A DNA stretch of 63,975 bases, counting the filler, from Candidatus Woesearchaeota archaeon (GTDB taxonomy: Archaea; Nanobdellota; Nanobdellia; Woesearchaeales; BM511): assembly GCA_023266675.1 (NCBI GenBank). It is 5 parts of 5 records of this genome, joined end to end, with 100 filler letters (N's around TTAATTAATTAA, not from the genome) between each part and the next. Parts side by side here need not be neighbours in the genome. Positions count along the whole stretch, not along the records: positions 1 to 30,852 come from JAHFPP010000007.1; 4 more parts are not named here. One strand, written 5' to 3'. This document shows positions 1-63,975 of this stretch, piece after piece; positions within the stretch are counted from its first letter, which is position 1; every line of letters starts with the position of its first letter. The notes beneath the pieces were generated by a model that was given only the letters and a program-made list of their open reading frames with translations, ran no database searches and was not told the DNA's origin. The translations under genes and the position numbers were made by a program.

Positions 1-8
1 TATCATTT

Positions 9-506
9 ATGCCATCATGCAAAACAAATGAAATTGGCAGAACAACAATATCAATGAATAATCAGGAGATATATTCTGGAATTCCTGACTGCAAAATGCC
101 TGTAAAAGTGGATATTGGTCCTGGAAAAATTCTTGAAGGCGAAAATAAACTTACATTCTCTGCAAGTGCTGGAAATTATATTGTAGACCAGGCAAAAATA
201 ATATCATACCTTAAAGATTCAGTTTATCCAACGTATTATTTTGAAGCTGACGAGAAAACAATGAATGGTATTAGAAACAATAACATGACTGTTAACATGA
301 CAATAACATTTGTTCCGTCACAGGATTTCCAGGATGTTGAAGTTGAAATCAACGGAAGAAAATTCTCAGTAGACAACAAAAAAAGGCTGTATAACCAAGT
401 AATAAATTCCTATGTGATAGAGGAAAATAACGCTATAAGCATAAGACCGCTTGACGGAACAGTCGACATAGTTGAACTGAAGATAGTAAGATACGAAACA
501 GATTAA
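9..506 (+). CDS. Hypothetical beta-rich protein, probably the 3' end of a larger secreted protein starting before the window
   Basis: Open frame from the window edge, beta-strand-like composition, same strand as the downstream lipoprotein cluster. Confidence 0.6.
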   Translation: MPSCKTNEIGRTTISMNNQEIYSGIPDCKMPVKVDIGPGKILEGENKLTFSASAGNYIVDQAKIISYLKDSVYPTYYFEADEKTMNGIRNNNMTVNMTITFVPSQDFQDVEVEINGRKFSVDNKKRLYNQVINSYVIEENNAISIRPLDGTVDIVELKIVRYETD

Positions 507-522
507 TCTAATTCTTTTTTAA

Positions 523-2052
523 TTAAAAAGTAATCGTTCCACTTGACGTGAATTTATAGACGCGATTCTTAAAACCGACCCCTGTGGCAAATGGAGAATC
601 TGCATTCCAAGAAGGTGTACCAACAGCAGTTAATATTGAAGAACTAGATGATGTATCGATAAATGCGCTGCCTGAAACAGTATTAAGTAAAAGTGAAGTT
701 CCAGAAATAGCAGTTAATGGAGCTGTACTCGGTGTAAAGTTTCCAGTATAAACAGCAGTTCCTTTAACAACACGTAAATTAGAAATGTACCCAACACCTG
801 ACAAGCCATTATTATATTGCTCTCCAACATAAGCAGATTGCCCAGATGGTGCATCATTCCCGCTATATGATATAGGTGTACCAAATACACCGTCTAATGC
901 AATGTTAACGCTTGAACCAGTGAACACCATAGCTACATGATGCCATGCATTTAATTTTCCAGTATAATCAACGGATGTGTGTTCGTATTTGTAAGTAGAA
1001 CCATCATAGAGTCTGCCTATTATGTTATATCCATTAGCAATTCCAAGTTCTACAAAATGATTTCCTCCTGCGTGAGTTCCAATTTGAAAAAGATTTATTA
1101 TCGTAGCTACAGATGTTAAATTTACCCAGCATTCTATAGTGAATGCCCCGCTACCAAAATCAAACCCTGATTTATTAGGAATTGTAAAATAATCAGGAGT
1201 GTTATTAAAAAAAATACTTCCAGAACCAGATGTTGTAATCGTCGGCGAACCAGTTGTCGACACTGCAGCTGCAAAACTATCAGGATAACTGATTATTACT
1301 ATGCCAGAACCTCCGTTCTTCCCATTAGCGCCAGAATTAGCTCCGCCTCCACCTCCAGTATTAGCTGTTCCGGCTGTAGCTCCGCTACCATCAGAGTCAC
1401 CTGTGCCGCCGCCGCCAACTCCACCTACTCCGTTTGGTTTAGCAGCATGCGTATGTCCTCCACCACCACCAGCATATGTTGTTACTGTTCCAGTTATACA
1501 TGAAGCTATTCCTGCACCGCCATTCCCGCCACCATTTGCCTCTGGTGGAACTAAACCAACAGTTCCTGCCCCACCACCACCACCTGAACAATATGGACTT
1601 GCAGCAGATACTTGCCCAGCACCACCGTGGTTCCCCTGCCCAACTATCCCATTACCTCCTGGATTTGAATTATTAGATGCACCATAAGCTCCACCACCTC
1701 CAGACCCTCCATTATAATTATCATATAAAGTTATTGTGCCACCTTCCATCCCCTGACCGCCGCCTATTGCAGTAATAGACCCAAAAACAGAATTACTACC
1801 TCTCGCCGGAGGATTTGTGTCTGCACCACCCGCGCCGATTGTGATTGTATAAGATGTTCCTGAAACTACAGAAAGAATGCCTGACAATAGTCCTCCTGCG
1901 CCTCCGCCACCGCCGCCTCCCATAACTCCGGAGCCTGGACCTCCTCCTGCAACAACTAAATATTCAACCCAATCTGTTTTAAGAGAACCACTCCAAGTTT
2001 TATTTGCAAGCATTGAAAGCTGTTGCGACATTGAGTACATTCCGCTAACCAT
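523..2052 (-). CDS. Glycine-rich domain protein with an inserted LamG/ConA-like lectin domain (phage tail-fibre-like)
   Basis: VEYLVVAGGG...GGGGAGG...ANTGGGGG...GGSGIVII glycine-rich pattern. FTIECWV, WHHVA and GYISNLRVVKG are LamG-3 motifs. Start placed at ATG 2052, overlapping the upstream stop (TAATG). Confidence 0.8.
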   Translation of the reverse strand: MVSGMYSMSQQLSMLANKTWSGSLKTDWVEYLVVAGGGPGSGVMGGGGGGGAGGLLSGILSVVSGTSYTITIGAGGADTNPPARGSNSVFGSITAIGGGQGMEGGTITLYDNYNGGSGGGGAYGASNNSNPGGNGIVGQGNHGGAGQVSAASPYCSGGGGGAGTVGLVPPEANGGGNGGAGIASCITGTVTTYAGGGGGHTHAAKPNGVGGVGGGGTGDSDGSGATAGTANTGGGGGANSGANGKNGGSGIVIISYPDSFAAAVSTTGSPTITTSGSGSIFFNNTPDYFTIPNKSGFDFGSGAFTIECWVNLTSVATIINLFQIGTHAGGNHFVELGIANGYNIIGRLYDGSTYKYEHTSVDYTGKLNAWHHVAMVFTGSSVNIALDGVFGTPISYSGNDAPSGQSAYVGEQYNNGLSGVGYISNLRVVKGTAVYTGNFTPSTAPLTAISGTSLLLNTVSGSAFIDTSSSSSILTAVGTPSWNADSPFATGVGFKNRVYKFTSSGTITF

Positions 2053-2897
2053 TAGAAAGTCACCGTCCCGGATGATGTCCATGTATAAATTCTCCATGGA
2101 CCAACAATACTCATGATTGGAGAACCTGTCGTTGATACAGCTTGCGCATAAATTGAAAGATAACGAATGATGACTATGCCAGAGCCTCCTGCTCCACCAT
2201 TTGCTGAATTACCAGCTCCTCCGCCTCCACCACCTGTATTCGCTGTTCCAGCTACTCCTGGTAAATTAAGAAGTCCACCTGCTCCGCCACCACCTGCACC
2301 TCCCATTCCTGATCCTGTAGTAACTTGTGATCCTCCACCACCTCCACCAGCATAAAATACACGTGAACATGTGATAGTTGAAACTTGTCCTGTTCCAGCA
2401 TTACTGCCTGTATCAGCAATAGTGGATTGTGTTCCTATAGAACCAGCCCCACCACCTCCACCGCCAGATGTTCCGCTGCTAGCTTTTCCAGCAACTCCGT
2501 CAAATCCTTGTCCAGATGTTCCAGTTCCTACTGCAACTCCTGCCCATGGTCCACCACCAGAGCCGCCATTTCCGCCTGTTTGCGTTCCGCCTGCATGACC
2601 AGTCCCACCAAATCCTCCGCCTATAGCTGTAATATTTCCAAAAACAGAATTATTACCAATAACTCCTTCGTTTGATGTGCCTGCTGCTCCACCCGCACCA
2701 ATTGTGATTGTAATAGATGATCCAGAAGAAACAACAAATCCTACAGCAGTAAGCAACCCTCCAGCACCACCTCCACCGCCAGATGTACCACCGCCACCTC
2801 CACCAGCAGCAACAACTAAGTATTCAACGGTTGGAGTAACTGGCAAATTTAAGGATGAAGTTGTTATTCCCCCAAGGTATTTATTCTTTATGCTCAC
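2052..2897 (-). CDS. Glycine-rich domain protein, paralog of the downstream gene
   Basis: Same VEYLVVA-GGG / GGSGIVIIRY / YTWTSSGTVTF architecture. Confidence 0.8.
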   Translation of the reverse strand: MSIKNKYLGGITTSSLNLPVTPTVEYLVVAAGGGGGGTSGGGGGAGGLLTAVGFVVSSGSSITITIGAGGAAGTSNEGVIGNNSVFGNITAIGGGFGGTGHAGGTQTGGNGGSGGGPWAGVAVGTGTSGQGFDGVAGKASSGTSGGGGGGAGSIGTQSTIADTGSNAGTGQVSTITCSRVFYAGGGGGGSQVTTGSGMGGAGGGGAGGLLNLPGVAGTANTGGGGGGAGNSANGGAGGSGIVIIRYLSIYAQAVSTTGSPIMSIVGPWRIYTWTSSGTVTF

Positions 2898-3277
2898 GAT
2901 ATTGCCTCATAGCTAACAGTGAACGTTAATTTACTTGCAGTGCTGCTTGTAACCCAGATTGTGCTTGCCTCCCCAGAAACGCTTGTGTCAAGCAAATAAA
3001 AACTTACAGATTTATCCATGATAGTCAATGAAGAATTTGCAGGTATAGAAATCGTTGATGCTATTGCGCGATACGTTGAGCCATCAGCTAACCTTAATTC
3101 GACAGTTGCGTTGTAAGGGTTTGTTCCGTCTATGTTTGAAACTGATATCATATTAATTTTATACGCTGTTCCTGACGACGGCGCAGCAACAAGCGCATTA
3201 CGTGAGGTATCAGAAGGTGTAATTATCGTCGTGTGTGGAATAATAGAAGTTATACTAATCATATTTGGCGCTGCCAA
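2894..3277 (-). CDS. Phage-like small beta-sandwich protein (MAAPN... family)
   Basis: TTG start after a GGTGA Shine-Dalgarno site. YKINMISVSNIDG and SYEAIS resemble tail-associated genes of aquatic tailed phages (recognised from memory). ATGA-type overlap with the next gene. Confidence 0.65.
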   Translation of the reverse strand: MAAPNMISITSIIPHTTIITPSDTSRNALVAAPSSGTAYKINMISVSNIDGTNPYNATVELRLADGSTYRAIASTISIPANSSLTIMDKSVSFYLLDTSVSGEASTIWVTSSTASKLTFTVSYEAIS

Positions 3278-3279
3278 TT

Positions 3280-3588
3280 TTAATCACCAAAAACCATTGA
3301 TATGACAACTGCTTTGCCCACAGTTGCTACACGCAAGTTGTTTTCAGTAATGTTTCCTGTAACGCTAAGTGTTCCTGCAATAGAAGTATTGCCTGTATTT
3401 GCAGCTATTGTAAATTTATTAGAATTAATTGCAACGTCCCCACTAGTGGTTAGTGTAGATAATCTTCTTTCAGCACCGACTAAACTAACATTGCTAAGAA
3501 TAGCTGCTGCTCCTCCGACGCCAATAGCAAAAAGCCCTTTCTTGATAAATTCCCGTTTCTCTATATCTTGTATCTCTTTCTTATCCAA
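3280..3588 (-). CDS. Small protein with a Tat-like signal peptide and phage-fibre-like C-terminus
   Basis: EKREFIKK plus hydrophobic stretch plus VGA, then SGDVAINSNKFTIAANTGNTSIAGTL and ATVGKAVVISMVFG. TTG start after GGTGAG. Confidence 0.65.
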   Translation of the reverse strand: MDKKEIQDIEKREFIKKGLFAIGVGGAAAILSNVSLVGAERRLSTLTTSGDVAINSNKFTIAANTGNTSIAGTLSVTGNITENNLRVATVGKAVVISMVFGD

Positions 3589-3706
3589 CTACTCACCCAC
3601 AAAGCAGTTCTAACAATATTCATATTTAAAACTTTGCAATAATGCACTCGTATAAATGGTAATTCTTAAATAGGACTTATGTCAGTTAAAGGTAATATAA
3701 GAAAAA

Positions 3707-5512
3707 ATGGTTAATACTCCTCAATCACCTAACTCTGGAATGACTTTTGGAATTGATACGATAAATAATAGTATAAATTCTGGGAAAAAAGTTATTTCAA
3801 ATAACTGGACCTTATTAGCAATAGTATTTTTTTTTCATATACTTAATGTTGGAATAAATCTTACTTTTATTGGAATACCTATTAATTTTCCAGGAATGCA
3901 CTGGTTTAATGGACTTAATATTACTTATTTATGGAAAACACCGCAACTTGCTGGAAGTGTTCTGTACACTAACACCATATTAAACACGACGTTTTGGGTG
4001 TTAATCATAGTTATATTTGTTTTTGGAAGAGGAAAAAGCTGGGAAGAATTTGGCTCTAAAGTTCTTATGGTTGTTGCTTTTGTAGCTGTTTCTATTTTTT
4101 CCGGAATTTATAATATTGGAGATATTGCTTCGTTAAATGTTCTTGGAACTGTGATTGAAATAATCCTGATAATTGTAATTAGAAACGTTATTTTTAAGCA
4201 GCAATATAATATTGTAGAAGCAAATTATTATACCATATTAATCATATTTCTTGACTTTTATTTGATAAATATTGTTCAGTTAATGTTTCCTGCACAAATC
4301 GACGTGATAAACAGGGTTATTCTTCCTGTTCTTGTTTTGACAGTTATAGTTTATATGGAAAGCTCAACTTTAAAAAGTTGGTTTATTTTTGGTATCTTAT
4401 TTTTTTATCTTATTTTTTTTATGACAAGCTCTCCAAGCATTAAAGCAAATTTTAATGCCGGCTTCAAGGGTGCAGAAAAAGATGCAACACCATTGCAAAC
4501 TTTTTCTGAAAAAGTAAAAATTTGGTGGGCTGGAACTCTGCAATCATATAACGAATCAAAACAGATGCTCTCAGGAGATTATTATACAGGTCAGGTTGAG
4601 CAGAATCAGGTAAAGCCTCTCGGCGTCTTCCTTGAAGATATGAAAGGTGACACTGAATTTTTACAGAATGAAAAAATTGAAATCTGGAGCAAACTAAAAG
4701 TCCAGTCTTTGCAAAATGATAACTCTCCAGAAACAGATCCAATAAATATTAATGTGAGCTGCTTTATAAAAAATGGAACAGGAGTTATAAATGGGATTAT
4801 TTCACCAAAATCAGAATTTAAAGTAAATTCATATGAAGAGGAATTTTTAACTTGCTCATTTAATAATATAAATTTATCTCCTGGTTATTATCCTGTGACA
4901 TTTAACGCATCATTTAACTTTGAAACCCAAAGCTATCTAAAAACATATTATATTGATAAGGACAAAAAACGAACGCTTATGGCAAACAATGTAAATATTC
5001 TAAGCAGTTATGGAATAAGTGACACGAGTCCTGTTGCTGTATACACAAATGGGCCAATAAAGATAGGTATGGAAACAACCCCTCCTCCAATTGGAGTTCC
5101 TTCAATTAATCCTGAAGCTGATTTTAGCTCGTATATAGGAATAACAATTGACAAAAATTGGGGTGAGGGAAGCCTTAAAAGCATTAAAGAATTATGGATT
5201 GAACTCCCTGAAGGATTAAGTTTTAATGACTGTCCCAGTTTTGAAAACCTTCCACAAGATAAGTGGGATACAAAAAATGGCGATAAAAGCTATGTTATGA
5301 TTTCAAAATACCAATTAAATAACAGCAAGATATCAACTGATAATAAAAAAGGATTTACTCTACCTAAATCATATAAATGCTCGCTAAAACTTAAAAGTAG
5401 AAATGACCTGCTTGGGCAAACGCCTATAGCAATAAAATATTTTAAGACAAGAATTAGCTATGATTATATGATTACAAAAACAACAAATATAAACATAAGG
5501 AGTATAAACTAA
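3707..5512 (+). CDS. Multi-pass membrane protein with a large extracellular domain related to the three downstream lipoproteins
   Basis: About 7 hydrophobic segments in the N-terminal 240 aa. C-terminal domain has FNFET, NGPIKI and ISYDY motifs. Confidence 0.8.
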   Translation: MVNTPQSPNSGMTFGIDTINNSINSGKKVISNNWTLLAIVFFFHILNVGINLTFIGIPINFPGMHWFNGLNITYLWKTPQLAGSVLYTNTILNTTFWVLIIVIFVFGRGKSWEEFGSKVLMVVAFVAVSIFSGIYNIGDIASLNVLGTVIEIILIIVIRNVIFKQQYNIVEANYYTILIIFLDFYLINIVQLMFPAQIDVINRVILPVLVLTVIVYMESSTLKSWFIFGILFFYLIFFMTSSPSIKANFNAGFKGAEKDATPLQTFSEKVKIWWAGTLQSYNESKQMLSGDYYTGQVEQNQVKPLGVFLEDMKGDTEFLQNEKIEIWSKLKVQSLQNDNSPETDPININVSCFIKNGTGVINGIISPKSEFKVNSYEEEFLTCSFNNINLSPGYYPVTFNASFNFETQSYLKTYYIDKDKKRTLMANNVNILSSYGISDTSPVAVYTNGPIKIGMETTPPPIGVPSINPEADFSSYIGITIDKNWGEGSLKSIKELWIELPEGLSFNDCPSFENLPQDKWDTKNGDKSYVMISKYQLNNSKISTDNKKGFTLPKSYKCSLKLKSRNDLLGQTPIAIKYFKTRISYDYMITKTTNINIRSIN

Positions 5513-5520
5513 TAATAAAA

Positions 5521-6504
5521 ATGACAAATAACAAAACAAAAGGATTTATGTTTATTATTACCATAGTTTTATCTTTGTACTTATCCGGATGCAGTCTTGC
5601 AAATTTTTCCGCCTCAGGAAAAGAAACCCCTATAACAAATGTTAATGTTTATCAGGGCACTGAAGGGCTTGAGATTGAATTCCTGACAAATTCTCCTCCT
5701 GAAAAAGTATATGAAGGAGAAAATTTCGTGGTATCAACTCTTCTTAACAATAAAGGAGCGTATCCAATTACCAGTGGAAAAGTTGTATTGACGCATGAAC
5801 CTGATTATTTTGATGTACCGACAACTTCATCAACATTCAACCTGCTTGGAAAAACAATGTATGACCCTTCAGAGCATAATATACAGAAAAGTTTCAATTT
5901 AAATACAAAAAAGCTTGAACCAAAATCAACTGGTCACGACAGCATAGTTTTAGTTACTGCATGCTATGATTATGGAACAAAATTAAATACAGAAGTGTGT
6001 ATTGATACGGATCCTCAAAACATAAAAGCCATAGAAAAATCATGCAATACAGAAGATTTGTCTTTTAGCGGACAGGGAGCGCCAATTGCCATAACAAAAA
6101 TAGAAACAAAAATGATTATAGGTGAAGGAGGAAAAGTTAGACCTAATTTCTGGATATATGTTCAAAATCATGGAGATGGGCAGGTTATATCAAAAAGCAG
6201 CATTGATAAAGCGTGCGGCTCTGCGAGTATTGATAAAAATGAGTTAAACGGAGTAGTTTTAAAAGATTTAAAATTTTCACAATACACTTTAGCTGATATG
6301 GACTGTAGGCCGAAACCGGAAACATCATTAAATCCTGTTTTAAAGCTTACAGATAACGAACAGTATTTCATATGCACATTAAGAGATGACGTTTCAATAC
6401 CTGCTGATACCTCAACTTTTAAAACCGGTCTTTATATTGAACTTGAATATGGATACACACTAACAAAATCAAAAGAGTTCACCATAAAAAAATATAATAC
6501 CTAA
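5521..6504 (+). CDS. Uncharacterised lipoprotein, paralog 1
   Basis: Lipobox LSGC; GTEGL, TACYDY, VCID, GQGAP, LEYGY motifs. Confidence 0.8.
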   Translation: MTNNKTKGFMFIITIVLSLYLSGCSLANFSASGKETPITNVNVYQGTEGLEIEFLTNSPPEKVYEGENFVVSTLLNNKGAYPITSGKVVLTHEPDYFDVPTTSSTFNLLGKTMYDPSEHNIQKSFNLNTKKLEPKSTGHDSIVLVTACYDYGTKLNTEVCIDTDPQNIKAIEKSCNTEDLSFSGQGAPIAITKIETKMIIGEGGKVRPNFWIYVQNHGDGQVISKSSIDKACGSASIDKNELNGVVLKDLKFSQYTLADMDCRPKPETSLNPVLKLTDNEQYFICTLRDDVSIPADTSTFKTGLYIELEYGYTLTKSKEFTIKKYNT

Positions 6505-6592
6505 GTTAATATGCTTAATCAGATAGATTAACCACTTTATAATGTATAAATTTAAGAAAGATATAAATACGAGTATTCTTAGTAAAATCAAT

Positions 6593-7513
6593 ATGTTAAA
6601 AAAACAATTGTTAATTATGATTCTGTCTGTTCTTATGGTTTTCGCATCTGGATGCCAAACTGATATGTATAATCCTCAAAAAACAACTCAGATAACAAAT
6701 TATCATACAGGAACTGAAGGACTTTCACTTAAATTTTTACAAGATACCCCTCCTGCTAGAATATACTCAAACACTCCAATGGATATAATGGTGGAAATAA
6801 CAAATAAAGGCGCTTACAGTGTTGCCGGAGGAAAACTGTATCTCTCAGGATTTGACACTCAGTATATAAGACCTTACCCTGAAATGCAGCCAAATATTGA
6901 AGCTGAGGGAAAATCAGTTTTTAATCCTTACGGAACAGTAACCCAAACAGAAAGTTTCAATGTAAATCAGGTTTTGCTTCCATATAATGTTGATAAGGTG
7001 ACCCAAACAATAAAAGCAACTGCATGCTACGAGTATATGACTGAAGCATCAATTGAAGTTTGCATTGACCCAAAAACAACTACAACTTTAAGAGAAAGGA
7101 CATGCATTCCTCAAAGTTCATATTCAGCTGGCGGCGGGCAAGGAGCACCTGTTGCCATAACAAGTGTTGAACAAGAGACATATCAAAATAAACTGCAATT
7201 CAGAATATATATAAGCAATGTCGGAGGAGGGACAGTTTTCAAAAATACAGCTATAAATGACTGCCATACATCCCTTAATAGGATGGATGCGAATAAGGTT
7301 GATGTTGTAAGCGTTGAATATTCAGGTAGAACAATGAACTGTAAACCGTTAAACCCTGTAACTCTTGACGAAAGCGGAAGAGGATTTGTTTATTGCGAAG
7401 GATATCTCTCTCCAGACCAAAAAGACACCTACAAAACAATACTTCAGGTAAAACTAAGATATGGATACAGAACGTCAGTCCAGACAAATGTGGATATAAT
7501 AAAATCACCTTAG
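6593..7513 (+). CDS. Uncharacterised lipoprotein, paralog 2
   Basis: Start refined to MLKKQ; lipobox ASGC; GTEGL, TACYEY, VCID, GQGAP, LRYGY motifs. Confidence 0.8.
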   Translation: MLKKQLLIMILSVLMVFASGCQTDMYNPQKTTQITNYHTGTEGLSLKFLQDTPPARIYSNTPMDIMVEITNKGAYSVAGGKLYLSGFDTQYIRPYPEMQPNIEAEGKSVFNPYGTVTQTESFNVNQVLLPYNVDKVTQTIKATACYEYMTEASIEVCIDPKTTTTLRERTCIPQSSYSAGGGQGAPVAITSVEQETYQNKLQFRIYISNVGGGTVFKNTAINDCHTSLNRMDANKVDVVSVEYSGRTMNCKPLNPVTLDESGRGFVYCEGYLSPDQKDTYKTILQVKLRYGYRTSVQTNVDIIKSP

Positions 7514-7614
7514 AGTGGTATTAATATCAAAAGATTTATATAAAAAAAGACTAAAAAAAGTTTAACAATTAATATTTATTAAGATATCAACAAAAATATA
7601 CGGAGGAAATAATT

Positions 7615-8553
7615 ATGAACAAAAAAATTATAATAATGATAAGCGTTATACTATCCATGTTTTTACTCTCTGGATGCAGTGGAGGAAACACTCAACAGGT
7701 AACAGTTGACAATCCATATCTTGGAGGCTCACAGGGGCTAATTGCCACATTTGAACCAATGGGCATAGCAGATAACGGCGGAACTGAAAGCATATACGAG
7801 AATGAAGAATTCCCAGTTGATATTACATTAAAGAATCAGGGAGAATTTAATGTTCCCGCTAATAGTGTAAAAACAAATTTAAAAGGAATAACCACAGCAG
7901 ATTATACTGGCTTGACTATGGATACAACAACAAATCCTGCAATTGAAAAGATTTCGACGTACAACCAGAAAGGCGGCGAAACAACAATAACACATAATAA
8001 AGGAAAGATAATTCCTGCAAGAATGGCTGGACGAAACATTATGACTGCAAACATATTTGCAAACGTCATATACCCTTATGAAACTTATGTCTCAGCTCCT
8101 AAAGTCTGCTTTAAAAGCACATCAGGAAAAGACACTGGAGTATGTGAAGTTGAAAATGCAGCTCTTCAGGTATTCTCATCAGGCGCGCCAATACGAGCAG
8201 TAAGTGCCAAGGAAACAAGAGCCGGAACAAATGTTGTAAGCGTTGAATTCACAATAGAGAATGCTGGCGGCGGAGAATCAAAGTCAAAAACAAAAACAGA
8301 ATTTGATTACAGGTACAATGACATAGATTTTGAAGTTGGAAGCAGCACCCCATCAGGTATATGGACATGCACAAATGCCGGTAAAGCCGGAATTGCAAGG
8401 TTTGGCGAAGACAACAAACTTACAATCATCTGCAAATCAATTCCGTCTGCAATACAGACAGGAAGCGTTTACCAGAGCCAGCTTGACCTTGTATTGAAGT
8501 ACGATTACAAAGTTGTAATCTCAAGAAACCTAATAATAAAAGGAAACCAATAA
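7615..8553 (+). CDS. Uncharacterised lipoprotein, paralog 3
   Basis: GGAGG Shine-Dalgarno; lipobox LSGC; GSQGL, YPYET, SSGAP, LKYDY motifs. Confidence 0.8.
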   Translation: MNKKIIIMISVILSMFLLSGCSGGNTQQVTVDNPYLGGSQGLIATFEPMGIADNGGTESIYENEEFPVDITLKNQGEFNVPANSVKTNLKGITTADYTGLTMDTTTNPAIEKISTYNQKGGETTITHNKGKIIPARMAGRNIMTANIFANVIYPYETYVSAPKVCFKSTSGKDTGVCEVENAALQVFSSGAPIRAVSAKETRAGTNVVSVEFTIENAGGGESKSKTKTEFDYRYNDIDFEVGSSTPSGIWTCTNAGKAGIARFGEDNKLTIICKSIPSAIQTGSVYQSQLDLVLKYDYKVVISRNLIIKGNQ

Positions 8554-8568
8554 ATTATTCTTTTTATT

Positions 8569-10005
8569 TTATTTTTTAATATTTTTATATGCATTCAATA
8601 TTTCTGTCTTGTCATAATTTTTGCTTATCATTTTCTGGATAATTTTTTCTTTTGTGTCCCCTTTTGATAATGCGCTTTTTATCAGATTATCAAGTTCTTC
8701 TGACTTATGAGCTTTAAAGGTTTTATTAGATGTTTCATCAGATTCATATTTATTTAAAAACTCAGATGCCTTAGGACTTATTACAGATCTTATTTTTTCT
8801 TCTACTTCTTTTAAAAATTCATCTTTTTCAGCTTTTTTATCAGAAATTTTATTTTTATATTCATCTATCTGTTTTTGAAACATGTTAATTGATATCTCAG
8901 AATTTAATTGTTCTCTAGTGTTTTTTTCAATTATTTCGTTTATCTTTGACTCATAATGCGAGATTAACTGAACTATTCTATTTTCGTACATCTCCTTTTC
9001 TTTTGTCTTTTGAGATGCTAATCTTAAAAACTTGTCTTTTAAATCCGAAAGTCCGGATTCCATAAAATTATTGCTGCTTTGCAGCTTTGATAATTTTCCT
9101 GACAGTGACTCAAGTGTCTTTTCATATGTTTTTTTTGAGACATAGTAATCTTCTTGTTTTAGCAGGATTTTTTCATTTAAAGCTTTAAGTTTTTTTTCTA
9201 AAACAAGATTCTCCTTAAGCACTGACTGTAACTTTTTTAGAATCTCTTCTCTTGAAAGTCTTATCAATTCTGATGGTAGACCTGTTTTTTTTAAATTTTC
9301 TATATTTTTGTTTTCATCATTTATCTGGCTTTGCAGAAACTGTATTTTTTTATCTTTTTCTAAAATTAAATTCTCGTATTTTGATATTAATTTTTTTACA
9401 TAAATCTGTGCTTTTTTATTTTTTTCATTATTTTCATTTAGCTTTTTTTTATAAGCAAGAGCAATATCATCAATTATCTCTTTTGTTTTTGATGAAACTT
9501 CACTGGATATTGTTTTTCTGCTTGAATTTTCAAGCTCCATTAATTTCCTGTTATAAGCTTCTTTTTGTTTTAAGATTTCTTTATGCAAAACGGAATTCTC
9601 ATTCTTTAGATTGAAAAAGTCTTTTTCCAAGGACTCGTTCCCTTTGAGTACTTTGTATATTTTATCATCATATCTTACCTGTTTTTTCAAATTCTTAATG
9701 TAATCATCTTTTTTTAGTATCAAAGTTTCATATCCAGTAACTACTTCTTTTATTGATGATTTTATATCATTTATTTCACTGTCTTTGCTAAAGATTATTT
9801 TATTGTAGTCAGCTGTTAACTTATCAATGACTTTTTTTGCCTTTAAGCTGGTATCCTGGTATTCCTGTTCTTTTTTTAGAAAGCTTTTTTCAAAATCAGA
9901 TTTTATTTTAACGAGATTATTTTGGAGTTTATCAATACTTGAAAGAAATTCTTCACCATCTTTTTCCTCTTTTTTTTCTCGTGTATCGATGCTTTGACCC
10001 ATCAT
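8569..10005 (-). CDS. Long coiled-coil protein of unknown function
   Basis: K/E-rich heptad pattern throughout, small helical C-terminal domain, no ATPase motifs. Confidence 0.75.
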   Translation of the reverse strand: MMGQSIDTREKKEEKDGEEFLSSIDKLQNNLVKIKSDFEKSFLKKEQEYQDTSLKAKKVIDKLTADYNKIIFSKDSEINDIKSSIKEVVTGYETLILKKDDYIKNLKKQVRYDDKIYKVLKGNESLEKDFFNLKNENSVLHKEILKQKEAYNRKLMELENSSRKTISSEVSSKTKEIIDDIALAYKKKLNENNEKNKKAQIYVKKLISKYENLILEKDKKIQFLQSQINDENKNIENLKKTGLPSELIRLSREEILKKLQSVLKENLVLEKKLKALNEKILLKQEDYYVSKKTYEKTLESLSGKLSKLQSSNNFMESGLSDLKDKFLRLASQKTKEKEMYENRIVQLISHYESKINEIIEKNTREQLNSEISINMFQKQIDEYKNKISDKKAEKDEFLKEVEEKIRSVISPKASEFLNKYESDETSNKTFKAHKSEELDNLIKSALSKGDTKEKIIQKMISKNYDKTEILNAYKNIKK

Positions 10006-10031
10006 GAACTTGTAAATTTATGAAATCTGAA

Positions 10032-10985
10032 TTATGAATTAAGCAGAACAAACTTTGAAAGTAGCGCTTCAAGCTGTATGAATTCATCAGAGCCTTCAAC
10101 AAGCCTAAATTCTGCCTCACCGCATTCCTTTATCATTTCAAGACGTTTTTTGGCATCAACATCAAGCGACCATATCTGTCCCTGTATCTGTTTTATCAAA
10201 TCAGTTCCTGATAAACCATAATTTAACATTGTGTCTAGCAAATGCTTTTTTGCCTCAATAAATTTTCCTTTAACTGTGAATTCAAGAACTTCCTTTATCT
10301 CTTTAGGTCTGGCGACTGATGCCATTGAATAAACTGTTTCTTCTGTGACATGGTCGCTTACTGCTGCGCATGACTGAAGCACGTTTTCAAGTCTTCTGCA
10401 ATCTCCTTCAGAAACAATAAACAGCGCATCCATTGCCTTAGAATCTATTTTTATCTTTTCATTGTGCGATATCTTTTTTATAATGTCAAGTATATCATCC
10501 TTGTTTAATGGCTTAAATTTGAACAATGCACATCTGGACTGTATAGGATCTATTATTTTTGACGGATAATTGCATGAGAGTATGAACCTGCACGTGTTTG
10601 TGTAGTTCTCCATTGTACGTCTTAATGCCTGCTGCGCTTCACGTGTCAAAGCGTCACACTCATCAAGATATATTATTTTAAATGGAACCTCTCCAAGTGC
10701 TCTTGTTCTAGCAAAATCCTTGACTTTTATTCTTACTACGTCAATTCCTCTTTCGTCTGACGCGTTTAGCTCAAGAAAGTTTTCTCTCCATGAAGGACCA
10801 AAGAATTCTTTTGCTATAACAAGTGAAAGCGTTGTCTTGCCGATGCCTGCTGGACCTGTGAATAAAAGATGAGGCATATTTTTCTGTTTTATAAATGCTT
10901 TTACTCTCTTAACTATATCTTCCTGTCCTTTAATATCATCAAAACTTGATGGTCTGTACTTTTCTGTCCACATTGATGTTTCCAT
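10032..10985 (-). CDS. rfcS: Replication factor C small subunit
   Basis: WTEKYRP, Walker A GPAGIGKT, ELNASDERG, LDECD, SRC motif. Confidence 0.97.
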   Translation of the reverse strand: METSMWTEKYRPSSFDDIKGQEDIVKRVKAFIKQKNMPHLLFTGPAGIGKTTLSLVIAKEFFGPSWRENFLELNASDERGIDVVRIKVKDFARTRALGEVPFKIIYLDECDALTREAQQALRRTMENYTNTCRFILSCNYPSKIIDPIQSRCALFKFKPLNKDDILDIIKKISHNEKIKIDSKAMDALFIVSEGDCRRLENVLQSCAAVSDHVTEETVYSMASVARPKEIKEVLEFTVKGKFIEAKKHLLDTMLNYGLSGTDLIKQIQGQIWSLDVDAKKRLEMIKECGEAEFRLVEGSDEFIQLEALLSKFVLLNS

Positions 10986-11029
10986 GATTAAAATAGGATT
11001 TGGTGTTATTATTAAATCTTTCTAGAATA

Positions 11030-11164
11030 ATGCTTTATTGAAAAGTTACCCTACTTCATCTCACTCACTTTAAAACGTTCGTTCGATTCCGTCTGACCTT
11101 GCAATATTTATCTAATAAATAATTGCAAATAATGGTGCAGACGGTTAACTTTTCAATAACGCCT
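11030..11164. mobile_element. MITE-like structured repeat, family A copy 1
   Basis: Terminal inverted repeat GCTTTATTGAAAAGTTA/TAACTTTTCAATAACGC, flanking direct repeat AGAATA, second copy at 25367. Confidence 0.75.
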
Positions 11165-11329
11165 AGAATATAAGACTAAAATATAAAAAAATAATGCATC
11201 ATGAAAGTAAATATTAAAGATAGAATAAAAATATATAGAAAATCTTGAAAAACATAGCAAAATTTTCTAAGAAGTGCTTTGAAATATCATAAAGAGAGGG
11301 TTATTCAAAGCCCTCTATATTAAAAAAAA

Positions 11330-11614
11330 TTAAATTATGTCTTCTTCAGCTACTACCATGAAGTCGCCTACTGCGATTACTGCGCTAAATGGTACAAGGA
11401 TTTGCCCTTTCTTGTCTTTTTCAAGATCGAGTTTTTCTGTGTATGATGTAGGATTTATCAAAACCATGTGTATAAGTTCGCCGGTTTTTGTTTCAAAGAT
11501 AATATCTCCTACTTCTCCAAATTTCTTTCCTGTTTTAGAGACTATTGTCTTTCCTATAAGCTGTCTTGAGAACTTCTTGTCTTCTTCTCCCATATTTTTT
11601 TCAGTTTCGGCCAT
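11330..11614 (-). CDS. PRC-barrel domain protein (CdpB-like)
   Basis: LIGKTIVSKTGKKFGEVGDIIFE and VPFSAVIAVGDFMVV are typical PRC-barrel segments. Confidence 0.85.
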   Translation of the reverse strand: MAETEKNMGEEDKKFSRQLIGKTIVSKTGKKFGEVGDIIFETKTGELIHMVLINPTSYTEKLDLEKDKKGQILVPFSAVIAVGDFMVVAEEDII

Positions 11615-11714
11615 TTTTCACCCACAAACCTCTCATTATTATACTCTTTAGATTGAATATGCTTATATTTATAGGTTTCTATTTTAGGATAGTAAATAAT
11701 ACTGGTATAATAAA

Positions 11715-12530
11715 TTAGGTGTTGTAACACTGCTCATAAAGCTGGTATGCAGTGCACTTATTCTTCTCTAAGATTTTTGGAGGAAGTATTTTTTGTGATA
11801 ATAGCTCCCTGACTTTTTGTGTGAGTTCACTTATCTCTTTTTTTAGAAACGGGTCAAGGATAATTTGCCGTTCAACCCCATAGTCAAGGTATCTTACTAT
11901 GCCTTCTTTTATTTTAATTTCATTTTTTTCCAATAGAAGCATCATATACGCTCCAAGCTGCACTTTATGACCCTCCCAAACGCCAGTTTCAGGGGCTTTC
12001 CCGGTCTTTAGCTCTACAGGAACCATTTCATTATTCTATCTTCTAAGTTCATCGATTATTCCTTTAAGACCCAGTGTATCTGATTCAACTCTTACTTCAG
12101 ACTCTATTTTTGGTGTAAGCGATTCCCATAGCTCTTTTCCAGTTAATCCTGTTTTTTTGTGATATGAATAAACATTTGTTGCATGATATTTTGCCTCTTC
12201 AAGAATCATAGGTAAAGTTTTAGTTAATGTCAAAGAAATGTCAAGCTTTGCTTCTCTTAGGATTCCTTTGTTTTTTATTATTGTTTTTCGAAGAATTTTA
12301 GTGTAAACTTTTTTATACTCGCTAAATACCTCTTCATAAGTCATGCCTACCTTTAAAAAATTTACAAGCTCTTCTTCTGATTTATTTATACCGTCATAAG
12401 TCTCATGCCGAATTGTTCCTTTGACAAGCGCTTCACGCGGTATCTTTATTATTTTTAAAACCTGTTCAAAATACAGTTTTCTAGGACAGTACAAATAAGA
12501 TGATAGAAAAGTAACGCTTATCTTTTGCAT
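11715..12530 (-). pseudogene. Solo Cas4-like PD-(D/E)XK nuclease interrupted by an in-frame TAG
   Basis: YLYCPRK, GIID, ELKTG and QLGAY motifs. The two ORFs are in the same frame, separated by TAG at 12036-12038. C-terminal C-x2-C reads CTAY. Confidence 0.8.
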
Positions 12531-12688
12531 TTAAAGAAATAGAGTAATCGTGTTTAAAAGCGTTGTGGCAACGCGTGTCCAGTGGAGTATTATGATAGTT
12601 TAAATAAGATTAAGTAAGTTGTTTACTACTTTAAAATGGTTTTATTGGAATAAATTTATAAATAAAATTAAATCTCGTTAAGTATAAA

Positions 12689-13261
12689 ATGGCTAAACAA
12701 AAAGTATTATTATTAAATAGCCCGTTCTCAGGAATCGGAAAAAATATTGGAGATTTGGTTAAAACATATAGAGAAGACGCAGAATTTTTATCATTAAAAT
12801 ATACAGGGGATATTCCACAACCAAATTCACCGGATTATACTGGAAACCTTTATGACCCCAATCATTTTTATGTAAGTAATGAGAGTAGTAAAGAAAAACA
12901 GAAAGAAGTTATTTCTAGAAGACTTAGTGATGTGATTGGACCATTGATTTGGAGGGAATATCGATTCAAAAAAACTGAAGAAGGATTAGTTTTGATTGCT
13001 GAAGGATTCAATTCAGATTATTATAGAAAACGCCAGCCTGCAATTGAAAAAATTGCTGAATTGATATATGATGTTAACGTAATCTTGCCAGTATGGAGTA
13101 AGAATAAAGGAGGACAAAGTTACAAAATAGATATGGACAGGATGTATAAGTTCTTTGATTCGATAGTTAAACAAAAACCTAGTTTATTTTTAAGCAGAAA
13201 TCCTGTTGAAGTACAAACTCCATTATTGGTAATGACTGAATATTTAAAACAAAAAAGATAG
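12689..13261 (+). CDS. Hypothetical protein
   Basis: 190-aa ORF with TTTATAAA box upstream; no family recognised. Confidence 0.65.
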   Translation: MAKQKVLLLNSPFSGIGKNIGDLVKTYREDAEFLSLKYTGDIPQPNSPDYTGNLYDPNHFYVSNESSKEKQKEVISRRLSDVIGPLIWREYRFKKTEEGLVLIAEGFNSDYYRKRQPAIEKIAELIYDVNVILPVWSKNKGGQSYKIDMDRMYKFFDSIVKQKPSLFLSRNPVEVQTPLLVMTEYLKQKR

Positions 13262-13317
13262 AGAGAAGAAGAATTTTCTAAAGAAACATTTATATAAAAC
13301 ATAAAAACAAATATTTT

Positions 13318-14397
13318 ATGGACATAAACCAAAGAATTGAATTGATTAATCAAGTAGGTGAAGAAGTAATCACTGACGATGACCTAAAAACGCTTCTTGA
13401 AACTAAAAAACATCCAATAGCTTATGATGGATTTGAGCCTTCAGGTACAAGCATTCACATAGCACAGGGACTTTTGCGGGCCATTAATATTAATAAGATG
13501 ACCAAAAGTGGTGTAAAATTCAAGATTCTGGTTGCTGACTGGCACGCTTGGGCAAACAACAAGATGGGCGGCGACCTTGAAAAAATACAAAAAGTGGGTA
13601 AATATCTTATTGAAGTATGGAAAGCCTGCGATATGGACTTGGATAACGTTGAATTTGTTTGGGCTTCAGACCTTGCAAAAGATGATGCTTATTGGAAGAT
13701 TGTAATGAATGTTGCAAGAGAATCTACGCTTAATAGAGTGCTTCGGACAACTCAGATAATGGGAAGAAGCGAGAATGACACACTTCAGGCATCGCAGATA
13801 TTTTATCCATGTATGCAGGCAGCCGACATATTCTACTTAAAGGCAGATATTTGCCAGCTTGGGATGGACCAAAGAAAAGTTAATGTTTTGGCTAGGGAAG
13901 TTGGTGAAAAATTAGGATTTTGGAAACCTGTAATAATAAGCCATCATATGCTTATGGGACTTTCAGAGCCTCCTAAAGGTGAAATTGATGCTACAGAAAA
14001 AGCTATTGCTATGAAAATGAGTAAATCAAAGCCTGATACTGCAATATTTATGAATGATTCATTTGACGATGTGAAAAGAAAAATATCAAAGGCTTACTGC
14101 CCGCAAGGACAGGTTAATGATAATCCGATGATGGAATACTGCAAATATATTTTGTTTGAAAAATTTGATAAACTCGTTGTTGAAAGACCTGAAAAGTTTG
14201 GCGGAAACATGGAAATATGCGGGTATGAAGAATTAACTAAAGTTTATTCTGAGGGAAAGCTTCATCCTATTGATTTAAAGAATACTGTGGCAAAATATCT
14301 TAATGAGTTGCTTGAGCCTGTGAGAAAAAAGCTTGAACACAATAAAACAGCAGAAAAACTTTATGACGAAATAAAACATTTTGAAGTAACAAGATGA
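13318..14397 (+). CDS. tyrS: Tyrosyl-tRNA synthetase (archaeal type)
   Basis: YDGFEPSG, HIAQ (HIGH-like), YPCMQAAD, KMSKS. Confidence 0.97.
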   Translation: MDINQRIELINQVGEEVITDDDLKTLLETKKHPIAYDGFEPSGTSIHIAQGLLRAININKMTKSGVKFKILVADWHAWANNKMGGDLEKIQKVGKYLIEVWKACDMDLDNVEFVWASDLAKDDAYWKIVMNVARESTLNRVLRTTQIMGRSENDTLQASQIFYPCMQAADIFYLKADICQLGMDQRKVNVLAREVGEKLGFWKPVIISHHMLMGLSEPPKGEIDATEKAIAMKMSKSKPDTAIFMNDSFDDVKRKISKAYCPQGQVNDNPMMEYCKYILFEKFDKLVVERPEKFGGNMEICGYEELTKVYSEGKLHPIDLKNTVAKYLNELLEPVRKKLEHNKTAEKLYDEIKHFEVTR

Positions 14398-15473
14398 AAA
14401 AAGAAAAAATTTCAAAAATAAAACAGCTTCAAGATATTCTTTCAAAAAAAAACATTGACGTCTCAATATTCCTTAATTTTGACGAAAACAAAAAAGACAA
14501 AACAGTTTATTATTTCAGCGATGTTGAGCCGGAGTTCTCATGCCTTATTATTCCAAAAAAAGGAAACCCAAAATTGATTGTTGCAAAGCTTGAAGAAGAA
14601 CTGACTAAAAAAGAATCAAAGATAAGAAATGTTGTTCTTTTGGAAAAAGATTTTTTCAAGCAACTCTCAAGAATTATTGGAAAGAATAAGAAGATTGGAT
14701 TAAATTTTAAGACTGTATCGCTTTCTGAAAAAAAATTATTGTCAAAACATCTAAAAAAATCAAAATTCTTTGATGTTTCTAATGACATTACTGATTTAAG
14801 AATACAAAAGACTGATGATGAGATTGATAAAATAAGAAAAGCGTGTAAAATAACTGATGAGATATTCTCAAAAATAATATTAAATGCAAAAAGTTTTAGA
14901 AACGAAAAAGAAATTGAAGAATTGATTGAAAATGAAGCCAAAAAAAACGGCTGCTCACTTGCTTTCTCGCCAATAGTTGGAAGCGGGAAAAATTCATCAA
15001 TGCCGCATTATAAAGATAATAATTCAGAAATAAAAAAAGGATTTTGCGTGATTGATTTTGGAGTTAGATATCAAGGATATAATTCTGATATAACACGGAC
15101 AATTTATTTTGGAACGCCAAGCGAAAAAGAAAAAGAAGAGTATTACAGGCTTCTTGGTGTGCAGGAAGAAGCAATAAAAAAGATAAAAGTTGGAGAAGAT
15201 TTTAAGAAAATTGATAAAGCTGTAAGAAAAGTTTTAGGAGACTCATTTATTCATTCACTTGGACATGGGCTAGGAATTGACGTTCATGAGAGAGTCTCAA
15301 CAGATAACAAAAGAAGTTTATTAAAAGATGGAACAATACTCACTGTTGAGCCTGGTGTTTACCATACATCAAAATTTGGAATAAGAATAGAAGATGATGT
15401 TTTAGTGACAAAAAGAGGTAATGAAATATTAACCAAAAGCAGCAAAAAACTGATTATTATAAAAATAACATAA
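14394..15473 (+). CDS. Xaa-Pro peptidase (M24 family)
   Basis: DFG...SDITRT, HSLGHGLG, EPGVY, GIRIEDD. Confidence 0.93.
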   Translation: MKKEKISKIKQLQDILSKKNIDVSIFLNFDENKKDKTVYYFSDVEPEFSCLIIPKKGNPKLIVAKLEEELTKKESKIRNVVLLEKDFFKQLSRIIGKNKKIGLNFKTVSLSEKKLLSKHLKKSKFFDVSNDITDLRIQKTDDEIDKIRKACKITDEIFSKIILNAKSFRNEKEIEELIENEAKKNGCSLAFSPIVGSGKNSSMPHYKDNNSEIKKGFCVIDFGVRYQGYNSDITRTIYFGTPSEKEKEEYYRLLGVQEEAIKKIKVGEDFKKIDKAVRKVLGDSFIHSLGHGLGIDVHERVSTDNKRSLLKDGTILTVEPGVYHTSKFGIRIEDDVLVTKRGNEILTKSSKKLIIIKIT

Positions 15474-15502
15474 TTAAAAAAATAATTATAAACAAAATAC
15501 AA

Positions 15503-17434
15503 TTGAGGGATATCATCAAAACATTTGAAGAACTGTCAAAACTTGTACCGGTTGTCAAAAGCAAGATAATTCATATGACATCTTTGGCAAAGTCAGGTCA
15601 CCCTGGCGGACCGCTATCTGCAACTGAAACAATACTCTGTATGATAAACAGCCTTAATCTAGACAAAAATAATCCTTATGACGCGTCAAAAGACAAAATA
15701 GTCATTAGCGCAGGGCATTATTCAGCCGGTATATATGCAAGCCTTGCAGCTTTAGAGCTTGTGAATAAAAAAGAAGTTGTAGTGTCAAATTTTCGTTCAT
15801 TAAAAGATGTTGTCGAAGGGCACGTTACACATAAATTTCCGTTTATATGGGACTCCACAGGTCACCTTGGTTATGGTCCTTCAATATCCGCTGGACACGC
15901 AATTGCTGATAAATCACTTGGATACAGCAATACAAGAATAGTTTGTTTTATGGGTGATGGCGAGCAGACAAAAGGACCTATTCTTGAAGCGTTAAGATTC
16001 ATAAAAAAATACGGCTTAAAAAATATCATAATAATTGTTGACTGCAACTGCCAACAGCTTTCAGGAAAAACCGAAAGCATCATGCCAATGGATATAAAAA
16101 AGAATTATGAAGCAAACGGCTTTGAAGTGATAAGCGTTGGCGGAAACAATATCAAAGAGCTTACTTCTGTATTTAACAAGGTAAAAAGTGAAGATAACAA
16201 TTATGTGATACTCTCAAACACTGTAATGGGAAAAGGAGTCTGCGAAGCTGAAGGAACATATGAGTATCACGGAAAACCTGTAAAAGACCATAAGAAAGCA
16301 ATAGAAGATTTGATGACTGAAGACAAACTAGAATATTATAAAATCATACGTGAAAGCGATGAGAAAACAAATTTTATAGGACGCCCAATAATTAAACCAA
16401 ATATTGACAGTAGCGGAAGAATTGTTTTTGAAACATCGCTTGCATGCAGAGTTGCGTGGGGAGAAACACTGATTGATATTTCAAAGAAAACACTGAATGA
16501 TGACGGGACTCCAAAAAAAGATTTTTCGCCGCTTGTGGTTTTTGACTGCGATTTGGCAGGCTCTGTTGGTACATCAGGGTTTTTAAAAAAATATCCCGAT
16601 AACTTTTTTCAGGCAGGAATCCAGGAACACAGCACTTCAATAATTGCAGGCACAGTGTCAACAAGAGGAGTAAGCACGTGGCTAGGCATGTTTGGAGTGT
16701 TTGGTCACTCAATGGGATACAACGAGCATTTCTTGACAGCTGTAAATGAAGGAAACTTAAAACTAATAACAACTCATAATTCAATTGATACTGGCGAAGA
16801 CTCGAAAACCCATTCACCGATATCATACTTAACGTTAAACAATCATCCTGGATGGATAACATTTTGTCCGTGCGACGCAAACCAGACTGACGCGATAGTA
16901 CGATACATGGCAAAGAATTATGGCAACATGCACTTAGCACTTGGACGAAGCTCACTTGACATAATAAGAAAACAGGATAATAATGAAGTTTATTTTGACA
17001 ATGATTATAATTTTATTCCTGGAAATTTTGATGTACTACGAGATTACGGAGATGATGCTGTTATTGTAACATATGGAACACCTACAAACTATGCATTAAA
17101 AGCTGCAGAAAAACTAAAAGAGTTTAATATAAGTGTTAAAGTCATAAATTCTCCAACGCCAAGCATTGTTTCTGAAGAATTAGCAGAAATATTAACAAAT
17201 GCAAAAGTAGTTGTGACATTTGAAGACCATAATGTTGAAACAGGAATATCAAAAATTGTTGACTCTGCACTTTTAAAGTATCACATCAACAACAAATCAA
17301 TTCCAAATTACACAAGAATAAGCATTGGAATGAAAAGCTACAGCAAGTCTGCAACTGCAAAAGAACTCTACAAATATTTTGGCATCGATGATGAAACACT
17401 TGTGAAAAGAATCAGTGAAAGTTTGGAGAAATAA
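15503..17434 (+). CDS. tkt: Transketolase (single chain)
   Basis: SGHPGG, SAGH, GDGE...N thiamine-diphosphate motif, GIQEH, GEDSKTH. Confidence 0.9.
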   Translation: MRDIIKTFEELSKLVPVVKSKIIHMTSLAKSGHPGGPLSATETILCMINSLNLDKNNPYDASKDKIVISAGHYSAGIYASLAALELVNKKEVVVSNFRSLKDVVEGHVTHKFPFIWDSTGHLGYGPSISAGHAIADKSLGYSNTRIVCFMGDGEQTKGPILEALRFIKKYGLKNIIIIVDCNCQQLSGKTESIMPMDIKKNYEANGFEVISVGGNNIKELTSVFNKVKSEDNNYVILSNTVMGKGVCEAEGTYEYHGKPVKDHKKAIEDLMTEDKLEYYKIIRESDEKTNFIGRPIIKPNIDSSGRIVFETSLACRVAWGETLIDISKKTLNDDGTPKKDFSPLVVFDCDLAGSVGTSGFLKKYPDNFFQAGIQEHSTSIIAGTVSTRGVSTWLGMFGVFGHSMGYNEHFLTAVNEGNLKLITTHNSIDTGEDSKTHSPISYLTLNNHPGWITFCPCDANQTDAIVRYMAKNYGNMHLALGRSSLDIIRKQDNNEVYFDNDYNFIPGNFDVLRDYGDDAVIVTYGTPTNYALKAAEKLKEFNISVKVINSPTPSIVSEELAEILTNAKVVVTFEDHNVETGISKIVDSALLKYHINNKSIPNYTRISIGMKSYSKSATAKELYKYFGIDDETLVKRISESLEK

Positions 17435-17465
17435 TTTAAGACATAAAAACTTTCAAAAAATTAAA

Positions 17466-18176
17466 ATGAATTCAAATAAATACAAAATAAAATTAACTAG
17501 AGTTTATAATAATTTTTTTAAAAAAATTGGGATAAATAAAAAAACAGGTCAAATTAATTCTAAAAAAAATAAAAAGTTTCCAGCTTACCCATTTATTGGT
17601 TCGAAGTATGGAAAGACTAAAAAAATACTAGTCATTGGACTTGATATAGGAAAAGACCCAAAAGAAGGAGGAGTACTAAGTCTAGAAGAACGAAGGGAGA
17701 TAATAGAAGATAAAAAAATCAATGAACATAAATCTCCTTATTTACCTGGTGTGTATATTTCTGCATTATATTTTCTTAAAAAGGAAAAAAAATGGAATAA
17801 AAATTGGAATAATGTTAAATTTATATCATTTCAAAAAGCGTTGAAAAAACCTGAATTGTTGCCCAAAGAGAATCCGTTATCCTTTATTGCCTTTACAAAT
17901 TTTTTTAAATTTGTCACAATATATAGAAAAAGAAAAAGTGGAAATAAAGATAGAACACATATTAACAAAAAAAAAGAAGAACAATTATTAATAGATGAAG
18001 TAAAAATACTAAATCCTGATATTATACTTTTTCATAGTAAAAGCTTCTCAAATAAAAAAGAAATAATTTCAAAACTTAAAAAATTTAAAAATAAAATTTT
18101 TATAGGTCCTCATCCTTCTTATCATGGAAAAAAAGAATCAAAATATTTTATAAATCAATATGAAAAATTAAAATAA
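17466..18176 (+). CDS. Uracil-DNA-glycosylase-fold protein, very AT-rich
   Basis: PFIGSKY...KILVIG, FTNFFK, EVKILNPDIILF and HPS motifs. Confidence 0.6.
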   Translation: MNSNKYKIKLTRVYNNFFKKIGINKKTGQINSKKNKKFPAYPFIGSKYGKTKKILVIGLDIGKDPKEGGVLSLEERREIIEDKKINEHKSPYLPGVYISALYFLKKEKKWNKNWNNVKFISFQKALKKPELLPKENPLSFIAFTNFFKFVTIYRKRKSGNKDRTHINKKKEEQLLIDEVKILNPDIILFHSKSFSNKKEIISKLKKFKNKIFIGPHPSYHGKKESKYFINQYEKLK

Positions 18177-18179
18177 GTC

Positions 18180-19268
18180 TTATAACTTGATTACCCACTT
18201 GCCGTTCTTTTGTACAAGCTTTCCGTCAAAGTATACTTCTCCGCCTTCCTTTCGAAAGTCCTTGACAATATCCCAGTGAAGCGCAGAGTAGTTTCCATTC
18301 TGCTTGTTCTTTTCTATGCACTCAGGGTATGCCATGCCTATTGCAAGGTGTATTGTTCCACCGATTTTTTCGTCAAACAAGAGATTCTTTGTAAAAACTG
18401 TAATCATTGGGTTCATTCCTATTCCAAATTCTCCCAGATATTTTGCGCCGTCGTCCATGTCAAGCATTGCTGTCAGGAATTTCTCGTTTTTTTCGGCTGT
18501 TGCTTTCACGATTTTTCCTTTGCTAAACTCAAGCCTTATCCCTTCAACTTCATTTCCTGCGCGAATAGCTGGGTAAGTGAATTTTATATGTCCTTGTGCT
18601 GAGAATTTTTCTGGTGCCGTGAATACTTCACCATCAGGAACGTTGTGAGTTGCGTATTCTGAGCGTGCAGTCATTCCATTAATGCTGAATGTTAAATCTG
18701 TTTCTTTTCCAACAATCCTTACTTTCTTTGTTTTATTGACAACTGCCTGGAGTGCATTTAGCCTTTTTATCATTTGTTTTGGGTCCTGATTTGTTGCACC
18801 GTACAAAAAGTCCTGGTATTCATCAAGTGACATTCCTGCATCCTGTGCAAGTGCCTGTGTTGGAAAATCAACTCCTACCCATCTTTTTGTAAGTCTTATT
18901 TTTGAAATTGGATCCATTGTTTTTGTTCTCAAAGCCATTTTTTTGTGGTCAAGATTAGTAAATTCCCTTGTGTTGTAATCTGCGCCTATTGAAATAAAAA
19001 CATCGGTCTCCCTTGCCTCTTCTTCAGTTAACTTTGGATAATACTTTAACTGGTGATCCTGTGCATACTTGTAATATAGATAATTTAATCCTGGAAGTAT
19101 TATTTTTACAGTTGGAAATGCACCCTGCTGCATACAAAGTTTGTAGATTTCTTTAATTAAAGGCTCTGCAAGTACATCGCTTGAAATAATCACTTTATCT
19201 CCTTTCTTGACTTTTGTAGAATGATAAACTAAAAGCTGTGCTAATTTTGTTATTCTTGAATCAACCAT
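18180..19268 (-). CDS. Aminopeptidase (M29, AmpS/AmpT family)
   Basis: NVPDGEVFTAP, GEFGIG, DEKIGGTIHLAIG, SALHWD. Confidence 0.95.
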   Translation of the reverse strand: MVDSRITKLAQLLVYHSTKVKKGDKVIISSDVLAEPLIKEIYKLCMQQGAFPTVKIILPGLNYLYYKYAQDHQLKYYPKLTEEEARETDVFISIGADYNTREFTNLDHKKMALRTKTMDPISKIRLTKRWVGVDFPTQALAQDAGMSLDEYQDFLYGATNQDPKQMIKRLNALQAVVNKTKKVRIVGKETDLTFSINGMTARSEYATHNVPDGEVFTAPEKFSAQGHIKFTYPAIRAGNEVEGIRLEFSKGKIVKATAEKNEKFLTAMLDMDDGAKYLGEFGIGMNPMITVFTKNLLFDEKIGGTIHLAIGMAYPECIEKNKQNGNYSALHWDIVKDFRKEGGEVYFDGKLVQKNGKWVIKL

Positions 19269-19412
19269 TAAATCACCTTTATTCTATTGTTTCTTAAACA
19301 AAATTGAAATCTGTTACTTTATAAATATATCCTTTAAAATCTTCAAAGCATAGTTTTAAATAGTTAATGAGCTTTACTAGATATATCTTATAGACGACAA
19401 GGAGGGTTTTAA

Positions 19413-20552
19413 TTGAAATCTGAAAAAGAACTTGATAATGTAATGTATTCTTACACATCAGAAAACAATGGACTTGAAGAAGAAAATAGAGTTCTTAGAG
19501 AAACAATTTCCCAATTAAAATCTGAACTTGACAGATTAAAAATTCCTCCGCTCATGGTTTGCGAAGTCCTTGAACTTATAGGTGAAAATGCAATAATAAA
19601 AGTTCCAAATGGAAACCAATTTTTTGTAAACGTTTCAACTGATATAAAAACACTTGAATCTGGAGACACAGTTCTTGTTGACCAAAAAAACCTTAATATT
19701 CTTAGAAAAATAGGAAAAGAAAGTTCATTTAACGTTGAAAAATTCGTTATAATCGAGAAACCAAAATTGAAATGGGAAGATATTGGAGGTCTAGAAGATC
19801 AGATAAATGAAATAAAAGAAGTTATTGAACTTCCTTTGAAAAATCCTGAATTATTCAAAAAAATAGGAATAACTCCGCCAAAAGGAGTATTATTATATGG
19901 TCCTCCTGGAACAGGAAAAACACTTTTAGCTAAAGCAGTTGCTTCATCAACAAATAGCACATTTATTGAGGTTGTAGGCTCTGAACTTGTGCAGAAATTC
20001 ATCGGAGAAGGGGCAAAACTTGTAAAAGAGATATTTGCGCTTGCAAAAAGAAAAGCTCCTGCAATAATATTTATTGACGAAATTGATGCACTAGCAGCAA
20101 GAAGGATAGAAATTGGAACATCTGGTGAACGAGAAGTTCAAAGAACGTTCATGCAATTCTTGGCTGAAATTGATGGATTCAAGAATCTTGGAAACATAAA
20201 AATAATAGGATGCACAAACCGTAAAGACATACTTGACCCTGCAATACTACGTTCTGGACGACTTGACAGACATATAAATGTTGAAGCTCCAAATATCGCT
20301 GGAGTAAAGCAAATATTCAAAATTCACACATCAAGAATGCACCTTGACAAGAAAATAAACACAGACAAGCTTTTCAAAGACATGGAAGGATTTTCAGGCG
20401 CAGAAATAAAAGCCACATGCACAGAAGCAGGATACTTTGCAATAAGGGAAAAAAGAACATCAATATCCGAAAAGGACTTCATTAATGCAGTAAAGAAAGT
20501 ACGTGAGAAGGAAGAGCAGGAAAGCACTGATCACATCAATATGTTCGGATAA
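19413..20552 (+). CDS. pan: Proteasome-activating nucleotidase
   Basis: N-terminal coiled coil and OB domain, GPPGTGKTL, FIDEIDA, GRLDR, HbYX-like MFG end; TTG start. Confidence 0.95.
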   Translation: MKSEKELDNVMYSYTSENNGLEEENRVLRETISQLKSELDRLKIPPLMVCEVLELIGENAIIKVPNGNQFFVNVSTDIKTLESGDTVLVDQKNLNILRKIGKESSFNVEKFVIIEKPKLKWEDIGGLEDQINEIKEVIELPLKNPELFKKIGITPPKGVLLYGPPGTGKTLLAKAVASSTNSTFIEVVGSELVQKFIGEGAKLVKEIFALAKRKAPAIIFIDEIDALAARRIEIGTSGEREVQRTFMQFLAEIDGFKNLGNIKIIGCTNRKDILDPAILRSGRLDRHINVEAPNIAGVKQIFKIHTSRMHLDKKINTDKLFKDMEGFSGAEIKATCTEAGYFAIREKRTSISEKDFINAVKKVREKEEQESTDHINMFG

Positions 20553-20577
20553 ACATATTTGCTGTTTTTTAATTTAA

Positions 20578-21024
20578 TTAATTCTTTGTTTTTACAATTA
20601 AATCAAACATTTCACTTTCAAGATAATATGCCCGCTGATTGTTCTCAAGCTGAATAAAAGAAAGCTGAATACCTTTTTTTATAATACTTTGAATCTGAGA
20701 TTTGATTGTATTATTTGACTTTGAAAGTTGTGATGCAAGATCTCCATAAGTGTATTTCTTGTTTTTTGAAACTGTAAAAATATGAAGTATTTCTTTTTCT
20801 GAGACTGTAAGATTTGACTTTGCATCCTCAACTTTCTTGATTAAATTGTTTTCTGATTTTCTTTCATTAAAAATTGATGCGTCAACAGGTTTTTGCTGTT
20901 CAATTAATTGAAGCCTTTTTTCAATATGAAGTATTTTTTCAGTTAATTCCTGATTTTCTTTTCTTATTTTTAGAAATGCCCGCCGTAAAAGTTCATCCCG
21001 GTTATTATCACTTTCAAACCCCAT
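20578..21024 (-). CDS. Coiled-coil plus winged-HTH DNA-binding protein
   Basis: LTVSEKEIL...TYGDLASQLSKSNNTIKSQIQSI HTH followed by a wing ending RAYYL. Confidence 0.75.
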   Translation of the reverse strand: MGFESDNNRDELLRRAFLKIRKENQELTEKILHIEKRLQLIEQQKPVDASIFNERKSENNLIKKVEDAKSNLTVSEKEILHIFTVSKNKKYTYGDLASQLSKSNNTIKSQIQSIIKKGIQLSFIQLENNQRAYYLESEMFDLIVKTKN

Positions 21025-21086
21025 AAGATTAGTTTGCCAACATTATATATAAATCTTATCAAAAATAAGAAAATAATTCATAATCG

Positions 21087-21183
21087 GTCGTTTAAACGAT
21101 GAAGTTAGTCGTTTAAACGGCATTTTTTGTCGTCTATAAATTCTTAGTCGGTCGTTTAAACGGCAGTTTAAACGATTAAACGG
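21087..21183. repeat. Phased palindromic GTCGTTTAAACG repeats (iteron-like array)
   Basis: Copies at 21087, 21108, 21129 (degenerate) and 21151, plus partial copies at 21166 and 21176. Confidence 0.85.
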
Positions 21184-21319
21184 CATAAAATTATGAATTA
21201 TAATAATTATGTAAAAAATCATTAAAATAACATGTTTAAAAACAGAATATTTTGGGGTATAATTGTATAAAAGATTATGTAATAAAAAGTAAAAGATTGA
21301 AAAAAATAAGAAAAAAAGT

Positions 21320-21380
21320 AGCTCAGCAGTTACTATCCGTTCATCATCCATATTCAGCTGGGGATAACTTCCTCATCGCT
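21320..21380 (-). ncRNA. Box C/D methylation guide sRNA 1
   Basis: Minus strand reads AGCG-ATGAGGA(C)-AGTTATCCCCAG-CTGA(D')-ATATGG-ATGATGA(C')-ACGGATAGTAACTG-CTGA(D)-GCT, with an AGC/GCT terminal stem and an oligo-T terminator. Confidence 0.85.
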
Positions 21381-21464
21381 TCAATCAGTATTAATTATAT
21401 AGAATATAAGTGTTTGTTTTTTAGTTATAAAAATAACAATTATGAATGGCAGTCTTGGAAGATT

Positions 21465-21540
21465 TGCACTCGCTCAGCAGTTACTTCCGTTTGTCACAGG
21501 CATGGCCTCGAATGGTGTTCACTTCTCTCATTGCAAGTCT
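21465..21540 (-). ncRNA. Box C/D methylation guide sRNA 2 (degenerate internal boxes)
   Basis: ATGAGAG (C), guide AAGTGAACACCAT, TCGA (D'), GTGACAA (C'-like), ACGGAAGTAACTG, CTGA (D). D guide nearly identical to sRNA 1. Confidence 0.65.
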
Positions 21541-21623
21541 TGCACTTCCTTAAATTAAGAATGATTTTTTAGTATATAAGCGTTTAGATATCAAAAGATA
21601 TTAATAGCTATAATATGAAAGAT

Positions 21624-22631
21624 TCAGATTATCTGAAAATCAACGCATATCCTGTATACTTTCGGAGCATGTTGTCCGCACTTTACAAGGGTTAGTATTT
21701 TATATTTCATATTATTTTTACTGCATGCTTTTTCTATCTTTTTATATGCCAAATCAAACTCTTTTTCGTTTAAGAAATCATAAAAATGAATTATTGTTCC
21801 TTTTTTTGATGCTGATAAAGCGGAATCTAAGAAATCCTCAGCAGATTTTGGAAGAGGCATGAGTATCCTGTCAAAATGTTTCTTTAACTTTGGAACTTCA
21901 ATTTTTACGTCCCCGTTTATTAAAGTGACATTTTTTATCTTATTCAATTTTATGTTTTCAAGCCCGTATTTATGCCCCTCTGGATTCATTTCTATACCTA
22001 TTATCGATTTTGCCTTCGTATTTTTTGACAAAACACATGGATAAGGCGCTGCTCCAGAGAACATCACAAGTATGTCCTCTTCGGATTTGACAAGTTCAGA
22101 TATTCTTTTTCTTTCAGTTGAAAGACGCGGTGAAAAATAAACTTTTTCAACATTAATTTTAAGCCGTACATTATTTTCTTTATGAATTGTTTCCTTCTTA
22201 TTTTCACCGGCAAGATAAATCATCTTTTGAGTTCGAAAATCACCTTCATGAACCCCTCCTTTCTTTAGAACAGTCTTTATGGTCTTGTTTGACTTTAGAA
22301 GTGCGTCGGCAATTAATTTTTCTTTTTTTTCAAGCTCCCTGTCAACTTCTATTATTGCTATGTCTCCTACATGATCATATGCTGTCTTTAAGGATTCTAT
22401 CTCTTCACTTGTAAGTTTTATTTTTAGAATATCAGCAAATGACTTTTTTTTCTCAGTCTTTTTGAATTTTTTTTCAAAAATACTGTATTCTGAGTCAAAC
22501 TTTTTCTTAATTGGAAGATATATGAACCCTTCTTCTTTTATAAGATCATAATCTGTGTCTAAATTATCTTTTTGCAAGAGCTCTCTTCTTGCTTTTTCAA
22601 CATCTTTCAAAGGAACTCTAAGTGCATGCAT
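21624..22631 (-). CDS. trm5: tRNA (guanine-37-N1)-methyltransferase, Trm5/Tyw2 family
   Basis: GDIAII, YFSPRLSTER, MFSGAAPY, RILMPLP. Confidence 0.85.
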   Translation of the reverse strand: MHALRVPLKDVEKARRELLQKDNLDTDYDLIKEEGFIYLPIKKKFDSEYSIFEKKFKKTEKKKSFADILKIKLTSEEIESLKTAYDHVGDIAIIEVDRELEKKEKLIADALLKSNKTIKTVLKKGGVHEGDFRTQKMIYLAGENKKETIHKENNVRLKINVEKVYFSPRLSTERKRISELVKSEEDILVMFSGAAPYPCVLSKNTKAKSIIGIEMNPEGHKYGLENIKLNKIKNVTLINGDVKIEVPKLKKHFDRILMPLPKSAEDFLDSALSASKKGTIIHFYDFLNEKEFDLAYKKIEKACSKNNMKYKILTLVKCGQHAPKVYRICVDFQII

Positions 22632-22716
22632 GTTTGTTAAAAGAAATTTTACCTTTATTTAAAGTTACCTTTAGAATATAATAAGATATGAAGAAGGAAT
22701 ATTAATTAAAAAAATG

Positions 22717-23751
22717 TCAAAAAAATTCCCCAAGACCTTTTTGTGCCTGCTTTTCAGTGCTTTTTTCAATTTTATCAAGTGCAGAATTCACTCGCTCTAG
22801 CGAAAAATCATGCTCATTTACAAGCATCTCTATAATTTTATCTCTTTGTACTTTGCCAAAAGAAATATTATAAACATCATTGACTTTTATATTCTTTATT
22901 GTACTGTATACTTCCTGCCATGAATAATCAAAATGCTCATCCCACTTTGCATCATTAAAAATTTCTTCTAGATTATTTTTATGCTTAGTTACAAGATCAT
23001 ATGCTTTTTTAGGACCAATTCCTTTTATACCTCCAATATTATAGTCTGTACCAACAAGCATCGCCAGTGCAATCAATTGATCCTGATTAAAATTAAGTTT
23101 TTCAAGATTTGTTTTAAGTGTAAATAATTCCGGCTGCACGGTTTCATACGCTAATTTTCCTGAAAGCTTTTTTTTACCTGTTATCGCCAAATTTTTTACT
23201 ACATAAGGTGCCCCAAAAATAAGCGAATCTGTATCTTGAGAAACAACTGCATAAGCCTGCCCTTTCTTGACAAGATACGCTGCCTGCGCTTCACCTTCTG
23301 ATGCTGCCTGAACTATCGGAAGCCCGAGATACTCTATAATTTTTTTTGCCTGTTCAACCATTTCCGGTGTAAGCATTGATGTACGTTTTGCAAACTTTTT
23401 CATGTCTTCAACATTTTCATCAAGAACCGCTTTTTCATATTCTTTTTGAGCTTCAATTTTCAGATTTTTTCTTCTTTCCCGTTCCTTATTTTTTAATTCC
23501 GGAACAATACCATCAAAAACAAATATCGGCTTTAAACCTTTTTCCATAAAATTTGTTGTACGAAAAAATAACCCTGTAATATGACTTGTGACTCTTCCTT
23601 TTGAATCCTTAAGCGGCGTTCCATCCTGCTGCCTTATTGTTGAAAGAAACTGATAAAGCATATTATATGTATCAATTGCAAGTATTTTTCCTGAAAGCTT
23701 CTCGACAGTTATTGATTCGGATGTCAATAAAGAAGTTATTGCCGTTCCCAT
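22717..23751 (-). CDS. fen: Flap endonuclease 1
   Basis: AIDTYNMLYQFLSTIR, EGEAQAA, SQDTDSL, GTDYN, PIP box QKGLGEFF. Confidence 0.97.
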   Translation of the reverse strand: MGTAITSLLTSESITVEKLSGKILAIDTYNMLYQFLSTIRQQDGTPLKDSKGRVTSHITGLFFRTTNFMEKGLKPIFVFDGIVPELKNKERERRKNLKIEAQKEYEKAVLDENVEDMKKFAKRTSMLTPEMVEQAKKIIEYLGLPIVQAASEGEAQAAYLVKKGQAYAVVSQDTDSLIFGAPYVVKNLAITGKKKLSGKLAYETVQPELFTLKTNLEKLNFNQDQLIALAMLVGTDYNIGGIKGIGPKKAYDLVTKHKNNLEEIFNDAKWDEHFDYSWQEVYSTIKNIKVNDVYNISFGKVQRDKIIEMLVNEHDFSLERVNSALDKIEKSTEKQAQKGLGEFF

Positions 23752-23753
23752 TT

Positions 23754-24659
23754 TTACCTGAAAAAATCAAGTATTTTTTTAAAAAGCCATTTCTTTGGTT
23801 TTTCTTTAATGTTGTTTTTAGACTTATTTTTTCTGGCCTTCATTTCTTTTTTCTTGATTTTATGAATTTTAGGTTTTTCTTTTATTTTATGTTCTTGTTG
23901 TCTCTTTTTTTCTGATACTTTTTGAGGTTTATGATCTTTTTGAACTTTGATTTTACTAATTATATCTACTTTCTCCTTAGCTTCCTCATCTTCAAATGCC
24001 TCAATTTCCTGTTCATTATATGTTTCTAGAATTATTTTTTTTGTATCATCTTTTTGATTGTATATTTCTATATTATCATTTGATATAATTAATTCTTCTT
24101 CTGCTTTTTCTTTTTTCTTTAGTGTTTTTTCTTCATTAATATTTTCTTCAACAAATAACTCTTTTCTTTCAGTATCCTCTTGCTTTTCCTCATCATCTAT
24201 TGGTATTGTTAAAATTATTTCTTTTACCATATCTTCGGCTTCAGAAAGCGAAGTCATGTACCATTTCCAGAATATTTCATCCTGTCCATGGACTGAAACT
24301 ACAAGAGGTATTGAGAAATCCTTTATTACTCTTAATGAAAGCCTAACATGAGTTGGGACATCATAATCCCTCAATATTTTTTTCTCTTTTAAAAGATTAA
24401 ATGAGTACCTGTCATTTTCATTAAGATATTTTTCAAGTGTCTGAAGCCTTTCTTCCTGACCTTCACAGAAGTATGCCGGAGAGCCTCCAACCTTTGTATT
24501 TGAAACAAATATTTTTCCTGAATCCTTTAACTGCATTAAAACTGCTCCAACGATAAACGTATCACCACCAACTTCCTTAACAACTTCTCTTGGTATAACT
24601 GGACCGTTTTTTTGGATTATCTCTAGAATTCTTGGTCTTAAATCAATCTTTGTATCCAT
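23754..24659 (-). CDS. Hypothetical protein with N-terminal wHTH-like domain and charged tail
   Basis: ILEIIQKNGPVIP...VGGSPAYF; acidic then lysine-rich C-terminus; stop 2 nt before the fen start. Confidence 0.75.
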   Translation of the reverse strand: MDTKIDLRPRILEIIQKNGPVIPREVVKEVGGDTFIVGAVLMQLKDSGKIFVSNTKVGGSPAYFCEGQEERLQTLEKYLNENDRYSFNLLKEKKILRDYDVPTHVRLSLRVIKDFSIPLVVSVHGQDEIFWKWYMTSLSEAEDMVKEIILTIPIDDEEKQEDTERKELFVEENINEEKTLKKKEKAEEELIISNDNIEIYNQKDDTKKIILETYNEQEIEAFEDEEAKEKVDIISKIKVQKDHKPQKVSEKKRQQEHKIKEKPKIHKIKKKEMKARKNKSKNNIKEKPKKWLFKKILDFFR

Positions 24660-24711
24660 TACTACTCTTAAATAAATTCAAATATTTAAAGTTTTGTAAA
24701 GAAAGAGTGAA

Positions 24712-25323
24712 TTATGGTCTGGTCCACTTAATTTCGTAGTAAGTTACGTCTCCTTCTGAGTCTGCAATACCAATTAGAAGCCTTTTCTTAGTTGAGTGAG
24801 CAACCCTGTTTTTTGCCGCAAAATCGTACCAAGTCATTGCATCTGTTTCATTTACCGGGTAGAGTACCCATTTTGCATGGTCTTCACCAGGCTTAACTCC
24901 TCGGTCATATACTCTAAAATCAGCGCCGAATTTCAATGCAGTCTTAACTATATATCCTCGTTCTCGCATATCCTTAAAAACTTTGTATCGTGTAAAAAAG
25001 TTTTTTTCCTTTTTCTGGGCTTTTTTTAGAAATTCTTCAAGCGTAACTATCTTTTTTCCTGAATAAATCTTGATCTTTTCTTTTTCAAGTAGGTATAATG
25101 ATTCTATGAATGAAAGCTCAACTTTTTTTTGATGAATACCGCCAAATCTGCTTAATGCATATAGCTCTCTGGCTGGGTCTGAGTCTTCAGTCAATACCGT
25201 ATCATCATGAAGATGCGCTTTGACAAACGTTTTTTCTTTAGATTCTTTCTTTGGCTCTTTGATAATCTCAGATAATTTTACAGTTTCAATTGTTTGGACT
25301 TCTTTAGCTTTATCTTTTACCAT
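24712..25323 (-). CDS. endA: tRNA-splicing endonuclease
   Basis: ESLYL, GYIVKTALKFGADFRVY, HAKW, RVAHSTKK (catalytic Y/H/K). Confidence 0.95.
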   Translation of the reverse strand: MVKDKAKEVQTIETVKLSEIIKEPKKESKEKTFVKAHLHDDTVLTEDSDPARELYALSRFGGIHQKKVELSFIESLYLLEKEKIKIYSGKKIVTLEEFLKKAQKKEKNFFTRYKVFKDMRERGYIVKTALKFGADFRVYDRGVKPGEDHAKWVLYPVNETDAMTWYDFAAKNRVAHSTKKRLLIGIADSEGDVTYYEIKWTRP

Positions 25324-25366
25324 AATATGTAAGAACGCTTATTTGCTTAAAAACGTTGCGATTGAG

Positions 25367-25502
25367 GAGTATTATTAAAAAGTTACCCTACTACATCTCG
25401 TTACGTAAAAATACTTCACTCGATTTCGTCTGGCCACGCCATTATTTGCTATGCAAATAATGGCTAATAATGGCACAGACGGTTAACTTTTCAATAACGC
25501 AA
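25367..25502. mobile_element. MITE-like structured repeat, family A copy 2
   Basis: Same terminal repeats and internal stems as 11030-11164; flanks ATTGAG/ATTGAT in the same register. Confidence 0.75.
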
Positions 25503-25577
25503 ATTGATGGTTTTAATGATAATAATTATGATTAGTTATAGGAAGCTTTTAAATAATGGACAAAACTTCTTATTCAT

Positions 25578-26477
25578 ATGAAAGATATGGAAATAACATT
25601 TTTAGGAACAAGCGGAATGATGCCTACAAAAGACAGGAATCAGACAGGAATACTTTTTAGCTACGGCACTGAAAACATACTTTTTGACTGCGGAGAAGGC
25701 ATGCAGCGCCAACTTAAGATTGCGGGAATTTCAATAATGAAAATAACAAAAATCATGATAAGCCATTGGCACGGAGACCACGTTCTTGGAATACCAGGGC
25801 TCATACAGACAATCTCTGCTATGGACTATAAAGGAAAACTAAAACTGTACGGACCAGTTGGAACAAAAGATAGAATTACAGCGATACTCAACGCGTACAT
25901 CTTTGAAAATAAGCTTGATTATGAAATCATTGAAATAAGTGAAGGTGTGATTGTTGACAATGAATATTTTACTGTGGAAGCATATGCGCTTGAGCATAAC
26001 ATCGACACATTTGGATTTAGAATAGTTGAGAAAGACAAGCTTAAGATAAAAACTTCATACACTGAAAAACTCGGAATTCCTGATGGACCGCTACTTGGAA
26101 AACTTCAAGATGGAAAGGATATTGAATTCAAAGGCAAAAAAATACATTCTAAAGACGCAACAACAAAAGTTGAAGGAAGAATAATCGGAATAATAATTGA
26201 TACGCTTTTTTGCTCAAACTGCATAAAAATAGCCAAGGACGCAGACTTATTGATTAGCGAAACAACATACGATTCAAGCCTTGAAGAAAAAGCCACAGAA
26301 TACAAGCACATGACTGCAAAACAGGCAGGATTAATCGCTTCTCAAAACAATGTAAAAAAGCTTGTGTTATTCCATTACAGCCAAAGATACAAGACGTCTG
26401 ATATAGTATTTAATGATGCGAAGGAAGTTTTTGACAACACAATCGCTGCTTATGATTTTATGAAAGTGAAGTTATAA
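25578..26477 (+). CDS. rnz: Ribonuclease Z
   Basis: FLGTSG, DCGEG, SHWHGDHVLG, exosite GIPDGPL, HYSQRY. Confidence 0.95.
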   Translation: MKDMEITFLGTSGMMPTKDRNQTGILFSYGTENILFDCGEGMQRQLKIAGISIMKITKIMISHWHGDHVLGIPGLIQTISAMDYKGKLKLYGPVGTKDRITAILNAYIFENKLDYEIIEISEGVIVDNEYFTVEAYALEHNIDTFGFRIVEKDKLKIKTSYTEKLGIPDGPLLGKLQDGKDIEFKGKKIHSKDATTKVEGRIIGIIIDTLFCSNCIKIAKDADLLISETTYDSSLEEKATEYKHMTAKQAGLIASQNNVKKLVLFHYSQRYKTSDIVFNDAKEVFDNTIAAYDFMKVKL

Positions 26478-26500
26478 AAATATACTATTTTCTTTTTTCC

Positions 26501-26575
26501 AAAAAATTTATAACAAGGGGATACTAAAAAATTTATAACAAGGGGATACTAAAAAATTTATAACAAGGGGATACT
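26501..26575 (+). repeat. Perfect 25-bp tandem triplication containing a BRE/TATA-like element
   Basis: AAAAAATTTATAACAAGGGGATACT three times. Confidence 0.95.
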
Positions 26576-26587
26576 ATTACTCATAGA

Positions 26588-26809
26588 ATGAAGATTAAAG
26601 CACAAATTATAATTTTAATTATTTCATTTATCATAGCGTTAATTACTTTCATAATATTTTATCCAATTATCATTTATTGCCCATTAAATGCATTATGTTC
26701 TCCAATAGCATGGTATGCACCATTTTCTTTTTTTGGAATTATTTGGATAATTTCTTATACTATTTGTTATATAGCATATTTACTAACTAAACTTTTTAAT
26801 AGAAAATAA
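26588..26809 (+). CDS. Small two-TM membrane protein
   Basis: Two hydrophobic helices around a C-x5-C loop. Confidence 0.6.
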   Translation: MKIKAQIIILIISFIIALITFIIFYPIIIYCPLNALCSPIAWYAPFSFFGIIWIISYTICYIAYLLTKLFNRK

Positions 26810-26877
26810 TAGGACATTATAATTCCAAGATTATATAAATTATATTATTAACGTCTAAAAAATAAGATATAATTAAC

Positions 26878-27090
26878 TTATTTTAATGCAAGAATTATGT
26901 CTGATGACTTTATTGTTCTTCGCCCAGCATGAACTGAATACTTTACTGCTTTTTCAGAAACTTCTTTTGCGAATATCTCAAGCTCTTCCTTAAGCGCTTT
27001 TTTTGCTGGACCTGAAACCCTTAGCGCCCCGCAGTCTTTCATTATTTTTCCCATAGCAGCTAGTGGAAGAAGTTTTTTAACCATATTCAT
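26878..27090 (-). CDS. Archaeal histone
   Basis: LPLAAMGKIMK...RVS...HAGRRTIKSSDI histone fold. Confidence 0.92.
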   Translation of the reverse strand: MNMVKKLLPLAAMGKIMKDCGALRVSGPAKKALKEELEIFAKEVSEKAVKYSVHAGRRTIKSSDIILALK

Positions 27091-28208
27091 TCATCTTTTT
27101 TCATATAAATTATGCGTGTTGGAAATGGTATTCCAATCTTATTCTTTCTTAAGGTTTCATAAATTAGATTTGTAGCTTCATCTTTTGCAGTAAGTCTTTT
27201 GTTGTAATGATCAACAAAAAATCTTGCCTGAAAATTTAAAGATGATTCTGCCATCTGAACGAATACTACATCAAGATAGGTATCTGGATTTTTTGATGGA
27301 ATTAATATATCTTTAAGCTTACTTAACTCTTTTTCAATTATTTCTTTTACTTTTTTTGGGTCTGAGCCGTACTCAACTGAGAAATCAACAACGACCCTTG
27401 CTTTTGGCCCTGGCTGGGCAAAATTCTGGACAACCATGTTTGAAAGCTGCCCGTTTGGAATTATCAAAAGTTCATTGTCTGGCGTAAGTACCCTTGTTGA
27501 CCTTATGCCTATATCCTGTACTACACCAAGTATGTCAGTTCCTGCCTTTATCATGTCGCCTTTCCGAAAAGACTGGTCGATTATAAGCTGAATTCCACCA
27601 AATATATTTGCTATTGTGCTTTGAAGCGCAAATCCAAGAACTATTCCTGCAACTCCAAGTGATGCAATGAATGGACCAACTGAGATCCCCCATTGGGAAA
27701 GCACGAATATTAGCGCTAGAATTATGAAAAAGATGTTTGTGAATCTGTGAAAGAGTGAAAGAAGCGTATCATCAATGTCAGACTTTGTCTTCTTTGCGAA
27801 TTCATGCCCCCACTCCTCGATTATTATATTTACTATTTTTGCCGCTATAAAAATTATAGTTACAACTATTAGCGAGTATGTTATGCTTATGAAAAACTTT
27901 TCTATGGCTAAAGGTAGTATGAGCGGGAAAAGCGCAACTCTTAATCCAAAAAATATTACAAGAAGGTAAAATGGCTTTTTTGTTCGCTCAACAATCAAGT
28001 CGTCTACTTTGGTTTTTGTTTTCTTTGCAAAGTGAGCCATTACTTTTTCAAAGATGAAATAAACAATTTTTGCAACTATGAAAGATGATGCTATTACAAG
28101 AAAAAAGACTATAACTGAGTTAAGCATAACATTATCCATTATATGGACCTTTGAAAGTTCATCAAATATCTGAGACATCTCAGTGTAGTTTCCTGCGTAA
28201 ATCCCCAT
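27087..28208 (-). CDS. mscS: Small-conductance mechanosensitive channel
   Basis: LGFALQSTIANIFGG, GVVQDIGIRST, IPNG, IGIPFP; start refined to MGIYAG. Confidence 0.93.
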   Translation of the reverse strand: MGIYAGNYTEMSQIFDELSKVHIMDNVMLNSVIVFFLVIASSFIVAKIVYFIFEKVMAHFAKKTKTKVDDLIVERTKKPFYLLVIFFGLRVALFPLILPLAIEKFFISITYSLIVVTIIFIAAKIVNIIIEEWGHEFAKKTKSDIDDTLLSLFHRFTNIFFIILALIFVLSQWGISVGPFIASLGVAGIVLGFALQSTIANIFGGIQLIIDQSFRKGDMIKAGTDILGVVQDIGIRSTRVLTPDNELLIIPNGQLSNMVVQNFAQPGPKARVVVDFSVEYGSDPKKVKEIIEKELSKLKDILIPSKNPDTYLDVVFVQMAESSLNFQARFFVDHYNKRLTAKDEATNLIYETLRKNKIGIPFPTRIIYMKKDE

Positions 28209-28260
28209 ATTAAATGTTAATGAATAGGGGTTTAAATATCTATTGAAAAAATGTTTTTTA

Positions 28261-28402
28261 GGCAAGTAATAAGTCTGCCAAGCGAAATTACAGAAATATA
28301 ATTCGATAGTACTGCGTTCCCGTAGGGAGCTTCCCCTCGCAACGCACATGATTAATTTATAAAAAGAAATTTCACACAAAGGCAGACGACTTATTACTTA
28401 CC
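28261..28402. mobile_element. MITE-like element, family B
   Basis: Terminal inverted repeat GGCAAGTAATAAGTC/GACTTATTACTTACC, TTTTA on both flanks, nested internal stems. Confidence 0.65.
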
Positions 28403-28446
28403 TTTTAGGCAAACTTTTAAAAATACACCCTTATTTCTGTGATATT

Positions 28447-28857
28447 ATGGAAAGCTATGAAGAAATGCTGACAAAAGCAAGAAGCGAACTGCCTGAGGAT
28501 ATAGGAAAGTCAGACAGATTTGTAGTGCCAAAGGTAATTGGGCACATCCAAGGTAATAAGACAGTAATCTCCAACTTTATAGGCATAGCGCAGACAATTG
28601 GACGACCAGTTGAGCATCTTTTAAAATTTATAAACAGGGAAATGGCTGCACTTGGAGAAGTCAAGAAAACGCTTGTAATTTTCAACACAAAGCTTTCAGC
28701 AACAAAGATGAATGAAAGAATCCAGATGTACGTTGACAACTTTGTCATATGCAGAACATGCTCAAGACCTGACACAAAACTCCACAAGGAATCCGGCGTC
28801 ACAATAATGACATGCCAAGCCTGCGGTGCAAGACACTCGATTGCTAGTAAGATATAG
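28447..28857 (+). CDS. eif2b: Translation initiation factor 2 beta subunit
   Basis: YEEML...RFVVP, GNKTVISNF, zinc ribbon CRTCSRPDT...CQACGA. Confidence 0.95.
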   Translation: MESYEEMLTKARSELPEDIGKSDRFVVPKVIGHIQGNKTVISNFIGIAQTIGRPVEHLLKFINREMAALGEVKKTLVIFNTKLSATKMNERIQMYVDNFVICRTCSRPDTKLHKESGVTIMTCQACGARHSIASKI

Positions 28858-28902
28858 AAAGAATTCTAATAGATTTATATATAATTAAAATATTATTAAA
28901 TT

Positions 28903-29409
28903 ATGAACAATAATGAAAGTTCTGGTCTATCTGAAAAAGATGGGAATTATAGATATAATATGATTAAAGGAAGGATTGCTGAAACTTTAATCGAAGAATT
29001 ATTCTTATCTCTTGGTTATGATGTATTTAGGTATGGAATGGAAAACACCGTACCAGGTATAACTAAATTATTAAAAGATGTTAGAAGTGATGTTGCCGAT
29101 AATATTAGAAGAATGCCTGATTTTGTTGTAAAAAGAGATAATAAAGTATTTTTTGTAGAAGTAAAATTTAGAGCAAATGAAACTTTTTCAATAAAAGATT
29201 TACCAGAAAAATATCCATTTGTAAATTGTTATTTTATTATTGTTTCAAAAAGACACATAAAATGTATCACGTATGGTGAACTCGAAAAAGGAGAAAAAAT
29301 TACACCAGAGGATAAAAAATACTTAGGATATAGAGAAGAATTTGATTTAAATAAAAAAATAATAATAGACTTCTGTGATTTTGCACTTTTATTTTTTAAA
29401 GAGGTTTAG
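28903..29409 (+). CDS. PD-(D/E)XK nuclease-fold protein
   Basis: KGRIAE...MPDFVV...FVEVKFR. Confidence 0.7.
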   Translation: MNNNESSGLSEKDGNYRYNMIKGRIAETLIEELFLSLGYDVFRYGMENTVPGITKLLKDVRSDVADNIRRMPDFVVKRDNKVFFVEVKFRANETFSIKDLPEKYPFVNCYFIIVSKRHIKCITYGELEKGEKITPEDKKYLGYREEFDLNKKIIIDFCDFALLFFKEV

Positions 29410-29706
29410 ATGAAAAATTATCATAAAGAAATGAAAGATAAAGTAAAAATTATTTTATACATTTCTATTTTTATAATATTAATATTATCCTTAAAAGGAA
29501 AACAGAATTATATTGATATGATAAATAAATGGTTACCTAGTATTTTAATTAGTATAGTTACAACAAGTATTAGTCAAATTATATTACAAAAGTTTACAGG
29601 TACATTTTTTGAAAAAATTCTTTTACCAATAAAAATAGGAGAATTTAGATTTTATATATCTTTATTTTTAATATTAACTATAATAATAAAATTAATTTTA
29701 TTTTAA
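29410..29706 (+). CDS. Small membrane protein
   Basis: Three hydrophobic segments, abutting the previous gene, very AT-rich. Confidence 0.55.
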   Translation: MKNYHKEMKDKVKIILYISIFIILILSLKGKQNYIDMINKWLPSILISIVTTSISQIILQKFTGTFFEKILLPIKIGEFRFYISLFLILTIIIKLILF

Positions 29707-29708
29707 TT

Positions 29709-30851
29709 CTACCCAAACCATGCGCCAAGTCCAGTTTGTTTTTCAGGTTCTTTTCCAAAGACGTCTTCAACTGCTCGCTGAACCAAATCCAAACTTTGTT
29801 TTAGATAAGGAGAGACATTGTATTTTTTTGCCAAACTAATAGCCGGCTCAAGATATTTCACAATTGATCCTTCTGATATTGTGAATATTATTTTACCTGA
29901 ACATTTAGTGCAGACGCCAATCAACGGCGGTCGCCTGAATTTCTCATTGCATTTGACACATCTAAATTCTTGCTGCGAAAACTTACGAAGATTCCCTTTT
30001 ATGTCTTTCATGAAATGCTTTTCAATAACGAGCCTTGCAACATCTGACTCGTCAACTGCAACTATTTTTTCTGCCAAAAACATCTGCCCTCGAAGCTTCT
30101 CCTCCATTGAAGGAAGTGTTTTATATGATGAACACATGACGCCTGAATTCAAGTTAGTCGTATCGTGAGTAAATCCCATTCCTTCATACTGTGCTGGTGT
30201 TGCAAGCACGTCATCAATCTGCCTGACTTTTACTTCCCACGGATTCTTAAAGAGTAATGCTGCTTCATAAAGTTCAAGCGGATACTTCCATGCAATATCA
30301 AGCCCATGGACTTCGTCGTCAACTTCTGATGGCACAATCATTGAAGTTAAAACAAGCGGTGCGTCCATTGTTCTTGAACCACGCCTGTCAGGAAGAAACG
30401 TTCTTGAAAAATTAAGCAAAGCATCAAGAAGCATCATAACACACGCTTCATCCCCATCACAGTTTCTTCTCATTGCAGCATGAAACATTGGGTGGCAGTA
30501 CATTCCTTGTGTTCTTGAAAATCCAATTATCCTTCCAACCATCCCTGCGCTTGTGTGAGGAGCAAGTCCAATGACAAGAGTTCCAAGAAGGTCATCCCTA
30601 GTTTTAACGTGATAATAAGCTTTTTCTCCATAAAGTGTTTCAAGAAGTTCATCAATGAATTGACAAACTCTTATCAAAACAGTACTTGAGAATTCATCCG
30701 GTGACTCCTGTGAATCTGGAAGGATTATGTCCTGCGGTAAAAGTTCAAGTATCTGCTCATCGTTTTCCAAAACAACTCCATGAATGTCTTTTATGTATCC
30801 AAGTTCATGAAGCTTTGCAACACCAACAGATACTTCTTTTGGTTTGAAATG
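29709..30851 (-). CDS. polC: DNA polymerase D large subunit (DP2), C-terminal part; 5' end cut by gap
   Basis: GLAPHTSAG, RRNCDGDE catalytic motif, MDAPLVL, zinc finger CVKC...CTKC, PIP-like QTGLGAWF. Confidence 0.97.
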   Translation of the reverse strand, partial: HFKPKEVSVGVAKLHELGYIKDIHGVVLENDEQILELLPQDIILPDSQESPDEFSSTVLIRVCQFIDELLETLYGEKAYYHVKTRDDLLGTLVIGLAPHTSAGMVGRIIGFSRTQGMYCHPMFHAAMRRNCDGDEACVMMLLDALLNFSRTFLPDRRGSRTMDAPLVLTSMIVPSEVDDEVHGLDIAWKYPLELYEAALLFKNPWEVKVRQIDDVLATPAQYEGMGFTHDTTNLNSGVMCSSYKTLPSMEEKLRGQMFLAEKIVAVDESDVARLVIEKHFMKDIKGNLRKFSQQEFRCVKCNEKFRRPPLIGVCTKCSGKIIFTISEGSIVKYLEPAISLAKKYNVSPYLKQSLDLVQRAVEDVFGKEPEKQTGLGAWFG

Positions 30852-30852
30852 A

Positions 30853-30952
30853 NNNNNNNNNNNNNNNNNNNNNNNNNNNNNNNNNNNNNNNNNNNNTTAA
30901 TTAATTAANNNNNNNNNNNNNNNNNNNNNNNNNNNNNNNNNNNNNNNNNNNN
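30853..30952. other. Artificial contig linker
   Basis: N-run, TTAATTAATTAA (stops in all frames), N-run. Confidence 0.99.
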
Positions 30953-31067
30953 GTAATTCTTGTGGAGATTTTCTTACAACTCTCCCTTTTTCAATTTCTT
31001 TATTTAGCTTTGCAACAGAGGCGCCAGGTCTTTCTCCATCTTCATGTTTTCTACCAAAATGTCCCAT
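30953..31067 (-). CDS. 5' fragment of a hypothetical gene cut by the gap
   Basis: GGAG Shine-Dalgarno and TTTATAAA box upstream; MGHFGRKHEDGERPG... open to the gap. Confidence 0.45.
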
Positions 31068-31119
31068 CTCCTTTAGAAAACAAATTTATTTATAAATGTT
31101 ACTACTAATTAGTCTATAA

Positions 31120-32520
31120 TTAAATCTTCTTCCACTTTGTGCCGTCTTTAGAATCTTCAAGAACTATTCCCTTATGTTTCAATTCATTTCTTATTTTATC
31201 AGCTTTTGCAAAGTCTTTTTGTTTCTTAGCATTATCCCTCTCTTTGATTAGTGCTTCAATTTCACCATTAACTTCTGCAATTTCTTCTTTCATATTTTTA
31301 AATCCAAGACCAAGAACTCTATCAAAATCAAGAAGTATTGAATACTTGTCTTTGTTTGAGATTTTTTCATCCTTTAAAACATGATACATCAACGCAAGTA
31401 CTTTTGGCATGTTCAAGTCGTCATTAATCAGTTCCTTGAATTCTTCAGTGTATCTGTGGTCAAGCCTCTTATGAATTTCTCCGTCATCGTCTTTCTTTAT
31501 TTCTATTACCTTATTCTTCAAAGCATTAAAAGAGTTCCTTGAAGATTCAAGGCCATCAAAACTGAATTTCAGTTGCTGTTTGTAATGCGCAGTCAGGCAA
31601 AAATACCGATAAACTATCGGGTCAAATCCTTTGTCAACAAGTGTTTGAAGCTTTAAGAAGTTGTCACCGCTTTTTGCCATTTTATCCTTATCAATCACCA
31701 AGAATTCACCATGCAGCCAGTATTTCACCCACGGATGCTTGTTAAACGCAGCTTCACTTTGCGCGATCTCATTTGTGTGGTGAACCTGAATATGATCAAT
31801 TCCCCCTGTGTGGATATCAAACTGCTCTCCTAAATACTTTGAAGACATTGCTGAGCATTCTATATGCCAGCCAGGGTATCCTTTGCCAAAAGGCGAGTCC
31901 CATTTCATTTCCTGCTCGTCAAACTTTGATTTTGTAAACCACAAAACAAAATCATTAGGGTTTCTTTTATTTTTGTCAGCGTCAACTCTTGATTTTTTTT
32001 CAGAGTCATCATTTTCAAGTCTTGCAAGACGTCCGTAATCTTTGAATTTTGAAGTGTCAAAATAAATATTTCCGCCAGCGGAATAAGCATAGCCGTTTTT
32101 CTCAATCTTTCTTATTATCTCAATCATTTCTTTAATGTGGTCGGTTGCTTTTGGTATAATTTCAGGCGTCTCAATATTCAATTTTTCCAAGTCAACCATG
32201 AACGCTTTTGTGTAAAACTCAGCTAACTCATAAACAGTTTTTTTCTCACGCTTTGCGCCTTTAAGCATCTTGTCTTCACCTGAATCAGCGTCGGAAGTCA
32301 AATGCCCAACATCAGTTATATTCATAACGTGCTTTAAATTGTAACCATTATACTTTAGCGTTCTTCGTAGAACGTCATTAAAAACATAAGTCCTAAGATT
32401 TCCAATATGAGCATAGTTATACACTGTAGGACCGCACGAGTAAAGTCCAACTTCACCATCTTTTATCGGCTTAAAAACTTCTTTTTTACGAGCGAGAGTA
32501 TTATACAATTTTAAAGTCAT
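31120..32520 (-). CDS. cysS: Cysteinyl-tRNA synthetase
   Basis: CGPTVY, HIGN, PGWHIECSAMS, KMAKS. Confidence 0.97.
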   Translation of the reverse strand: MTLKLYNTLARKKEVFKPIKDGEVGLYSCGPTVYNYAHIGNLRTYVFNDVLRRTLKYNGYNLKHVMNITDVGHLTSDADSGEDKMLKGAKREKKTVYELAEFYTKAFMVDLEKLNIETPEIIPKATDHIKEMIEIIRKIEKNGYAYSAGGNIYFDTSKFKDYGRLARLENDDSEKKSRVDADKNKRNPNDFVLWFTKSKFDEQEMKWDSPFGKGYPGWHIECSAMSSKYLGEQFDIHTGGIDHIQVHHTNEIAQSEAAFNKHPWVKYWLHGEFLVIDKDKMAKSGDNFLKLQTLVDKGFDPIVYRYFCLTAHYKQQLKFSFDGLESSRNSFNALKNKVIEIKKDDDGEIHKRLDHRYTEEFKELINDDLNMPKVLALMYHVLKDEKISNKDKYSILLDFDRVLGLGFKNMKEEIAEVNGEIEALIKERDNAKKQKDFAKADKIRNELKHKGIVLEDSKDGTKWKKI

Positions 32521-32668
32521 AACCTTAATTAGAACACGGTATTATTTAAAATTATAGGAAATAATCACTACTTATCTCTTTTTATTAAGTATCTCTATTT
32601 TTGTTTGGTAAACTATTCTTATAACTATTTAGATATATTTAAAAACGCAAACTATCATTTATTATTTA

Positions 32669-32929
32669 ATGTCACTAGATGAAAACGTTGACGCTTTAAT
32701 ACAGACTAATCTTAGAACAACGTTTCTTAATCAATCTTTAATTTCTCTTATACCTGGAGTCTATGCACATTACAGCATAAACAGCACATTAAATAACTCG
32801 GAGCTTACAGAACAGCAGAAGGTTTTTGAGATAGTTGTATCACACATACCAAAAGAAATAGCATTGAATGTAGCACGCGTCGGAGCTGTTTATGCATTAT
32901 ACAACTTTTATCAGTTCCTGCAGCATTAA
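32669..32929 (+). CDS. Small hypothetical protein
   Basis: 86-aa ORF with TTTAAAAA box upstream. Confidence 0.5.
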   Translation: MSLDENVDALIQTNLRTTFLNQSLISLIPGVYAHYSINSTLNNSELTEQQKVFEIVVSHIPKEIALNVARVGAVYALYNFYQFLQH

Positions 32930-33135
32930 TTATTCAAATCTCATTTATCATACATATCTTTAAAAATAATCACTCATTACTTGAAGTTATGGCTTTCAAG
33001 AAAAGGCAGCATAGCTGAAAATATTTTAATTCTTCTGATTAGTTATAACTTTTAAAACAATATTTAAAATAAAATTAATGTTAAAAATATACTGTTAAAA
33101 TAACCTATTTACAAATAATTAAACGGTGATTAAAT

Positions 33136-34146
33136 ATGCAAAATAAAAATGAAAAAAAACTTTATTATAACTTAAAAAAATCAGTTGATTTGTCACGCCT
33201 TCCAAAAATAGAAGGATACAATTTTGAGAAAAATGATTTTGAAAAAATCTTGGAGTCATTTAATACAACTGGTCTACAGGCAGGCGAGCTTGGTCGCGCA
33301 ATTGAAATAACAAAAACAATGATTAGGGAAAAAGTTCCGCTGTTTCTTTCATACACATCAAACATGGTATCATCAGGCGTTAGGGAGCACATATGTTACC
33401 TTGTTAAAAATAATAAAGTAAATGTTCTTGTGACTGCTGCAGGAGGAATCGAGGAGGATGTCATCAAGGCAAGGATGCCTTTTAGTGTTGGAGATTTCAA
33501 TGCAAAAGGAGAAACTCTTTTTGACTCCGGCGTATCACGAATAGGAAATATCTTCACAACAAACGAACATTACACTTATTTTGAGTTCTTCATGAGAAAA
33601 GTTTTTGACAAATTGATGGAAGAAAAGACAAAAGACGGCTACTGCATTGTCTCGCCTAGTGAGATAGCAGAGATGATGGGTAGATTGATTGAAAGCGAGG
33701 AAGAGTATGATTTTAACTCATCAATAGTCTACAATGCGTATAAAAATAAGATTCCAATATTTTGTCCAGGAATTGTTGACGGCGCAATTGGGGACATGCT
33801 TTATTTTTACAAAAAAAACCATTCAAACTTTGTGCTTGACACTGCACGTGACCATGAAAGAATAATTGATTACACTTTGCAGCAGGAAAAGACTGGTGCG
33901 ATAATACTTGGAGGCGGAATATCGAAGCACTATGTTTTAAATGCAAACATATTCAAGGAAGGGCTTGACTATGCAGTATACATCTCAACTGCGCAGGGGT
34001 TTGACGGCTCAGACAGCGGCGGAAATGTGGATGAAGCAATATCTTGGGCAAAAGTTAAACCAACTGCAATGCATGCAAAAGTTTATTGTGAGGCATCCAT
34101 TGCTTTTCCACTTTTAGTTGCTGCAAGCTTTGCCAAGAAAAACTAA
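33136..34146 (+). CDS. dys: Deoxyhypusine synthase
   Basis: SYTSNMVSSG, TAAGGIEED, LGGGISKH, DGSDSG, EAISWAK. Confidence 0.95.
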   Translation: MQNKNEKKLYYNLKKSVDLSRLPKIEGYNFEKNDFEKILESFNTTGLQAGELGRAIEITKTMIREKVPLFLSYTSNMVSSGVREHICYLVKNNKVNVLVTAAGGIEEDVIKARMPFSVGDFNAKGETLFDSGVSRIGNIFTTNEHYTYFEFFMRKVFDKLMEEKTKDGYCIVSPSEIAEMMGRLIESEEEYDFNSSIVYNAYKNKIPIFCPGIVDGAIGDMLYFYKKNHSNFVLDTARDHERIIDYTLQQEKTGAIILGGGISKHYVLNANIFKEGLDYAVYISTAQGFDGSDSGGNVDEAISWAKVKPTAMHAKVYCEASIAFPLLVAASFAKKN

Positions 34147-34156
34147 TTTTTTTTAT

Positions 34157-34834
34157 CTATCTTTTTTTGCAGATAAACAAACAGTGATCTTTCTCGTAAG
34201 GGTCAAGCTCTTTGTAGTCAACTATCGTAATGACTTTTTCAAGTTCTTCACGCACTTTCCTAAAGACATCTTTTGGCTTTTTTGTAACGTCTATACTTCT
34301 TGATTTTACAAAATAAAGTCCAAATCCTCCGCTTTTCAGATACATGTCAACATTTTTTAAGAATATTTCTGTCTGGTTTTTTTGAGCAATATCCATATAG
34401 ATGACATCAGCTTGTGTTACAAGATGTGTGTATGTCAAAGGCTTATTTGCGTTTGCAAGTATTGGTGCAATATTTTTTCTTTTTTCAGCTAAAAAGACAA
34501 GGTCTTTAACCATACGAGGCGCAAAGTCTAGAGCAAAAACAAATCCTTTTTCGCCTACAATATCAGATATGTGGGATGGTGTTGTCCCTGATGAAGCGCC
34601 AAGATAAAGCACTATTTCGCCTTCTCTAATCCCTATCTGTGAAACTCCTTTCTGGATTGCAGCTGCAAGTTTACTTCGCTTATGGTTCCACTCCCTATAC
34701 TCGTCATTTCCAATTTTGACAATTTCCTCATCATAAACAACATTTCCTTTGTAGAGATTCTTAGTAAAAAAAGTCTTCTTACCTTTCCTGTCTTCAAAAT
34801 AAATATTTGGAAACTTATAATTATACGGTTGCAT
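34157..34834 (-). CDS. flpA: Fibrillarin-like rRNA 2'-O-methyltransferase
   Basis: YREWNHKRSKLAAAI, LYLGASSGTTPSHISD, RSIDVT, LDPYEKDH; start refined to MQPYN. Confidence 0.96.
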   Translation of the reverse strand: MQPYNYKFPNIYFEDRKGKKTFFTKNLYKGNVVYDEEIVKIGNDEYREWNHKRSKLAAAIQKGVSQIGIREGEIVLYLGASSGTTPSHISDIVGEKGFVFALDFAPRMVKDLVFLAEKRKNIAPILANANKPLTYTHLVTQADVIYMDIAQKNQTEIFLKNVDMYLKSGGFGLYFVKSRSIDVTKKPKDVFRKVREELEKVITIVDYKELDPYEKDHCLFICKKR

Positions 34835-34934
34835 ACACTTTAGAATAAAGTTTTTGTATTTAAAATCTTCGTATAATAATCTGTACACATTATATATGGC
34901 AAAATATTTAAACAAAATATCCCAAAATAAGGAT

Positions 34935-35822
34935 ATGAAATCAAAAAAAGGGTTTTTAGTATCACAGATGTTTATTTATGCATTTGGAATTATCGTTGCT
35001 ATACTGATTCTATACTCAGGGTATAAGGCAATATTTACTTTTTCTTCATCAGCAGAAACGTCAACGTTTACTACACTTCAGGCAAAGTTATCAAGCGATT
35101 TGGAGAGTCTGGCTTTGCATAAAGGGGAGGTAAAAACATTCTCTTACTCTATTCCTTACGGATATAATCAGGTATGTGCGTTTGATTTAATTAATGATTC
35201 CAATCTACAGGCTTCAATATTTGAGTTTTTTCCGTTTCTTAGGCAAAGCATAGAAGAAAAATCCGAGAACATATTTTTCATCAATAATAACAAGGTTTTC
35301 GGAATTAGAGTACCTGCGTTAAAAATCAAAGGATACCCATATTATGCATGTGTAAATCTAAAAGGCAATGAGCTGACTTTTAACGCCAAAGGAGATGTAT
35401 ATAATGGCGAGCGTGTAGCAATGCTTCTTACAAGCAATAAGGTTGAAGTTGATTTATCACTACCATATTTACACGATTCATGCACTAACCTTAACTCACA
35501 GTGTCATAAATTAAAGTCAAACCTTGAAATTATTTCTTCAGATGGACTTGCAAAAATGATTATACTCAAAGATACGGAAGTAACACTTCCAGTAGGAAAT
35601 AAAAGTTTATACATTAAAATAAATGGTGCAGGCAGAGGGAGTAATGAGTACGATTGGGGACCAGCAGGAACTAAATTTACAAATAATTTAATCAAGTTAG
35701 GCATTAAGAAAAGTGATTGTGAATCTAATGTTCCTTTCAAACTTAAAGATAAAGATGAAAATTATATATCTACTGTTACATGTGAAGAAGGATTTGCTAT
35801 CTGGACTTTTTCAGAAATCTAA
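34935..35822 (+). CDS. Pilin-like protein with class III signal peptide
   Basis: MKSKKG|FLVSQMFIYAFGIIVAILIL followed by a Cys-containing globular domain. Confidence 0.7.
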   Translation: MKSKKGFLVSQMFIYAFGIIVAILILYSGYKAIFTFSSSAETSTFTTLQAKLSSDLESLALHKGEVKTFSYSIPYGYNQVCAFDLINDSNLQASIFEFFPFLRQSIEEKSENIFFINNNKVFGIRVPALKIKGYPYYACVNLKGNELTFNAKGDVYNGERVAMLLTSNKVEVDLSLPYLHDSCTNLNSQCHKLKSNLEIISSDGLAKMIILKDTEVTLPVGNKSLYIKINGAGRGSNEYDWGPAGTKFTNNLIKLGIKKSDCESNVPFKLKDKDENYISTVTCEEGFAIWTFSEI

Positions 35823-36769
35823 CTAAACTTCTTTTCCAAATCCTTTCTTAGTTTGTCACCAATGAATTCTCCCTTAAAGAAATCAACTTTTATCGCGATA
35901 GAAATCTTGTCAGCAAGAGCTTTTGCAACTTTTCCTTTATCCTGCCTTTTGGCTTTCATAACAAGCGGATGCTGCAAAAGTATTCCATACTTAGGAGACC
36001 TTGCGCCAGTCTTGATATGCCTAAACAATGCTTCTTCAGCGCCAAGCAACTGGATTGTTGACGCAGGCATAAACGCCATTTTCTCAACGCTTCCGGCCTT
36101 TGCAATCATCTTTGCGCCGATATTAGTTCCAGTAATCTCATGAAAATTATGGCATATATTTTTCATAACGCCTTCCATATAATCCTCTGTTTTGCGTCTT
36201 TCAGCATAAAGTCCTTCAACAGCCTTTGCTAGCGAAAGAATCTTTTCAACATCATTATCCCTAAGGTCTTTTCCCATGGATACATCAACCTTCAATTCAT
36301 GCAGAAGTTTATTTTTGTCTTTTTCCAATATCACTTTAACGAATGTTTCATTGTCAGATATCAGTTCTGACGCTTCAGGAAGATACAGCGAATACCATTC
36401 GCGAAGTCTTTTACACAGTCCATTTGCAATTTTATCAATGTCTTCAGTTGTTTTAACGGCCTGGATAATCAGCAAATCATCCTTAACTGACTCTGAAACA
36501 AGCTTTTTTGTGTTAAATAAATTCACCGAATAAAACTCTTTAGCGTCTTTTCTAAAGTTTTCAAGAATCCTGTTGATTATATTTGCGCTGTCAGTCTTTT
36601 TTATATGCGGATGCTTTTTAATCAAACTCTTCTCAGACTCAAGCTCTTCTCCTTTTGAGAGCAGGTAAGCGTTTTTCACAGCTTCCTCTTTACTAAACAG
36701 CACTTTCTCCTTTATATGAAAATGCTCATCTATCACAAAGCTTCCGATTGCGTTTGAAAAAAGGTACAT
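35819..36769 (-). CDS. nop5: Nop5 (Nop56/58) box C/D RNP protein
   Basis: RLREWYSLYLPE, PASTIQLLGAEEALFRH, PKYG; start refined to MYLFSN. Confidence 0.93.
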   Translation of the reverse strand: MYLFSNAIGSFVIDEHFHIKEKVLFSKEEAVKNAYLLSKGEELESEKSLIKKHPHIKKTDSANIINRILENFRKDAKEFYSVNLFNTKKLVSESVKDDLLIIQAVKTTEDIDKIANGLCKRLREWYSLYLPEASELISDNETFVKVILEKDKNKLLHELKVDVSMGKDLRDNDVEKILSLAKAVEGLYAERRKTEDYMEGVMKNICHNFHEITGTNIGAKMIAKAGSVEKMAFMPASTIQLLGAEEALFRHIKTGARSPKYGILLQHPLVMKAKRQDKGKVAKALADKISIAIKVDFFKGEFIGDKLRKDLEKKFS

Positions 36770-36856
36770 AAAACTCAATAATATCAGTTCATATTTAAAT
36801 TTAATTGATGAACTGCAACCGTCTGATTTCATTTCAACAAAATCTTTATAAACAAC

Positions 36857-36888
36857 TATCAGTTTCTGATATATCACTTAGTGATATA
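36857..36888. promoter_or_regulatory. Two tandem TATCAS-N3-STGATA palindromes, likely PadR operators
   Basis: TATCAG-TTT-CTGATA and TATATCAC-TTA-GTGATATA just downstream of the TTTATAAA box at 36845. Confidence 0.65.
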
Positions 36889-36924
36889 GTTATATTTAAG
36901 AGTTATATTCAATGGGAGAAAAAG

Positions 36925-37443
36925 ATGATATTCAAGTCACATATGAAGCTTAGCGTGCTTAAAAATCTGAAAAATAAAGATCAGACAGGATACGACCTGA
37001 TAACTTCAATCGGCGAGTTTGGAGGCAAAAAACCTTCAGCAGGCTACATTTATCCACTCTTAAAGGAGCTTGAAGAGAAAAATTTCCTGACTTTAAAAAG
37101 CGAAGGAAGAAGAAAAATTTATCTTATAACTCCAAAAGGAAAGACACTTTTGGAGAATATGCAGAAAAACCATGATGAGATGCTAAATAATATGATTAGC
37201 ACAATTGGGCCTATCGCTGAAAAGGGAGAAATGGAGAAATATGTCGCATTTCAGTCAAGGCTTCAAAAATACAAAAACCAGATGCTTAGGGACATTGACA
37301 TTTTAGATGGATTCCACAAGGCGATGTATAAAATTTATGATAAAAATGATCCTTCATCAAGAAAGAAACTGAGGGATACAATAAAAGAATCTACAAAAAA
37401 ACTTGAAAGAATCTCAGGTAAAAACAATAAGGTGAAAAAATGA
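36925..37443 (+). CDS. PadR-family transcriptional regulator
   Basis: GYDLI...PSAGYIYPLLKELEE...RRKIYLITPKG. Confidence 0.92.
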   Translation: MIFKSHMKLSVLKNLKNKDQTGYDLITSIGEFGGKKPSAGYIYPLLKELEEKNFLTLKSEGRRKIYLITPKGKTLLENMQKNHDEMLNNMISTIGPIAEKGEMEKYVAFQSRLQKYKNQMLRDIDILDGFHKAMYKIYDKNDPSSRKKLRDTIKESTKKLERISGKNNKVKK

Positions 37444-38372
37444 ATAAAAAAATAATTATTTTAATAACAACACTTTTGATGACATTCTCATCAGTCTTCG
37501 CGTCTATCAATCAGACTGATATGTCCGGAAATTCAAACGTTGGCGTGAATAAAGATGCAGCGTTTATCATAACAACATTAAAATATGAACCTTACCCTGT
37601 TAATGCAGGCGATTGGTTTGATGTATGGATTCAAGTTCAAAATATAGGACAGAATGACGCTTTAAACTCAAAATTTGAGATAGTGCCAGAATACCCTTTC
37701 TCAACAAACGAAAATAGCAGTCAGTCATTTAATACAATAAGCGGCACGATAAACGCCAACAAAAATTTAAAATCAGGAGAACAGAATCCTCAGGAAAATA
37801 TTGTTGTATTGAAATATAGGGTAAAGGTTGCAGACAATGCAAAAGAAGGGGAGAATAACTTAAAATTCAAGGCAACTATAAGTGGAGTTAATGTTCATTC
37901 CTATGATATGCCTATCTATATAGATAAAACCAAAACAGATTTTAAAATCGTTATGCGCGACGTAAATTCTAGAAGAACAACATTCTCAATAGCGAATATC
38001 GGTGAAAAACAGGCCAGTGCAATAACAATCCAGGTCAAAGATGACAGCATACTTTTGGATAAAACAAATGCAGAACTTATACTAGGAACATTGAATATCG
38101 GTGAATTCTCAACAATGTCTTTTCCAATAATACCAAATGAAACTATAAAGGAAATAACATTTGATATAGGATATACAGATGTAAGCGGAGTTAGAACAAA
38201 CATTGAAAAAACGGTTCCGGTAAAAATATTAAAAGAAGATGAAACTGCGGATTTATCAAAATCAAACCTTAGTTTGACTTTTTATGAAAGATATTCAAAA
38301 GAACTATACGGGGTTTTCGGATTAATTGCAGGGTTGTTAATCATGACATTGATAAATAAGCGAAAAAAATAA
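37440..38372 (+). CDS. Exported COG1361-type (S-layer-domain-like) protein with C-terminal anchor
   Basis: Signal peptide, KYEPYPVNAGDWFDVWIQVQNIG, SIANIG, C-terminal TM helix plus basic tail. Confidence 0.75.
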   Translation: MNKKIIILITTLLMTFSSVFASINQTDMSGNSNVGVNKDAAFIITTLKYEPYPVNAGDWFDVWIQVQNIGQNDALNSKFEIVPEYPFSTNENSSQSFNTISGTINANKNLKSGEQNPQENIVVLKYRVKVADNAKEGENNLKFKATISGVNVHSYDMPIYIDKTKTDFKIVMRDVNSRRTTFSIANIGEKQASAITIQVKDDSILLDKTNAELILGTLNIGEFSTMSFPIIPNETIKEITFDIGYTDVSGVRTNIEKTVPVKILKEDETADLSKSNLSLTFYERYSKELYGVFGLIAGLLIMTLINKRKK

Positions 38373-38389
38373 TTTAAGAGCTGATTTTA

Positions 38390-39025
38390 ATGAAAGAAAA
38401 AAATAAAGAAGAAACCAAACGAAAAAAACCAGTCTTGTTTATAATATTGCTTTTAGTGTTTATCATCGGAGGAATTGCAGGATATGACTATTGGAATATA
38501 CTTCAAACAAGAGTATACACTGAAAAAGCAGTAATTAATGCACCAATAATAACACTGTCTCCATTAAATAGCGGTACGCTTGACCGAGTCATGGTAAAAG
38601 AAGGAGACTCAGTAAGAACAGATATGATACTTGCAACAATTAACGGAGTTTCGCTTAAATCAAAAACCGAAGGAGAAATAATCTCTGTTCAAAATATCCC
38701 AGGACAATTTGTAAACACCCAAACACCGCTCATTAAGATGATTAATCCAAAAGAGTTTCGAGTTATTGGGACAATCGATGAAAATAAAGGATTTAATGAT
38801 ATAAAACTAGGACAAAAAGTTGAGTTTATAGTTGATGCATTTGAACCAAAAAAATATTATGGAACTGTTGACAGCATATCACCATCATCAAGACAGCAGG
38901 ATATTATCTTTAGCATATCAGACAAGCGGGCAGTAAACCAATTTGATGTAAAAGTATCTTATGATATCAATAAATACCCGGAACTTAAAAATGGGATGTC
39001 TGCAAAGATATGGATCTATAAATAA
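38390..39025 (+). CDS. HlyD/EmrA-like membrane fusion (adaptor) protein, short form
   Basis: N-terminal TM, GTLDRVMVKEGDSV lipoyl half, GQKVEFIVDAF, LKNGMSA. Confidence 0.85.
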   Translation: MKEKNKEETKRKKPVLFIILLLVFIIGGIAGYDYWNILQTRVYTEKAVINAPIITLSPLNSGTLDRVMVKEGDSVRTDMILATINGVSLKSKTEGEIISVQNIPGQFVNTQTPLIKMINPKEFRVIGTIDENKGFNDIKLGQKVEFIVDAFEPKKYYGTVDSISPSSRQQDIIFSISDKRAVNQFDVKVSYDINKYPELKNGMSAKIWIYK

Positions 39026-39053
39026 CCTTTTTGTTTTAAAATAATTTTTTAAT

Positions 39054-39770
39054 ATGGGCTTATCAAAAAACGTCTCTAAACTTAAAAATGAAGAGTTTTC
39101 TAAAGATAAAAATGCTGAAATAATAAAAAAAGACAACACCAGATGGTGGATACTTGCAACAGTAATGATAGGTACATTTCTTGGAGGATTAAACCAATCT
39201 GTTTCAAATCTTGCACTTCCAAAAATAATTGACCAATTTGGAATAACAGTCTCACAGGCAGCATGGATATCAACAGCATACATCATCGCAAATGCTGTGC
39301 TTGTTCCGGTATGGGGAAAACTCGGAGATACAATAGGACGTAAAAAAGTTTACCTTACAGGATTTATAATCTTTATTTTTGGCTCAATTCTTGTCGGCTT
39401 TTCATGGAATCTTACTTCAATGTTAATCTTCCGGGTTATACAAGGAATCGCAGTATCAGCGGATTATCCAACGGCAATGGCAATAATAGCAGTCACATTC
39501 ACCGATGGACGCGAGCGGGCCAAAGCTTTAGGAATATGGTCAGCGTCATTTGCAGTTTCATCAGTACTTGGACCGTTACTTGGAGGTCCAATAATCGATA
39601 ATTTTGGATGGAATGCAGTTTTTTTTATGATGCTTCCAATAGGGCTAATTGGAATGTTTATGGCAATAACATTCGTCAAGGAATCAGTTTCAGAAAAAAA
39701 GAATGTAGCCTTTGATTTTTATGGCGCAATAACACTTGGAGTATCACTTTCAAGCCTAGTGCTTGTCCTT
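39054..39770 (+). CDS. DHA2-family MFS efflux pump (EmrB/QacA), cut by gap
   Basis: NLALPKI, WISTAY, GKLGDTIGRKK, GPLLGG. Confidence 0.92.
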
Positions 39771-39870
39771 NNNNNNNNNNNNNNNNNNNNNNNNNNNNNN
39801 NNNNNNNNNNNNNNTTAATTAATTAANNNNNNNNNNNNNNNNNNNNNNNNNNNNNNNNNNNNNNNNNNNN
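39771..39870. other. Artificial contig linker
   Basis: N-run with TTAATTAATTAA. Confidence 0.99.
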
Positions 39871-40757
39871 GGCTGCGAGATTAAAGTTCTAATTAGATTA
39901 TTTTCATCATTGCTCAATTTTATCTCTAGAAATCCTGCTTCGCCTTTTTTTATTATTGAACCATCTACTGCGATATAACCAAAGTTAGCATCATCTCCTG
40001 AAGCTATATTAACTCCGGCATATACAGGAATAATCATTTTTCCTGTGTCTGTATTAATGCCAATCATTTCAACTTGCTTGTTTGTAACAGGATGAATCAC
40101 GCTTCTAAACTCATCAGTTCCGTTTGACGTGCTTCCATCAAACAGTCCATTACCATACTGTGTTCCGTTATTATCATAATCAAGCATCATATTTTTCAAT
40201 TGGGTTGAAAATACTGAAGGATTATTTTTTATAATATTTTTAAATGATACAGTATCCCATGTTGAGCCCATCATAAACATCTTCTTATTATTCTCTGACA
40301 CGTTATTATTATTGTCTGGTATGTCAGAATAAACATTATCAACTATCTGGGAAAGAGGTTTGTATGCTTCAACCTGCTTAGTTTCGCAAACCTGTGTAGT
40401 TGGAGTAGAATCATTATACAGGCAACCGCTAATTGTATGCAGTCCTGTATTATTGAAAGTTACCTGATAATTGCTTCCCTGAACATATCTTCCTTTTACA
40501 AGTTCGCCAACTTTTCCGTCTTTTTGTATTGTATAACTTGTAGAATTAGGTTCAGGAACAATGCTTCCGTTAAAACTAACATTGAAAGGTTTGTTGTTGT
40601 CTTTTCTTACTTCATCAACATTCAATTTTGCTTCAAGATTTTGTATAACCGGTTGTGTTACAACAGGTGCGCTTCCTCCGCCGCCTCCACCGCATCCAGT
40701 AATGCTTAATGCAGCGTATGCGCCAACTAAAAATGATGTTATCCTCGAATAGTTCAT
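39871..40757 (-). CDS. Lipoprotein with poly-Gly linker and Ig/PKD-like domain, 3' end at gap
   Basis: Lipobox ITGC followed by GGGGGGS; GGTGA Shine-Dalgarno. Confidence 0.7.
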
Positions 40758-41138
40758 ATTTTCTTCACCTTATCTTTTTCACTTTTTTTATTGTGATTAA
40801 TTGATTATGAATTATGATTGATTATGAATTATGCAGACTCCGGATTATCCAAAATCATCTACTAATTTAATAGTTACTATGAAGTAGGTATAATGAAATG
40901 GTATATAAATCTTTTTATTTATTACTACTCGATGTTAATAACAAAAATAAGGTAATTAGAATTTGTTTTATTGCACTAACCTTTGTTTTATAATTTATAT
41001 TTTTATACTTATTTCAAAAGTATACTCATAAGAACCCATTTACACAATTCTTCTCTATTCCACAATATTTATAAATGATTCATAAATACTCTGGGTATAC
41101 CCCTAGGATATAACAATAACCTATAATATATAGATAGC

Positions 41139-41213
41139 AGCGGGATAGGGCAGCCAGGAGTGCCCGCCGGGCTCATAACCCGGAGGTCGGAGGTTCAAAT
41201 CCTCTTCCCGCTA
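41139..41213 (+). tRNA. Initiator tRNA-Met (CAT)
   Basis: Cloverleaf AGCGGGA/TCCCGCT with A1-U72, anticodon stem CCGGG-CTCATAA-CCCGG with three G-C pairs, GGTTCAAATCC T-arm; CCA not encoded. Confidence 0.97.
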
Positions 41214-41290
41214 CTTTTAATTTTTTATTGTGTTTATTGAACTTCTAAATTAATTTAATATTTTCATATATACTAAATAAATTTAATTTA

Positions 41291-42010
41291 TCAAATAAAA
41301 GAAGTTAGAAGCATTATAAGAAATATTCCTGTAGCCATAGCAATTACAACTCCCTTGGATAAATTATTTCTTGTTTCAGGAAGCAAAGTTGAAGCACCAA
41401 TATACAAGAATTCTCCTACAAACGCCGCAAGCATAATTGCAAGAACGCTTTCAGAAATATTTATTGTTGTTGTTGCAAGAATACCAACAAACGGGGCCAA
41501 TGCGTCAAATACAAGAAAGGTTATTGTTCTTTTAATATGCTGCTTATTTTTAAGCATTAATGTAACTGTATTTATTCCATCTGTAAAATCATGGAATATT
41601 ACTGCGAGTGCAACTATCAAACCAACTGATGCATTAATTCGAAATGCTGCTCCAATAGCTGCTCCGTCTAAAAAACTGTGTAGTATGAGGCTTCCAGCGC
41701 CAATAGGACCCATTATGTGGTTATGGTCATCATGATCTCCGATGTGGTGTGTTAAAAGAAATCTTTCGATAAGGCTGTAAAGAAAGAAGGACAGTACAAC
41801 TGTTATCATTACATATCTTACAGGAATATTAACTGATCCTGCAAGCTCCAAACTCTCAGGCAAAAGGTCTAAAAAAGAGACAGCGATTAAACTTCCTGCA
41901 GCAAAAGCAAAGAAAAAAGGAAGGTACTTTCTGAATTTTACAATTATTGCTCCACCAACTAGCGTTGAAATAAATGCCGCCAATGCAAAAATAAGTATCA
42001 ACCTATCCAT
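41291..42010 (-). CDS. ZIP-family metal (zinc) transporter
   Basis: His-rich loop HHIGDHDDHNH, HSFLDG, HDFTDG, LLPE. Confidence 0.92.
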   Translation of the reverse strand: MDRLILIFALAAFISTLVGGAIIVKFRKYLPFFFAFAAGSLIAVSFLDLLPESLELAGSVNIPVRYVMITVVLSFFLYSLIERFLLTHHIGDHDDHNHIMGPIGAGSLILHSFLDGAAIGAAFRINASVGLIVALAVIFHDFTDGINTVTLMLKNKQHIKRTITFLVFDALAPFVGILATTTINISESVLAIMLAAFVGEFLYIGASTLLPETRNNLSKGVVIAMATGIFLIMLLTSFI

Positions 42011-42088
42011 AATTTCTCATCTTTTTATTGTTTGAACTGTTATATCATACTTTGATTGTATATAGTAATCTAAACCTTTTTATATACT

Positions 42089-42111
42089 TTATTGATTTTA
42101 ATTATCAATAA
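42089..42111. promoter_or_regulatory. Fur-box-like palindrome
   Basis: TTATTGAT-N7-ATCAATAA; core TGATTTT-A-ATTATCA versus the 7-1-7 TGATAAT-N-ATTATCA; just downstream of TTTTTATATA. Confidence 0.6.
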
Positions 42112-42134
42112 GCAAAATTAAGGTGGAAGAAAAA

Positions 42135-42527
42135 ATGAAAGAATCACGACAGACAAAACAGAAAAATATCCTTGAAAAGAAGCTTAAAGAGCAAACAAAA
42201 TTATTCAATGCAGAAGAATTGCATAACGAAGTAAAAAAAGAGGATAAAAATATAGGAATTGCTACAGTCTACCGTTTCTTAAAAGAAAACCTAAAGAAAC
42301 ACAGCATCCATTCATATGATTGTAATAGGAAAAAGATTTACTCATTAAAAACAAACAATCATTGTCATTTTAAATGCGAAAAATGCGGAAAAACTGAGCA
42401 TTTTGACATCAAAGAGGTAAATTTTTTAAAAGAAAAACTGAAAGGTGACATATGCAACTTTCAGATTGATGTAAATGGAATATGCGAGGAGTGTAAACTT
42501 AAAAATCAACGTTTTCCTACTTTATAA
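42135..42527 (+). CDS. Fur/Zur-family metalloregulator
   Basis: TKQK...AEEL...IGIATVYRFL, HCHFKCEKCG, GICEEC. Confidence 0.92.
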   Translation: MKESRQTKQKNILEKKLKEQTKLFNAEELHNEVKKEDKNIGIATVYRFLKENLKKHSIHSYDCNRKKIYSLKTNNHCHFKCEKCGKTEHFDIKEVNFLKEKLKGDICNFQIDVNGICEECKLKNQRFPTL

Positions 42528-43495
42528 ATTTCCTTAGCAATCTCTTTTATCCTATCCACCTCTGTAAGCGTTTTGAATAGGAGTTCGCCATAATCATGAA
42601 CGATTATCTCTTCATCTTTAATTTTTATCACTGCAATTATTACAGCATCTTCAACTGTTTCAAAATTCTTTGTAATTTTTCTTATGTCAAGCAACATTTT
42701 CTTTTTTGGTTTTGCTGTATACGCTGATTTGGTTTTACACTCACTGACAACAAATTCTTCATAATTTTTTTTATCAAGAAGAGAGTATTCACCAATGCAA
42801 ACCATGCATTTAGCACTTTTATTAACCTTGAAGTTTTCAAATTTGTTTTTCCAGACATCAAATCGCATAAGTTCTTTTGACGGATTTTTGCCAAGAATGA
42901 TTTTCAATGCTTCAGCAACCTGCATTGATGCAACAATATGCGTTGTTGAACTAATCACACCATCAGTATCACATGTTGCAAGGTTCTTTGAGTCATTAAA
43001 AATACAGCTAAGGCATGCACCGTCAGCTAATACATTATATACTACTCCAATTGAACCAGATGCAGCGCCGTAAATAAAAGGAATCTTTCCCTTTTTTGAG
43101 TATTCATTTAGAAGAAACCTTGTCTCCATGTTGTCTGTGCCATCAATGATGACATCAGCTTTTATTTTGTCAATATTCTCTGCGCATATCCTTTCAGTTA
43201 TTGCTTCAATTCTGACATTTGAATTTATCTTTTCAAGATGTATCTTCAATGCTTCAACTTTATACTTTGAAACGTCATTTTCAACATATAATGACTGTCG
43301 TTGGAGATTGGACTCTTCTACTTTATCATTGTCAAATATTTTCATCCTACCAATCCCGGCACGTACTAGAAGATCTGCACTGACGCTGCCAAGAGCGCCG
43401 ACGCCAACAATTGTTATCGATGAGTTTTCTATTCTCTTTTGTCCTTCTTTTCCAATCTCTTTAAACAATTCCTGCCTTGAATATCTATCTGCCAT
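42506..43495 (-). CDS. ThiF/MoeB/E1-like adenylyltransferase
   Basis: RYSRQ, GVGALGS, SNLQRQ, DGTDN, CLSC...C...CMVC. Confidence 0.92.
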   Translation of the reverse strand: MADRYSRQELFKEIGKEGQKRIENSSITIVGVGALGSVSADLLVRAGIGRMKIFDNDKVEESNLQRQSLYVENDVSKYKVEALKIHLEKINSNVRIEAITERICAENIDKIKADVIIDGTDNMETRFLLNEYSKKGKIPFIYGAASGSIGVVYNVLADGACLSCIFNDSKNLATCDTDGVISSTTHIVASMQVAEALKIILGKNPSKELMRFDVWKNKFENFKVNKSAKCMVCIGEYSLLDKKNYEEFVVSECKTKSAYTAKPKKKMLLDIRKITKNFETVEDAVIIAVIKIKDEEIIVHDYGELLFKTLTEVDRIKEIAKEIYKVGKR

Positions 43496-43614
43496 AACAT
43501 ATGGGGAATTATATCCTCTTAAAAAGGTTTTTGAGAAATAAGTAAATAATGATATTACTTATAAGTAGTTAAAATATCGAAAAGTTTATAAACTTACACT
43601 TCTCATTATATAAT

Positions 43615-44871
43615 ATGAGATTAAATAGACACGATATCTTAAAATATGCAGGTGCAGCGGCAGCAAGCATAGCATTAAGCATGTATGGATGCAGCAAAAC
43701 TGACGCACCAACAGAATCCAAACAATTAGGTCTTGAAAAAAAGATATTTATATACACTCAAAGCCTGACAAGCACAAAAAACGATGAGCTCGTGCTGCAG
43801 TCTTCTGACTTTTGGATACCTCACCTTTATGACCTCTCTTTTGATAGAACATATGAATCACGAGATACAGGCAAGAAAAAGACTGTAAAGAAAAAAATAA
43901 AAGGCAAATGGAAAAATGTTTCTGAACCGATATATACTGATGTGCTTGTAAAAACAACACCACATTTAACAAATAGGGCATCGCAAAAATCAATAGATAA
44001 CTTTGTTGATAAATCCGGAGAATTATATATAACTCCAATGCTAGGTGTTCAAAATACAGAAGACATAAAAGAACTCCTTTTAGACCCCAAAAAATATGTC
44101 TCATTAATTGCAGACGAGATAAAAAGGAAAGGATTTGACGGGATAACTGTTGACATAGAGAGGGAAACTATTGGAAAAGAATACAGCAGACAGCTTGTTT
44201 CATTCATGGAGGAATTAAGGCGTCAACTCCCAACCAAGGACTACACAATATCAATTGCGGTCTCTCCGCGATTCAAAGGTTCAGAAAAAAATTATCCACA
44301 CCACGCTTTTTATGATTATAACAGTCTTGAAAAACACGTTGATTATATCCATCTTATGTGCTATGATTTCCATAAGGGAGTAAAAGGAAATACGCCAAGG
44401 CCAGTATTAAGCGACTCGGAATTAAAAAAAGTTCTGGACTATGCCGTAGAGACAATTCCAAAGGAAAAAACAGTAGTGCTACTCCCTTTCTATGGAGGGC
44501 AATGGACAGTAAAAGATGTATTAGTAGGAAAAGGAAAAAAGAGACATACAGAACAGGCATTCTCAAAACCAAAAGCGTTAAGCGCAGATTATCAGAGCAG
44601 GAATATGAGTAATTTTAACATCAAAAATAAAACTTATGATAATGGAGAACTACGCATAGAAACAAAAGACGGAAAAATAATATACGGGCAGGATGAAAAA
44701 GTTTTTAGTGACCGCCTAAAAATTCTTGATGCTTATAACGTGCCAGGTGTAGGTGGATGGAGACAATCACACGCGTCAACAGAAATACTTGAAACATATA
44801 AAGGATGGAAACCAAGCACATATAATCTTGGTGCATTCTTTAACAGACTGTTTGGCGCAAAATTATTCTAA
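43615..44871 (+). CDS. GH18 glycoside hydrolase (chitinase/YaaH-like) lipoprotein
   Basis: FDGITVDIE catalytic motif, LMCYDFH, PFYG, GVGGW; Tat-like NRHDILK and lipobox MYGC. Confidence 0.85.
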   Translation: MRLNRHDILKYAGAAAASIALSMYGCSKTDAPTESKQLGLEKKIFIYTQSLTSTKNDELVLQSSDFWIPHLYDLSFDRTYESRDTGKKKTVKKKIKGKWKNVSEPIYTDVLVKTTPHLTNRASQKSIDNFVDKSGELYITPMLGVQNTEDIKELLLDPKKYVSLIADEIKRKGFDGITVDIERETIGKEYSRQLVSFMEELRRQLPTKDYTISIAVSPRFKGSEKNYPHHAFYDYNSLEKHVDYIHLMCYDFHKGVKGNTPRPVLSDSELKKVLDYAVETIPKEKTVVLLPFYGGQWTVKDVLVGKGKKRHTEQAFSKPKALSADYQSRNMSNFNIKNKTYDNGELRIETKDGKIIYGQDEKVFSDRLKILDAYNVPGVGGWRQSHASTEILETYKGWKPSTYNLGAFFNRLFGAKLF

Positions 44872-44893
44872 ATATTAACTGAACTAAACAATA

Positions 44894-45469
44894 TCAAATT
44901 ATTATTCTTCCAATAAAATAAATCTTATTATCTTTTCCTGCAAGATGATTGACATATTTGACAAATTTTTGTATTCCTTTTTTTCTATTCAAAAGTGTAA
45001 TCGAATTATGTGACGATAAAATTTCAGAATATTCTCCTGTTCCGTCAACATAGATGATGCCACCGCCGCAGTCATTTCTCATTTTTACGGAAAAGTCAAT
45101 TATTAACTCCACTGATGGTTTCTCTATTGTTTTGTCGTTTATCAATGTGTAGTCTTTCCATCCAAAAACGCGAATCTCTCCTTCTATCTTTTTTATCTTT
45201 TTCCCAATAATTGATGAAATATATGCTTTTAGAAATTCGTTGCTTATAACCTTCTTTATTGATTCTGGAAGCACAGATTTTTTATACGAAAATTCCATTC
45301 TTCTCCTGCACACTTTAAAATTTATAGCACTTATCTCGCTAATCATTCTGTCAAACTCTTTTCTCTCAAAAAACTCCATCAGCGTAACGCTTGGCAGCGC
45401 ATTATTCTTGTAAAACTCCTGACTTAATTTTTCTACAATCTCAGTAGACAGGTAACCCTTGTTAATCAT
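44894..45469 (-). CDS. Degenerate 2OG-Fe(II) oxygenase domain (Ofd1/Tpa1 C-terminal-like)
   Basis: DYTLINDK in place of HxD; GGGIIY, FVKYVNH; start refined to MINKGYL overlapping the upstream stop. Confidence 0.7.
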   Translation of the reverse strand: MINKGYLSTEIVEKLSQEFYKNNALPSVTLMEFFERKEFDRMISEISAINFKVCRRRMEFSYKKSVLPESIKKVISNEFLKAYISSIIGKKIKKIEGEIRVFGWKDYTLINDKTIEKPSVELIIDFSVKMRNDCGGGIIYVDGTGEYSEILSSHNSITLLNRKKGIQKFVKYVNHLAGKDNKIYFIGRIII

Positions 45470-46079
45470 GAAACCACCCACCAAGCGCAAGTCTCTTTTT
45501 CTTAACAATAACTTCTTCAACTTCATGAAATGAGATTTTTGAGACCTCAAAGAAAACAAACGTATTTTTTTTAGGAATTATCCTAACTTTTGCATTCATC
45601 TTCTTATCAAAGAATAGGAGTGCTCCGCCATCATTCCTTTTCATTGTTGAAAGATAAATTAAAAACGCAATCTTTCGACCAGTAACCATGTCATCATGGC
45701 ATAACAGGTAACACGCATCCTCATAGATGCTTCCTGCAAGATCAATTTTTTTTCGTCCTAGCGTTAGTCCGCTAATCTTTTCCATGTAAGAAATAAACTC
45801 ATCTGAGATTAGAAACTCTCTAAATCTAATCAGCACATTCTGTTTTGATGAAACTAAATCATTTGTCTGCTTAACTTTAAATAAATCAGATTCTTTTAAG
45901 AAAAACTCTTCTTTCTTCAATGCAATTTCAATCTCTCTTAACTTCTTTGCTCTAAAAAAATTATTAATCTCAATATGCGAAAATGGTTTGGCATCTTTGA
46001 ACTGTCTTGAAAACTTGATTATTCTATCTTCTGTCAAATAGTCCTTATTTATCCAATTATTAATCTGATTCTCTTTCAT
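45462..46079 (-). CDS. 2OG-Fe(II) prolyl-hydroxylase-like oxygenase (OGFOD1/Tpa1 N-terminal-like)
   Basis: AKPFSH, SDLFKVKQTNDL, LLCHDD, RKIAFLIYL, GGAL, SFHEVEEV, RLALGGWFH. Confidence 0.85.
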   Translation of the reverse strand: MKENQINNWINKDYLTEDRIIKFSRQFKDAKPFSHIEINNFFRAKKLREIEIALKKEEFFLKESDLFKVKQTNDLVSSKQNVLIRFREFLISDEFISYMEKISGLTLGRKKIDLAGSIYEDACYLLCHDDMVTGRKIAFLIYLSTMKRNDGGALLFFDKKMNAKVRIIPKKNTFVFFEVSKISFHEVEEVIVKKKRLALGGWFHD

Positions 46080-46193
46080 ATCTTATCCACTATCATTCTT
46101 ATTTTTATACTTTATCCTGATTATGTTTATTTTTTTCCATATTCTCCAAATAAGAACACAAGATATAAATAGGTTCATCTTTCAAATAATTAT

Positions 46194-47384
46194 ATGAACA
46201 CTGAGTGCATACGCTGCAAGGGAAGAAATTTTTGCGCAAGAACATATTGCCCGCTTATCTCAAAAATATCTGCGCAAAAAAACGTAAACATTTCATCAAA
46301 ACAGGATTTTTTTGGAAAATCACCAAACATATTTGTTGGACGGTATGGATACCCCGATATTAATGTAGGATTCTTATCAACAGAACAGTATACAGAAGAA
46401 GATGCGCCGATAAACTGGACAATGAAAAATTATGGCATCCAAAAGATAATTGATTTGCGAACAAGCCTTGTAAACTCAAACTTCAAGTCAAATATTAAGA
46501 CGTTTGATGATAAGCTAGTTGATATGGGTAAAGAGATTGCGCTCTCAAGTAAACCAGTTGATGTTGAGATTAATCTAGAAAAGAAGCCATCATTTGAACT
46601 CTCATTTAATCAGGATGCAATGCCTCACGGGCCAAGCGTAAAGCTGAAAAAAGCTAGCATAACTGAGAATCCAAAAATACCTACAAAAGTTGACAAAGTA
46701 ACATCAGACACAGACCTTAAGGCGAATCAGGGATTAAATTTGCTGTACAGAAAAGGTTATGATGAGCATTACCTGACAAAAATATTTTCTGTCGGCACGC
46801 TTGGAATAAAAGAAAAAAGAAAACTTGTACCGACTCGCTGGGCGATAACAGCAGTTGACGACACTTTAGGAAAACAGATGGTTAGCGAGATAAAAGAATA
46901 CAACGTAGTTGATACATTTTCTGCCTATTACGGAAATCATCTTGGTAACTATTTCCTTGTACTTATATTTCCTGAAGTGTGGAGCTATGAACTTTTTGAG
47001 ATGCCTGTCTCCTCAACTGAATACACTCATGATGTAGAAGGATTTAACGGACGAAATGCATATGCAGAAGAAACTGCAGGCGGATACTATGCTGCAAGAC
47101 TTGCAATACTTGAACGGTTAAAACACGAAAAAAAGCAGGGGTTTGCGCTGACATTAAGATTTATTTCAAATGATTACTGGGCGCCGCTAGGCGTATGGGT
47201 TGTGCGTGAAGCAGTAAGAAATACTATGAAGCAAAAACCGATAGAGTTTTCATCAAAGGAACTCATGATAAAATATGCAAAGTCGCTTTCTAAGAAAAAA
47301 TTTGGATATGACATCACAAAAGTTTTGGCAGCAAGCAAGATTCTTAACGAACACCACACTCAAAGAAAACTTTGGGAATTCTAA
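46194..47384 (+). CDS. nreA: Nre-family DNA repair protein
   Basis: N-terminal CIRCKG...C...C, FVGRYGYP, KLVPTRWAITAVD, GGYYAARL, PLGVWVVRE, PIP box QRKLWEF. Confidence 0.9.
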   Translation: MNTECIRCKGRNFCARTYCPLISKISAQKNVNISSKQDFFGKSPNIFVGRYGYPDINVGFLSTEQYTEEDAPINWTMKNYGIQKIIDLRTSLVNSNFKSNIKTFDDKLVDMGKEIALSSKPVDVEINLEKKPSFELSFNQDAMPHGPSVKLKKASITENPKIPTKVDKVTSDTDLKANQGLNLLYRKGYDEHYLTKIFSVGTLGIKEKRKLVPTRWAITAVDDTLGKQMVSEIKEYNVVDTFSAYYGNHLGNYFLVLIFPEVWSYELFEMPVSSTEYTHDVEGFNGRNAYAEETAGGYYAARLAILERLKHEKKQGFALTLRFISNDYWAPLGVWVVREAVRNTMKQKPIEFSSKELMIKYAKSLSKKKFGYDITKVLAASKILNEHHTQRKLWEF

Positions 47385-47405
47385 ATAATCCAATAATAAA
47401 TTAAT

Positions 47406-47741
47406 CTATATTGATCTAGCAATATTATCATAATCTGTTTTTTCTATCTCTTTAAGTTTTTTTGCAAAAACCTTGTATGTCCGCGGTCCGACTTCTGTTA
47501 TTATCGAAAGCTTGTCATAAAAATCGCGAAGTGATATCTCCTTTTTAGTTAATTTTTTTGAAAGAAGATAATCATCTTTTCGCTCGTATGTTCCAAGAAT
47601 CTTAAGTGTTTCTGAAACAAAAACAATCAATTTGTCAGTTTCATCAACATCTGAAGGGGTATAGTCTATCTGCAGAGCATCAAAACTTGTCATCTTCTCA
47701 AAATCCTCTTTTTTAAGCCTGTATAAAAAATATTTATTCAT
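47406..47741 (-). CDS. Hypothetical protein (possibly EVE/PUA-like)
   Basis: 111-aa ORF overlapping the dus stop; DKLIVFV and KEIEKTDYDNI weakly EVE-like. Confidence 0.55.
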   Translation of the reverse strand: MNKYFLYRLKKEDFEKMTSFDALQIDYTPSDVDETDKLIVFVSETLKILGTYERKDDYLLSKKLTKKEISLRDFYDKLSIITEVGPRTYKVFAKKLKEIEKTDYDNIARSI

Positions 47742-48676
47742 ATTCTCACTCTATTTTTTAGATAGGTGTCAAGTATTTCTTTTAAATCTTCTTCTTTTTC
47801 TGCTTTTAATAATCTTTGCCTAAGCTCTGATGCGCCAAAAACACCTTTTGTAAACCAAAGTGCGTGAGTCCTGATTTCGGATAATTTAAATCTTCTCTGG
47901 TGTGTCTTGTAAATCTCCATCAATTCAATAAAACCGTCAAGTTTTTCCTCTGGCGTAACTTTTTCATACGATCCGTTTCTTAAATAATTATTGATTTGTG
48001 AAAAAATAAACGGGTTGCCCATCGCAGCGCGTCCAATCATTACTGCGTCACAGCTACCGCTTTCAAGTTTTTCTTTAACTTTCTCAGGAGAATTTACGTC
48101 ACCGCTTCCAATAATTGGTATGTTCGCTTTTTCCTTCACCTGTTTTATCGCGTTCCAGTCTGCTTTTCCGCTGTATCCCTGCTCTTTCGTCCTTCCATGA
48201 ATGCTTAAAGCGTCAGCGCCGGCGTCTTCAACTATTTTGGCGACTTCTAAATAATTTATTGACTTCTCATCCCATCCAATCCGTATCTTTGCCGTAACAG
48301 GGACATTAACAGCGTCTTTTATTGTTCTTATAATTTTTCCGATATTTTCAGGGCATTTTAGGTTGTAAACCCCTCCTTTTTTTGCAATGACATCCTTATC
48401 AGGGCATCCAAAATTGATGTCAATTAAATCAACATAAGGTTCAATTATCTTTGCAGCTTCTGCCATTTTTTCGGGGGTTGCGCCGACAATCTGACCGCCA
48501 AGCGGACGCTCGTCAGCTATGAAATCATTGAACCTTGAAAAAGCCTGAATCACGCCATCCTCATCCATCAAAGGCGAATAAACAAGTGCTGCACCATGAA
48601 GTTTACACTGCAATCTAAACGCTGCGTGTGTAACACCAGCCATTGGGGCAAGTACTGCATTTCCTTCAAGCTTTAA
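47738..48676 (-). CDS. dusB: tRNA-dihydrouridine synthase (DusB/NifR3 type), 5' end at gap
   Basis: LAPMAGVT, DINFGCP, TAKIRIGWD, IHGRT, VMIGRAAMGNP. Confidence 0.92.
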   Translation of the reverse strand, partial: LKLEGNAVLAPMAGVTHAAFRLQCKLHGAALVYSPLMDEDGVIQAFSRFNDFIADERPLGGQIVGATPEKMAEAAKIIEPYVDLIDINFGCPDKDVIAKKGGVYNLKCPENIGKIIRTIKDAVNVPVTAKIRIGWDEKSINYLEVAKIVEDAGADALSIHGRTKEQGYSGKADWNAIKQVKEKANIPIIGSGDVNSPEKVKEKLESGSCDAVMIGRAAMGNPFIFSQINNYLRNGSYEKVTPEEKLDGFIELMEIYKTHQRRFKLSEIRTHALWFTKGVFGASELRQRLLKAEKEEDLKEILDTYLKNRVRI

Positions 48677-48776
48677 NNNNNNNNNNNNNNNNNNNNNNNN
48701 NNNNNNNNNNNNNNNNNNNNTTAATTAATTAANNNNNNNNNNNNNNNNNNNNNNNNNNNNNNNNNNNNNNNNNNNN
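48677..48776. other. Artificial contig linker
   Basis: N-run with TTAATTAATTAA. Confidence 0.99.
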
Positions 48777-48777
48777 G

Positions 48778-49326
48778 GGCGGCAAATGGTCAAAGGAATT
48801 AGCTGAAGAAAATCTTTTACGAACACACACAACAGTGCTATCAGCAGAATACTTAAAAAAAATAAATGAAGGCGAGTTTAAAACCCCTGCAAAATTCTTC
48901 TCAGTAAACAAGGTTTTTAGAAATGAATCGCTTGACTGGAAACATTTGTTTGAATTCAATCAGGTCGAAGGGATAGTAATTGACCCAAATGCAAATGTAA
49001 AACATCTTAAAGGATACTTACGGGAGTTTTTTGGAAAGATGGGGTACACAGACATAAGAATGAGGCCAGCGCACTTCCCATATACTGAGCCAAGCTTTGA
49101 AGTTGACGTTTATAATCCAAAAAGAAAAACATGGGTAGAGCTTGGAGGCGCAGGGATATTTAGACCTGAAGTCACAAAAACATTAATTGGAGTTGAAGTA
49201 CCAGTTCTCGCATGGGGGCTTGGTATGGAAAGGATAATCACAGAATACTTTGAAATAAGCGACTTACGTGAGCTTTACAAGAACGACTTAAAGCAGTTAA
49301 GAAGAATGAAAGCGTGGATGAAATGA
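48778..49326 (+). CDS. pheS: Phenylalanyl-tRNA synthetase alpha subunit, C-terminal part
   Basis: LRTHTT, VFRNE, EFNQVEG, FPYTEPS, GIFRPE, AWGLGMER. Confidence 0.96.
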   Translation, partial: GGKWSKELAEENLLRTHTTVLSAEYLKKINEGEFKTPAKFFSVNKVFRNESLDWKHLFEFNQVEGIVIDPNANVKHLKGYLREFFGKMGYTDIRMRPAHFPYTEPSFEVDVYNPKRKTWVELGGAGIFRPEVTKTLIGVEVPVLAWGLGMERIITEYFEISDLRELYKNDLKQLRRMKAWMK

Positions 49327-49496
49327 TGAATAAAAAAGATTCATATAAAATGGAATACGGAAAAGAAAGAATGATGATTGGAGTATTACTCTTAGTCTCT
49401 TTAATCTTCATATACCTTCCTTCATCTGTTATACCTATGAAACATATAGCCGCCTTAATGATAGGCGCTACCGCAATATATCTAATGCTGAGTTAA
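49323..49496 (+). CDS. Small two-TM protein between pheS and pheT
   Basis: ATGA overlap with the pheS stop, two hydrophobic helices, ends 6 nt before pheT. Confidence 0.6.
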   Translation: MMNKKDSYKMEYGKERMMIGVLLLVSLIFIYLPSSVIPMKHIAALMIGATAIYLMLS

Positions 49497-49502
49497 AACA
49501 AA

Positions 49503-51905
49503 ATGCCACAAATAACAATAAATAGAAAAGTGTTTGAAACACTCGTTGGACGAAAGCTGCCTATCGAAAAGCTAAAAGACAGAATAAGCTATTTAGGAAC
49601 TGATCTTGATGAAATAACTGATGACGAGATAATGGTTGAAATTTTCCCAAACAGACCGGACATGCTGTCAGAACAGGGATTTGCACGGGCATTTTCAAGC
49701 TTCATCGGTGAAAAAACAGGTCTAAGAAATTATGAAGTAAAAAAAGGCGGCAAAGATTATAAAGTAATAATAGATGATTCATTAAAAGATGTAAGACCAT
49801 ACACTGCGTGCGCAATTGTTAAAAACCTTAAGTTTGACGACGAAAGAATAAGGGAAGTAATTCAGATACAGGAGAAGCTTCACATCTCCTACGGACGTCA
49901 GCGAAAAAGAGTTGCAATAGGAATTTATCCTCTTGAAAAAATAACGCTTCCAATAACATTCAAAGCAATGAAGCCTGACGAAATAAACTTTGTGCCGCTT
50001 ATGGCAGACGACAGCAAAGCTCAAAATGAAGAAAGCGGACAGACAATAAAATTGTTCTGGGAAAACCCTTATCTCATAAAATGCAAAGCAAAAGTTGTTC
50101 AAATAAATGGCAAAAAAGTAAAACTTGATCAAACAATATTCTATGCTTTCTCAGGAGGGCAAGAATCAGACTCAGGAACTATCGGTGATATAAATGTTCT
50201 AAGCGCTGTAAAGCAGGGTGACAAGGAAAGCATAATTAATATTGAGTACGAGCTGGAACATGAGCCAAATTTTAAAGTTGGAGACGTTGTTGACGTAAAA
50301 ATTAATAAAGAAAAGCGAGGAAAGCTCATGAGGCTGCACTCAGCAGCACACATAATATATTATATTGTTTATGAAAAACTTGGAAAGCTTAAAATAATTG
50401 GCTCAAACATAACAAGCGAGAAAGCAAGAATGGATTTTGAATACGACAAGCCATTAAATGAAGTTTTGCAGGAGATAGAATCAGACGTTAATAAATTAAT
50501 TGAAGAAAATCACAAAATAGAAATGTATGGGGATGAAAAAAACCAAAGCCTAAGATGGTGGAACTGCAAAGAATACAAGATGCCATGTGGTGGAACACAC
50601 GTAAGTTCAATGCAGGAAATAGGGAAAATACAGTTAAAAAGAAAAAATATCGGAGCAGGAAAAGAAAGAATTGAGATATACCTATCTGAAGAAGAAAATC
50701 TGCATTTTTATTCTCAAGAAAAATATGAAGAGCAAAAATCAAAAATAATTGCTCCTAAAATAATGACTGCAAAACAGATTCTTGAAAATCACCCGACTGG
50801 AAAAGAATACGCGCCACTTTTGCACGGGCTTAAAAAATACCCGATATTTATTGACACAAAAGGAAAAATACTCTCAATGCCTCCAATAATTAACAGCCAT
50901 GACATAGGCAAGGTTACGGAAAAAACAACAGACGTGTTCATTGAATGCTCAGGTTTTGACTTTGAAGTGCTGTCAAAATGCCTAAATTTCATAGTAACTG
51001 CGCTGTCTGACATGGGAGCAGAAATATATGAGATGGAACTTGATTATAAGGACAATAAAAAACATACTCCTAACTTAAATCCGCTCGAAATGAATGTTGA
51101 CCATGATTACATAAACAAGCTTTTAGGGCTTGAATTAAAAGATGGCGAATTTAAGGAATATTTTGAAAAAATGGGATATGCATATCATAAAAACAAGGTT
51201 TTTGTTCCAGCATGGCGTGCAGACATACTTCACCAGGCAGACCTCGCTGAAGATGTGGCAATAGCTTATGGATACGAGAATTTTGAAGAAACAATTCCAA
51301 ACGTCGCAACAATAGGGCACGCAAATGATTTTGAAGTCTTCAAGGAAAGAATACTTGAAGTGCTAGTCGGCCTTGGATTTATAGAAACAAATACGTTTTG
51401 CATAATAAACAAAGATGAGCAGATAAAATTCATGAATTATAACGGCGAAGTTGTTGAACTCTTAAATTCAGTATCAGAAGAATACAACTCACTTAGGTCA
51501 TGGATGACGCCAGCAATGCTTAGCGTATTAAAAAATAACAAGCACCATGAGTATCCGCAGAATATCTTTGAGGCAGGAAAAGTATTCTTAAAAGACAGTG
51601 AAAAAGAGACAGGTGTAAAAGAGGATGTCAGGCTTTGCGTTGCAATATCAGCAGTTGACGCAGACTACACAAGAATAAGGCAAGTTCTTGATTTAATATT
51701 CGAATCATTAAACACCGACTATGAAATAACTGAAACAGAGCACAATTCATTTGTTCCAGGGCGTGTTGCAAGAATAATAAAAGGAGACAAAAAAATAGCA
51801 TATATTGGAGAGATACATCCAAAAGTACTGGAAAATTTTTCGCTTGAAACTCCAACGGCAACGCTCGAATTAAACCTAACCGAGCTTTATTCCATATTAA
51901 AATGA
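49503..51905 (+). CDS. pheT: Phenylalanyl-tRNA synthetase beta subunit with inserted AlaX editing domain
   Basis: NRPDMLS, QEKLH, LSMPPIINS, RADILHQADLAEDVAIAYGY, IGEIHP; insert carries FYAFSGGQESDSG, HSAAH and CGGTH. Confidence 0.95.
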   Translation: MPQITINRKVFETLVGRKLPIEKLKDRISYLGTDLDEITDDEIMVEIFPNRPDMLSEQGFARAFSSFIGEKTGLRNYEVKKGGKDYKVIIDDSLKDVRPYTACAIVKNLKFDDERIREVIQIQEKLHISYGRQRKRVAIGIYPLEKITLPITFKAMKPDEINFVPLMADDSKAQNEESGQTIKLFWENPYLIKCKAKVVQINGKKVKLDQTIFYAFSGGQESDSGTIGDINVLSAVKQGDKESIINIEYELEHEPNFKVGDVVDVKINKEKRGKLMRLHSAAHIIYYIVYEKLGKLKIIGSNITSEKARMDFEYDKPLNEVLQEIESDVNKLIEENHKIEMYGDEKNQSLRWWNCKEYKMPCGGTHVSSMQEIGKIQLKRKNIGAGKERIEIYLSEEENLHFYSQEKYEEQKSKIIAPKIMTAKQILENHPTGKEYAPLLHGLKKYPIFIDTKGKILSMPPIINSHDIGKVTEKTTDVFIECSGFDFEVLSKCLNFIVTALSDMGAEIYEMELDYKDNKKHTPNLNPLEMNVDHDYINKLLGLELKDGEFKEYFEKMGYAYHKNKVFVPAWRADILHQADLAEDVAIAYGYENFEETIPNVATIGHANDFEVFKERILEVLVGLGFIETNTFCIINKDEQIKFMNYNGEVVELLNSVSEEYNSLRSWMTPAMLSVLKNNKHHEYPQNIFEAGKVFLKDSEKETGVKEDVRLCVAISAVDADYTRIRQVLDLIFESLNTDYEITETEHNSFVPGRVARIIKGDKKIAYIGEIHPKVLENFSLETPTATLELNLTELYSILK

Positions 51906-52402
51906 AAATACACTACAATCTGGCAAACGAGAGAAAAAAAATGAATAATATCATTTCGGAAATCAAAAAAACTCCAAATAAAAATATTTTTCTGGAAGTG
52001 TTTGACAAGGCTGAATTTATAGAGAATATTTCAAACTCGCTTAAGAAAGGGGAGAAAATAAGGATAAAAATTGATGAAAAGACAAAAGATTATCCAAACA
52101 TACTTAACACTGACTTGCCGCGTTTTATAATACAGAAGGATTTAGAAAAGGAGCAAATGTCAGTTATTGAACATTTAAAAAATATGGAAGGATTTATTTT
52201 TAATATTAATAAAAAAGGAAATGATTACTTCTTAGAAATACACAGGACACTTGATATAAAACTTAATTTAAAGCTAAAGATTGACAGTGATAAAACCATA
52301 GACCTAAATTTATTGACAGATAAAAAAGGAAAGGACAACATATTTTTTGGGATAAAAAGTTATTACTATATCAGAAAACTAAATGACTTTTCTTTAACTT
52401 AA
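51902..52402 (+). CDS. Hypothetical protein
   Basis: ORF overlapping the pheT stop; no family recognised. Confidence 0.6.
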   Translation: MKIHYNLANERKKMNNIISEIKKTPNKNIFLEVFDKAEFIENISNSLKKGEKIRIKIDEKTKDYPNILNTDLPRFIIQKDLEKEQMSVIEHLKNMEGFIFNINKKGNDYFLEIHRTLDIKLNLKLKIDSDKTIDLNLLTDKKGKDNIFFGIKSYYYIRKLNDFSLT

Positions 52403-52591
52403 CTTCTTAAAACATAATTTTTTTAAATAATAAAAATTTATTATCATAATGTACTATTCAAGTAGATTATATAATACTGACAATAATTTAACTTATGAAT
52501 CTAATATTCAGCAGAATCTTTATAGAAAAAGAGAACGTTGTAGTAGAAGATGCAATGATGCTTGCGATGGATTTAGATGTTGATAATAGCT

Positions 52592-52972
52592 TTATCCAAA
52601 TCTAGTTGCTAAGTTTACCATTCTACCATAAGATATTGCAAATGTAATAAAAAATAATAACCCAATTGCTAATAAGACTCCAATATTCATTATAAAAAAT
52701 AAGAAACATCTTTTAAGTTTAACTTTTTTATCTTCCTGACTATCTATTAAATATACTAAGAATGAAACTAATGCTAAAAAAACAATAAATATAACACCTA
52801 ATATTGCAAAATATTCATTTCCACTATATCCTTTACTAATTATATTATTCATAGTAAATATGGGGTCAATCCATTTTCTTGAGAGTGGATATATAATAAG
52901 AATATATACTAAATCTACTATTATAGATATCAATAATAATTTTAAAATATTAAGATTAATCTTAAATTTCAT
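52592..52972 (-). CDS. Three-TM membrane protein
   Basis: Hydrophobic segments; start refined to MKFKIN. Confidence 0.6.
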   Translation of the reverse strand: MKFKINLNILKLLLISIIVDLVYILIIYPLSRKWIDPIFTMNNIISKGYSGNEYFAILGVIFIVFLALVSFLVYLIDSQEDKKVKLKRCFLFFIMNIGVLLAIGLLFFITFAISYGRMVNLATRFG

Positions 52973-53043
52973 TAAATAACTAAAGAAAATGTTATTTAAA
53001 TATCTATTCATTTGTTAAATATAAATAAAAAATAAAGAAGAGT

Positions 53044-53481
53044 TTATTCTTCCTTTTTTGGAGCTGCTTTTTTCTTTGCAGGAGCCTTTTTAGCTTTGCC
53101 TTCAGAATTATCAGACTTTTTCTCTGCTTTTTCTTTTTTAGCTTCAGTTTTTCTGGCTTCTTTCTTTTCTTTTTTCTCAGCTGATTTTTGTTTGTCAGCG
53201 CCTTTTCTTACGTGAAGCGGTCGAGCTCCAGCTTTTTTTGGTTTTGTTTCCTTGATATCAAGTCCAAATTTCTTAAAAGCTGTCCTGACGTCAGCGCTTG
53301 ATGCGCCTTTCTTCAACGATAATGTTTCCATTAATGGCTCCAAGTGCAAAACATTGCATTTTCTTCTTCTTGTTTCGCCGTCAATTATAACAAATCTGTC
53401 ATCAATAACTTCGACTATAACACATTTTTTTGCTGCATCTCTTCCTGCAAGTTTAATACAAACTCTTCCTACTTCAAACAT
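53044..53481 (-). CDS. rpl14e: 50S ribosomal protein eL14 with lysine-rich tail
   Basis: EVGRVCIKLAGRDA, RRRKCNVLHLEP. Confidence 0.95.
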   Translation of the reverse strand: MFEVGRVCIKLAGRDAAKKCVIVEVIDDRFVIIDGETRRRKCNVLHLEPLMETLSLKKGASSADVRTAFKKFGLDIKETKPKKAGARPLHVRKGADKQKSAEKKEKKEARKTEAKKEKAEKKSDNSEGKAKKAPAKKKAAPKKEE

Positions 53482-53494
53482 TTTATTTCCTCCG

Positions 53495-53550
53495 TGTATC
53501 CTTCCTAAGAATTATTAGTGGCGTCGCCGCTCACTTTTAGGATGGATGTA
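53495..53550 (-). ncRNA. Structured 5' leader of rpl14e (candidate cis-regulatory RNA)
   Basis: AUCC/GGAU and UCCUAA/UUAGGA stems enclose a GUG-A-GCG-GCGA-CGC-CAC GNRA hairpin, directly before GGAGG. Confidence 0.55.
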
Positions 53551-53583
53551 TTTTTTTAAATTATATTAATAAAAATGAAAAAT

Positions 53584-53850
53584 TTATTTTCTTGTTTCGT
53601 CTTTTATCTTCTGCCTTAAACATTTTGAGCATAAAACTCCGCCATATGGTCTTTCTGGTCTCTTCATAGTTTTTGGCATGTTCTGCATTTTTCTTGGCCT
53701 TTCTCTGGCTACGCCTTTTAAAACGTCTCCGCATGTGCCGCAGTGTGCTTTTTTAGGTTTTCTTAAAACGTGATGTAAAACTACTCTGCCGCCAGGGGTC
53801 TTTCTTGATACTCTTCTAAATGTTCTTGATTTGTGTATTCCTGATACCAT
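53584..53850 (-). CDS. rpl34e: 50S ribosomal protein eL34
   Basis: KTPGGR, CGTCG, RPERPYGGVLCSKC. Confidence 0.96.
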   Translation of the reverse strand: MVSGIHKSRTFRRVSRKTPGGRVVLHHVLRKPKKAHCGTCGDVLKGVARERPRKMQNMPKTMKRPERPYGGVLCSKCLRQKIKDETRK

Positions 53851-53902
53851 TGTAGACGTTAGAAATTAGGCTTGATTTAAAAAGATAACGGTTTTTTGAT
53901 AT

Positions 53903-54724
53903 CTAATAAACGTTCATCAATTTTCTTATTAATATTGATAGAATCAGTGAGAATATTATATATGTTCCAAGCCATCCTGGGTGCCATCCTAAAAAGCTGA
54001 AGTTTCCAAAAGGTCTGATAACATTATAGTCAACTTTAAGCTGGTATATGCTGTCTGATTCAACATATCCTTCACTCGATCCATAAATATAATCTATCCA
54101 TGTCATCTTCATTTTTGTCTGTTTTATGTTTGAGTCTCCGCTTCCTACAACTATTTTTTTATCAACAAATTGGTTGTTGTAAACAACACTTATTTTGAAA
54201 TCACCTTCCTTTTGAGGTGATATTATAAAATTAACTTCTGATTCACCATTAACTTTTACTGTTTTTTCTGAAATTAATTTTATTTCTTCAGGGACTGTTA
54301 TTGTCATATCTCCACTTGTGCCTTTTTTTAAGAATAATGTAACATTTGTTTCCTGTCCTACCTGCAGCGGGTAAAATGCGAAGTGTGTTGCTATCCAACC
54401 AAACAATATTATTATCGGAATGAATGTGTAAAGCATTGATTTGAATGATTCACGCATCATATCGCCTGAATGTGAGAATGCCTCTTTTTGAAGCTTCATA
54501 ACTTTTTTAGGATTATCCCTATTTTTTCTCATTTCTTCCTGAAGTTTTTTCTGCTTGTCCCTTACATTTTTAAGAAGTTCCTGGTCCGTTGTGTACTTGT
54601 AGATTACTGTTATGATAAGTGTAATTAGTAGTGAAATTAAAAACAGTCCAAATATTGTTGGTATTTTTAGTATTGGTCCAAGAATGAAGTTAAGTGCAGG
54701 ATCAAATATGTTGAATAGTCCCAT
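53903..54724 (-). CDS. EMC3/TMCO1 (DUF106, Oxa1 superfamily) membrane protein
   Basis: TM, coiled coil, YTFIPIIILFGW, GWLGTYIIFS; canonical position after secY. Confidence 0.88.
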   Translation of the reverse strand: MGLFNIFDPALNFILGPILKIPTIFGLFLISLLITLIITVIYKYTTDQELLKNVRDKQKKLQEEMRKNRDNPKKVMKLQKEAFSHSGDMMRESFKSMLYTFIPIIILFGWIATHFAFYPLQVGQETNVTLFLKKGTSGDMTITVPEEIKLISEKTVKVNGESEVNFIISPQKEGDFKISVVYNNQFVDKKIVVGSGDSNIKQTKMKMTWIDYIYGSSEGYVESDSIYQLKVDYNVIRPFGNFSFLGWHPGWLGTYIIFSLILSILIRKLMNVY

Positions 54725-54732
54725 TTTTTACC

Positions 54733-56157
54733 TTATTTCCCCATGAATTTTCTCATCATAGGATTCATATCATACATATGCTGTTTTGCGATGTCTTCGT
54801 ATAATCTGTATATAATCATAACTGTAAGTAGAAGTCCTGTCCCACTTGATAGTGCCCCTGATAAATCTGCCATTGCGGCCAAAAATCCCACTGTTATTGC
54901 ACCCATTACTGTTAGCGGCATGATATACCTGTCTAAAACTTTTTCAAGAATTCTTTGATCTTTTCTAAAACCTGGTATTTGAAGACCTGATTCCATCATT
55001 TTTTTGGCCTGTGACCTAGAGTCCATTCCGCTTGTTTGAACCCAGAATAATGAGAATATAACTGCGCCGCCGATTAAGATTAGTATATATGTTAAGGCCT
55101 GAATCCATGTCAGCCATCCTATAAAAATTGTTCCCTGTGAAATTATTGCGCTTACTAAGTTAGGTCCTGTCACCCATGGTCTAACTGCCTGTGCTGCTGA
55201 TTGTCCTCCAAAAAGGCTTACCCAAAGCTGCACGTTAGCAAGGAGTGCCGCGACTAATATAACTGGGATGTTTGATGTGTAAATGAATGATAAAGGCCAT
55301 CTTATGCCGTGTCCTCTTACTCGTCCAAATGATAAAGGTATTTCAACTTTCATTGCTTGCGCATACACTGCAACGACAAAAACAAGTATTGTAGCAAGCA
55401 CTGCTGCTAAAAGAAGGAATGCGGTTGTTGAGTCGCCCGCTGCTATGGACTGGAAAAATGCAGGTATTGCTCCTGCAGATATATCAGGATTAGTTGGTGA
55501 CGGCAACGGATTTATTGCTCGAAGCAATATAGATTTTGATACCCCTGCAGCGATGAAAAGTGATATTCCTGAGCCAAATCCCCATTTTGAGACAACTTCA
55601 TCCATAAGCATGACGAGTATTCCTCCAAGCATTAATTGGAAGATAAGTGCAAGTTTTAAAGTCATAATCATTGTTCCTGTTAAAGCAATTGCGCCAGCAG
55701 TTCCTACTGCCAAAAACTGATTTGTTGCAGGGTCATAGAATGCTCCAGGTGAGAGTCCTCCCATGAAAACATAAATAGCTGCCTCAAATAATATGAATAA
55801 TAATGAGAATAATTTCTGTGTTCCCTGAAAATTCTTTTTACCTTCATGAGTGTTTAAGTCAAATTTTACTAGACCTGATCCGTTTAATAATTGTAAAACG
55901 ATTGATGCAGTAACAAGCGGTCCTATTCCAAGGCTCATTATAGAGCCGAATTCTGCTCCAAGAATTATTGAAAGATATTGAAACTGCTGAAGTGCGTTGT
56001 TTCCAAGGCCAAACAATGGAATCAAACCTAATATGAAGAATAATACAAGTATAACTAGAGTCCACTTGATTTTCTGCTTAAAACCAAGCTTTGCTTCCGT
56101 TGGTCCCTTTATCTCAGGAAGATTTGATACTATATTAGTGTATAACCCCATAATCAT
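54733..56157 (-). CDS. secY: Preprotein translocase SecY
   Basis: LGIGPLVTASIVLQLL, KWGFGSGISLFIAAGV, YTSNIPVIL, IPGFR, GTGLLLTV. Confidence 0.97.
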   Translation of the reverse strand: MIMGLYTNIVSNLPEIKGPTEAKLGFKQKIKWTLVILVLFFILGLIPLFGLGNNALQQFQYLSIILGAEFGSIMSLGIGPLVTASIVLQLLNGSGLVKFDLNTHEGKKNFQGTQKLFSLLFILFEAAIYVFMGGLSPGAFYDPATNQFLAVGTAGAIALTGTMIMTLKLALIFQLMLGGILVMLMDEVVSKWGFGSGISLFIAAGVSKSILLRAINPLPSPTNPDISAGAIPAFFQSIAAGDSTTAFLLLAAVLATILVFVVAVYAQAMKVEIPLSFGRVRGHGIRWPLSFIYTSNIPVILVAALLANVQLWVSLFGGQSAAQAVRPWVTGPNLVSAIISQGTIFIGWLTWIQALTYILILIGGAVIFSLFWVQTSGMDSRSQAKKMMESGLQIPGFRKDQRILEKVLDRYIMPLTVMGAITVGFLAAMADLSGALSSGTGLLLTVMIIYRLYEDIAKQHMYDMNPMMRKFMGK

Positions 56158-56306
56158 AAAGATTTATGATTTATTTAAAAAGCTAACGATTTTTGGCACT
56201 ATTTCCTTCGTCAAGAGTATTTAAAAAGATAATAATTTTTACATTTTTTCTATATTAATTATTTTCACCCTAAATCTTTATATATAATTTAATTAAAACT
56301 ATTCAT

Positions 56307-56804
56307 ATGCTATCCAACAACAAATATGTGCATGCTTTAGTCAGGAGACTGATTATCCTTTTTGTTGTTACGATATTTGCTTTTGTAATACACAGGGTTT
56401 CTTTGTCTTTGCATCATCAGATTTTTGGCGCGATAATATTCATCATACTTTTCACGTCAAGCCTTCTTTACTATTACATTACTCTGTTTAAAACCAAAGT
56501 CATGCATCCTATCGAGTTTTTATCAAGTCTCTTCTTAGTATTTTTTCTGACGATTTTGATGTTTTCATTAATCTATAACGAGCCTATCAATGACTCAGAG
56601 ACATATTTTATAGAAAATGGTGCTGTAAAAAATGACCTTTCTTTCAGTTCATCATTTTATTTTTCTACAGTCACAATAACAACGCTCGGATATGGAGACA
56701 TAGCGCCAGTAGGGTCATACAGATTTTTTGCGATGACAGAAGTTATGCTTGGCTTAATATACGGCGGCACAATAATTTATTTTTTGACTAGAGCGTTTGA
56801 ATGA
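56307..56804 (+). CDS. Potassium-channel-family protein
   Basis: FYFSTVTITTLGYGDI selectivity filter. Confidence 0.9.
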   Translation: MLSNNKYVHALVRRLIILFVVTIFAFVIHRVSLSLHHQIFGAIIFIILFTSSLLYYYITLFKTKVMHPIEFLSSLFLVFFLTILMFSLIYNEPINDSETYFIENGAVKNDLSFSSSFYFSTVTITTLGYGDIAPVGSYRFFAMTEVMLGLIYGGTIIYFLTRAFE

Positions 56805-56880
56805 ATAATTTCTTCTCGATATTATATTAAATGTATTGTTAAGAACCTTTAAATATTAGATAAATCAGACTTATTAATAT

Positions 56881-57539
56881 ATGAAATATATTTTGATTCT
56901 CATATGTATATTTACATTATTAGTAGGATGCTCTCAAATCAAAACAGAAAATTCATCAAGTTTAAATGAGTCACAAAATCTAAAAAATAACGAAACTCAT
57001 ACCATTGAGATTTACAAGCCAAACCCCCTAAATAGTACTGAATTAGTTAAAGTTGCAAAGGTTGTAGATGCTTCAACATCTGAAACCAACAATCTTGTTG
57101 CAGGGATGGTTAACTATGAACATGGTGCCTTTCAAAAAGCCATCGAAAATTTTAATGTAGTTCTAAAGACAGATATGAATAATAACGTGGCATTATATTA
57201 TCGAGCATTAACTTACTTTAGTTTAGGAGAATATGATGATGCTATAAAAGATGCAGATGAATTAATAAAATTAACACCTAAAGATTCTGCTTTGTATGTT
57301 ATGCGTGCTTCATTCAATACTGAATATGAAAATTACGAAGCTGCCCTTAAAGACTATAATGAAGCGATAAAAATTTCTCCTGAAAATATATCAATCTATT
57401 TTTTAAGAGCAGACCTAAAAGAATTTTTAAATGATTCTAATGGCGCAATTAAAGATATGGATATAGTAATACAAATTGATTCAAACTCATCAAAAGCGTA
57501 TGTGTATAGAGCAGACTTTAAATTCTCCAATAATAATGT
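56881..57539 (+). CDS. TPR-repeat lipoprotein, cut by gap
   Basis: Lipobox LVGC; repeated YYRA...Y..AI.D...I...P units. Confidence 0.85.
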
Positions 57540-57639
57540 NNNNNNNNNNNNNNNNNNNNNNNNNNNNNNNNNNNNNNNNNNNNTTAATTAATTAANNNNN
57601 NNNNNNNNNNNNNNNNNNNNNNNNNNNNNNNNNNNNNNN
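57540..57639. other. Artificial contig linker
   Basis: N-run with TTAATTAATTAA. Confidence 0.99.
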
Positions 57640-60600
57640 ATTAAACGCCTTAATATTATCCATGCCTGTAGAAGGTTTAGATACTAAAACTGTATATGTC
57701 TTATTTTTACTTAAAACAAAAGCATTATTTAAACTTGAATCCTGACTAAGCAAAGTATTACCATCATCAATTATACTAATAGGCTCAAACTGAGAAGCAG
57801 AACCTGACGATGAAGAACCTGTAGTAGTAGATGTTGATGCACATTTATTCAAATCACACTCACTCTTCTTGCAAGACTTCCCATTATCACAAGCACACAC
57901 TGCGTCTCCATTTGTAGAAGGAAACGACGCACATGAAGCGCTGGCAACATTTGAAACAGTAAATTGTCTTGTAAATGACCCTGAAGGGAATCTTGTACCA
58001 GCTTTACAATCACCATTAGTAGCAGGCTGACCAGCCTCGAATAAGATAGATAGTTGTGATTGCCCACTATTAGTTCCTGCACCAGTATAAGTCCATGTAG
58101 CTGACACCTTATTAATTTTACATTGACCTTGTACATCTGGTTTATATTTTGTCGGGACAGTTATTTGATTAAATTTTATACTTCTTCCGGAAGTGTCAGA
58201 TATAACACAAGTATTATCAAAGGGTTTAAATGGACCATTTGAATTAAATGCGTAAGTATCATCTTTACAACTAAATACACCATCACAATTTTTATCTTCA
58301 AAAAAGACAGATAAATCTCCAGGGTTAGATGTTAAAATATATTCAATTGATGGACTAAACGGTTCATTTATAGTATCATATTTAACAGTTGTTTTATCAA
58401 AGCCCTGACCCCATTCGATAGGATTGTATTTTGCTGCCGATACAGAGGTCCCTGTGCCAAGCACACTTGATGGTACATTTCCTTCTTTGAAGACGTCAAC
58501 GCCTGTTGCGTATTTGTTTCCTGAGTATGTTTCAGATATTGGTACAAAAAGTGTGTCTTGAATTGCTCGTTTAGTTGCTCCATCTCCTTGATAGACTGTC
58601 CAGAATAAGCACATATCCTGGTCACCTGTTTTAGTCAAAGTAGGAATAGCCTTAAACGAGCTTCCAACAACAGCAACGTCGCCTGGTGAGAACTCAACGC
58701 TTGAAATCATCATGTTGCCAAATCCTAAATCTCTGGCAATGCCGGAGGTACACCCGATTATTCCTGATAATGGGTCAACATTGCATCCAAGCATGTTAAA
58801 TGGTGTTTTGTCTGATACTTTTGAGTAAAATACTCCATCCTGATGTTCATCTGGCAGACATTGCTTCTTTTTTGTCGCATCTGCGAATATCAATTGAACT
58901 TTAAGATGATCATATACATATGCTGATTTATCATTAACAATGTGAAATGATTTATCAAGCGGAACAGTCTGAGTTATCTTTCCACCAGTTAAAACTGATG
59001 AATAAGGCGGAACAGGTGTTTGTGTATAAAGACAAGGGCAATCGTTTGTTCCCTGACAATTTAATTTGTATAAGGAGTTCTCCGCTTTTGTTACACAAAC
59101 AAGTGATGCTGTATAACCATCAATATCACATCCTGGAGTTATGTATAATCCTCCTCTATATTCATAAACTGGTTTTGATGTTGCCGGATTAATCCACATA
59201 AAGCTTCGACTAAGTGTTGGTGTCATAACATTTGTGGCAAAAGAAGTAGAATAAGCTGCATCCATTATTGTATTAAAGTTTATATCCCACTGATAACCTA
59301 ATGACGCCATGCACATTTTTTGCGCAACATCTCCAACGCCGCCGCCAAATAAGGTTTTCATTGCTGCATTGTCATATCTTTGATTGAAATCAACCATTGA
59401 GCTTTGAATTCCTTCAGTTACGCCACCAACTCCTGCTGAAAGTATTGCGAGTGGGTTATTTGTTTCAGTTGCTAAATTAGATACCCCTCCTTGCGAGCAT
59501 CCTGAACCAAATGAAACTACTGCATCGCTAATTGTTTTACAGACATATTTTGAAAAAAGTTCTTTGCATACTTCGCTTGAATACTGCCCCGTATACTTTG
59601 CTGATTCAATGCATGTTTTTATGTCATTAAGCATGTTTCTTAATAGTTTTAGCCTTTGATACATTCCTGTCAGACACATGCTTGAAATCGCCGTTAAATG
59701 CTGTGATTGAGGATTAAGCATAGGTATAGTATATTTGCCAGTTACAGTATCAAATAAATGATTTGTTCCAAAAGGATTTGATGACTGGTCTCTTTCCTTG
59801 AAATAAAGTTTAGGATCGTATCTGCTTTTATCAGTTGGTAATTTTAAATGACCTGAGAATTCATCTGAGGGTATAGAATTAGCTTCAACATCTCCTTCGT
59901 CTCCATAGATATAACCTATTGTTGCATACCTATAATCCCATGTTACAGGTGTTTTATCATCTTTATTTGAGATACCTGCATTATTAAAAGGTCTAACTAT
60001 TGAAGGAGTTGTAGTTGATGAGCCTGTTATTATACAATAACATTCTTTAACTCCATTAGACTGAGTATTAGATTCTCTTGATTGTAAGTTAGTTTGTTTA
60101 GAAAGTATATACTGGTCAAACTCATCCCCGTCTTTACCTCCATAGGTTACACCTAACTTTGTAAATTGTTGTTTTTTAATTATTGCATTTGGATCTGTTG
60201 GTTTAGAATTAATTGCGTTAAAATTATCTACTTCTTTCTTAACTACACCCAGATAATCAAATTTACCGACACTTCCCCTAAATTTAGCTTTGCAGTTATT
60301 GCTACAAGTGTCAGGTATTGCTAATTCTAATAAATCATCTTTTCCATCAACATATGTTGCTTTTACAGTTAATCCTTTAATCTCCCCACCTATACCTATT
60401 GACGGGTTAACATTCTGATAAACTTTTTCTAAAGTTAAGGTATATGCATTATCGGATGAGTCCGGTTTTTTTATCCAATATGAGTTATCATAAAGGTAAC
60501 ATTGATCTTTTCCGTTTAATTCGTCTTTCTTATTTTTTATTATAAGATTTTTATCATCCTTGATATCGCAAGTAACTTTTCTTGCTCGATAAAGCATTGT

Positions 60601-63600
60601 TAAATCATCAGCATTGCATTCATTTGGTTTTAAAACATTTTGGCTTTCAAGATAGCTTGTTATATCATCATAACTCCTAATTTCTTTTTCATCTGGTTTT
60701 GGTGTTTTAGGTTCTCCAGTCCATGGTGCGGGTGATGATGCGCAGAAGATTCTGTCACAGCTCCATCTGTATGCTAAGTCAATATTTTTCTCAGCTTGCC
60801 ATAATTTGTATAATGTTGGATAACAGTTGTATAAATCCAGATTTGAAAGTCTATTGAGGTATGTTGCGTCTTTAACATTATTATTGGCGTTTAAGATAGC
60901 TGGATAACACTTGCTTTTTGTTAACATGCTTGCTAATGGTGCATTGTCGCCTACAACTTGTAATCGCTGATATATTGTTCTTACTATTCTTACTGACACA
61001 ACGGTTAAGTATGAACCTATGCAAACGTATCCTACTGCGTCGACTATTGGTTTTGCTTTTTGAAGTATCGTATCAATATTTTTTATGCTTGAGTTTAAGA
61101 ATGTCACTCCTCCATTTACTAGCCAGTCTGGAAGTTTTGTAAAATCGAGTTTGGTGTTGTCAATGGGGAATGCGAGGTCCGCGCACATCGTCTGTGTTTG
61201 TGTACCTGAATAAGGGGAATTTGTAGTTCCAGGAACAGTGCTTGGAGGATTTAAGGTGTTATACGTAACTACAACCTGTATTGGTATTTTTAGTTGATTA
61301 TTAAGTGATTTGTAGAATTTTTTCCAGTCATCAAAACTAAAATTTCCTGTTAAAACACTTATTGGCGACGTTAACCTTGCAACATAATAACATTTTGTTT
61401 TTGTCTGGTCGCATTGTTTGTTGCTGAAATCAATTCCGCTTGTCATCATCTTAGTGATATTGTAAGCTTCGCTGTTTAGCTGGTATGTGTCAAGCGGTGC
61501 CATCGTTATTGTTGGGTCTGCTGCGACCTGTACAGAGTTTGGCGAGTCCATTGAACCAACCCATTTTAGTTCAAAGAAAAACGCCATTCTCTCTGAGCCT
61601 TCTTGAAGCCTTTCAACTGAAAGAAATTGTGGCGACTGGTATTCTGGATGGAATAATATCGTCCATGAAAGATTTCCTGAGTAGCATGATCTTGTTCCAA
61701 AATAAGAAGGATATGGTCGAGATTTTAATCCTGCCGCATTTGTTGCCTGAAGATAGAAAAATCGTTTACCGTTATTTTCAGGTGCTTGTCCATTAAGCCA
61801 AGCGTTTATATCATAATTGCCGACATTATTCTTTGTGACTGTAAAGGTAGATTCATTTACCCATCTTGGAAGCCCACTCATTGATTGACCCGTAAAGGAT
61901 GCTAAAGACCCTAATGATGCAGATGCAAAATTTACATTTTTAAATTCAAAGTTTCCATTTGTGTCAGATGTTGTTGTTTTATCTGGTTTTTCATCATAAT
62001 ATTTTAAAACCCATAAATCAACGGTTGTGTTTGGAGTTGTTTTTCCGCGAACAGTTATAGAGTCAAGCGAGGTTATATAGAAAAAATCAGAGCCTCCGGG
62101 TGAAGGGCTTTCAATTGTTGGTCCTTGTGTTCCGACAAGAATGTTTTGCTTAACTTCAGCAACGTTTCCTGCTGAGTCTTTGGCAGCAACTTTTACAAAA
62201 TATGTTCCATCTTGTGAAAAACTTATGTCCTGAGTAAAATTTCCTTCAATGTTGTCAAGTGATTTGTATGGTTTCACTGTACAAAGATTAACTGCCGGAT
62301 TTGTTTGATTTAGGGTTATATTGGAATTAATGGTGATTTCTTTCTTTATGCTTTCTTCACAAGCAGAATTTAATGCTGAAACACTGTATTTGTAATTTTT
62401 ATTTTTTGAGATATTTTTATCAATGAATGAGTTTATGCTATTTGTTGAACCTATAATCACATCATCTCTGTATATGTAGTAAGATGATGGAGTAGCTAGC
62501 TGATTGGAATAACTCCATGATAATTGTACTCCTTGATTGCTTTGTGCTGCGTCAAGCGAATCTGGTGCGAATGATGGTGTTGCAAGATAAAAGTCAATAT
62601 CTGACTGTTCATTTACATTTCCTTTAACTTTTAATGATAAATTTCCATATACTGCAGGAAGTGTTACATTTAATATTGGCTTTGAAAGGTCAATCATTAA
62701 TTTGTATGTTTTTGAGTAAGTGTTTTTTGAAACGTCTGTTGATTTTATGAATATAGTATTTGTCTGTATTCCTGTATCAATCGCGATGTTTGAAAAAGTG
62801 AAAGTTCCGTTTTCGTTAGCAGTTTTTTCATCTTTAAAGCCTCCGTTTACATATATTTGTACAAATGCGAATCCTTCTGTTTTGCCTGTTAGATAAAGCA
62901 AGTCTTTATTATACCATAAAATGCGGTTTGTTGAATTGTCAAAAGGTGATACAGTTATTGTTGGAGGGGTTATATCCTTACCACCCTTAAACCCCTGTTC
63001 TGTTGAATTCTTGCAGTATCCATCCTCATTGCACGAATTTACTTTATAGTAGATTGTTTTGCCTTTTTCTACAGTAATCTGAACTGCATGATCTTTTGAA
63101 TATCCCGGAGTGTTGTCAATTTTGTTTCCTGTTGAAGTTCTTGAATATACTGTTGATGTTGAATTATCATCTGTTTGCCAGCCTATTCTTGCACTTGTGT
63201 CTTGAGAATCCATTATTGTTATGTTTAATATCTGTGGACTACTTGTATCGGTTGAAACTGTTAATATTGATTTTGATACTTTTGGCCCTTCATTGCCTGA
63301 AACATCCCATACTGACAGTTGGAAGTTATATGACTTACCTGCACTCAAATTTATATCTGTATAACTGGTCTGGGTGCCGTCATAAATTTTTGCACCATCC
63401 CTGTAAAGTGTGTATTTCTGAAAATCCGCTGCAGATGATGTGTCCCATGAGAATGATGCTGTTGTTTTTGTAATTGATTGTGCATTAAAATTTGTTACTG
63501 CCGGAGGAGGCGTTGCATCTGTTGTTGTAAATTCTCCTATTTTCTCATCAGGAAATGCTCCTCCATCTGTTGAGCTTAGTCTGTAATAATATTTTGTTTG

Positions 63601-63852
63601 TGGCGATAATCCTGTTGCTTTTATTGCATGATTTTTTACAAGATTATTTGAGGAGAAAGGAGGGCCATATGCGGTTGTTAATCCTATTTCAACGCTTGTT
63701 GTTGAAGAGTTGTCTGTTTGCCACGTAAAATCTGCAGAATTACTTTGAGAGCTTACCATCTGCCCACTTATTGTAAGAGCGTATGATACTGGCAGCGCTA
63801 TGATTAGATAGATTATAATTATTACGATAAAATTAAGCATCCCCTTTCCCAT
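57640..63852 (-). CDS. Giant secreted protein (>2070 aa) with Fn3/Ig-like repeats and a Cys-rich C-terminal region, 3' end at gap
   Basis: Signal peptide; WQTD...H...GLSPQTKYYY Fn3 repeats; DTTPP-type linkers; later helical and Cys-rich segments. Confidence 0.88.
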
Positions 63853-63975
63853 CTACTTTTTTCCTCTCTCTTTGTCTTAATAAGTGTTTCTGTTTTTGAT
63901 AATCATGTTAATTTTTGATAAATTCTGGTTTTGATATTTGTGTTGAAAATGAACGAAGGCTCATTAGGAATATTC

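Follow-up and report, generated by a model that had tools for sequence, protein, structure and literature searches.

An expressed box C/D guide RNA with joined ends, predicted to direct methylation of U2552 and U2438 of 23S rRNA in the archaeal order Woesearchaeales

Introduction

The 2'-O-methylated A-loop uridine Um2552 belongs to a small set of rRNA modifications shared by all domains of life. In most other organisms this mark is made by RrmJ (RlmE, FtsJ), which yields the same product at the same nucleotide as the RNA described here but is a stand-alone Rossmann-fold enzyme that works without a guide RNA. The eukaryotic C/D counterpart at the U2552-equivalent position is yeast snR52, which guides Um2921; it is a snoRNA with other partners and another second target. 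Three routes to Um2552 are set out in the relevant passages of PMC12123411: a Rossmann-fold enzyme, a snoRNA-based system and the SPOUT enzyme RlmR. For archaea, the main text of Dennis et al. (2015; PMC4644070) lists the first A-loop nucleotide (E. coli U2552) among the predicted targets of C/D sRNAs for five of the seven species studied. The sRNAs compared in that main text share both the RNP and the target with the RNA reported here, which we call sRNA 2. They come mostly from hyperthermophiles with 26-128 sRNAs, whereas the host of sRNA 2 belongs to a small-genome groundwater DPANN lineage, and sRNA 2 is treated as one conserved double-guide family, traced across an order and set against RrmJ.

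Circular C/D sRNAs have been described in two settings. In Euryarchaeota, the C/D box sRNA of the tRNA-Trp intron is excised at a bulge-helix-bulge (BHB) and circularised (work cited in PMC7994747 and PMC9014305). Both it and sRNA 2 are circular C/D guides located at a BHB, with release by the splicing endonuclease presumed for sRNA 2; as those articles present it, however, the former is a tRNA intron, whereas the BHB of sRNA 2 encloses a free-standing gene that lacks exons to be spliced together. In Pyrococcus and Thermococcus, circular C/D sRNAs are linked in passages of PMC9014305 and PMC7994747 to the ATP-dependent RNA ligase Rnl. These circles resemble sRNA 2 in being circular C/D RNAs joined near the terminal stem, and differ from it in that sRNA 2 has a BHB motif and comes from groundwater and freshwater samples. 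Set against the assignment of the Thermococcus circles to Rnl in PMC9014305, the BHB-flanked circle is the unusual part of the present case. BHB, circular form, box sRNA and endonuclease are covered jointly in sections of PMC7994747, PMC9014305 and a Nanoarchaeum paper (PMC3491384), and the way in which C/D sRNA circles form is called still unclear in the corresponding part of a review. Among the papers listed for fibrillarin, DPANN and box sRNA were not found together.

Here we describe sRNA 2 from Candidatus Woesearchaeota archaeon (GCA_023266675.1), whose assembly comprises 1.22 Mb at 34% G+C in 83 contigs and is 95.86% complete. The window is the whole stretch of DNA that was analysed (63,975 nucleotides), of which bases 1-30852 represent one contig. 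We regard it as highly probable that sRNA 2 is a genuine DPANN box C/D guide RNA, with RNA-guided methylation of U2552 and U2438 standing in for RrmJ/RlmE. Very likely it is an expressed, circular C/D guide for Um2552 and Um2438 that replaces RrmJ in this lineage, the methylation itself being predicted from the guides. The double-guide family (U2552 plus U2438) is new, and its kind, sRNA-guided Um2552, is already known from other archaea. How genome-reduced DPANN archaea make Um2552 bears on which parts of ribosome maturation they keep.

Results and discussion

Architecture of sRNA 2

The minus strand at 21468-21538 contains a complete box C/D sRNA of textbook shape. All sequence strings that an earlier note on this DNA had quoted for sRNA 2 are present, with correct coordinates, on the minus strand. 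The elements, together with two putative transcription signals, are as follows.

21533..21538, minus strand: 5' strand of the terminal stem, ACUUGC, pairing with GCGAGU at 21473-21468
21525..21531, minus strand: box C, AUGAGAG; conservation of the AUGA core is 90% or higher in the family, up to full invariance, and positions 5-7 vary
21512..21524, minus strand: D' guide, AAGUGAACACCAU, 13 nt, preceding UCGA
21522-21514, minus strand: core of the D' guide, GUGAACACC, pairing with LSU G2550-C2558
21508..21511, minus strand: box D', UCGA, with GA retained, at the D' register of the family
21498..21507, minus strand: D'-C' linker, GGCCAUGCCU, 10 nt, with a small GGC/GCC hairpin as read from the sequence
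21491..21497, minus strand: box C', GUGACAA, with the RUGA core retained; the alignment shows no variation at U and G, and at least 90% conservation of the flanking A's
21478..21490, minus strand: D guide, ACGGAAGUAACUG, 13 nt, of which AGUAACU pairs with LSU A2435-U2441
21474..21477, minus strand: box D, CUGA, identified from the sequence and the family alignment
21473-21468, minus strand: 3' strand of the terminal stem, GCGAGU, forming a 6-bp stem with ACUUGC
21574..21585, minus strand: BRE/TATA promoter-like motif, AAACGCUUAUAU; the outer helix described below begins about 25 nt downstream of it
21425..21440, minus strand: T-rich tract, AUUGUUAUUUUUAUAA, proposed from sequence alone as a candidate archaeal terminator for sRNA 2

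A single base separates the terminal stem from the R of box C, and the stem resumes directly after box D, as in a k-turn. The bulge A21532-A21531-U21530 shares A21531 and U21530 with box C, is followed by G21529-A21528, and leads into G.A and A.G pairs. The internal boxes have the form of a k-loop, with the degenerate D' UCGA keeping its GA and the C' GUGACAA keeping its UGA, both at the positions seen in the family. Most homologs also have a short hairpin in the linker, often capped by GAAA or UUCG. Both guide spacers of sRNA 2 measure 13 nt, compared with the approximately 12 nt expected for archaeal C/D sRNAs. No Rfam model matched sRNA 2 even at E<=10, and a scan of the window at gathering scores returned tRNA only. 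Because snoPyro_CD, sR1 and the like describe Pyrococcus and Sulfolobus RNAs and gave no match, sRNA 2 was not filed under them.

Upstream, the window contains just two exact copies of AAACRCTTATAT, at 21574-21585 and 21404-21415, one before sRNA 2 and one before the neighbouring sRNA 1. With one mismatch allowed there are four matches against 1.74 expected, a statistically weak excess given that 7 of 100 shuffles reach four. Judged by its position, the motif before sRNA 2 is a putative promoter, and the T-rich tract at 21425..21440 possibly ends the transcript.

A discrete transcript with joined ends

A discrete transcript, which the earlier note had named as decisive for its proposal, was found in three public runs from two studies, as one 106-letter contig per run. 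Two of these runs are groundwater metatranscriptomes, and the third comes from freshwater and is labelled metatranscriptomic WGS, its status as an RNA library being uncertain. The contigs cover window positions 21455-21546 and nothing else on a 501-base stretch. In run X1, cover over sRNA 2 was 64.5x versus 0 on the flanks, and these empty flanks argue against DNA carry-over. A further run, X4, gave no contig on the 501-base stretch, and sRNA 1 and the flanks were uncovered in all four runs, which does not prove that such transcripts are absent.

The first 30 letters of the contig equal its last 30, and a cyclic contig of a 76-nt circle reproduces the data exactly, including the loose ends, the three to four mismatches and the length of 76+30.

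21471..21546, minus strand: 76-nt circular RNA, from three metatranscriptome contigs

A 7-nt repeat, AGUGCAA, allows the join to lie anywhere from 21546 joined to 21471 through 21539 joined to 21464. sRNA 2 is a discrete RNA with joined ends as read from assembled contigs, in which the 7-nt repeat at the join would also permit a reverse-transcriptase template switch, so that an artefact of this type is possible.

The sequences around the ends of sRNA 2 fold into a BHB, whose elements are listed here.

21545..21549, minus strand: 5' strand of the outer helix, GGAAG, pairing with CUUCC at 21461-21457; also present in the free-energy fold of the precursor
21538..21544, minus strand: 5' strand of the central helix, UGCA (21544-21541), and 3-nt bulge AGA (21540-21538)
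21457-21468, minus strand: 3' strand of the central helix, UGCA (21468-21465), bulge AAU (21464-21462) and outer helix CUUCC (21461-21457)

In this fold a 4-bp central helix (UGCA/UGCA) is bordered by 3-nt bulges on opposite strands and flanked by the helices GGAAG/CUUCC and CUUGC/GCGAG. The circle that it predicts is 76 nt, the same length as observed. The join, ...UGCAAG joined to ACUUGC, fits symmetric cuts placed before or after the first bulge base, the repeat hiding the exact place; the observed join lies one base 5' of what we take to be the canonical BHB cut positions. Among 48 homologs with 30-nt flanks, eight (one of them G134, a genome flagged as unpublished) carry BHB flanks, compared with 0.25 expected when the 3' flanks are swapped. 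The genome encodes two EndA paralogs and RtcB (559 bits), with one EndA at window positions 24712-25323, 3 kb away. EndA and RtcB would be the enzymes that make the circle. A BHB-flanked circle would give C/D sRNAs a further, defined way of being processed and extend such circles beyond thermophiles.

Several details of these processing elements were recorded in addition. The EndA gene in the window (24712-25323, minus strand) matches TIGR00324 at 114 bits, and the second paralog lies on contig C81. The gene for tRNA-Val(GAC) of the same genome (G000, contig C49:8810-8909) has a 26-nt intron in a clean hBHBh' fold, for which cuts after bulge base 1, 2 or 3 all give a plausible 7-nt anticodon loop, so that this intron does not calibrate the canonical BHB cut positions. 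Homologs of sRNA 2 with the leader GAAGUGCAAC and the trailer UGCACAGAUUC form a BHB (L030, L039, L066, L117, L118 and others, in G042, G092, G131, G094 and G134), and their box D is mostly odd (GGUA, GGCA, GAUA or GUUA) instead of CUGA.

The D' guide and the A-loop

LSU and SSU rRNA genes were searched for in the 83 contigs of the organism's own assembly and none was found; rRNA was read in relatives, and the numbering of U2552 and of 2435-2444 follows alignment to the E. coli 23S gene and landmarks. The H92 core GGUGUUCAC is present in all 21 LSU genes of relatives, including three of three from the organism's own family, and most relatives read GGGGGUGUUCACCC. The organism's own H92 presumably matches that of its kin. 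The earlier note had proposed that the D' guide is a complement of the A-loop with ten pairs; the complementarity stands, and its length has to be reduced to 9 bp because the relatives read GGGUGUUCAC rather than UGGUGUUCAC. Positions 3-11 of the guide form nine contiguous Watson-Crick pairs on kin H92, while positions 1-2 (AU) face GG without Watson-Crick pairing. Counting from UCGA, the +5 rule leads to U2552 as had been suggested: A21516 is the fifth base and meets the U before GUUC in the kin rRNA (21/21).

In the LSU and SSU of one same-family relative, the A-loop is the best duplex site of the D' guide, at -16.0 versus -12.6 kcal/mol for the runner-up. Taken by itself, the complementarity would be weak evidence, since 1310 of 20000 shuffled 13-mers (6.6%) obtain at least nine contiguous pairs somewhere in the LSU and SSU of one relative. 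That the A-loop pairing stands above chance follows from its rank as the best duplex site, from covariation at 6/6 pairs of the terminal stem and from the 9-mer being exact in 125 genomes. Where the sRNA and its cognate LSU could both be read (13 genomes), all 13 combinations form 8-11 contiguous pairs with position 5 on U2552, and in three of them the duplex has the 9-bp form found for sRNA 2.

The D guide and a second target in 23S rRNA

For the D guide, an imperfect pairing with AGUUAC near 2435-2441 had been raised as a possibility, and such a pairing was recovered: the guide pairs with AGUUACU as 7 bp, followed by a bulged A and 3 bp. Its best LSU site, AAGUUACU-CCGG, corresponds to E. 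coli 2435-2444 (-13.2 kcal/mol), and A21482, the fifth base upstream of box D, pairs with U2438 in kin rRNA. In other family members the D guide reads GGAGUAACU and pairs bulge-free. Copies from a sister order have the guide GUAGCU, matched by AGCUAC (AGCUACUCCGGGG) in both LSU genes found there (two of the five genomes gave an LSU match); this compensatory change on both sides supports 2435-2441 as the target of the D guide. Methylation of both U2552 and U2438 by sRNA 2 is predicted from guide position.

An alternative D guide site at the 5' end of SSU rRNA (9 bp, -10.8 kcal/mol) was rejected, as it relies on the guide half remote from the box and leaves position 5 outside. Within the organism's own genome, the perfect complement of the D guide occurs at the sRNA gene only, besides three one-mismatch matches of no evident meaning. 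The GUAACU guide is common to further sRNA types, L202 (G031) and L208 (G128): one combines it with the D' guide UCUUUACCCAU, and another has GUAACU in both guide positions.

Conservation across the order

A pattern of box C, core and D' gave 62 hits, distributed over 50 of the 201 genomes sampled from the order, compared with 15 hits for a reversed-pattern control. Thirty of 50 inspected loci show the whole double-guide architecture, and one more has its halves in swapped order. In the alignment of the 30 homologs, AUGA, GUGAACACC, the UG of C' and GUAA-U are invariant, and the terminal stem shows compensatory changes at 6/6 pairs. Built from this alignment, the covariance model R1 has hits at E<=1e-3 in 128 of the 150 genomes of the order that were searched with it; sRNA 2 itself, a member of the seed, scores 65.9 bits. 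When verification is defined as box C plus the A-loop guide (at most one change) plus the GUAAC guide, the sRNA is present in 122 of the 150 genomes; over all fetched loci the numbers are 130 genomes, 125 of them with the exact 9-mer. These order-wide counts include genome G134, flagged as unpublished. In a sample of the phylum, the sRNA was found in five genomes belonging to two families outside the order (sister orders). The conserved boxes and covarying guide that the earlier note had suggested looking for in relatives were both found, the former in 122/150 genomes and the latter as the compensatory change in the D guide of the sister order. R1 is a ready covariance model for annotating genomes of the order.

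These data bear on the simplest objection, namely that an intergenic stretch merely resembles a C/D sRNA by chance. The frequency with which shuffled guides reach nine contiguous pairs in rRNA (6.6%) and the lack of an Rfam match would suit such a reading, but both guides are conserved order-wide, the stem covaries, and the RNA is discrete and abundant (64.5x in X1 versus 0 on the flanks). Stem covariation, R1 conservation and the discrete RNA refute chance resemblance, to which we assign a negligible probability.

At the D' register, NNGA is found in 106 of 125 genomes, with CUGA in 50 and UCGA in six; the remaining 19 of the 125 lack NNGA at this register, some having a hairpin only, and keep the A-loop antisense. 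The latter observation indicates that the antisense may be selected for something beyond methylation. It raises the possibility of a real C/D sRNP whose A-loop antisense acts mainly as a folding chaperone or tether of domain V, holding H92 and H74 while assembly proceeds; U2552 would then be methylated little or not at all, and the U2438 guide alone would be catalytic. The degenerate D' and C' of sRNA 2 would fit this proposal, as would the location of the two guide targets approximately 114 nt apart in one domain and the replacement of D'/C' by a plain hairpin in several of the 19 genomes with GUGAACACC exact. We nevertheless judge it improbable for three reasons. First, this copy retains GA in D' and UGA in C'. 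Second, the distance from core to D' is fixed, placing position 5 on U2552 in 106/125 genomes. Third, catalytic replacement predicts the near-exclusion of RrmJ described in the next section, which a chaperone role does not.

Some loci depart from the common layout. In L064 (G127:C33:9008-9334), which R1 missed, the two halves have changed places, so that ACGGAUGUAACUG-CUGA leads and the A-loop guide precedes the terminal CUGA. Such a layout would fit evolution through a circular form. A subgroup of nine loci (L168, L171, L183, L184, L186, L187, L189, L193 and L197) keeps GUGAACACC and the GUAACU guide and has no recognisable D'/C', with a GCC...GGC-type hairpin between the guides instead. In two genomes (L210 with L146 in G101:C14, and L214 with L152 in G040:C49) a full copy is preceded, about 140 nt upstream, by a truncated one that runs from box C through the A-loop guide, D' and C' into the beginning of the D guide.

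Partner proteins and the distribution of RrmJ

The proteins of a C/D sRNP are encoded in the genome: fibrillarin (280.5 bits) adjoins Nop5 (180.6 bits) on contig C27, and L7Ae (94.4 bits) is on contig C12. The earlier note had asked whether rrmJ/ftsJ is absent, and no such gene was found in the 95.86%-complete assembly. The FtsJ model gave four matches there, all at or below 33 bits, which are Methyltransf_11, RsmB/F (two) and CMAS proteins. Across the order, strong FtsJ matches (E<=1e-15) occur in 13 of 201 genomes, including the unpublished G114. Three of these 13 were tested further, and in each the best match was rrmJ TIGR00438 at full length, with 173-184 bits, below the 300-bit cut-off.

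RrmJ and the sRNA largely exclude each other across the order. Among the 150 genomes searched with both queries, the sRNA is present in 121 of 140 genomes without RrmJ versus one of ten with it (Fisher p 7e-7, a naive value that ignores relatedness). G086 is the one genome with both. Conversely, 19 of the 140 RrmJ-negative genomes have neither by the tests used; these 19 include G127, with its permuted copy, and G055, G071 and G128, whose variant copies failed the verification filter. In family f44 (e.g. G046, G161, G206), R1 matched none of 16 genomes, and the two f44 genomes in the FtsJ search (G046 and G161) gave no strong RrmJ match. This near-exclusive pattern over approximately 150 genomes represents a clean natural swap between guide RNA and enzyme for the same job.

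A stand-alone enzyme might nonetheless have been missed, leaving the sRNA redundant or aimed elsewhere. The candidates would be an rrmJ in the part of the genome missing from the assembly (roughly 4%), or a small SpoU-like protein (contig C35) acting like Thermus RlmR. The genome does encode two SpoU-family proteins, one of the TrmJ family (199.5 bits, over the cut-off) and the other of 158 aa on C35, and a SPOUT route to Um2552 exists in Thermus according to the pertinent part of PMC12123411. The incompleteness of the assembly (95.86%, in 83 contigs) and the coexistence of RrmJ and sRNA in G086 point in the same direction. We consider a missed enzyme very unlikely, as RrmJ is missing in 188/201 sampled genomes of the order, which makes its absence the rule and not an assembly gap; moreover, the other SpoU protein is TrmJ-family and nothing links the small one to rRNA.

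Proposed pathway

In the pathway that we favour, sRNA 2 would be transcribed from its own promoter, most likely excised by the tRNA-splicing endonuclease at the flanking BHB, and then joined as a 76-nt circle. L7Ae would bind the C/D k-turn and the C'/D' k-loop, with Nop5 and fibrillarin joining afterwards. Placement of the D' guide on the A-loop (H92) would allow fibrillarin to 2'-O-methylate U2552, and placement of the D guide on 2435-2441 would lead to methylation of U2438. The RNA-guided route may thus stand in for RrmJ/RlmE in this lineage. A broader version of this proposal holds that a stand-alone C/D gene has adopted the BHB signal of tRNA introns, is made circular by EndA and RtcB in mesophiles, and has replaced RrmJ across most of the order; we give this combined claim slightly less than an even chance.

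The neighbouring sRNA 1 and its surroundings

A second sRNA gene, sRNA 1, lies downstream of sRNA 2.

21320..21381, minus strand: sRNA 1, 90 nt downstream of sRNA 2, containing ACGGAUAGUAACUG

Its Rfam match to snoPyro_CD is sub-threshold (29.2 bits versus a gathering score of 45), and R1 gives it 35.4 bits. The D guides of the two sRNAs are of the same type and nearly identical, as had been observed previously. The D' guide of sRNA 1, AGUUAUCCCCAG, pairs with LSU GGGGAUAAC (2444-2452), with position 5 on G2446; in general form, the D' guide of this type, (A)GUUAU(C/U)CCC(A/G)G, complements LSU CCGGGGAUAAC (2442-2452), adjoining the site of the shared D guide. A second candidate site is GGGGGUAACU, at LSU ~1940 in G002 (-17.4 kcal/mol). 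Homologs of sRNA 1 occur in at least 12 other genomes, including the RrmJ-positive G099, which is without sRNA 2. Any duplication that produced the pair must therefore be old. The tandem duplication with a guide swap proposed in the earlier note can be retained at best as an ancient event; a recent local one does not agree with both types being conserved families in many genomes.

Between sRNA 1 and a 148-aa ORF (20578-21024, minus strand), three copies of GTCGTTTAAACG are found within 80 bp (window 21087-21164), each containing the palindrome CGTTTAAACG. Counting both strands, GTCGTTTAAACG has six matches compared with 0.11 expected, and the repeats could be binding sites of a regulator. On the other side, the gene upstream of the sRNAs (21624-22631, minus strand) has its best match to Trm5b, a tRNA m1G37 methyltransferase, at 273 bits, below the equivalog cut-off.

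Follow-up and report, generated by a model that had tools for sequence, protein, structure and literature searches.

A complete AlaX-M editing module nested in the B3/4 domain of a woesearchaeal PheRS beta subunit

Editing domains of aminoacyl-tRNA synthetases are normally seen as serving the synthetase to which they belong. What, then, is a second editing module of another family doing within the editing domain of phenylalanyl-tRNA synthetase (PheRS)? This question is raised by a gene in a woesearchaeal (DPANN) MAG from groundwater, a draft assembly in 83 contigs. The gene, here written pheT::alaXM, occupies positions 49503..51905 on the plus strand of the window, that is, of the whole 63,975-nucleotide stretch of DNA that was analysed; the window was put together from several contigs, with N/TTAATTAATTAA spacers between them, and the gene lies wholly in one contig (48777-57539). 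It encodes a protein of 800 aa followed by a stop, and we confirm it as a genuine archaeal PheRS beta subunit (PheT) with a whole AlaX-M in a surface loop of B3/4. The 3' part of pheS (PheRS alpha; 48777..49326, plus strand; tRNA-synt_2d E 1.4e-50, profile 98-245) lies directly 5' of pheT. The idea of a split pheS was rejected: the 163-aa PheS fragment simply ends at the contig edge at 48777, the N spacer ending at 48776.

The host part is recognised by the archaeal PheT model TIGR00471 (pheT_arch) with an E-value of 5.9e-151 and 503.7 bits (equivalog cut-off 282.65); the match is split in two by the insert, and its second stretch places aa 421-794 on profile positions 171-549. Its domains follow the order B1, B3/4, B5, B6/B7, without B2 or B8, as judged from Pfam (PhetRS_B1 at aa 1-69, B5 and tRNA_synthFbeta), from alignments to 2cxi and 3l4g_B and from Foldseek; this order is the same in the P. 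horikoshii (2CXI) and human (3L4G_B) beta subunits, as is the editing-site Asn. The N-terminal part (aa 1-166; 49503..50000) comprises B1 and the first half of B3/4 up to the strand ending in INFVPL. The C-terminal part (aa 421-800; 50763..51902), which starts with MTAKQILENHPTG and also aligns to 3l4g_B, comprises the second half of B3/4, B5 (530-591) and the catalytic-like B6/B7 (596-792). The Pfam B3_4 match stays under its cut-off (25.5 versus 29.3 bits), since the insert splits the domain; several unfused relatives are likewise without a precomputed Pfam B3_4 match. Residues 1-168 of P. horikoshii PheT (2cxi) align to aa 1-166 and residues 173-348 to aa 420-591, and therefore the insert takes the place of the 4-residue loop that follows FAPL168 in the P. 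horikoshii protein. The insertion point thus defined lies after the strand ..FVPL166 and before the helix M421-TAKQIL, in a variable surface loop of B3/4. Of the 124 columns with 90% conservation or more across 105 unfused PheT proteins, the host keeps 121, and in the B3/4 region it keeps 70 of 71. Residues L202, S211, D234 and T236 of the P. horikoshii protein, which we take to be further editing residues after Sasaki et al. 2006, were also mapped. The counterpart of the P. horikoshii editing-site residue Asn217, whose role is described in an excerpt of PMC3275996, is Asn464 (50892..50894, plus strand) in a gap-free 2cxi alignment, and it is invariant in the PheT alignment A1. With its editing-site residues conserved in this way, the host editing module looks functional.

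The 254 aa between the two host parts (nt 50001-50762) are in frame at both junctions and consist of a complete AlaX-M module (aa 180-394; 50040..50684) between two linkers, all on the plus strand. The N-side linker of 13 aa (aa 167-179, MADDSKAQNEESG; 50001..50039) falls outside both the free AlaX-M and the PheT alignments, and the C-side linker of 26 aa (aa 395-420, SEEENLHFYSQEKYEEQKSKIIAPKI; 50685..50762) lies past the end of the free AlaX-M proteins. The insert contains LFWENPY (184-190), LDQTIFYAFSGGQESDSG (208-225), RLHSAAH (277-283) and MPCGGTHV (360-367); a preliminary description of this DNA, made from the sequence alone, had given the 800-aa length, the break after INFVPL at aa 166, the resumption at aa 421 and these four motifs, and its coordinates were reproduced. 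Within the motifs, HSAAH (aa 279-283; 50337..50351) and CGGTH (aa 362-366; 50586..50600) are the HxxxH and CxGxH zinc-binding motifs (as defined in an excerpt of PMC12003907), and the glycine-rich FSGGQESD contains GGQ (aa 218-220; 50154..50162), all three on the plus strand.

The insert corresponds to a whole woesearchaeal AlaX-M, found elsewhere as free proteins of about 216 aa, with 60-71% identity, and residues 4-215 of the AlaX-M 2e1b align full-length to insert residues 14-228 (E 2.8e-40). Of the 68 columns in which 120 free AlaX-M proteins show conservation of 95% or more, the insert keeps 65, among them H279, H283, C362, H366 and GGQ. GGQ is invariant across these 120 and all 15 fused proteins, and H279/H283 and CGGTH are likewise conserved whether the module is free or fused. 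The AlaX-M family model NF040865 matches the insert alone with an E-value of 3.5e-46, at 157.8 bits against an equivalog cut-off of 300; no module of the same genome reaches 300 bits, the AlaRS editing domain coming top with 172, and the woesearchaeal AlaX-M clade seems to extend beyond what the model covers. The module has the AlaX-M make-up of an N-terminal beta-barrel with a glycine-rich motif and an editing core, without DHHA1/C-Ala; a domain search found no DHHA1 match in the insert, unlike in the 384-aa AlaX-L of this genome. It departs from the AlaX-M definition in not being a free-standing (trans) protein. Fold and motifs are shared with free AlaX-M (P. horikoshii PH0108, PDB 2E1B; P. 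furiosus, PDB 9IUW), whereas here the module is nested on linkers in the editing domain of another enzyme. Judged by its residues, the insert is intact-looking, with its zinc ligands present, and looks functional. Since both modules keep their conserved residues, the sequence bears out the earlier view of a protein that combines two editing modules of unrelated kinds.

The predicted structure points the same way. Folded by AF2 from the MAFFT alignment A3, the 800-aa protein has a mean pLDDT of 89.9 and a pTM of 0.59, with pLDDT below 50 only at 169-177 and 407-416 in the linkers and at 601-603; the linkers are thus predicted to be flexible. Foldseek matched the model to PheT (2cxi_A, TMt 0.92 across the insert; 3l4g_B, TMt 0.73) and to AlaX-M (2e1b, TMt 0.91, rmsd 1.9; 9iuw, TMt 0.91, rmsd 2.3). 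The nesting of a whole AlaX in the PheT B3/B4 region, as first proposed, is therefore borne out by NF040865, TIGR00471, the 2cxi and 2e1b alignments, AF2 and Foldseek. A complex prediction for the separate plain PheT and free AlaX-M of G171 (alignments A4 and A5) gave an ipSAE of 0.00, which counts neither for nor against an association.

A draft genome and a window joined from several contigs could suggest an assembly or binning chimera, which we regard as extremely improbable, given that both junctions are in frame. A 4717-nt Logan contig from run X1, of depth 7, covers 49300-52100, and with it the whole gene, without a single difference; since X1 may be the source sample, what the contig represents is an independent assembler and not independent reads. 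It spans both junctions, and the chimera that the preliminary description had named as a possible refutation was not found. A protein from another NCBI assembly, P0002, carries this insert too, at the identical site and with homologous linkers, and likewise keeps 65 of the 68 conserved AlaX-M columns. Composition is uniform along the gene, and the insert does not differ from the host gene in composition or codon usage. A mobile element or intron was considered and rejected, as there are no direct or inverted repeats at 50001 and 50762 and composition and codon usage are those of the host.

The nested architecture is rare and annotated only as plain PheT, and so is not the common annotated fusion that the preliminary description had named as its other possible refutation. 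A survey of 400 further genomes from the order turned up no copy of the insert, and a search of genome contigs for related loci found no relative. A degenerate DNA pattern for KLFWENPYL returned 17 loci, 15 with bacterial and 2 with archaeal titles; the latter (L045 and L051) each hold a free AlaX-M gene and yielded no further insert-bearing PheT. Our literature search found no description of a nested PheT/AlaX-M architecture, which had also been new to the preliminary description; nested AlaX-M in PheRS beta is a rare and, it appears, undescribed form. The cores of the insert-bearing pair, P0001 and P0002, are 74.6% identical, and their inserts 64.9% over the whole length including linkers, or 70% over the 222 aligned columns of the tree. 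The closest PheT, P0016 (core identity 82.8%), is without the insert and is placed within this pair, the AU test rejecting a P0001+P0002 clade (p 0.0099); at least one close lineage can thus do without the insert.

In 13 other protein clusters (P0003-P0015; labelled as Woesearchaeota and Aenigmarchaeota MAGs, 50%-cluster representatives P0243 and P0014), AlaX-M is found at the PheT C-terminus after a 30-50-aa K/E-rich linker. These proteins likewise combine PheT and AlaX-M in a single chain and keep the AlaX motifs, with the module terminal there and internal here. Their modules form a clade (100*) in the AlaX tree apart from the two inserts, and their PheT lineages differ from those of nested-insert PheT; the C-terminal fusion thus arose independently. 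One relative has a LysRS-B3_4-AlaX-M fusion. In these sequences, neither the fusion partner nor the position of AlaX-M is fixed, and the nested form belongs to a wider pattern of AlaX modules attached to synthetases in small-genome microbes.

Besides the insert, the only AlaX-type modules in the genome are the AlaRS editing domain and the 384-aa AlaX-L/DHHA1 protein, and an own-genome search of the draft assembly found no free AlaX-M. The preliminary description had asked whether AlaRS lacks an editing domain, and it does not. The genome's tRNA(Ala)GGC has G3:U70. According to an excerpt of PMC11295145, AlaXp-M selects G3:U70 and hydrolyses Ser-/Gly-tRNA(Ala), so the canonical AlaXp-M substrate is available. 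The tRNA(Phe) candidate, located by the Rfam tRNA model and missed by ARAGORN, has G3-C70, not G3:U70, and beside 3:70 an unusual G2-U71 wobble. None of the 8 readable tRNA(Phe) genes (of 16 loci in this genome and relatives) has G3:U70. The G2-U71 wobble is also present in G027, in which no insert-bearing PheT was found.

We think it probable that the insert is a tethered Ser/Gly-tRNA(Ala) deacylase for which PheRS serves as a scaffold, Tyr-tRNA(Phe) editing being unchanged. A complete AlaX-M gene product would have entered the B3/4 surface loop in frame, so that PheT and AlaX-M would be made as a single chain in which the module (aa 180-394) folds independently on two flexible linkers. The module would keep the standard AlaX-M job, zinc-dependent hydrolysis of Ser-/Gly-tRNA(Ala), in trans on free mischarged tRNA, with two copies per (alpha-beta)2 PheRS, while the B3/4 site would continue to clear Tyr-tRNA(Phe). 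As a scaffold, PheRS would provide the only AlaX-M of the cell with fixed expression and with a site near the translation machinery. Catalytic activity, substrate and benefit of tethering are what we infer. Four observations favour the scaffold option: a free AlaX-M is missing from the genome, both linkers are flexible by prediction, other proteins carry AlaX-M on the PheT C-terminus or on a LysRS, and tRNA(Phe) is without G3:U70. Counted against it are the missed NF040865 cut-off and the absence of the insert from P0016; two independent fusions to one subunit could also mean a specific PheRS/tRNA(Phe) link and not a neutral scaffold. Of the two functions suggested at the outset, that of a scaffold carrying the cell's AlaX activity is thus favoured, and broader proofreading of tRNA(Phe) is not.

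Such broader proofreading would make the module a second cis-editing site, with AlaX receiving the 3' end of PheRS-bound tRNA(Phe). The position of the insert directly after L166, within the editing domain, the joining of AlaX-M to PheT at least twice independently and the G2-U71 wobble adjoining 3:70 would fit this; the wobble recurs in G027 without a detected insert-bearing PheT, the 3:70 pair is G3-C70 with no G3:U70 in the readable tRNA(Phe) genes, and long flexible linkers together with the C-terminal and LysRS attachments speak against a fixed geometry. We hold cis-editing to be unlikely, and think the same of its corollary, that AlaX clears a small non-cognate residue beyond the reach of B3/4 and so gives PheRS two proofreading chemistries: the AlaX pocket residues are those of free AlaX-M, and PheRS is known to misactivate Tyr and m-Tyr, not Ser/Gly (excerpt of PMC11295145). 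The repeated joins, seen in sequences within B3/4, at the PheT C-terminus in other DPANN and beside a solo B3/4 on LysRS, might instead reflect an undiscovered PheRS/tRNA(Phe) quality-control task in which PheRS and AlaX-M are real functional partners, a reading that we rate as rather improbable; if it were true, free AlaX-M of ordinary archaea may also work at PheRS.

Two readings assign the module no editing function. It could be a tolerated passenger, an accidental in-frame insertion without selected function there and heading for loss, in line with the rarity of the nested form and with the nearest PheT, P0016, lacking the insert although nested within the insert-bearing pair. The module has nevertheless been kept in both P0001 and P0002 despite the divergence of their cores, with 65 of 68 conserved columns in each insert, and the genome has no other AlaX-M; we find the passenger quite unlikely. 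A non-catalytic helper, an extra tRNA-binding or aminoacylation-enhancing appendage, has a precedent in the AlaX-like domain on apicomplexan TrpRS (PMC3680381). That domain has lost HxxxH and CxxxH, whereas here the four zinc ligands are retained along with the other conserved columns, which makes such an appendage very unlikely; it is just as doubtful that AlaX compensates for the B2 and B8 missing from archaeal PheRS beta, as closely related PheT proteins that are not fused function without it.

Two further known systems can be compared with the nested protein. Apicomplexan TrpRS, like the protein described here, has an AlaX-family module linker-tethered to a synthetase other than AlaRS or ThrRS (PMC3680381); its N-terminal domain resembles AlaX-S, no longer has the zinc ligands and takes part in tRNA binding, whereas the insert is an internal AlaX-M with intact motifs. 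The cis-editing domains of AlaRS and bacterial-type ThrRS have the fold and zinc motif in common with the insert (PMC11580382; excerpt of PMC12003907), but they edit the product of their own synthetase, whereas the PheRS host charges a different tRNA and already owns an unrelated editing domain.

The editing domain of a tRNA(Phe) enzyme here houses a second editing enzyme, intact-looking and of a kind that deals with tRNA(Ala) errors. For PheRS engineering it is useful to know that the B3/4 loop after FVPL can accommodate a domain of 254 aa, and P0001, P0002 and P0016 form a clean gain/loss system for the study of domain insertion. Should the module work on tRNA(Phe), it would reveal a mischarging problem so far unknown. 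Should it work in trans, PheRS would be a natural synthetase scaffold for the quality control of another pathway in a minimal genome, and a prokaryotic analogue of multi-synthetase complexes.

The pheT gene at positions 49503..51905 (+ strand; 800 aa; P0001) encodes an archaeal PheRS beta subunit with an AlaX-M domain nested in its B3/4 region. Pfam places PhetRS_B1 at aa 1-69, an AlaRS-type barrel (tRNA-synt_2c) at aa 193-270, tRNA_SAD at aa 358-391, B5 at aa 530-591 and the PheT catalytic-like module at aa 596-792. The NCBIfam profile pheT_arch matches the ORF with 503.7 bits (cut-off 282.65 bits) in two stretches, the second pairing aa 421-794 with profile positions 171-549, and the 254-aa insert alone matches AlaXM (E 3.5e-46). 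In alignments to solved structures, residues 1-168 and 173-348 of P. horikoshii PheT (2cxi) correspond to aa 1-166 and 420-591, so that a 4-residue loop of B3/4 is replaced by the insert, and the free AlaX-M 2e1b aligns end to end with insert residues 14-228 (E 2.8e-40). The preliminary description, which had proposed an AlaX domain inside the PheT B3/B4 region, is borne out by these profile matches and alignments, and the motifs that it quoted all lie where it placed them. Since free woesearchaeal AlaX-M proteins (~216 aa, with identities to the insert of at most 71%) cover 84-86% of the 254 aa, the insert corresponds to a whole AlaX-M (aa 180-394) with linkers of 13 aa on the N-side and 26 aa on the C-side. 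Downstream, a 166-aa ORF (51902-52402, +) that matches no Pfam family shares 4 nt with the end of pheT; upstream, the pheS-pheT gap (49327-49497, +) is, by eye, filled by a small hydrophobic ORF.

The insert retains 65 of the 68 columns conserved at 95% or more in 120 free AlaX-M, including H279, H283, C362, H366 and GGQ 218-220, and the same fraction (65/68) is kept in a second insert-bearing PheT, P0002. The PheT host retains 121 of the 124 columns conserved at 90% or more in 105 unfused PheT, and 70/71 of those in its B3/4 region. Apart from Asn217, the P. horikoshii editing residues attributed to Sasaki et al. 2006 fall on F449, S458, E481 and S483 in the gap-free 2cxi alignment. These four are conserved at 99% or more in the 105 unfused relatives. 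The counterpart of Asn217, described as a PheRS editing residue in the consulted part of PMC3275996, is N464, invariant in the protein alignment of both fusion classes. An AlphaFold2 model (input alignment of 76 rows) has a mean pLDDT of 89.9 and a pTM of 0.59, with pLDDT below 50 only in the linkers (169-177 and 407-416) and at 601-603. Foldseek matches it to 2cxi_A (TMt 0.92, the match running across the insert), human PheRS beta 3l4g_B (TMt 0.73) and the AlaX-M structures 2e1b (TMt 0.91, rmsd 1.9) and 9iuw (TMt 0.91, rmsd 2.3).

The window joins five contig pieces of a draft genome (1.22 Mb, 83 contigs, 95.9% complete) through spacers of 44 N + TTAATTAATTAA + 44 N (30853-30952, 39771-39870, 48677-48776 and 57540-57639), and a chimeric origin of the fused gene was weighed. 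The gene lies wholly within one 8763-nt contig (48777-57539), and a 4717-nt Logan contig from a groundwater metagenome run spans 49300-52100, crossing both junctions with zero differences at depth 7; this is the one public run containing the stretch and possibly the source sample, so that it represents an independent assembler, not independent reads. P0002 (798 aa, NCBI, on a different contig) gives independent support for the reality of the insert: its own copy occupies the corresponding position, and the linkers are recognisably homologous. The insert does not differ from the remainder of the gene or from the genome in GC, GC3 or codon usage, and no repeats were found at its junctions. Taken with the junction-spanning contig, a chimera is highly improbable. 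A 163-aa pheS fragment (48835-49326) upstream of pheT is truncated by the contig end; a split-gene reading of such features beside spacers was ruled out, the truncations being due to contig ends.

Insert-bearing PheT was found in 0/60 relatives, whose PheT frames (524-601 aa) are matched by the query halves in adjacent stretches. A search of another 400 genomes from the order showed insert-like sequence only as free genes (~209-290 aa, 45-67% identity, ~23 genomes), in AlaRS and in one 952-aa fusion; the three same-family genomes gave no match at E 1e-20. Among the best 120 of 3126 matches in 5.8 billion proteins, 15, including P0001, have both PheT and AlaX domains, and alignment divides them into two classes: the B3/4 insert (P0001, P0002) and a C-terminal AlaX-M joined to PheT by a 30-50-aa linker (P0003-P0015). 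The latter form thirteen 90%-identity clusters (~786-807 aa) from MAGs labelled Woesearchaeota and Aenigmarchaeota, with PheT as their sole annotation; none turned up among 400 genomes sampled from the phylum (both 400-genome tallies include a few genomes flagged unpublished, on which no individual claim rests). Of the best 150 matches in a set of 1.84 billion 50%-cluster representatives, only 2 (P0243, P0014) are ~800 aa long and matched in three stretches; both belong to the C-terminal class. P0178, a free AlaX-M sharing 65% identity with the insert, bears the NCBI label 'Patescibacteria group bacterium', which could stem from mis-binning or from gene exchange between CPR bacteria and DPANN archaea.

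The two inserts group as sisters in the AlaX tree (SH-aLRT 92), inside the clade of free woesearchaeal AlaX-M, and the 13 modules fused at the C-terminus make up a clade of their own (100*); in the tree of PheT cores, C-fused proteins occupy at least three separate places. As both trees separate the fusions, AlaX-M was joined to PheT at least twice. The PheT core nearest to P0001 is that of P0016 (82.8% identity; P0002, 74.6%), a 551-aa protein on a 2804-nt Logan contig without the insert. The core topology (P0002,(P0001,P0016)) has support of 95/95 and 100/96, and an AU test rejects a P0001+P0002 clade (p 0.0099, the group having been named after the tree was seen). Either the insert was lost from P0016 by near-precise deletion or the insert allele was moved by recombination.

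The source genome encodes three AlaX-type modules, namely the AlaRS editing domain (motifs intact), a 384-aa AlaX-L with DHHA1 and the PheT insert; no free AlaX-M was found in the 1.22-Mb draft. Its ThrRS has the archaeal editing domain, and the ThrRS gene is followed ~3.4 kb downstream by that of the AlaX-L-type protein (G000:C46; L003 973..2127 and L036). According to the consulted parts of PMC11295145 and PMC12003907, AlaXp-M selects for G3:U70 in its hydrolysis of Ser- and Gly-tRNA(Ala), and Tyr and m-Tyr are cleared by B3/4. The tRNA(Ala)GGC carries G3:U70. A tRNA(Phe) candidate with a GAA anticodon (G000:C77:755-861, locus L072 16-122, - strand; Rfam 48.6 bits, missed by ARAGORN) has G1-C72, a G2-U71 wobble and G3-C70, and its anticodon arm is followed by a 34-nt insertion, at a site that is non-canonical for an intron. 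Among 16 loci of the source genome and relatives, G3:U70 occurs in 0/8 readable tRNA(Phe) genes and G2-U71 in 2/8 (G000 and its relative G027).

The insert is probably a tethered deacylase, PheRS serving as the scaffold from which the AlaX-M module would act in trans on Ser/Gly-tRNA(Ala). This reading is favoured because the AlaX-M retains its catalytic features, its linkers are predicted to be flexible, the genome has no other AlaX-M, the fusions differ in attachment point and even in partner, and it is tRNA(Ala), not tRNA(Phe), that carries the canonical substrate determinant. Given that location, cis-editing of tRNA(Phe) by the AlaX module is unlikely. That the insert is a tolerated passenger is quite unlikely with 65/68 columns kept, and a helper that binds tRNA without catalysis, as described for apicomplexan TrpRS (PMC3680381), is very unlikely with the zinc ligands among them.

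Other combinations were seen in relatives. A 952-aa protein (L041 943..3801, G045:C25) consists of a class II LysRS (anticodon OB fold and catalytic core), a solo B3_4 (aa 568-698, E 1.8e-22) and, at the C-terminus, an AlaX-M that has intact motifs and is 43% identical to the PheT insert. A 767-aa PheT (L042 1501..3804, G361:C1) has a second, C-terminal B3_4 (aa 631-740, E 2e-26), from which it follows that PheT gains varied editing-type modules in this order; a 762-aa frame (G327:C10) is probably the same, and the family also has the free AlaX-M closest to the insert (67%). A full-text literature search found no description of a PheRS-AlaX architecture, AlaRS and ThrRS are the only synthetases listed with AlaX in the part of AARS Online consulted (PMC11580382), and database entries name the fused proteins plainly 'phenylalanine--tRNA ligase subunit beta'. 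With the C-fused archaeal PheT and the LysRS-B3_4-AlaX-M fusion fitting the same AlaX-synthetase theme, AlaX-M nested in PheT is a new variant of a recurring, unpublished pattern of AlaX-synthetase fusion.
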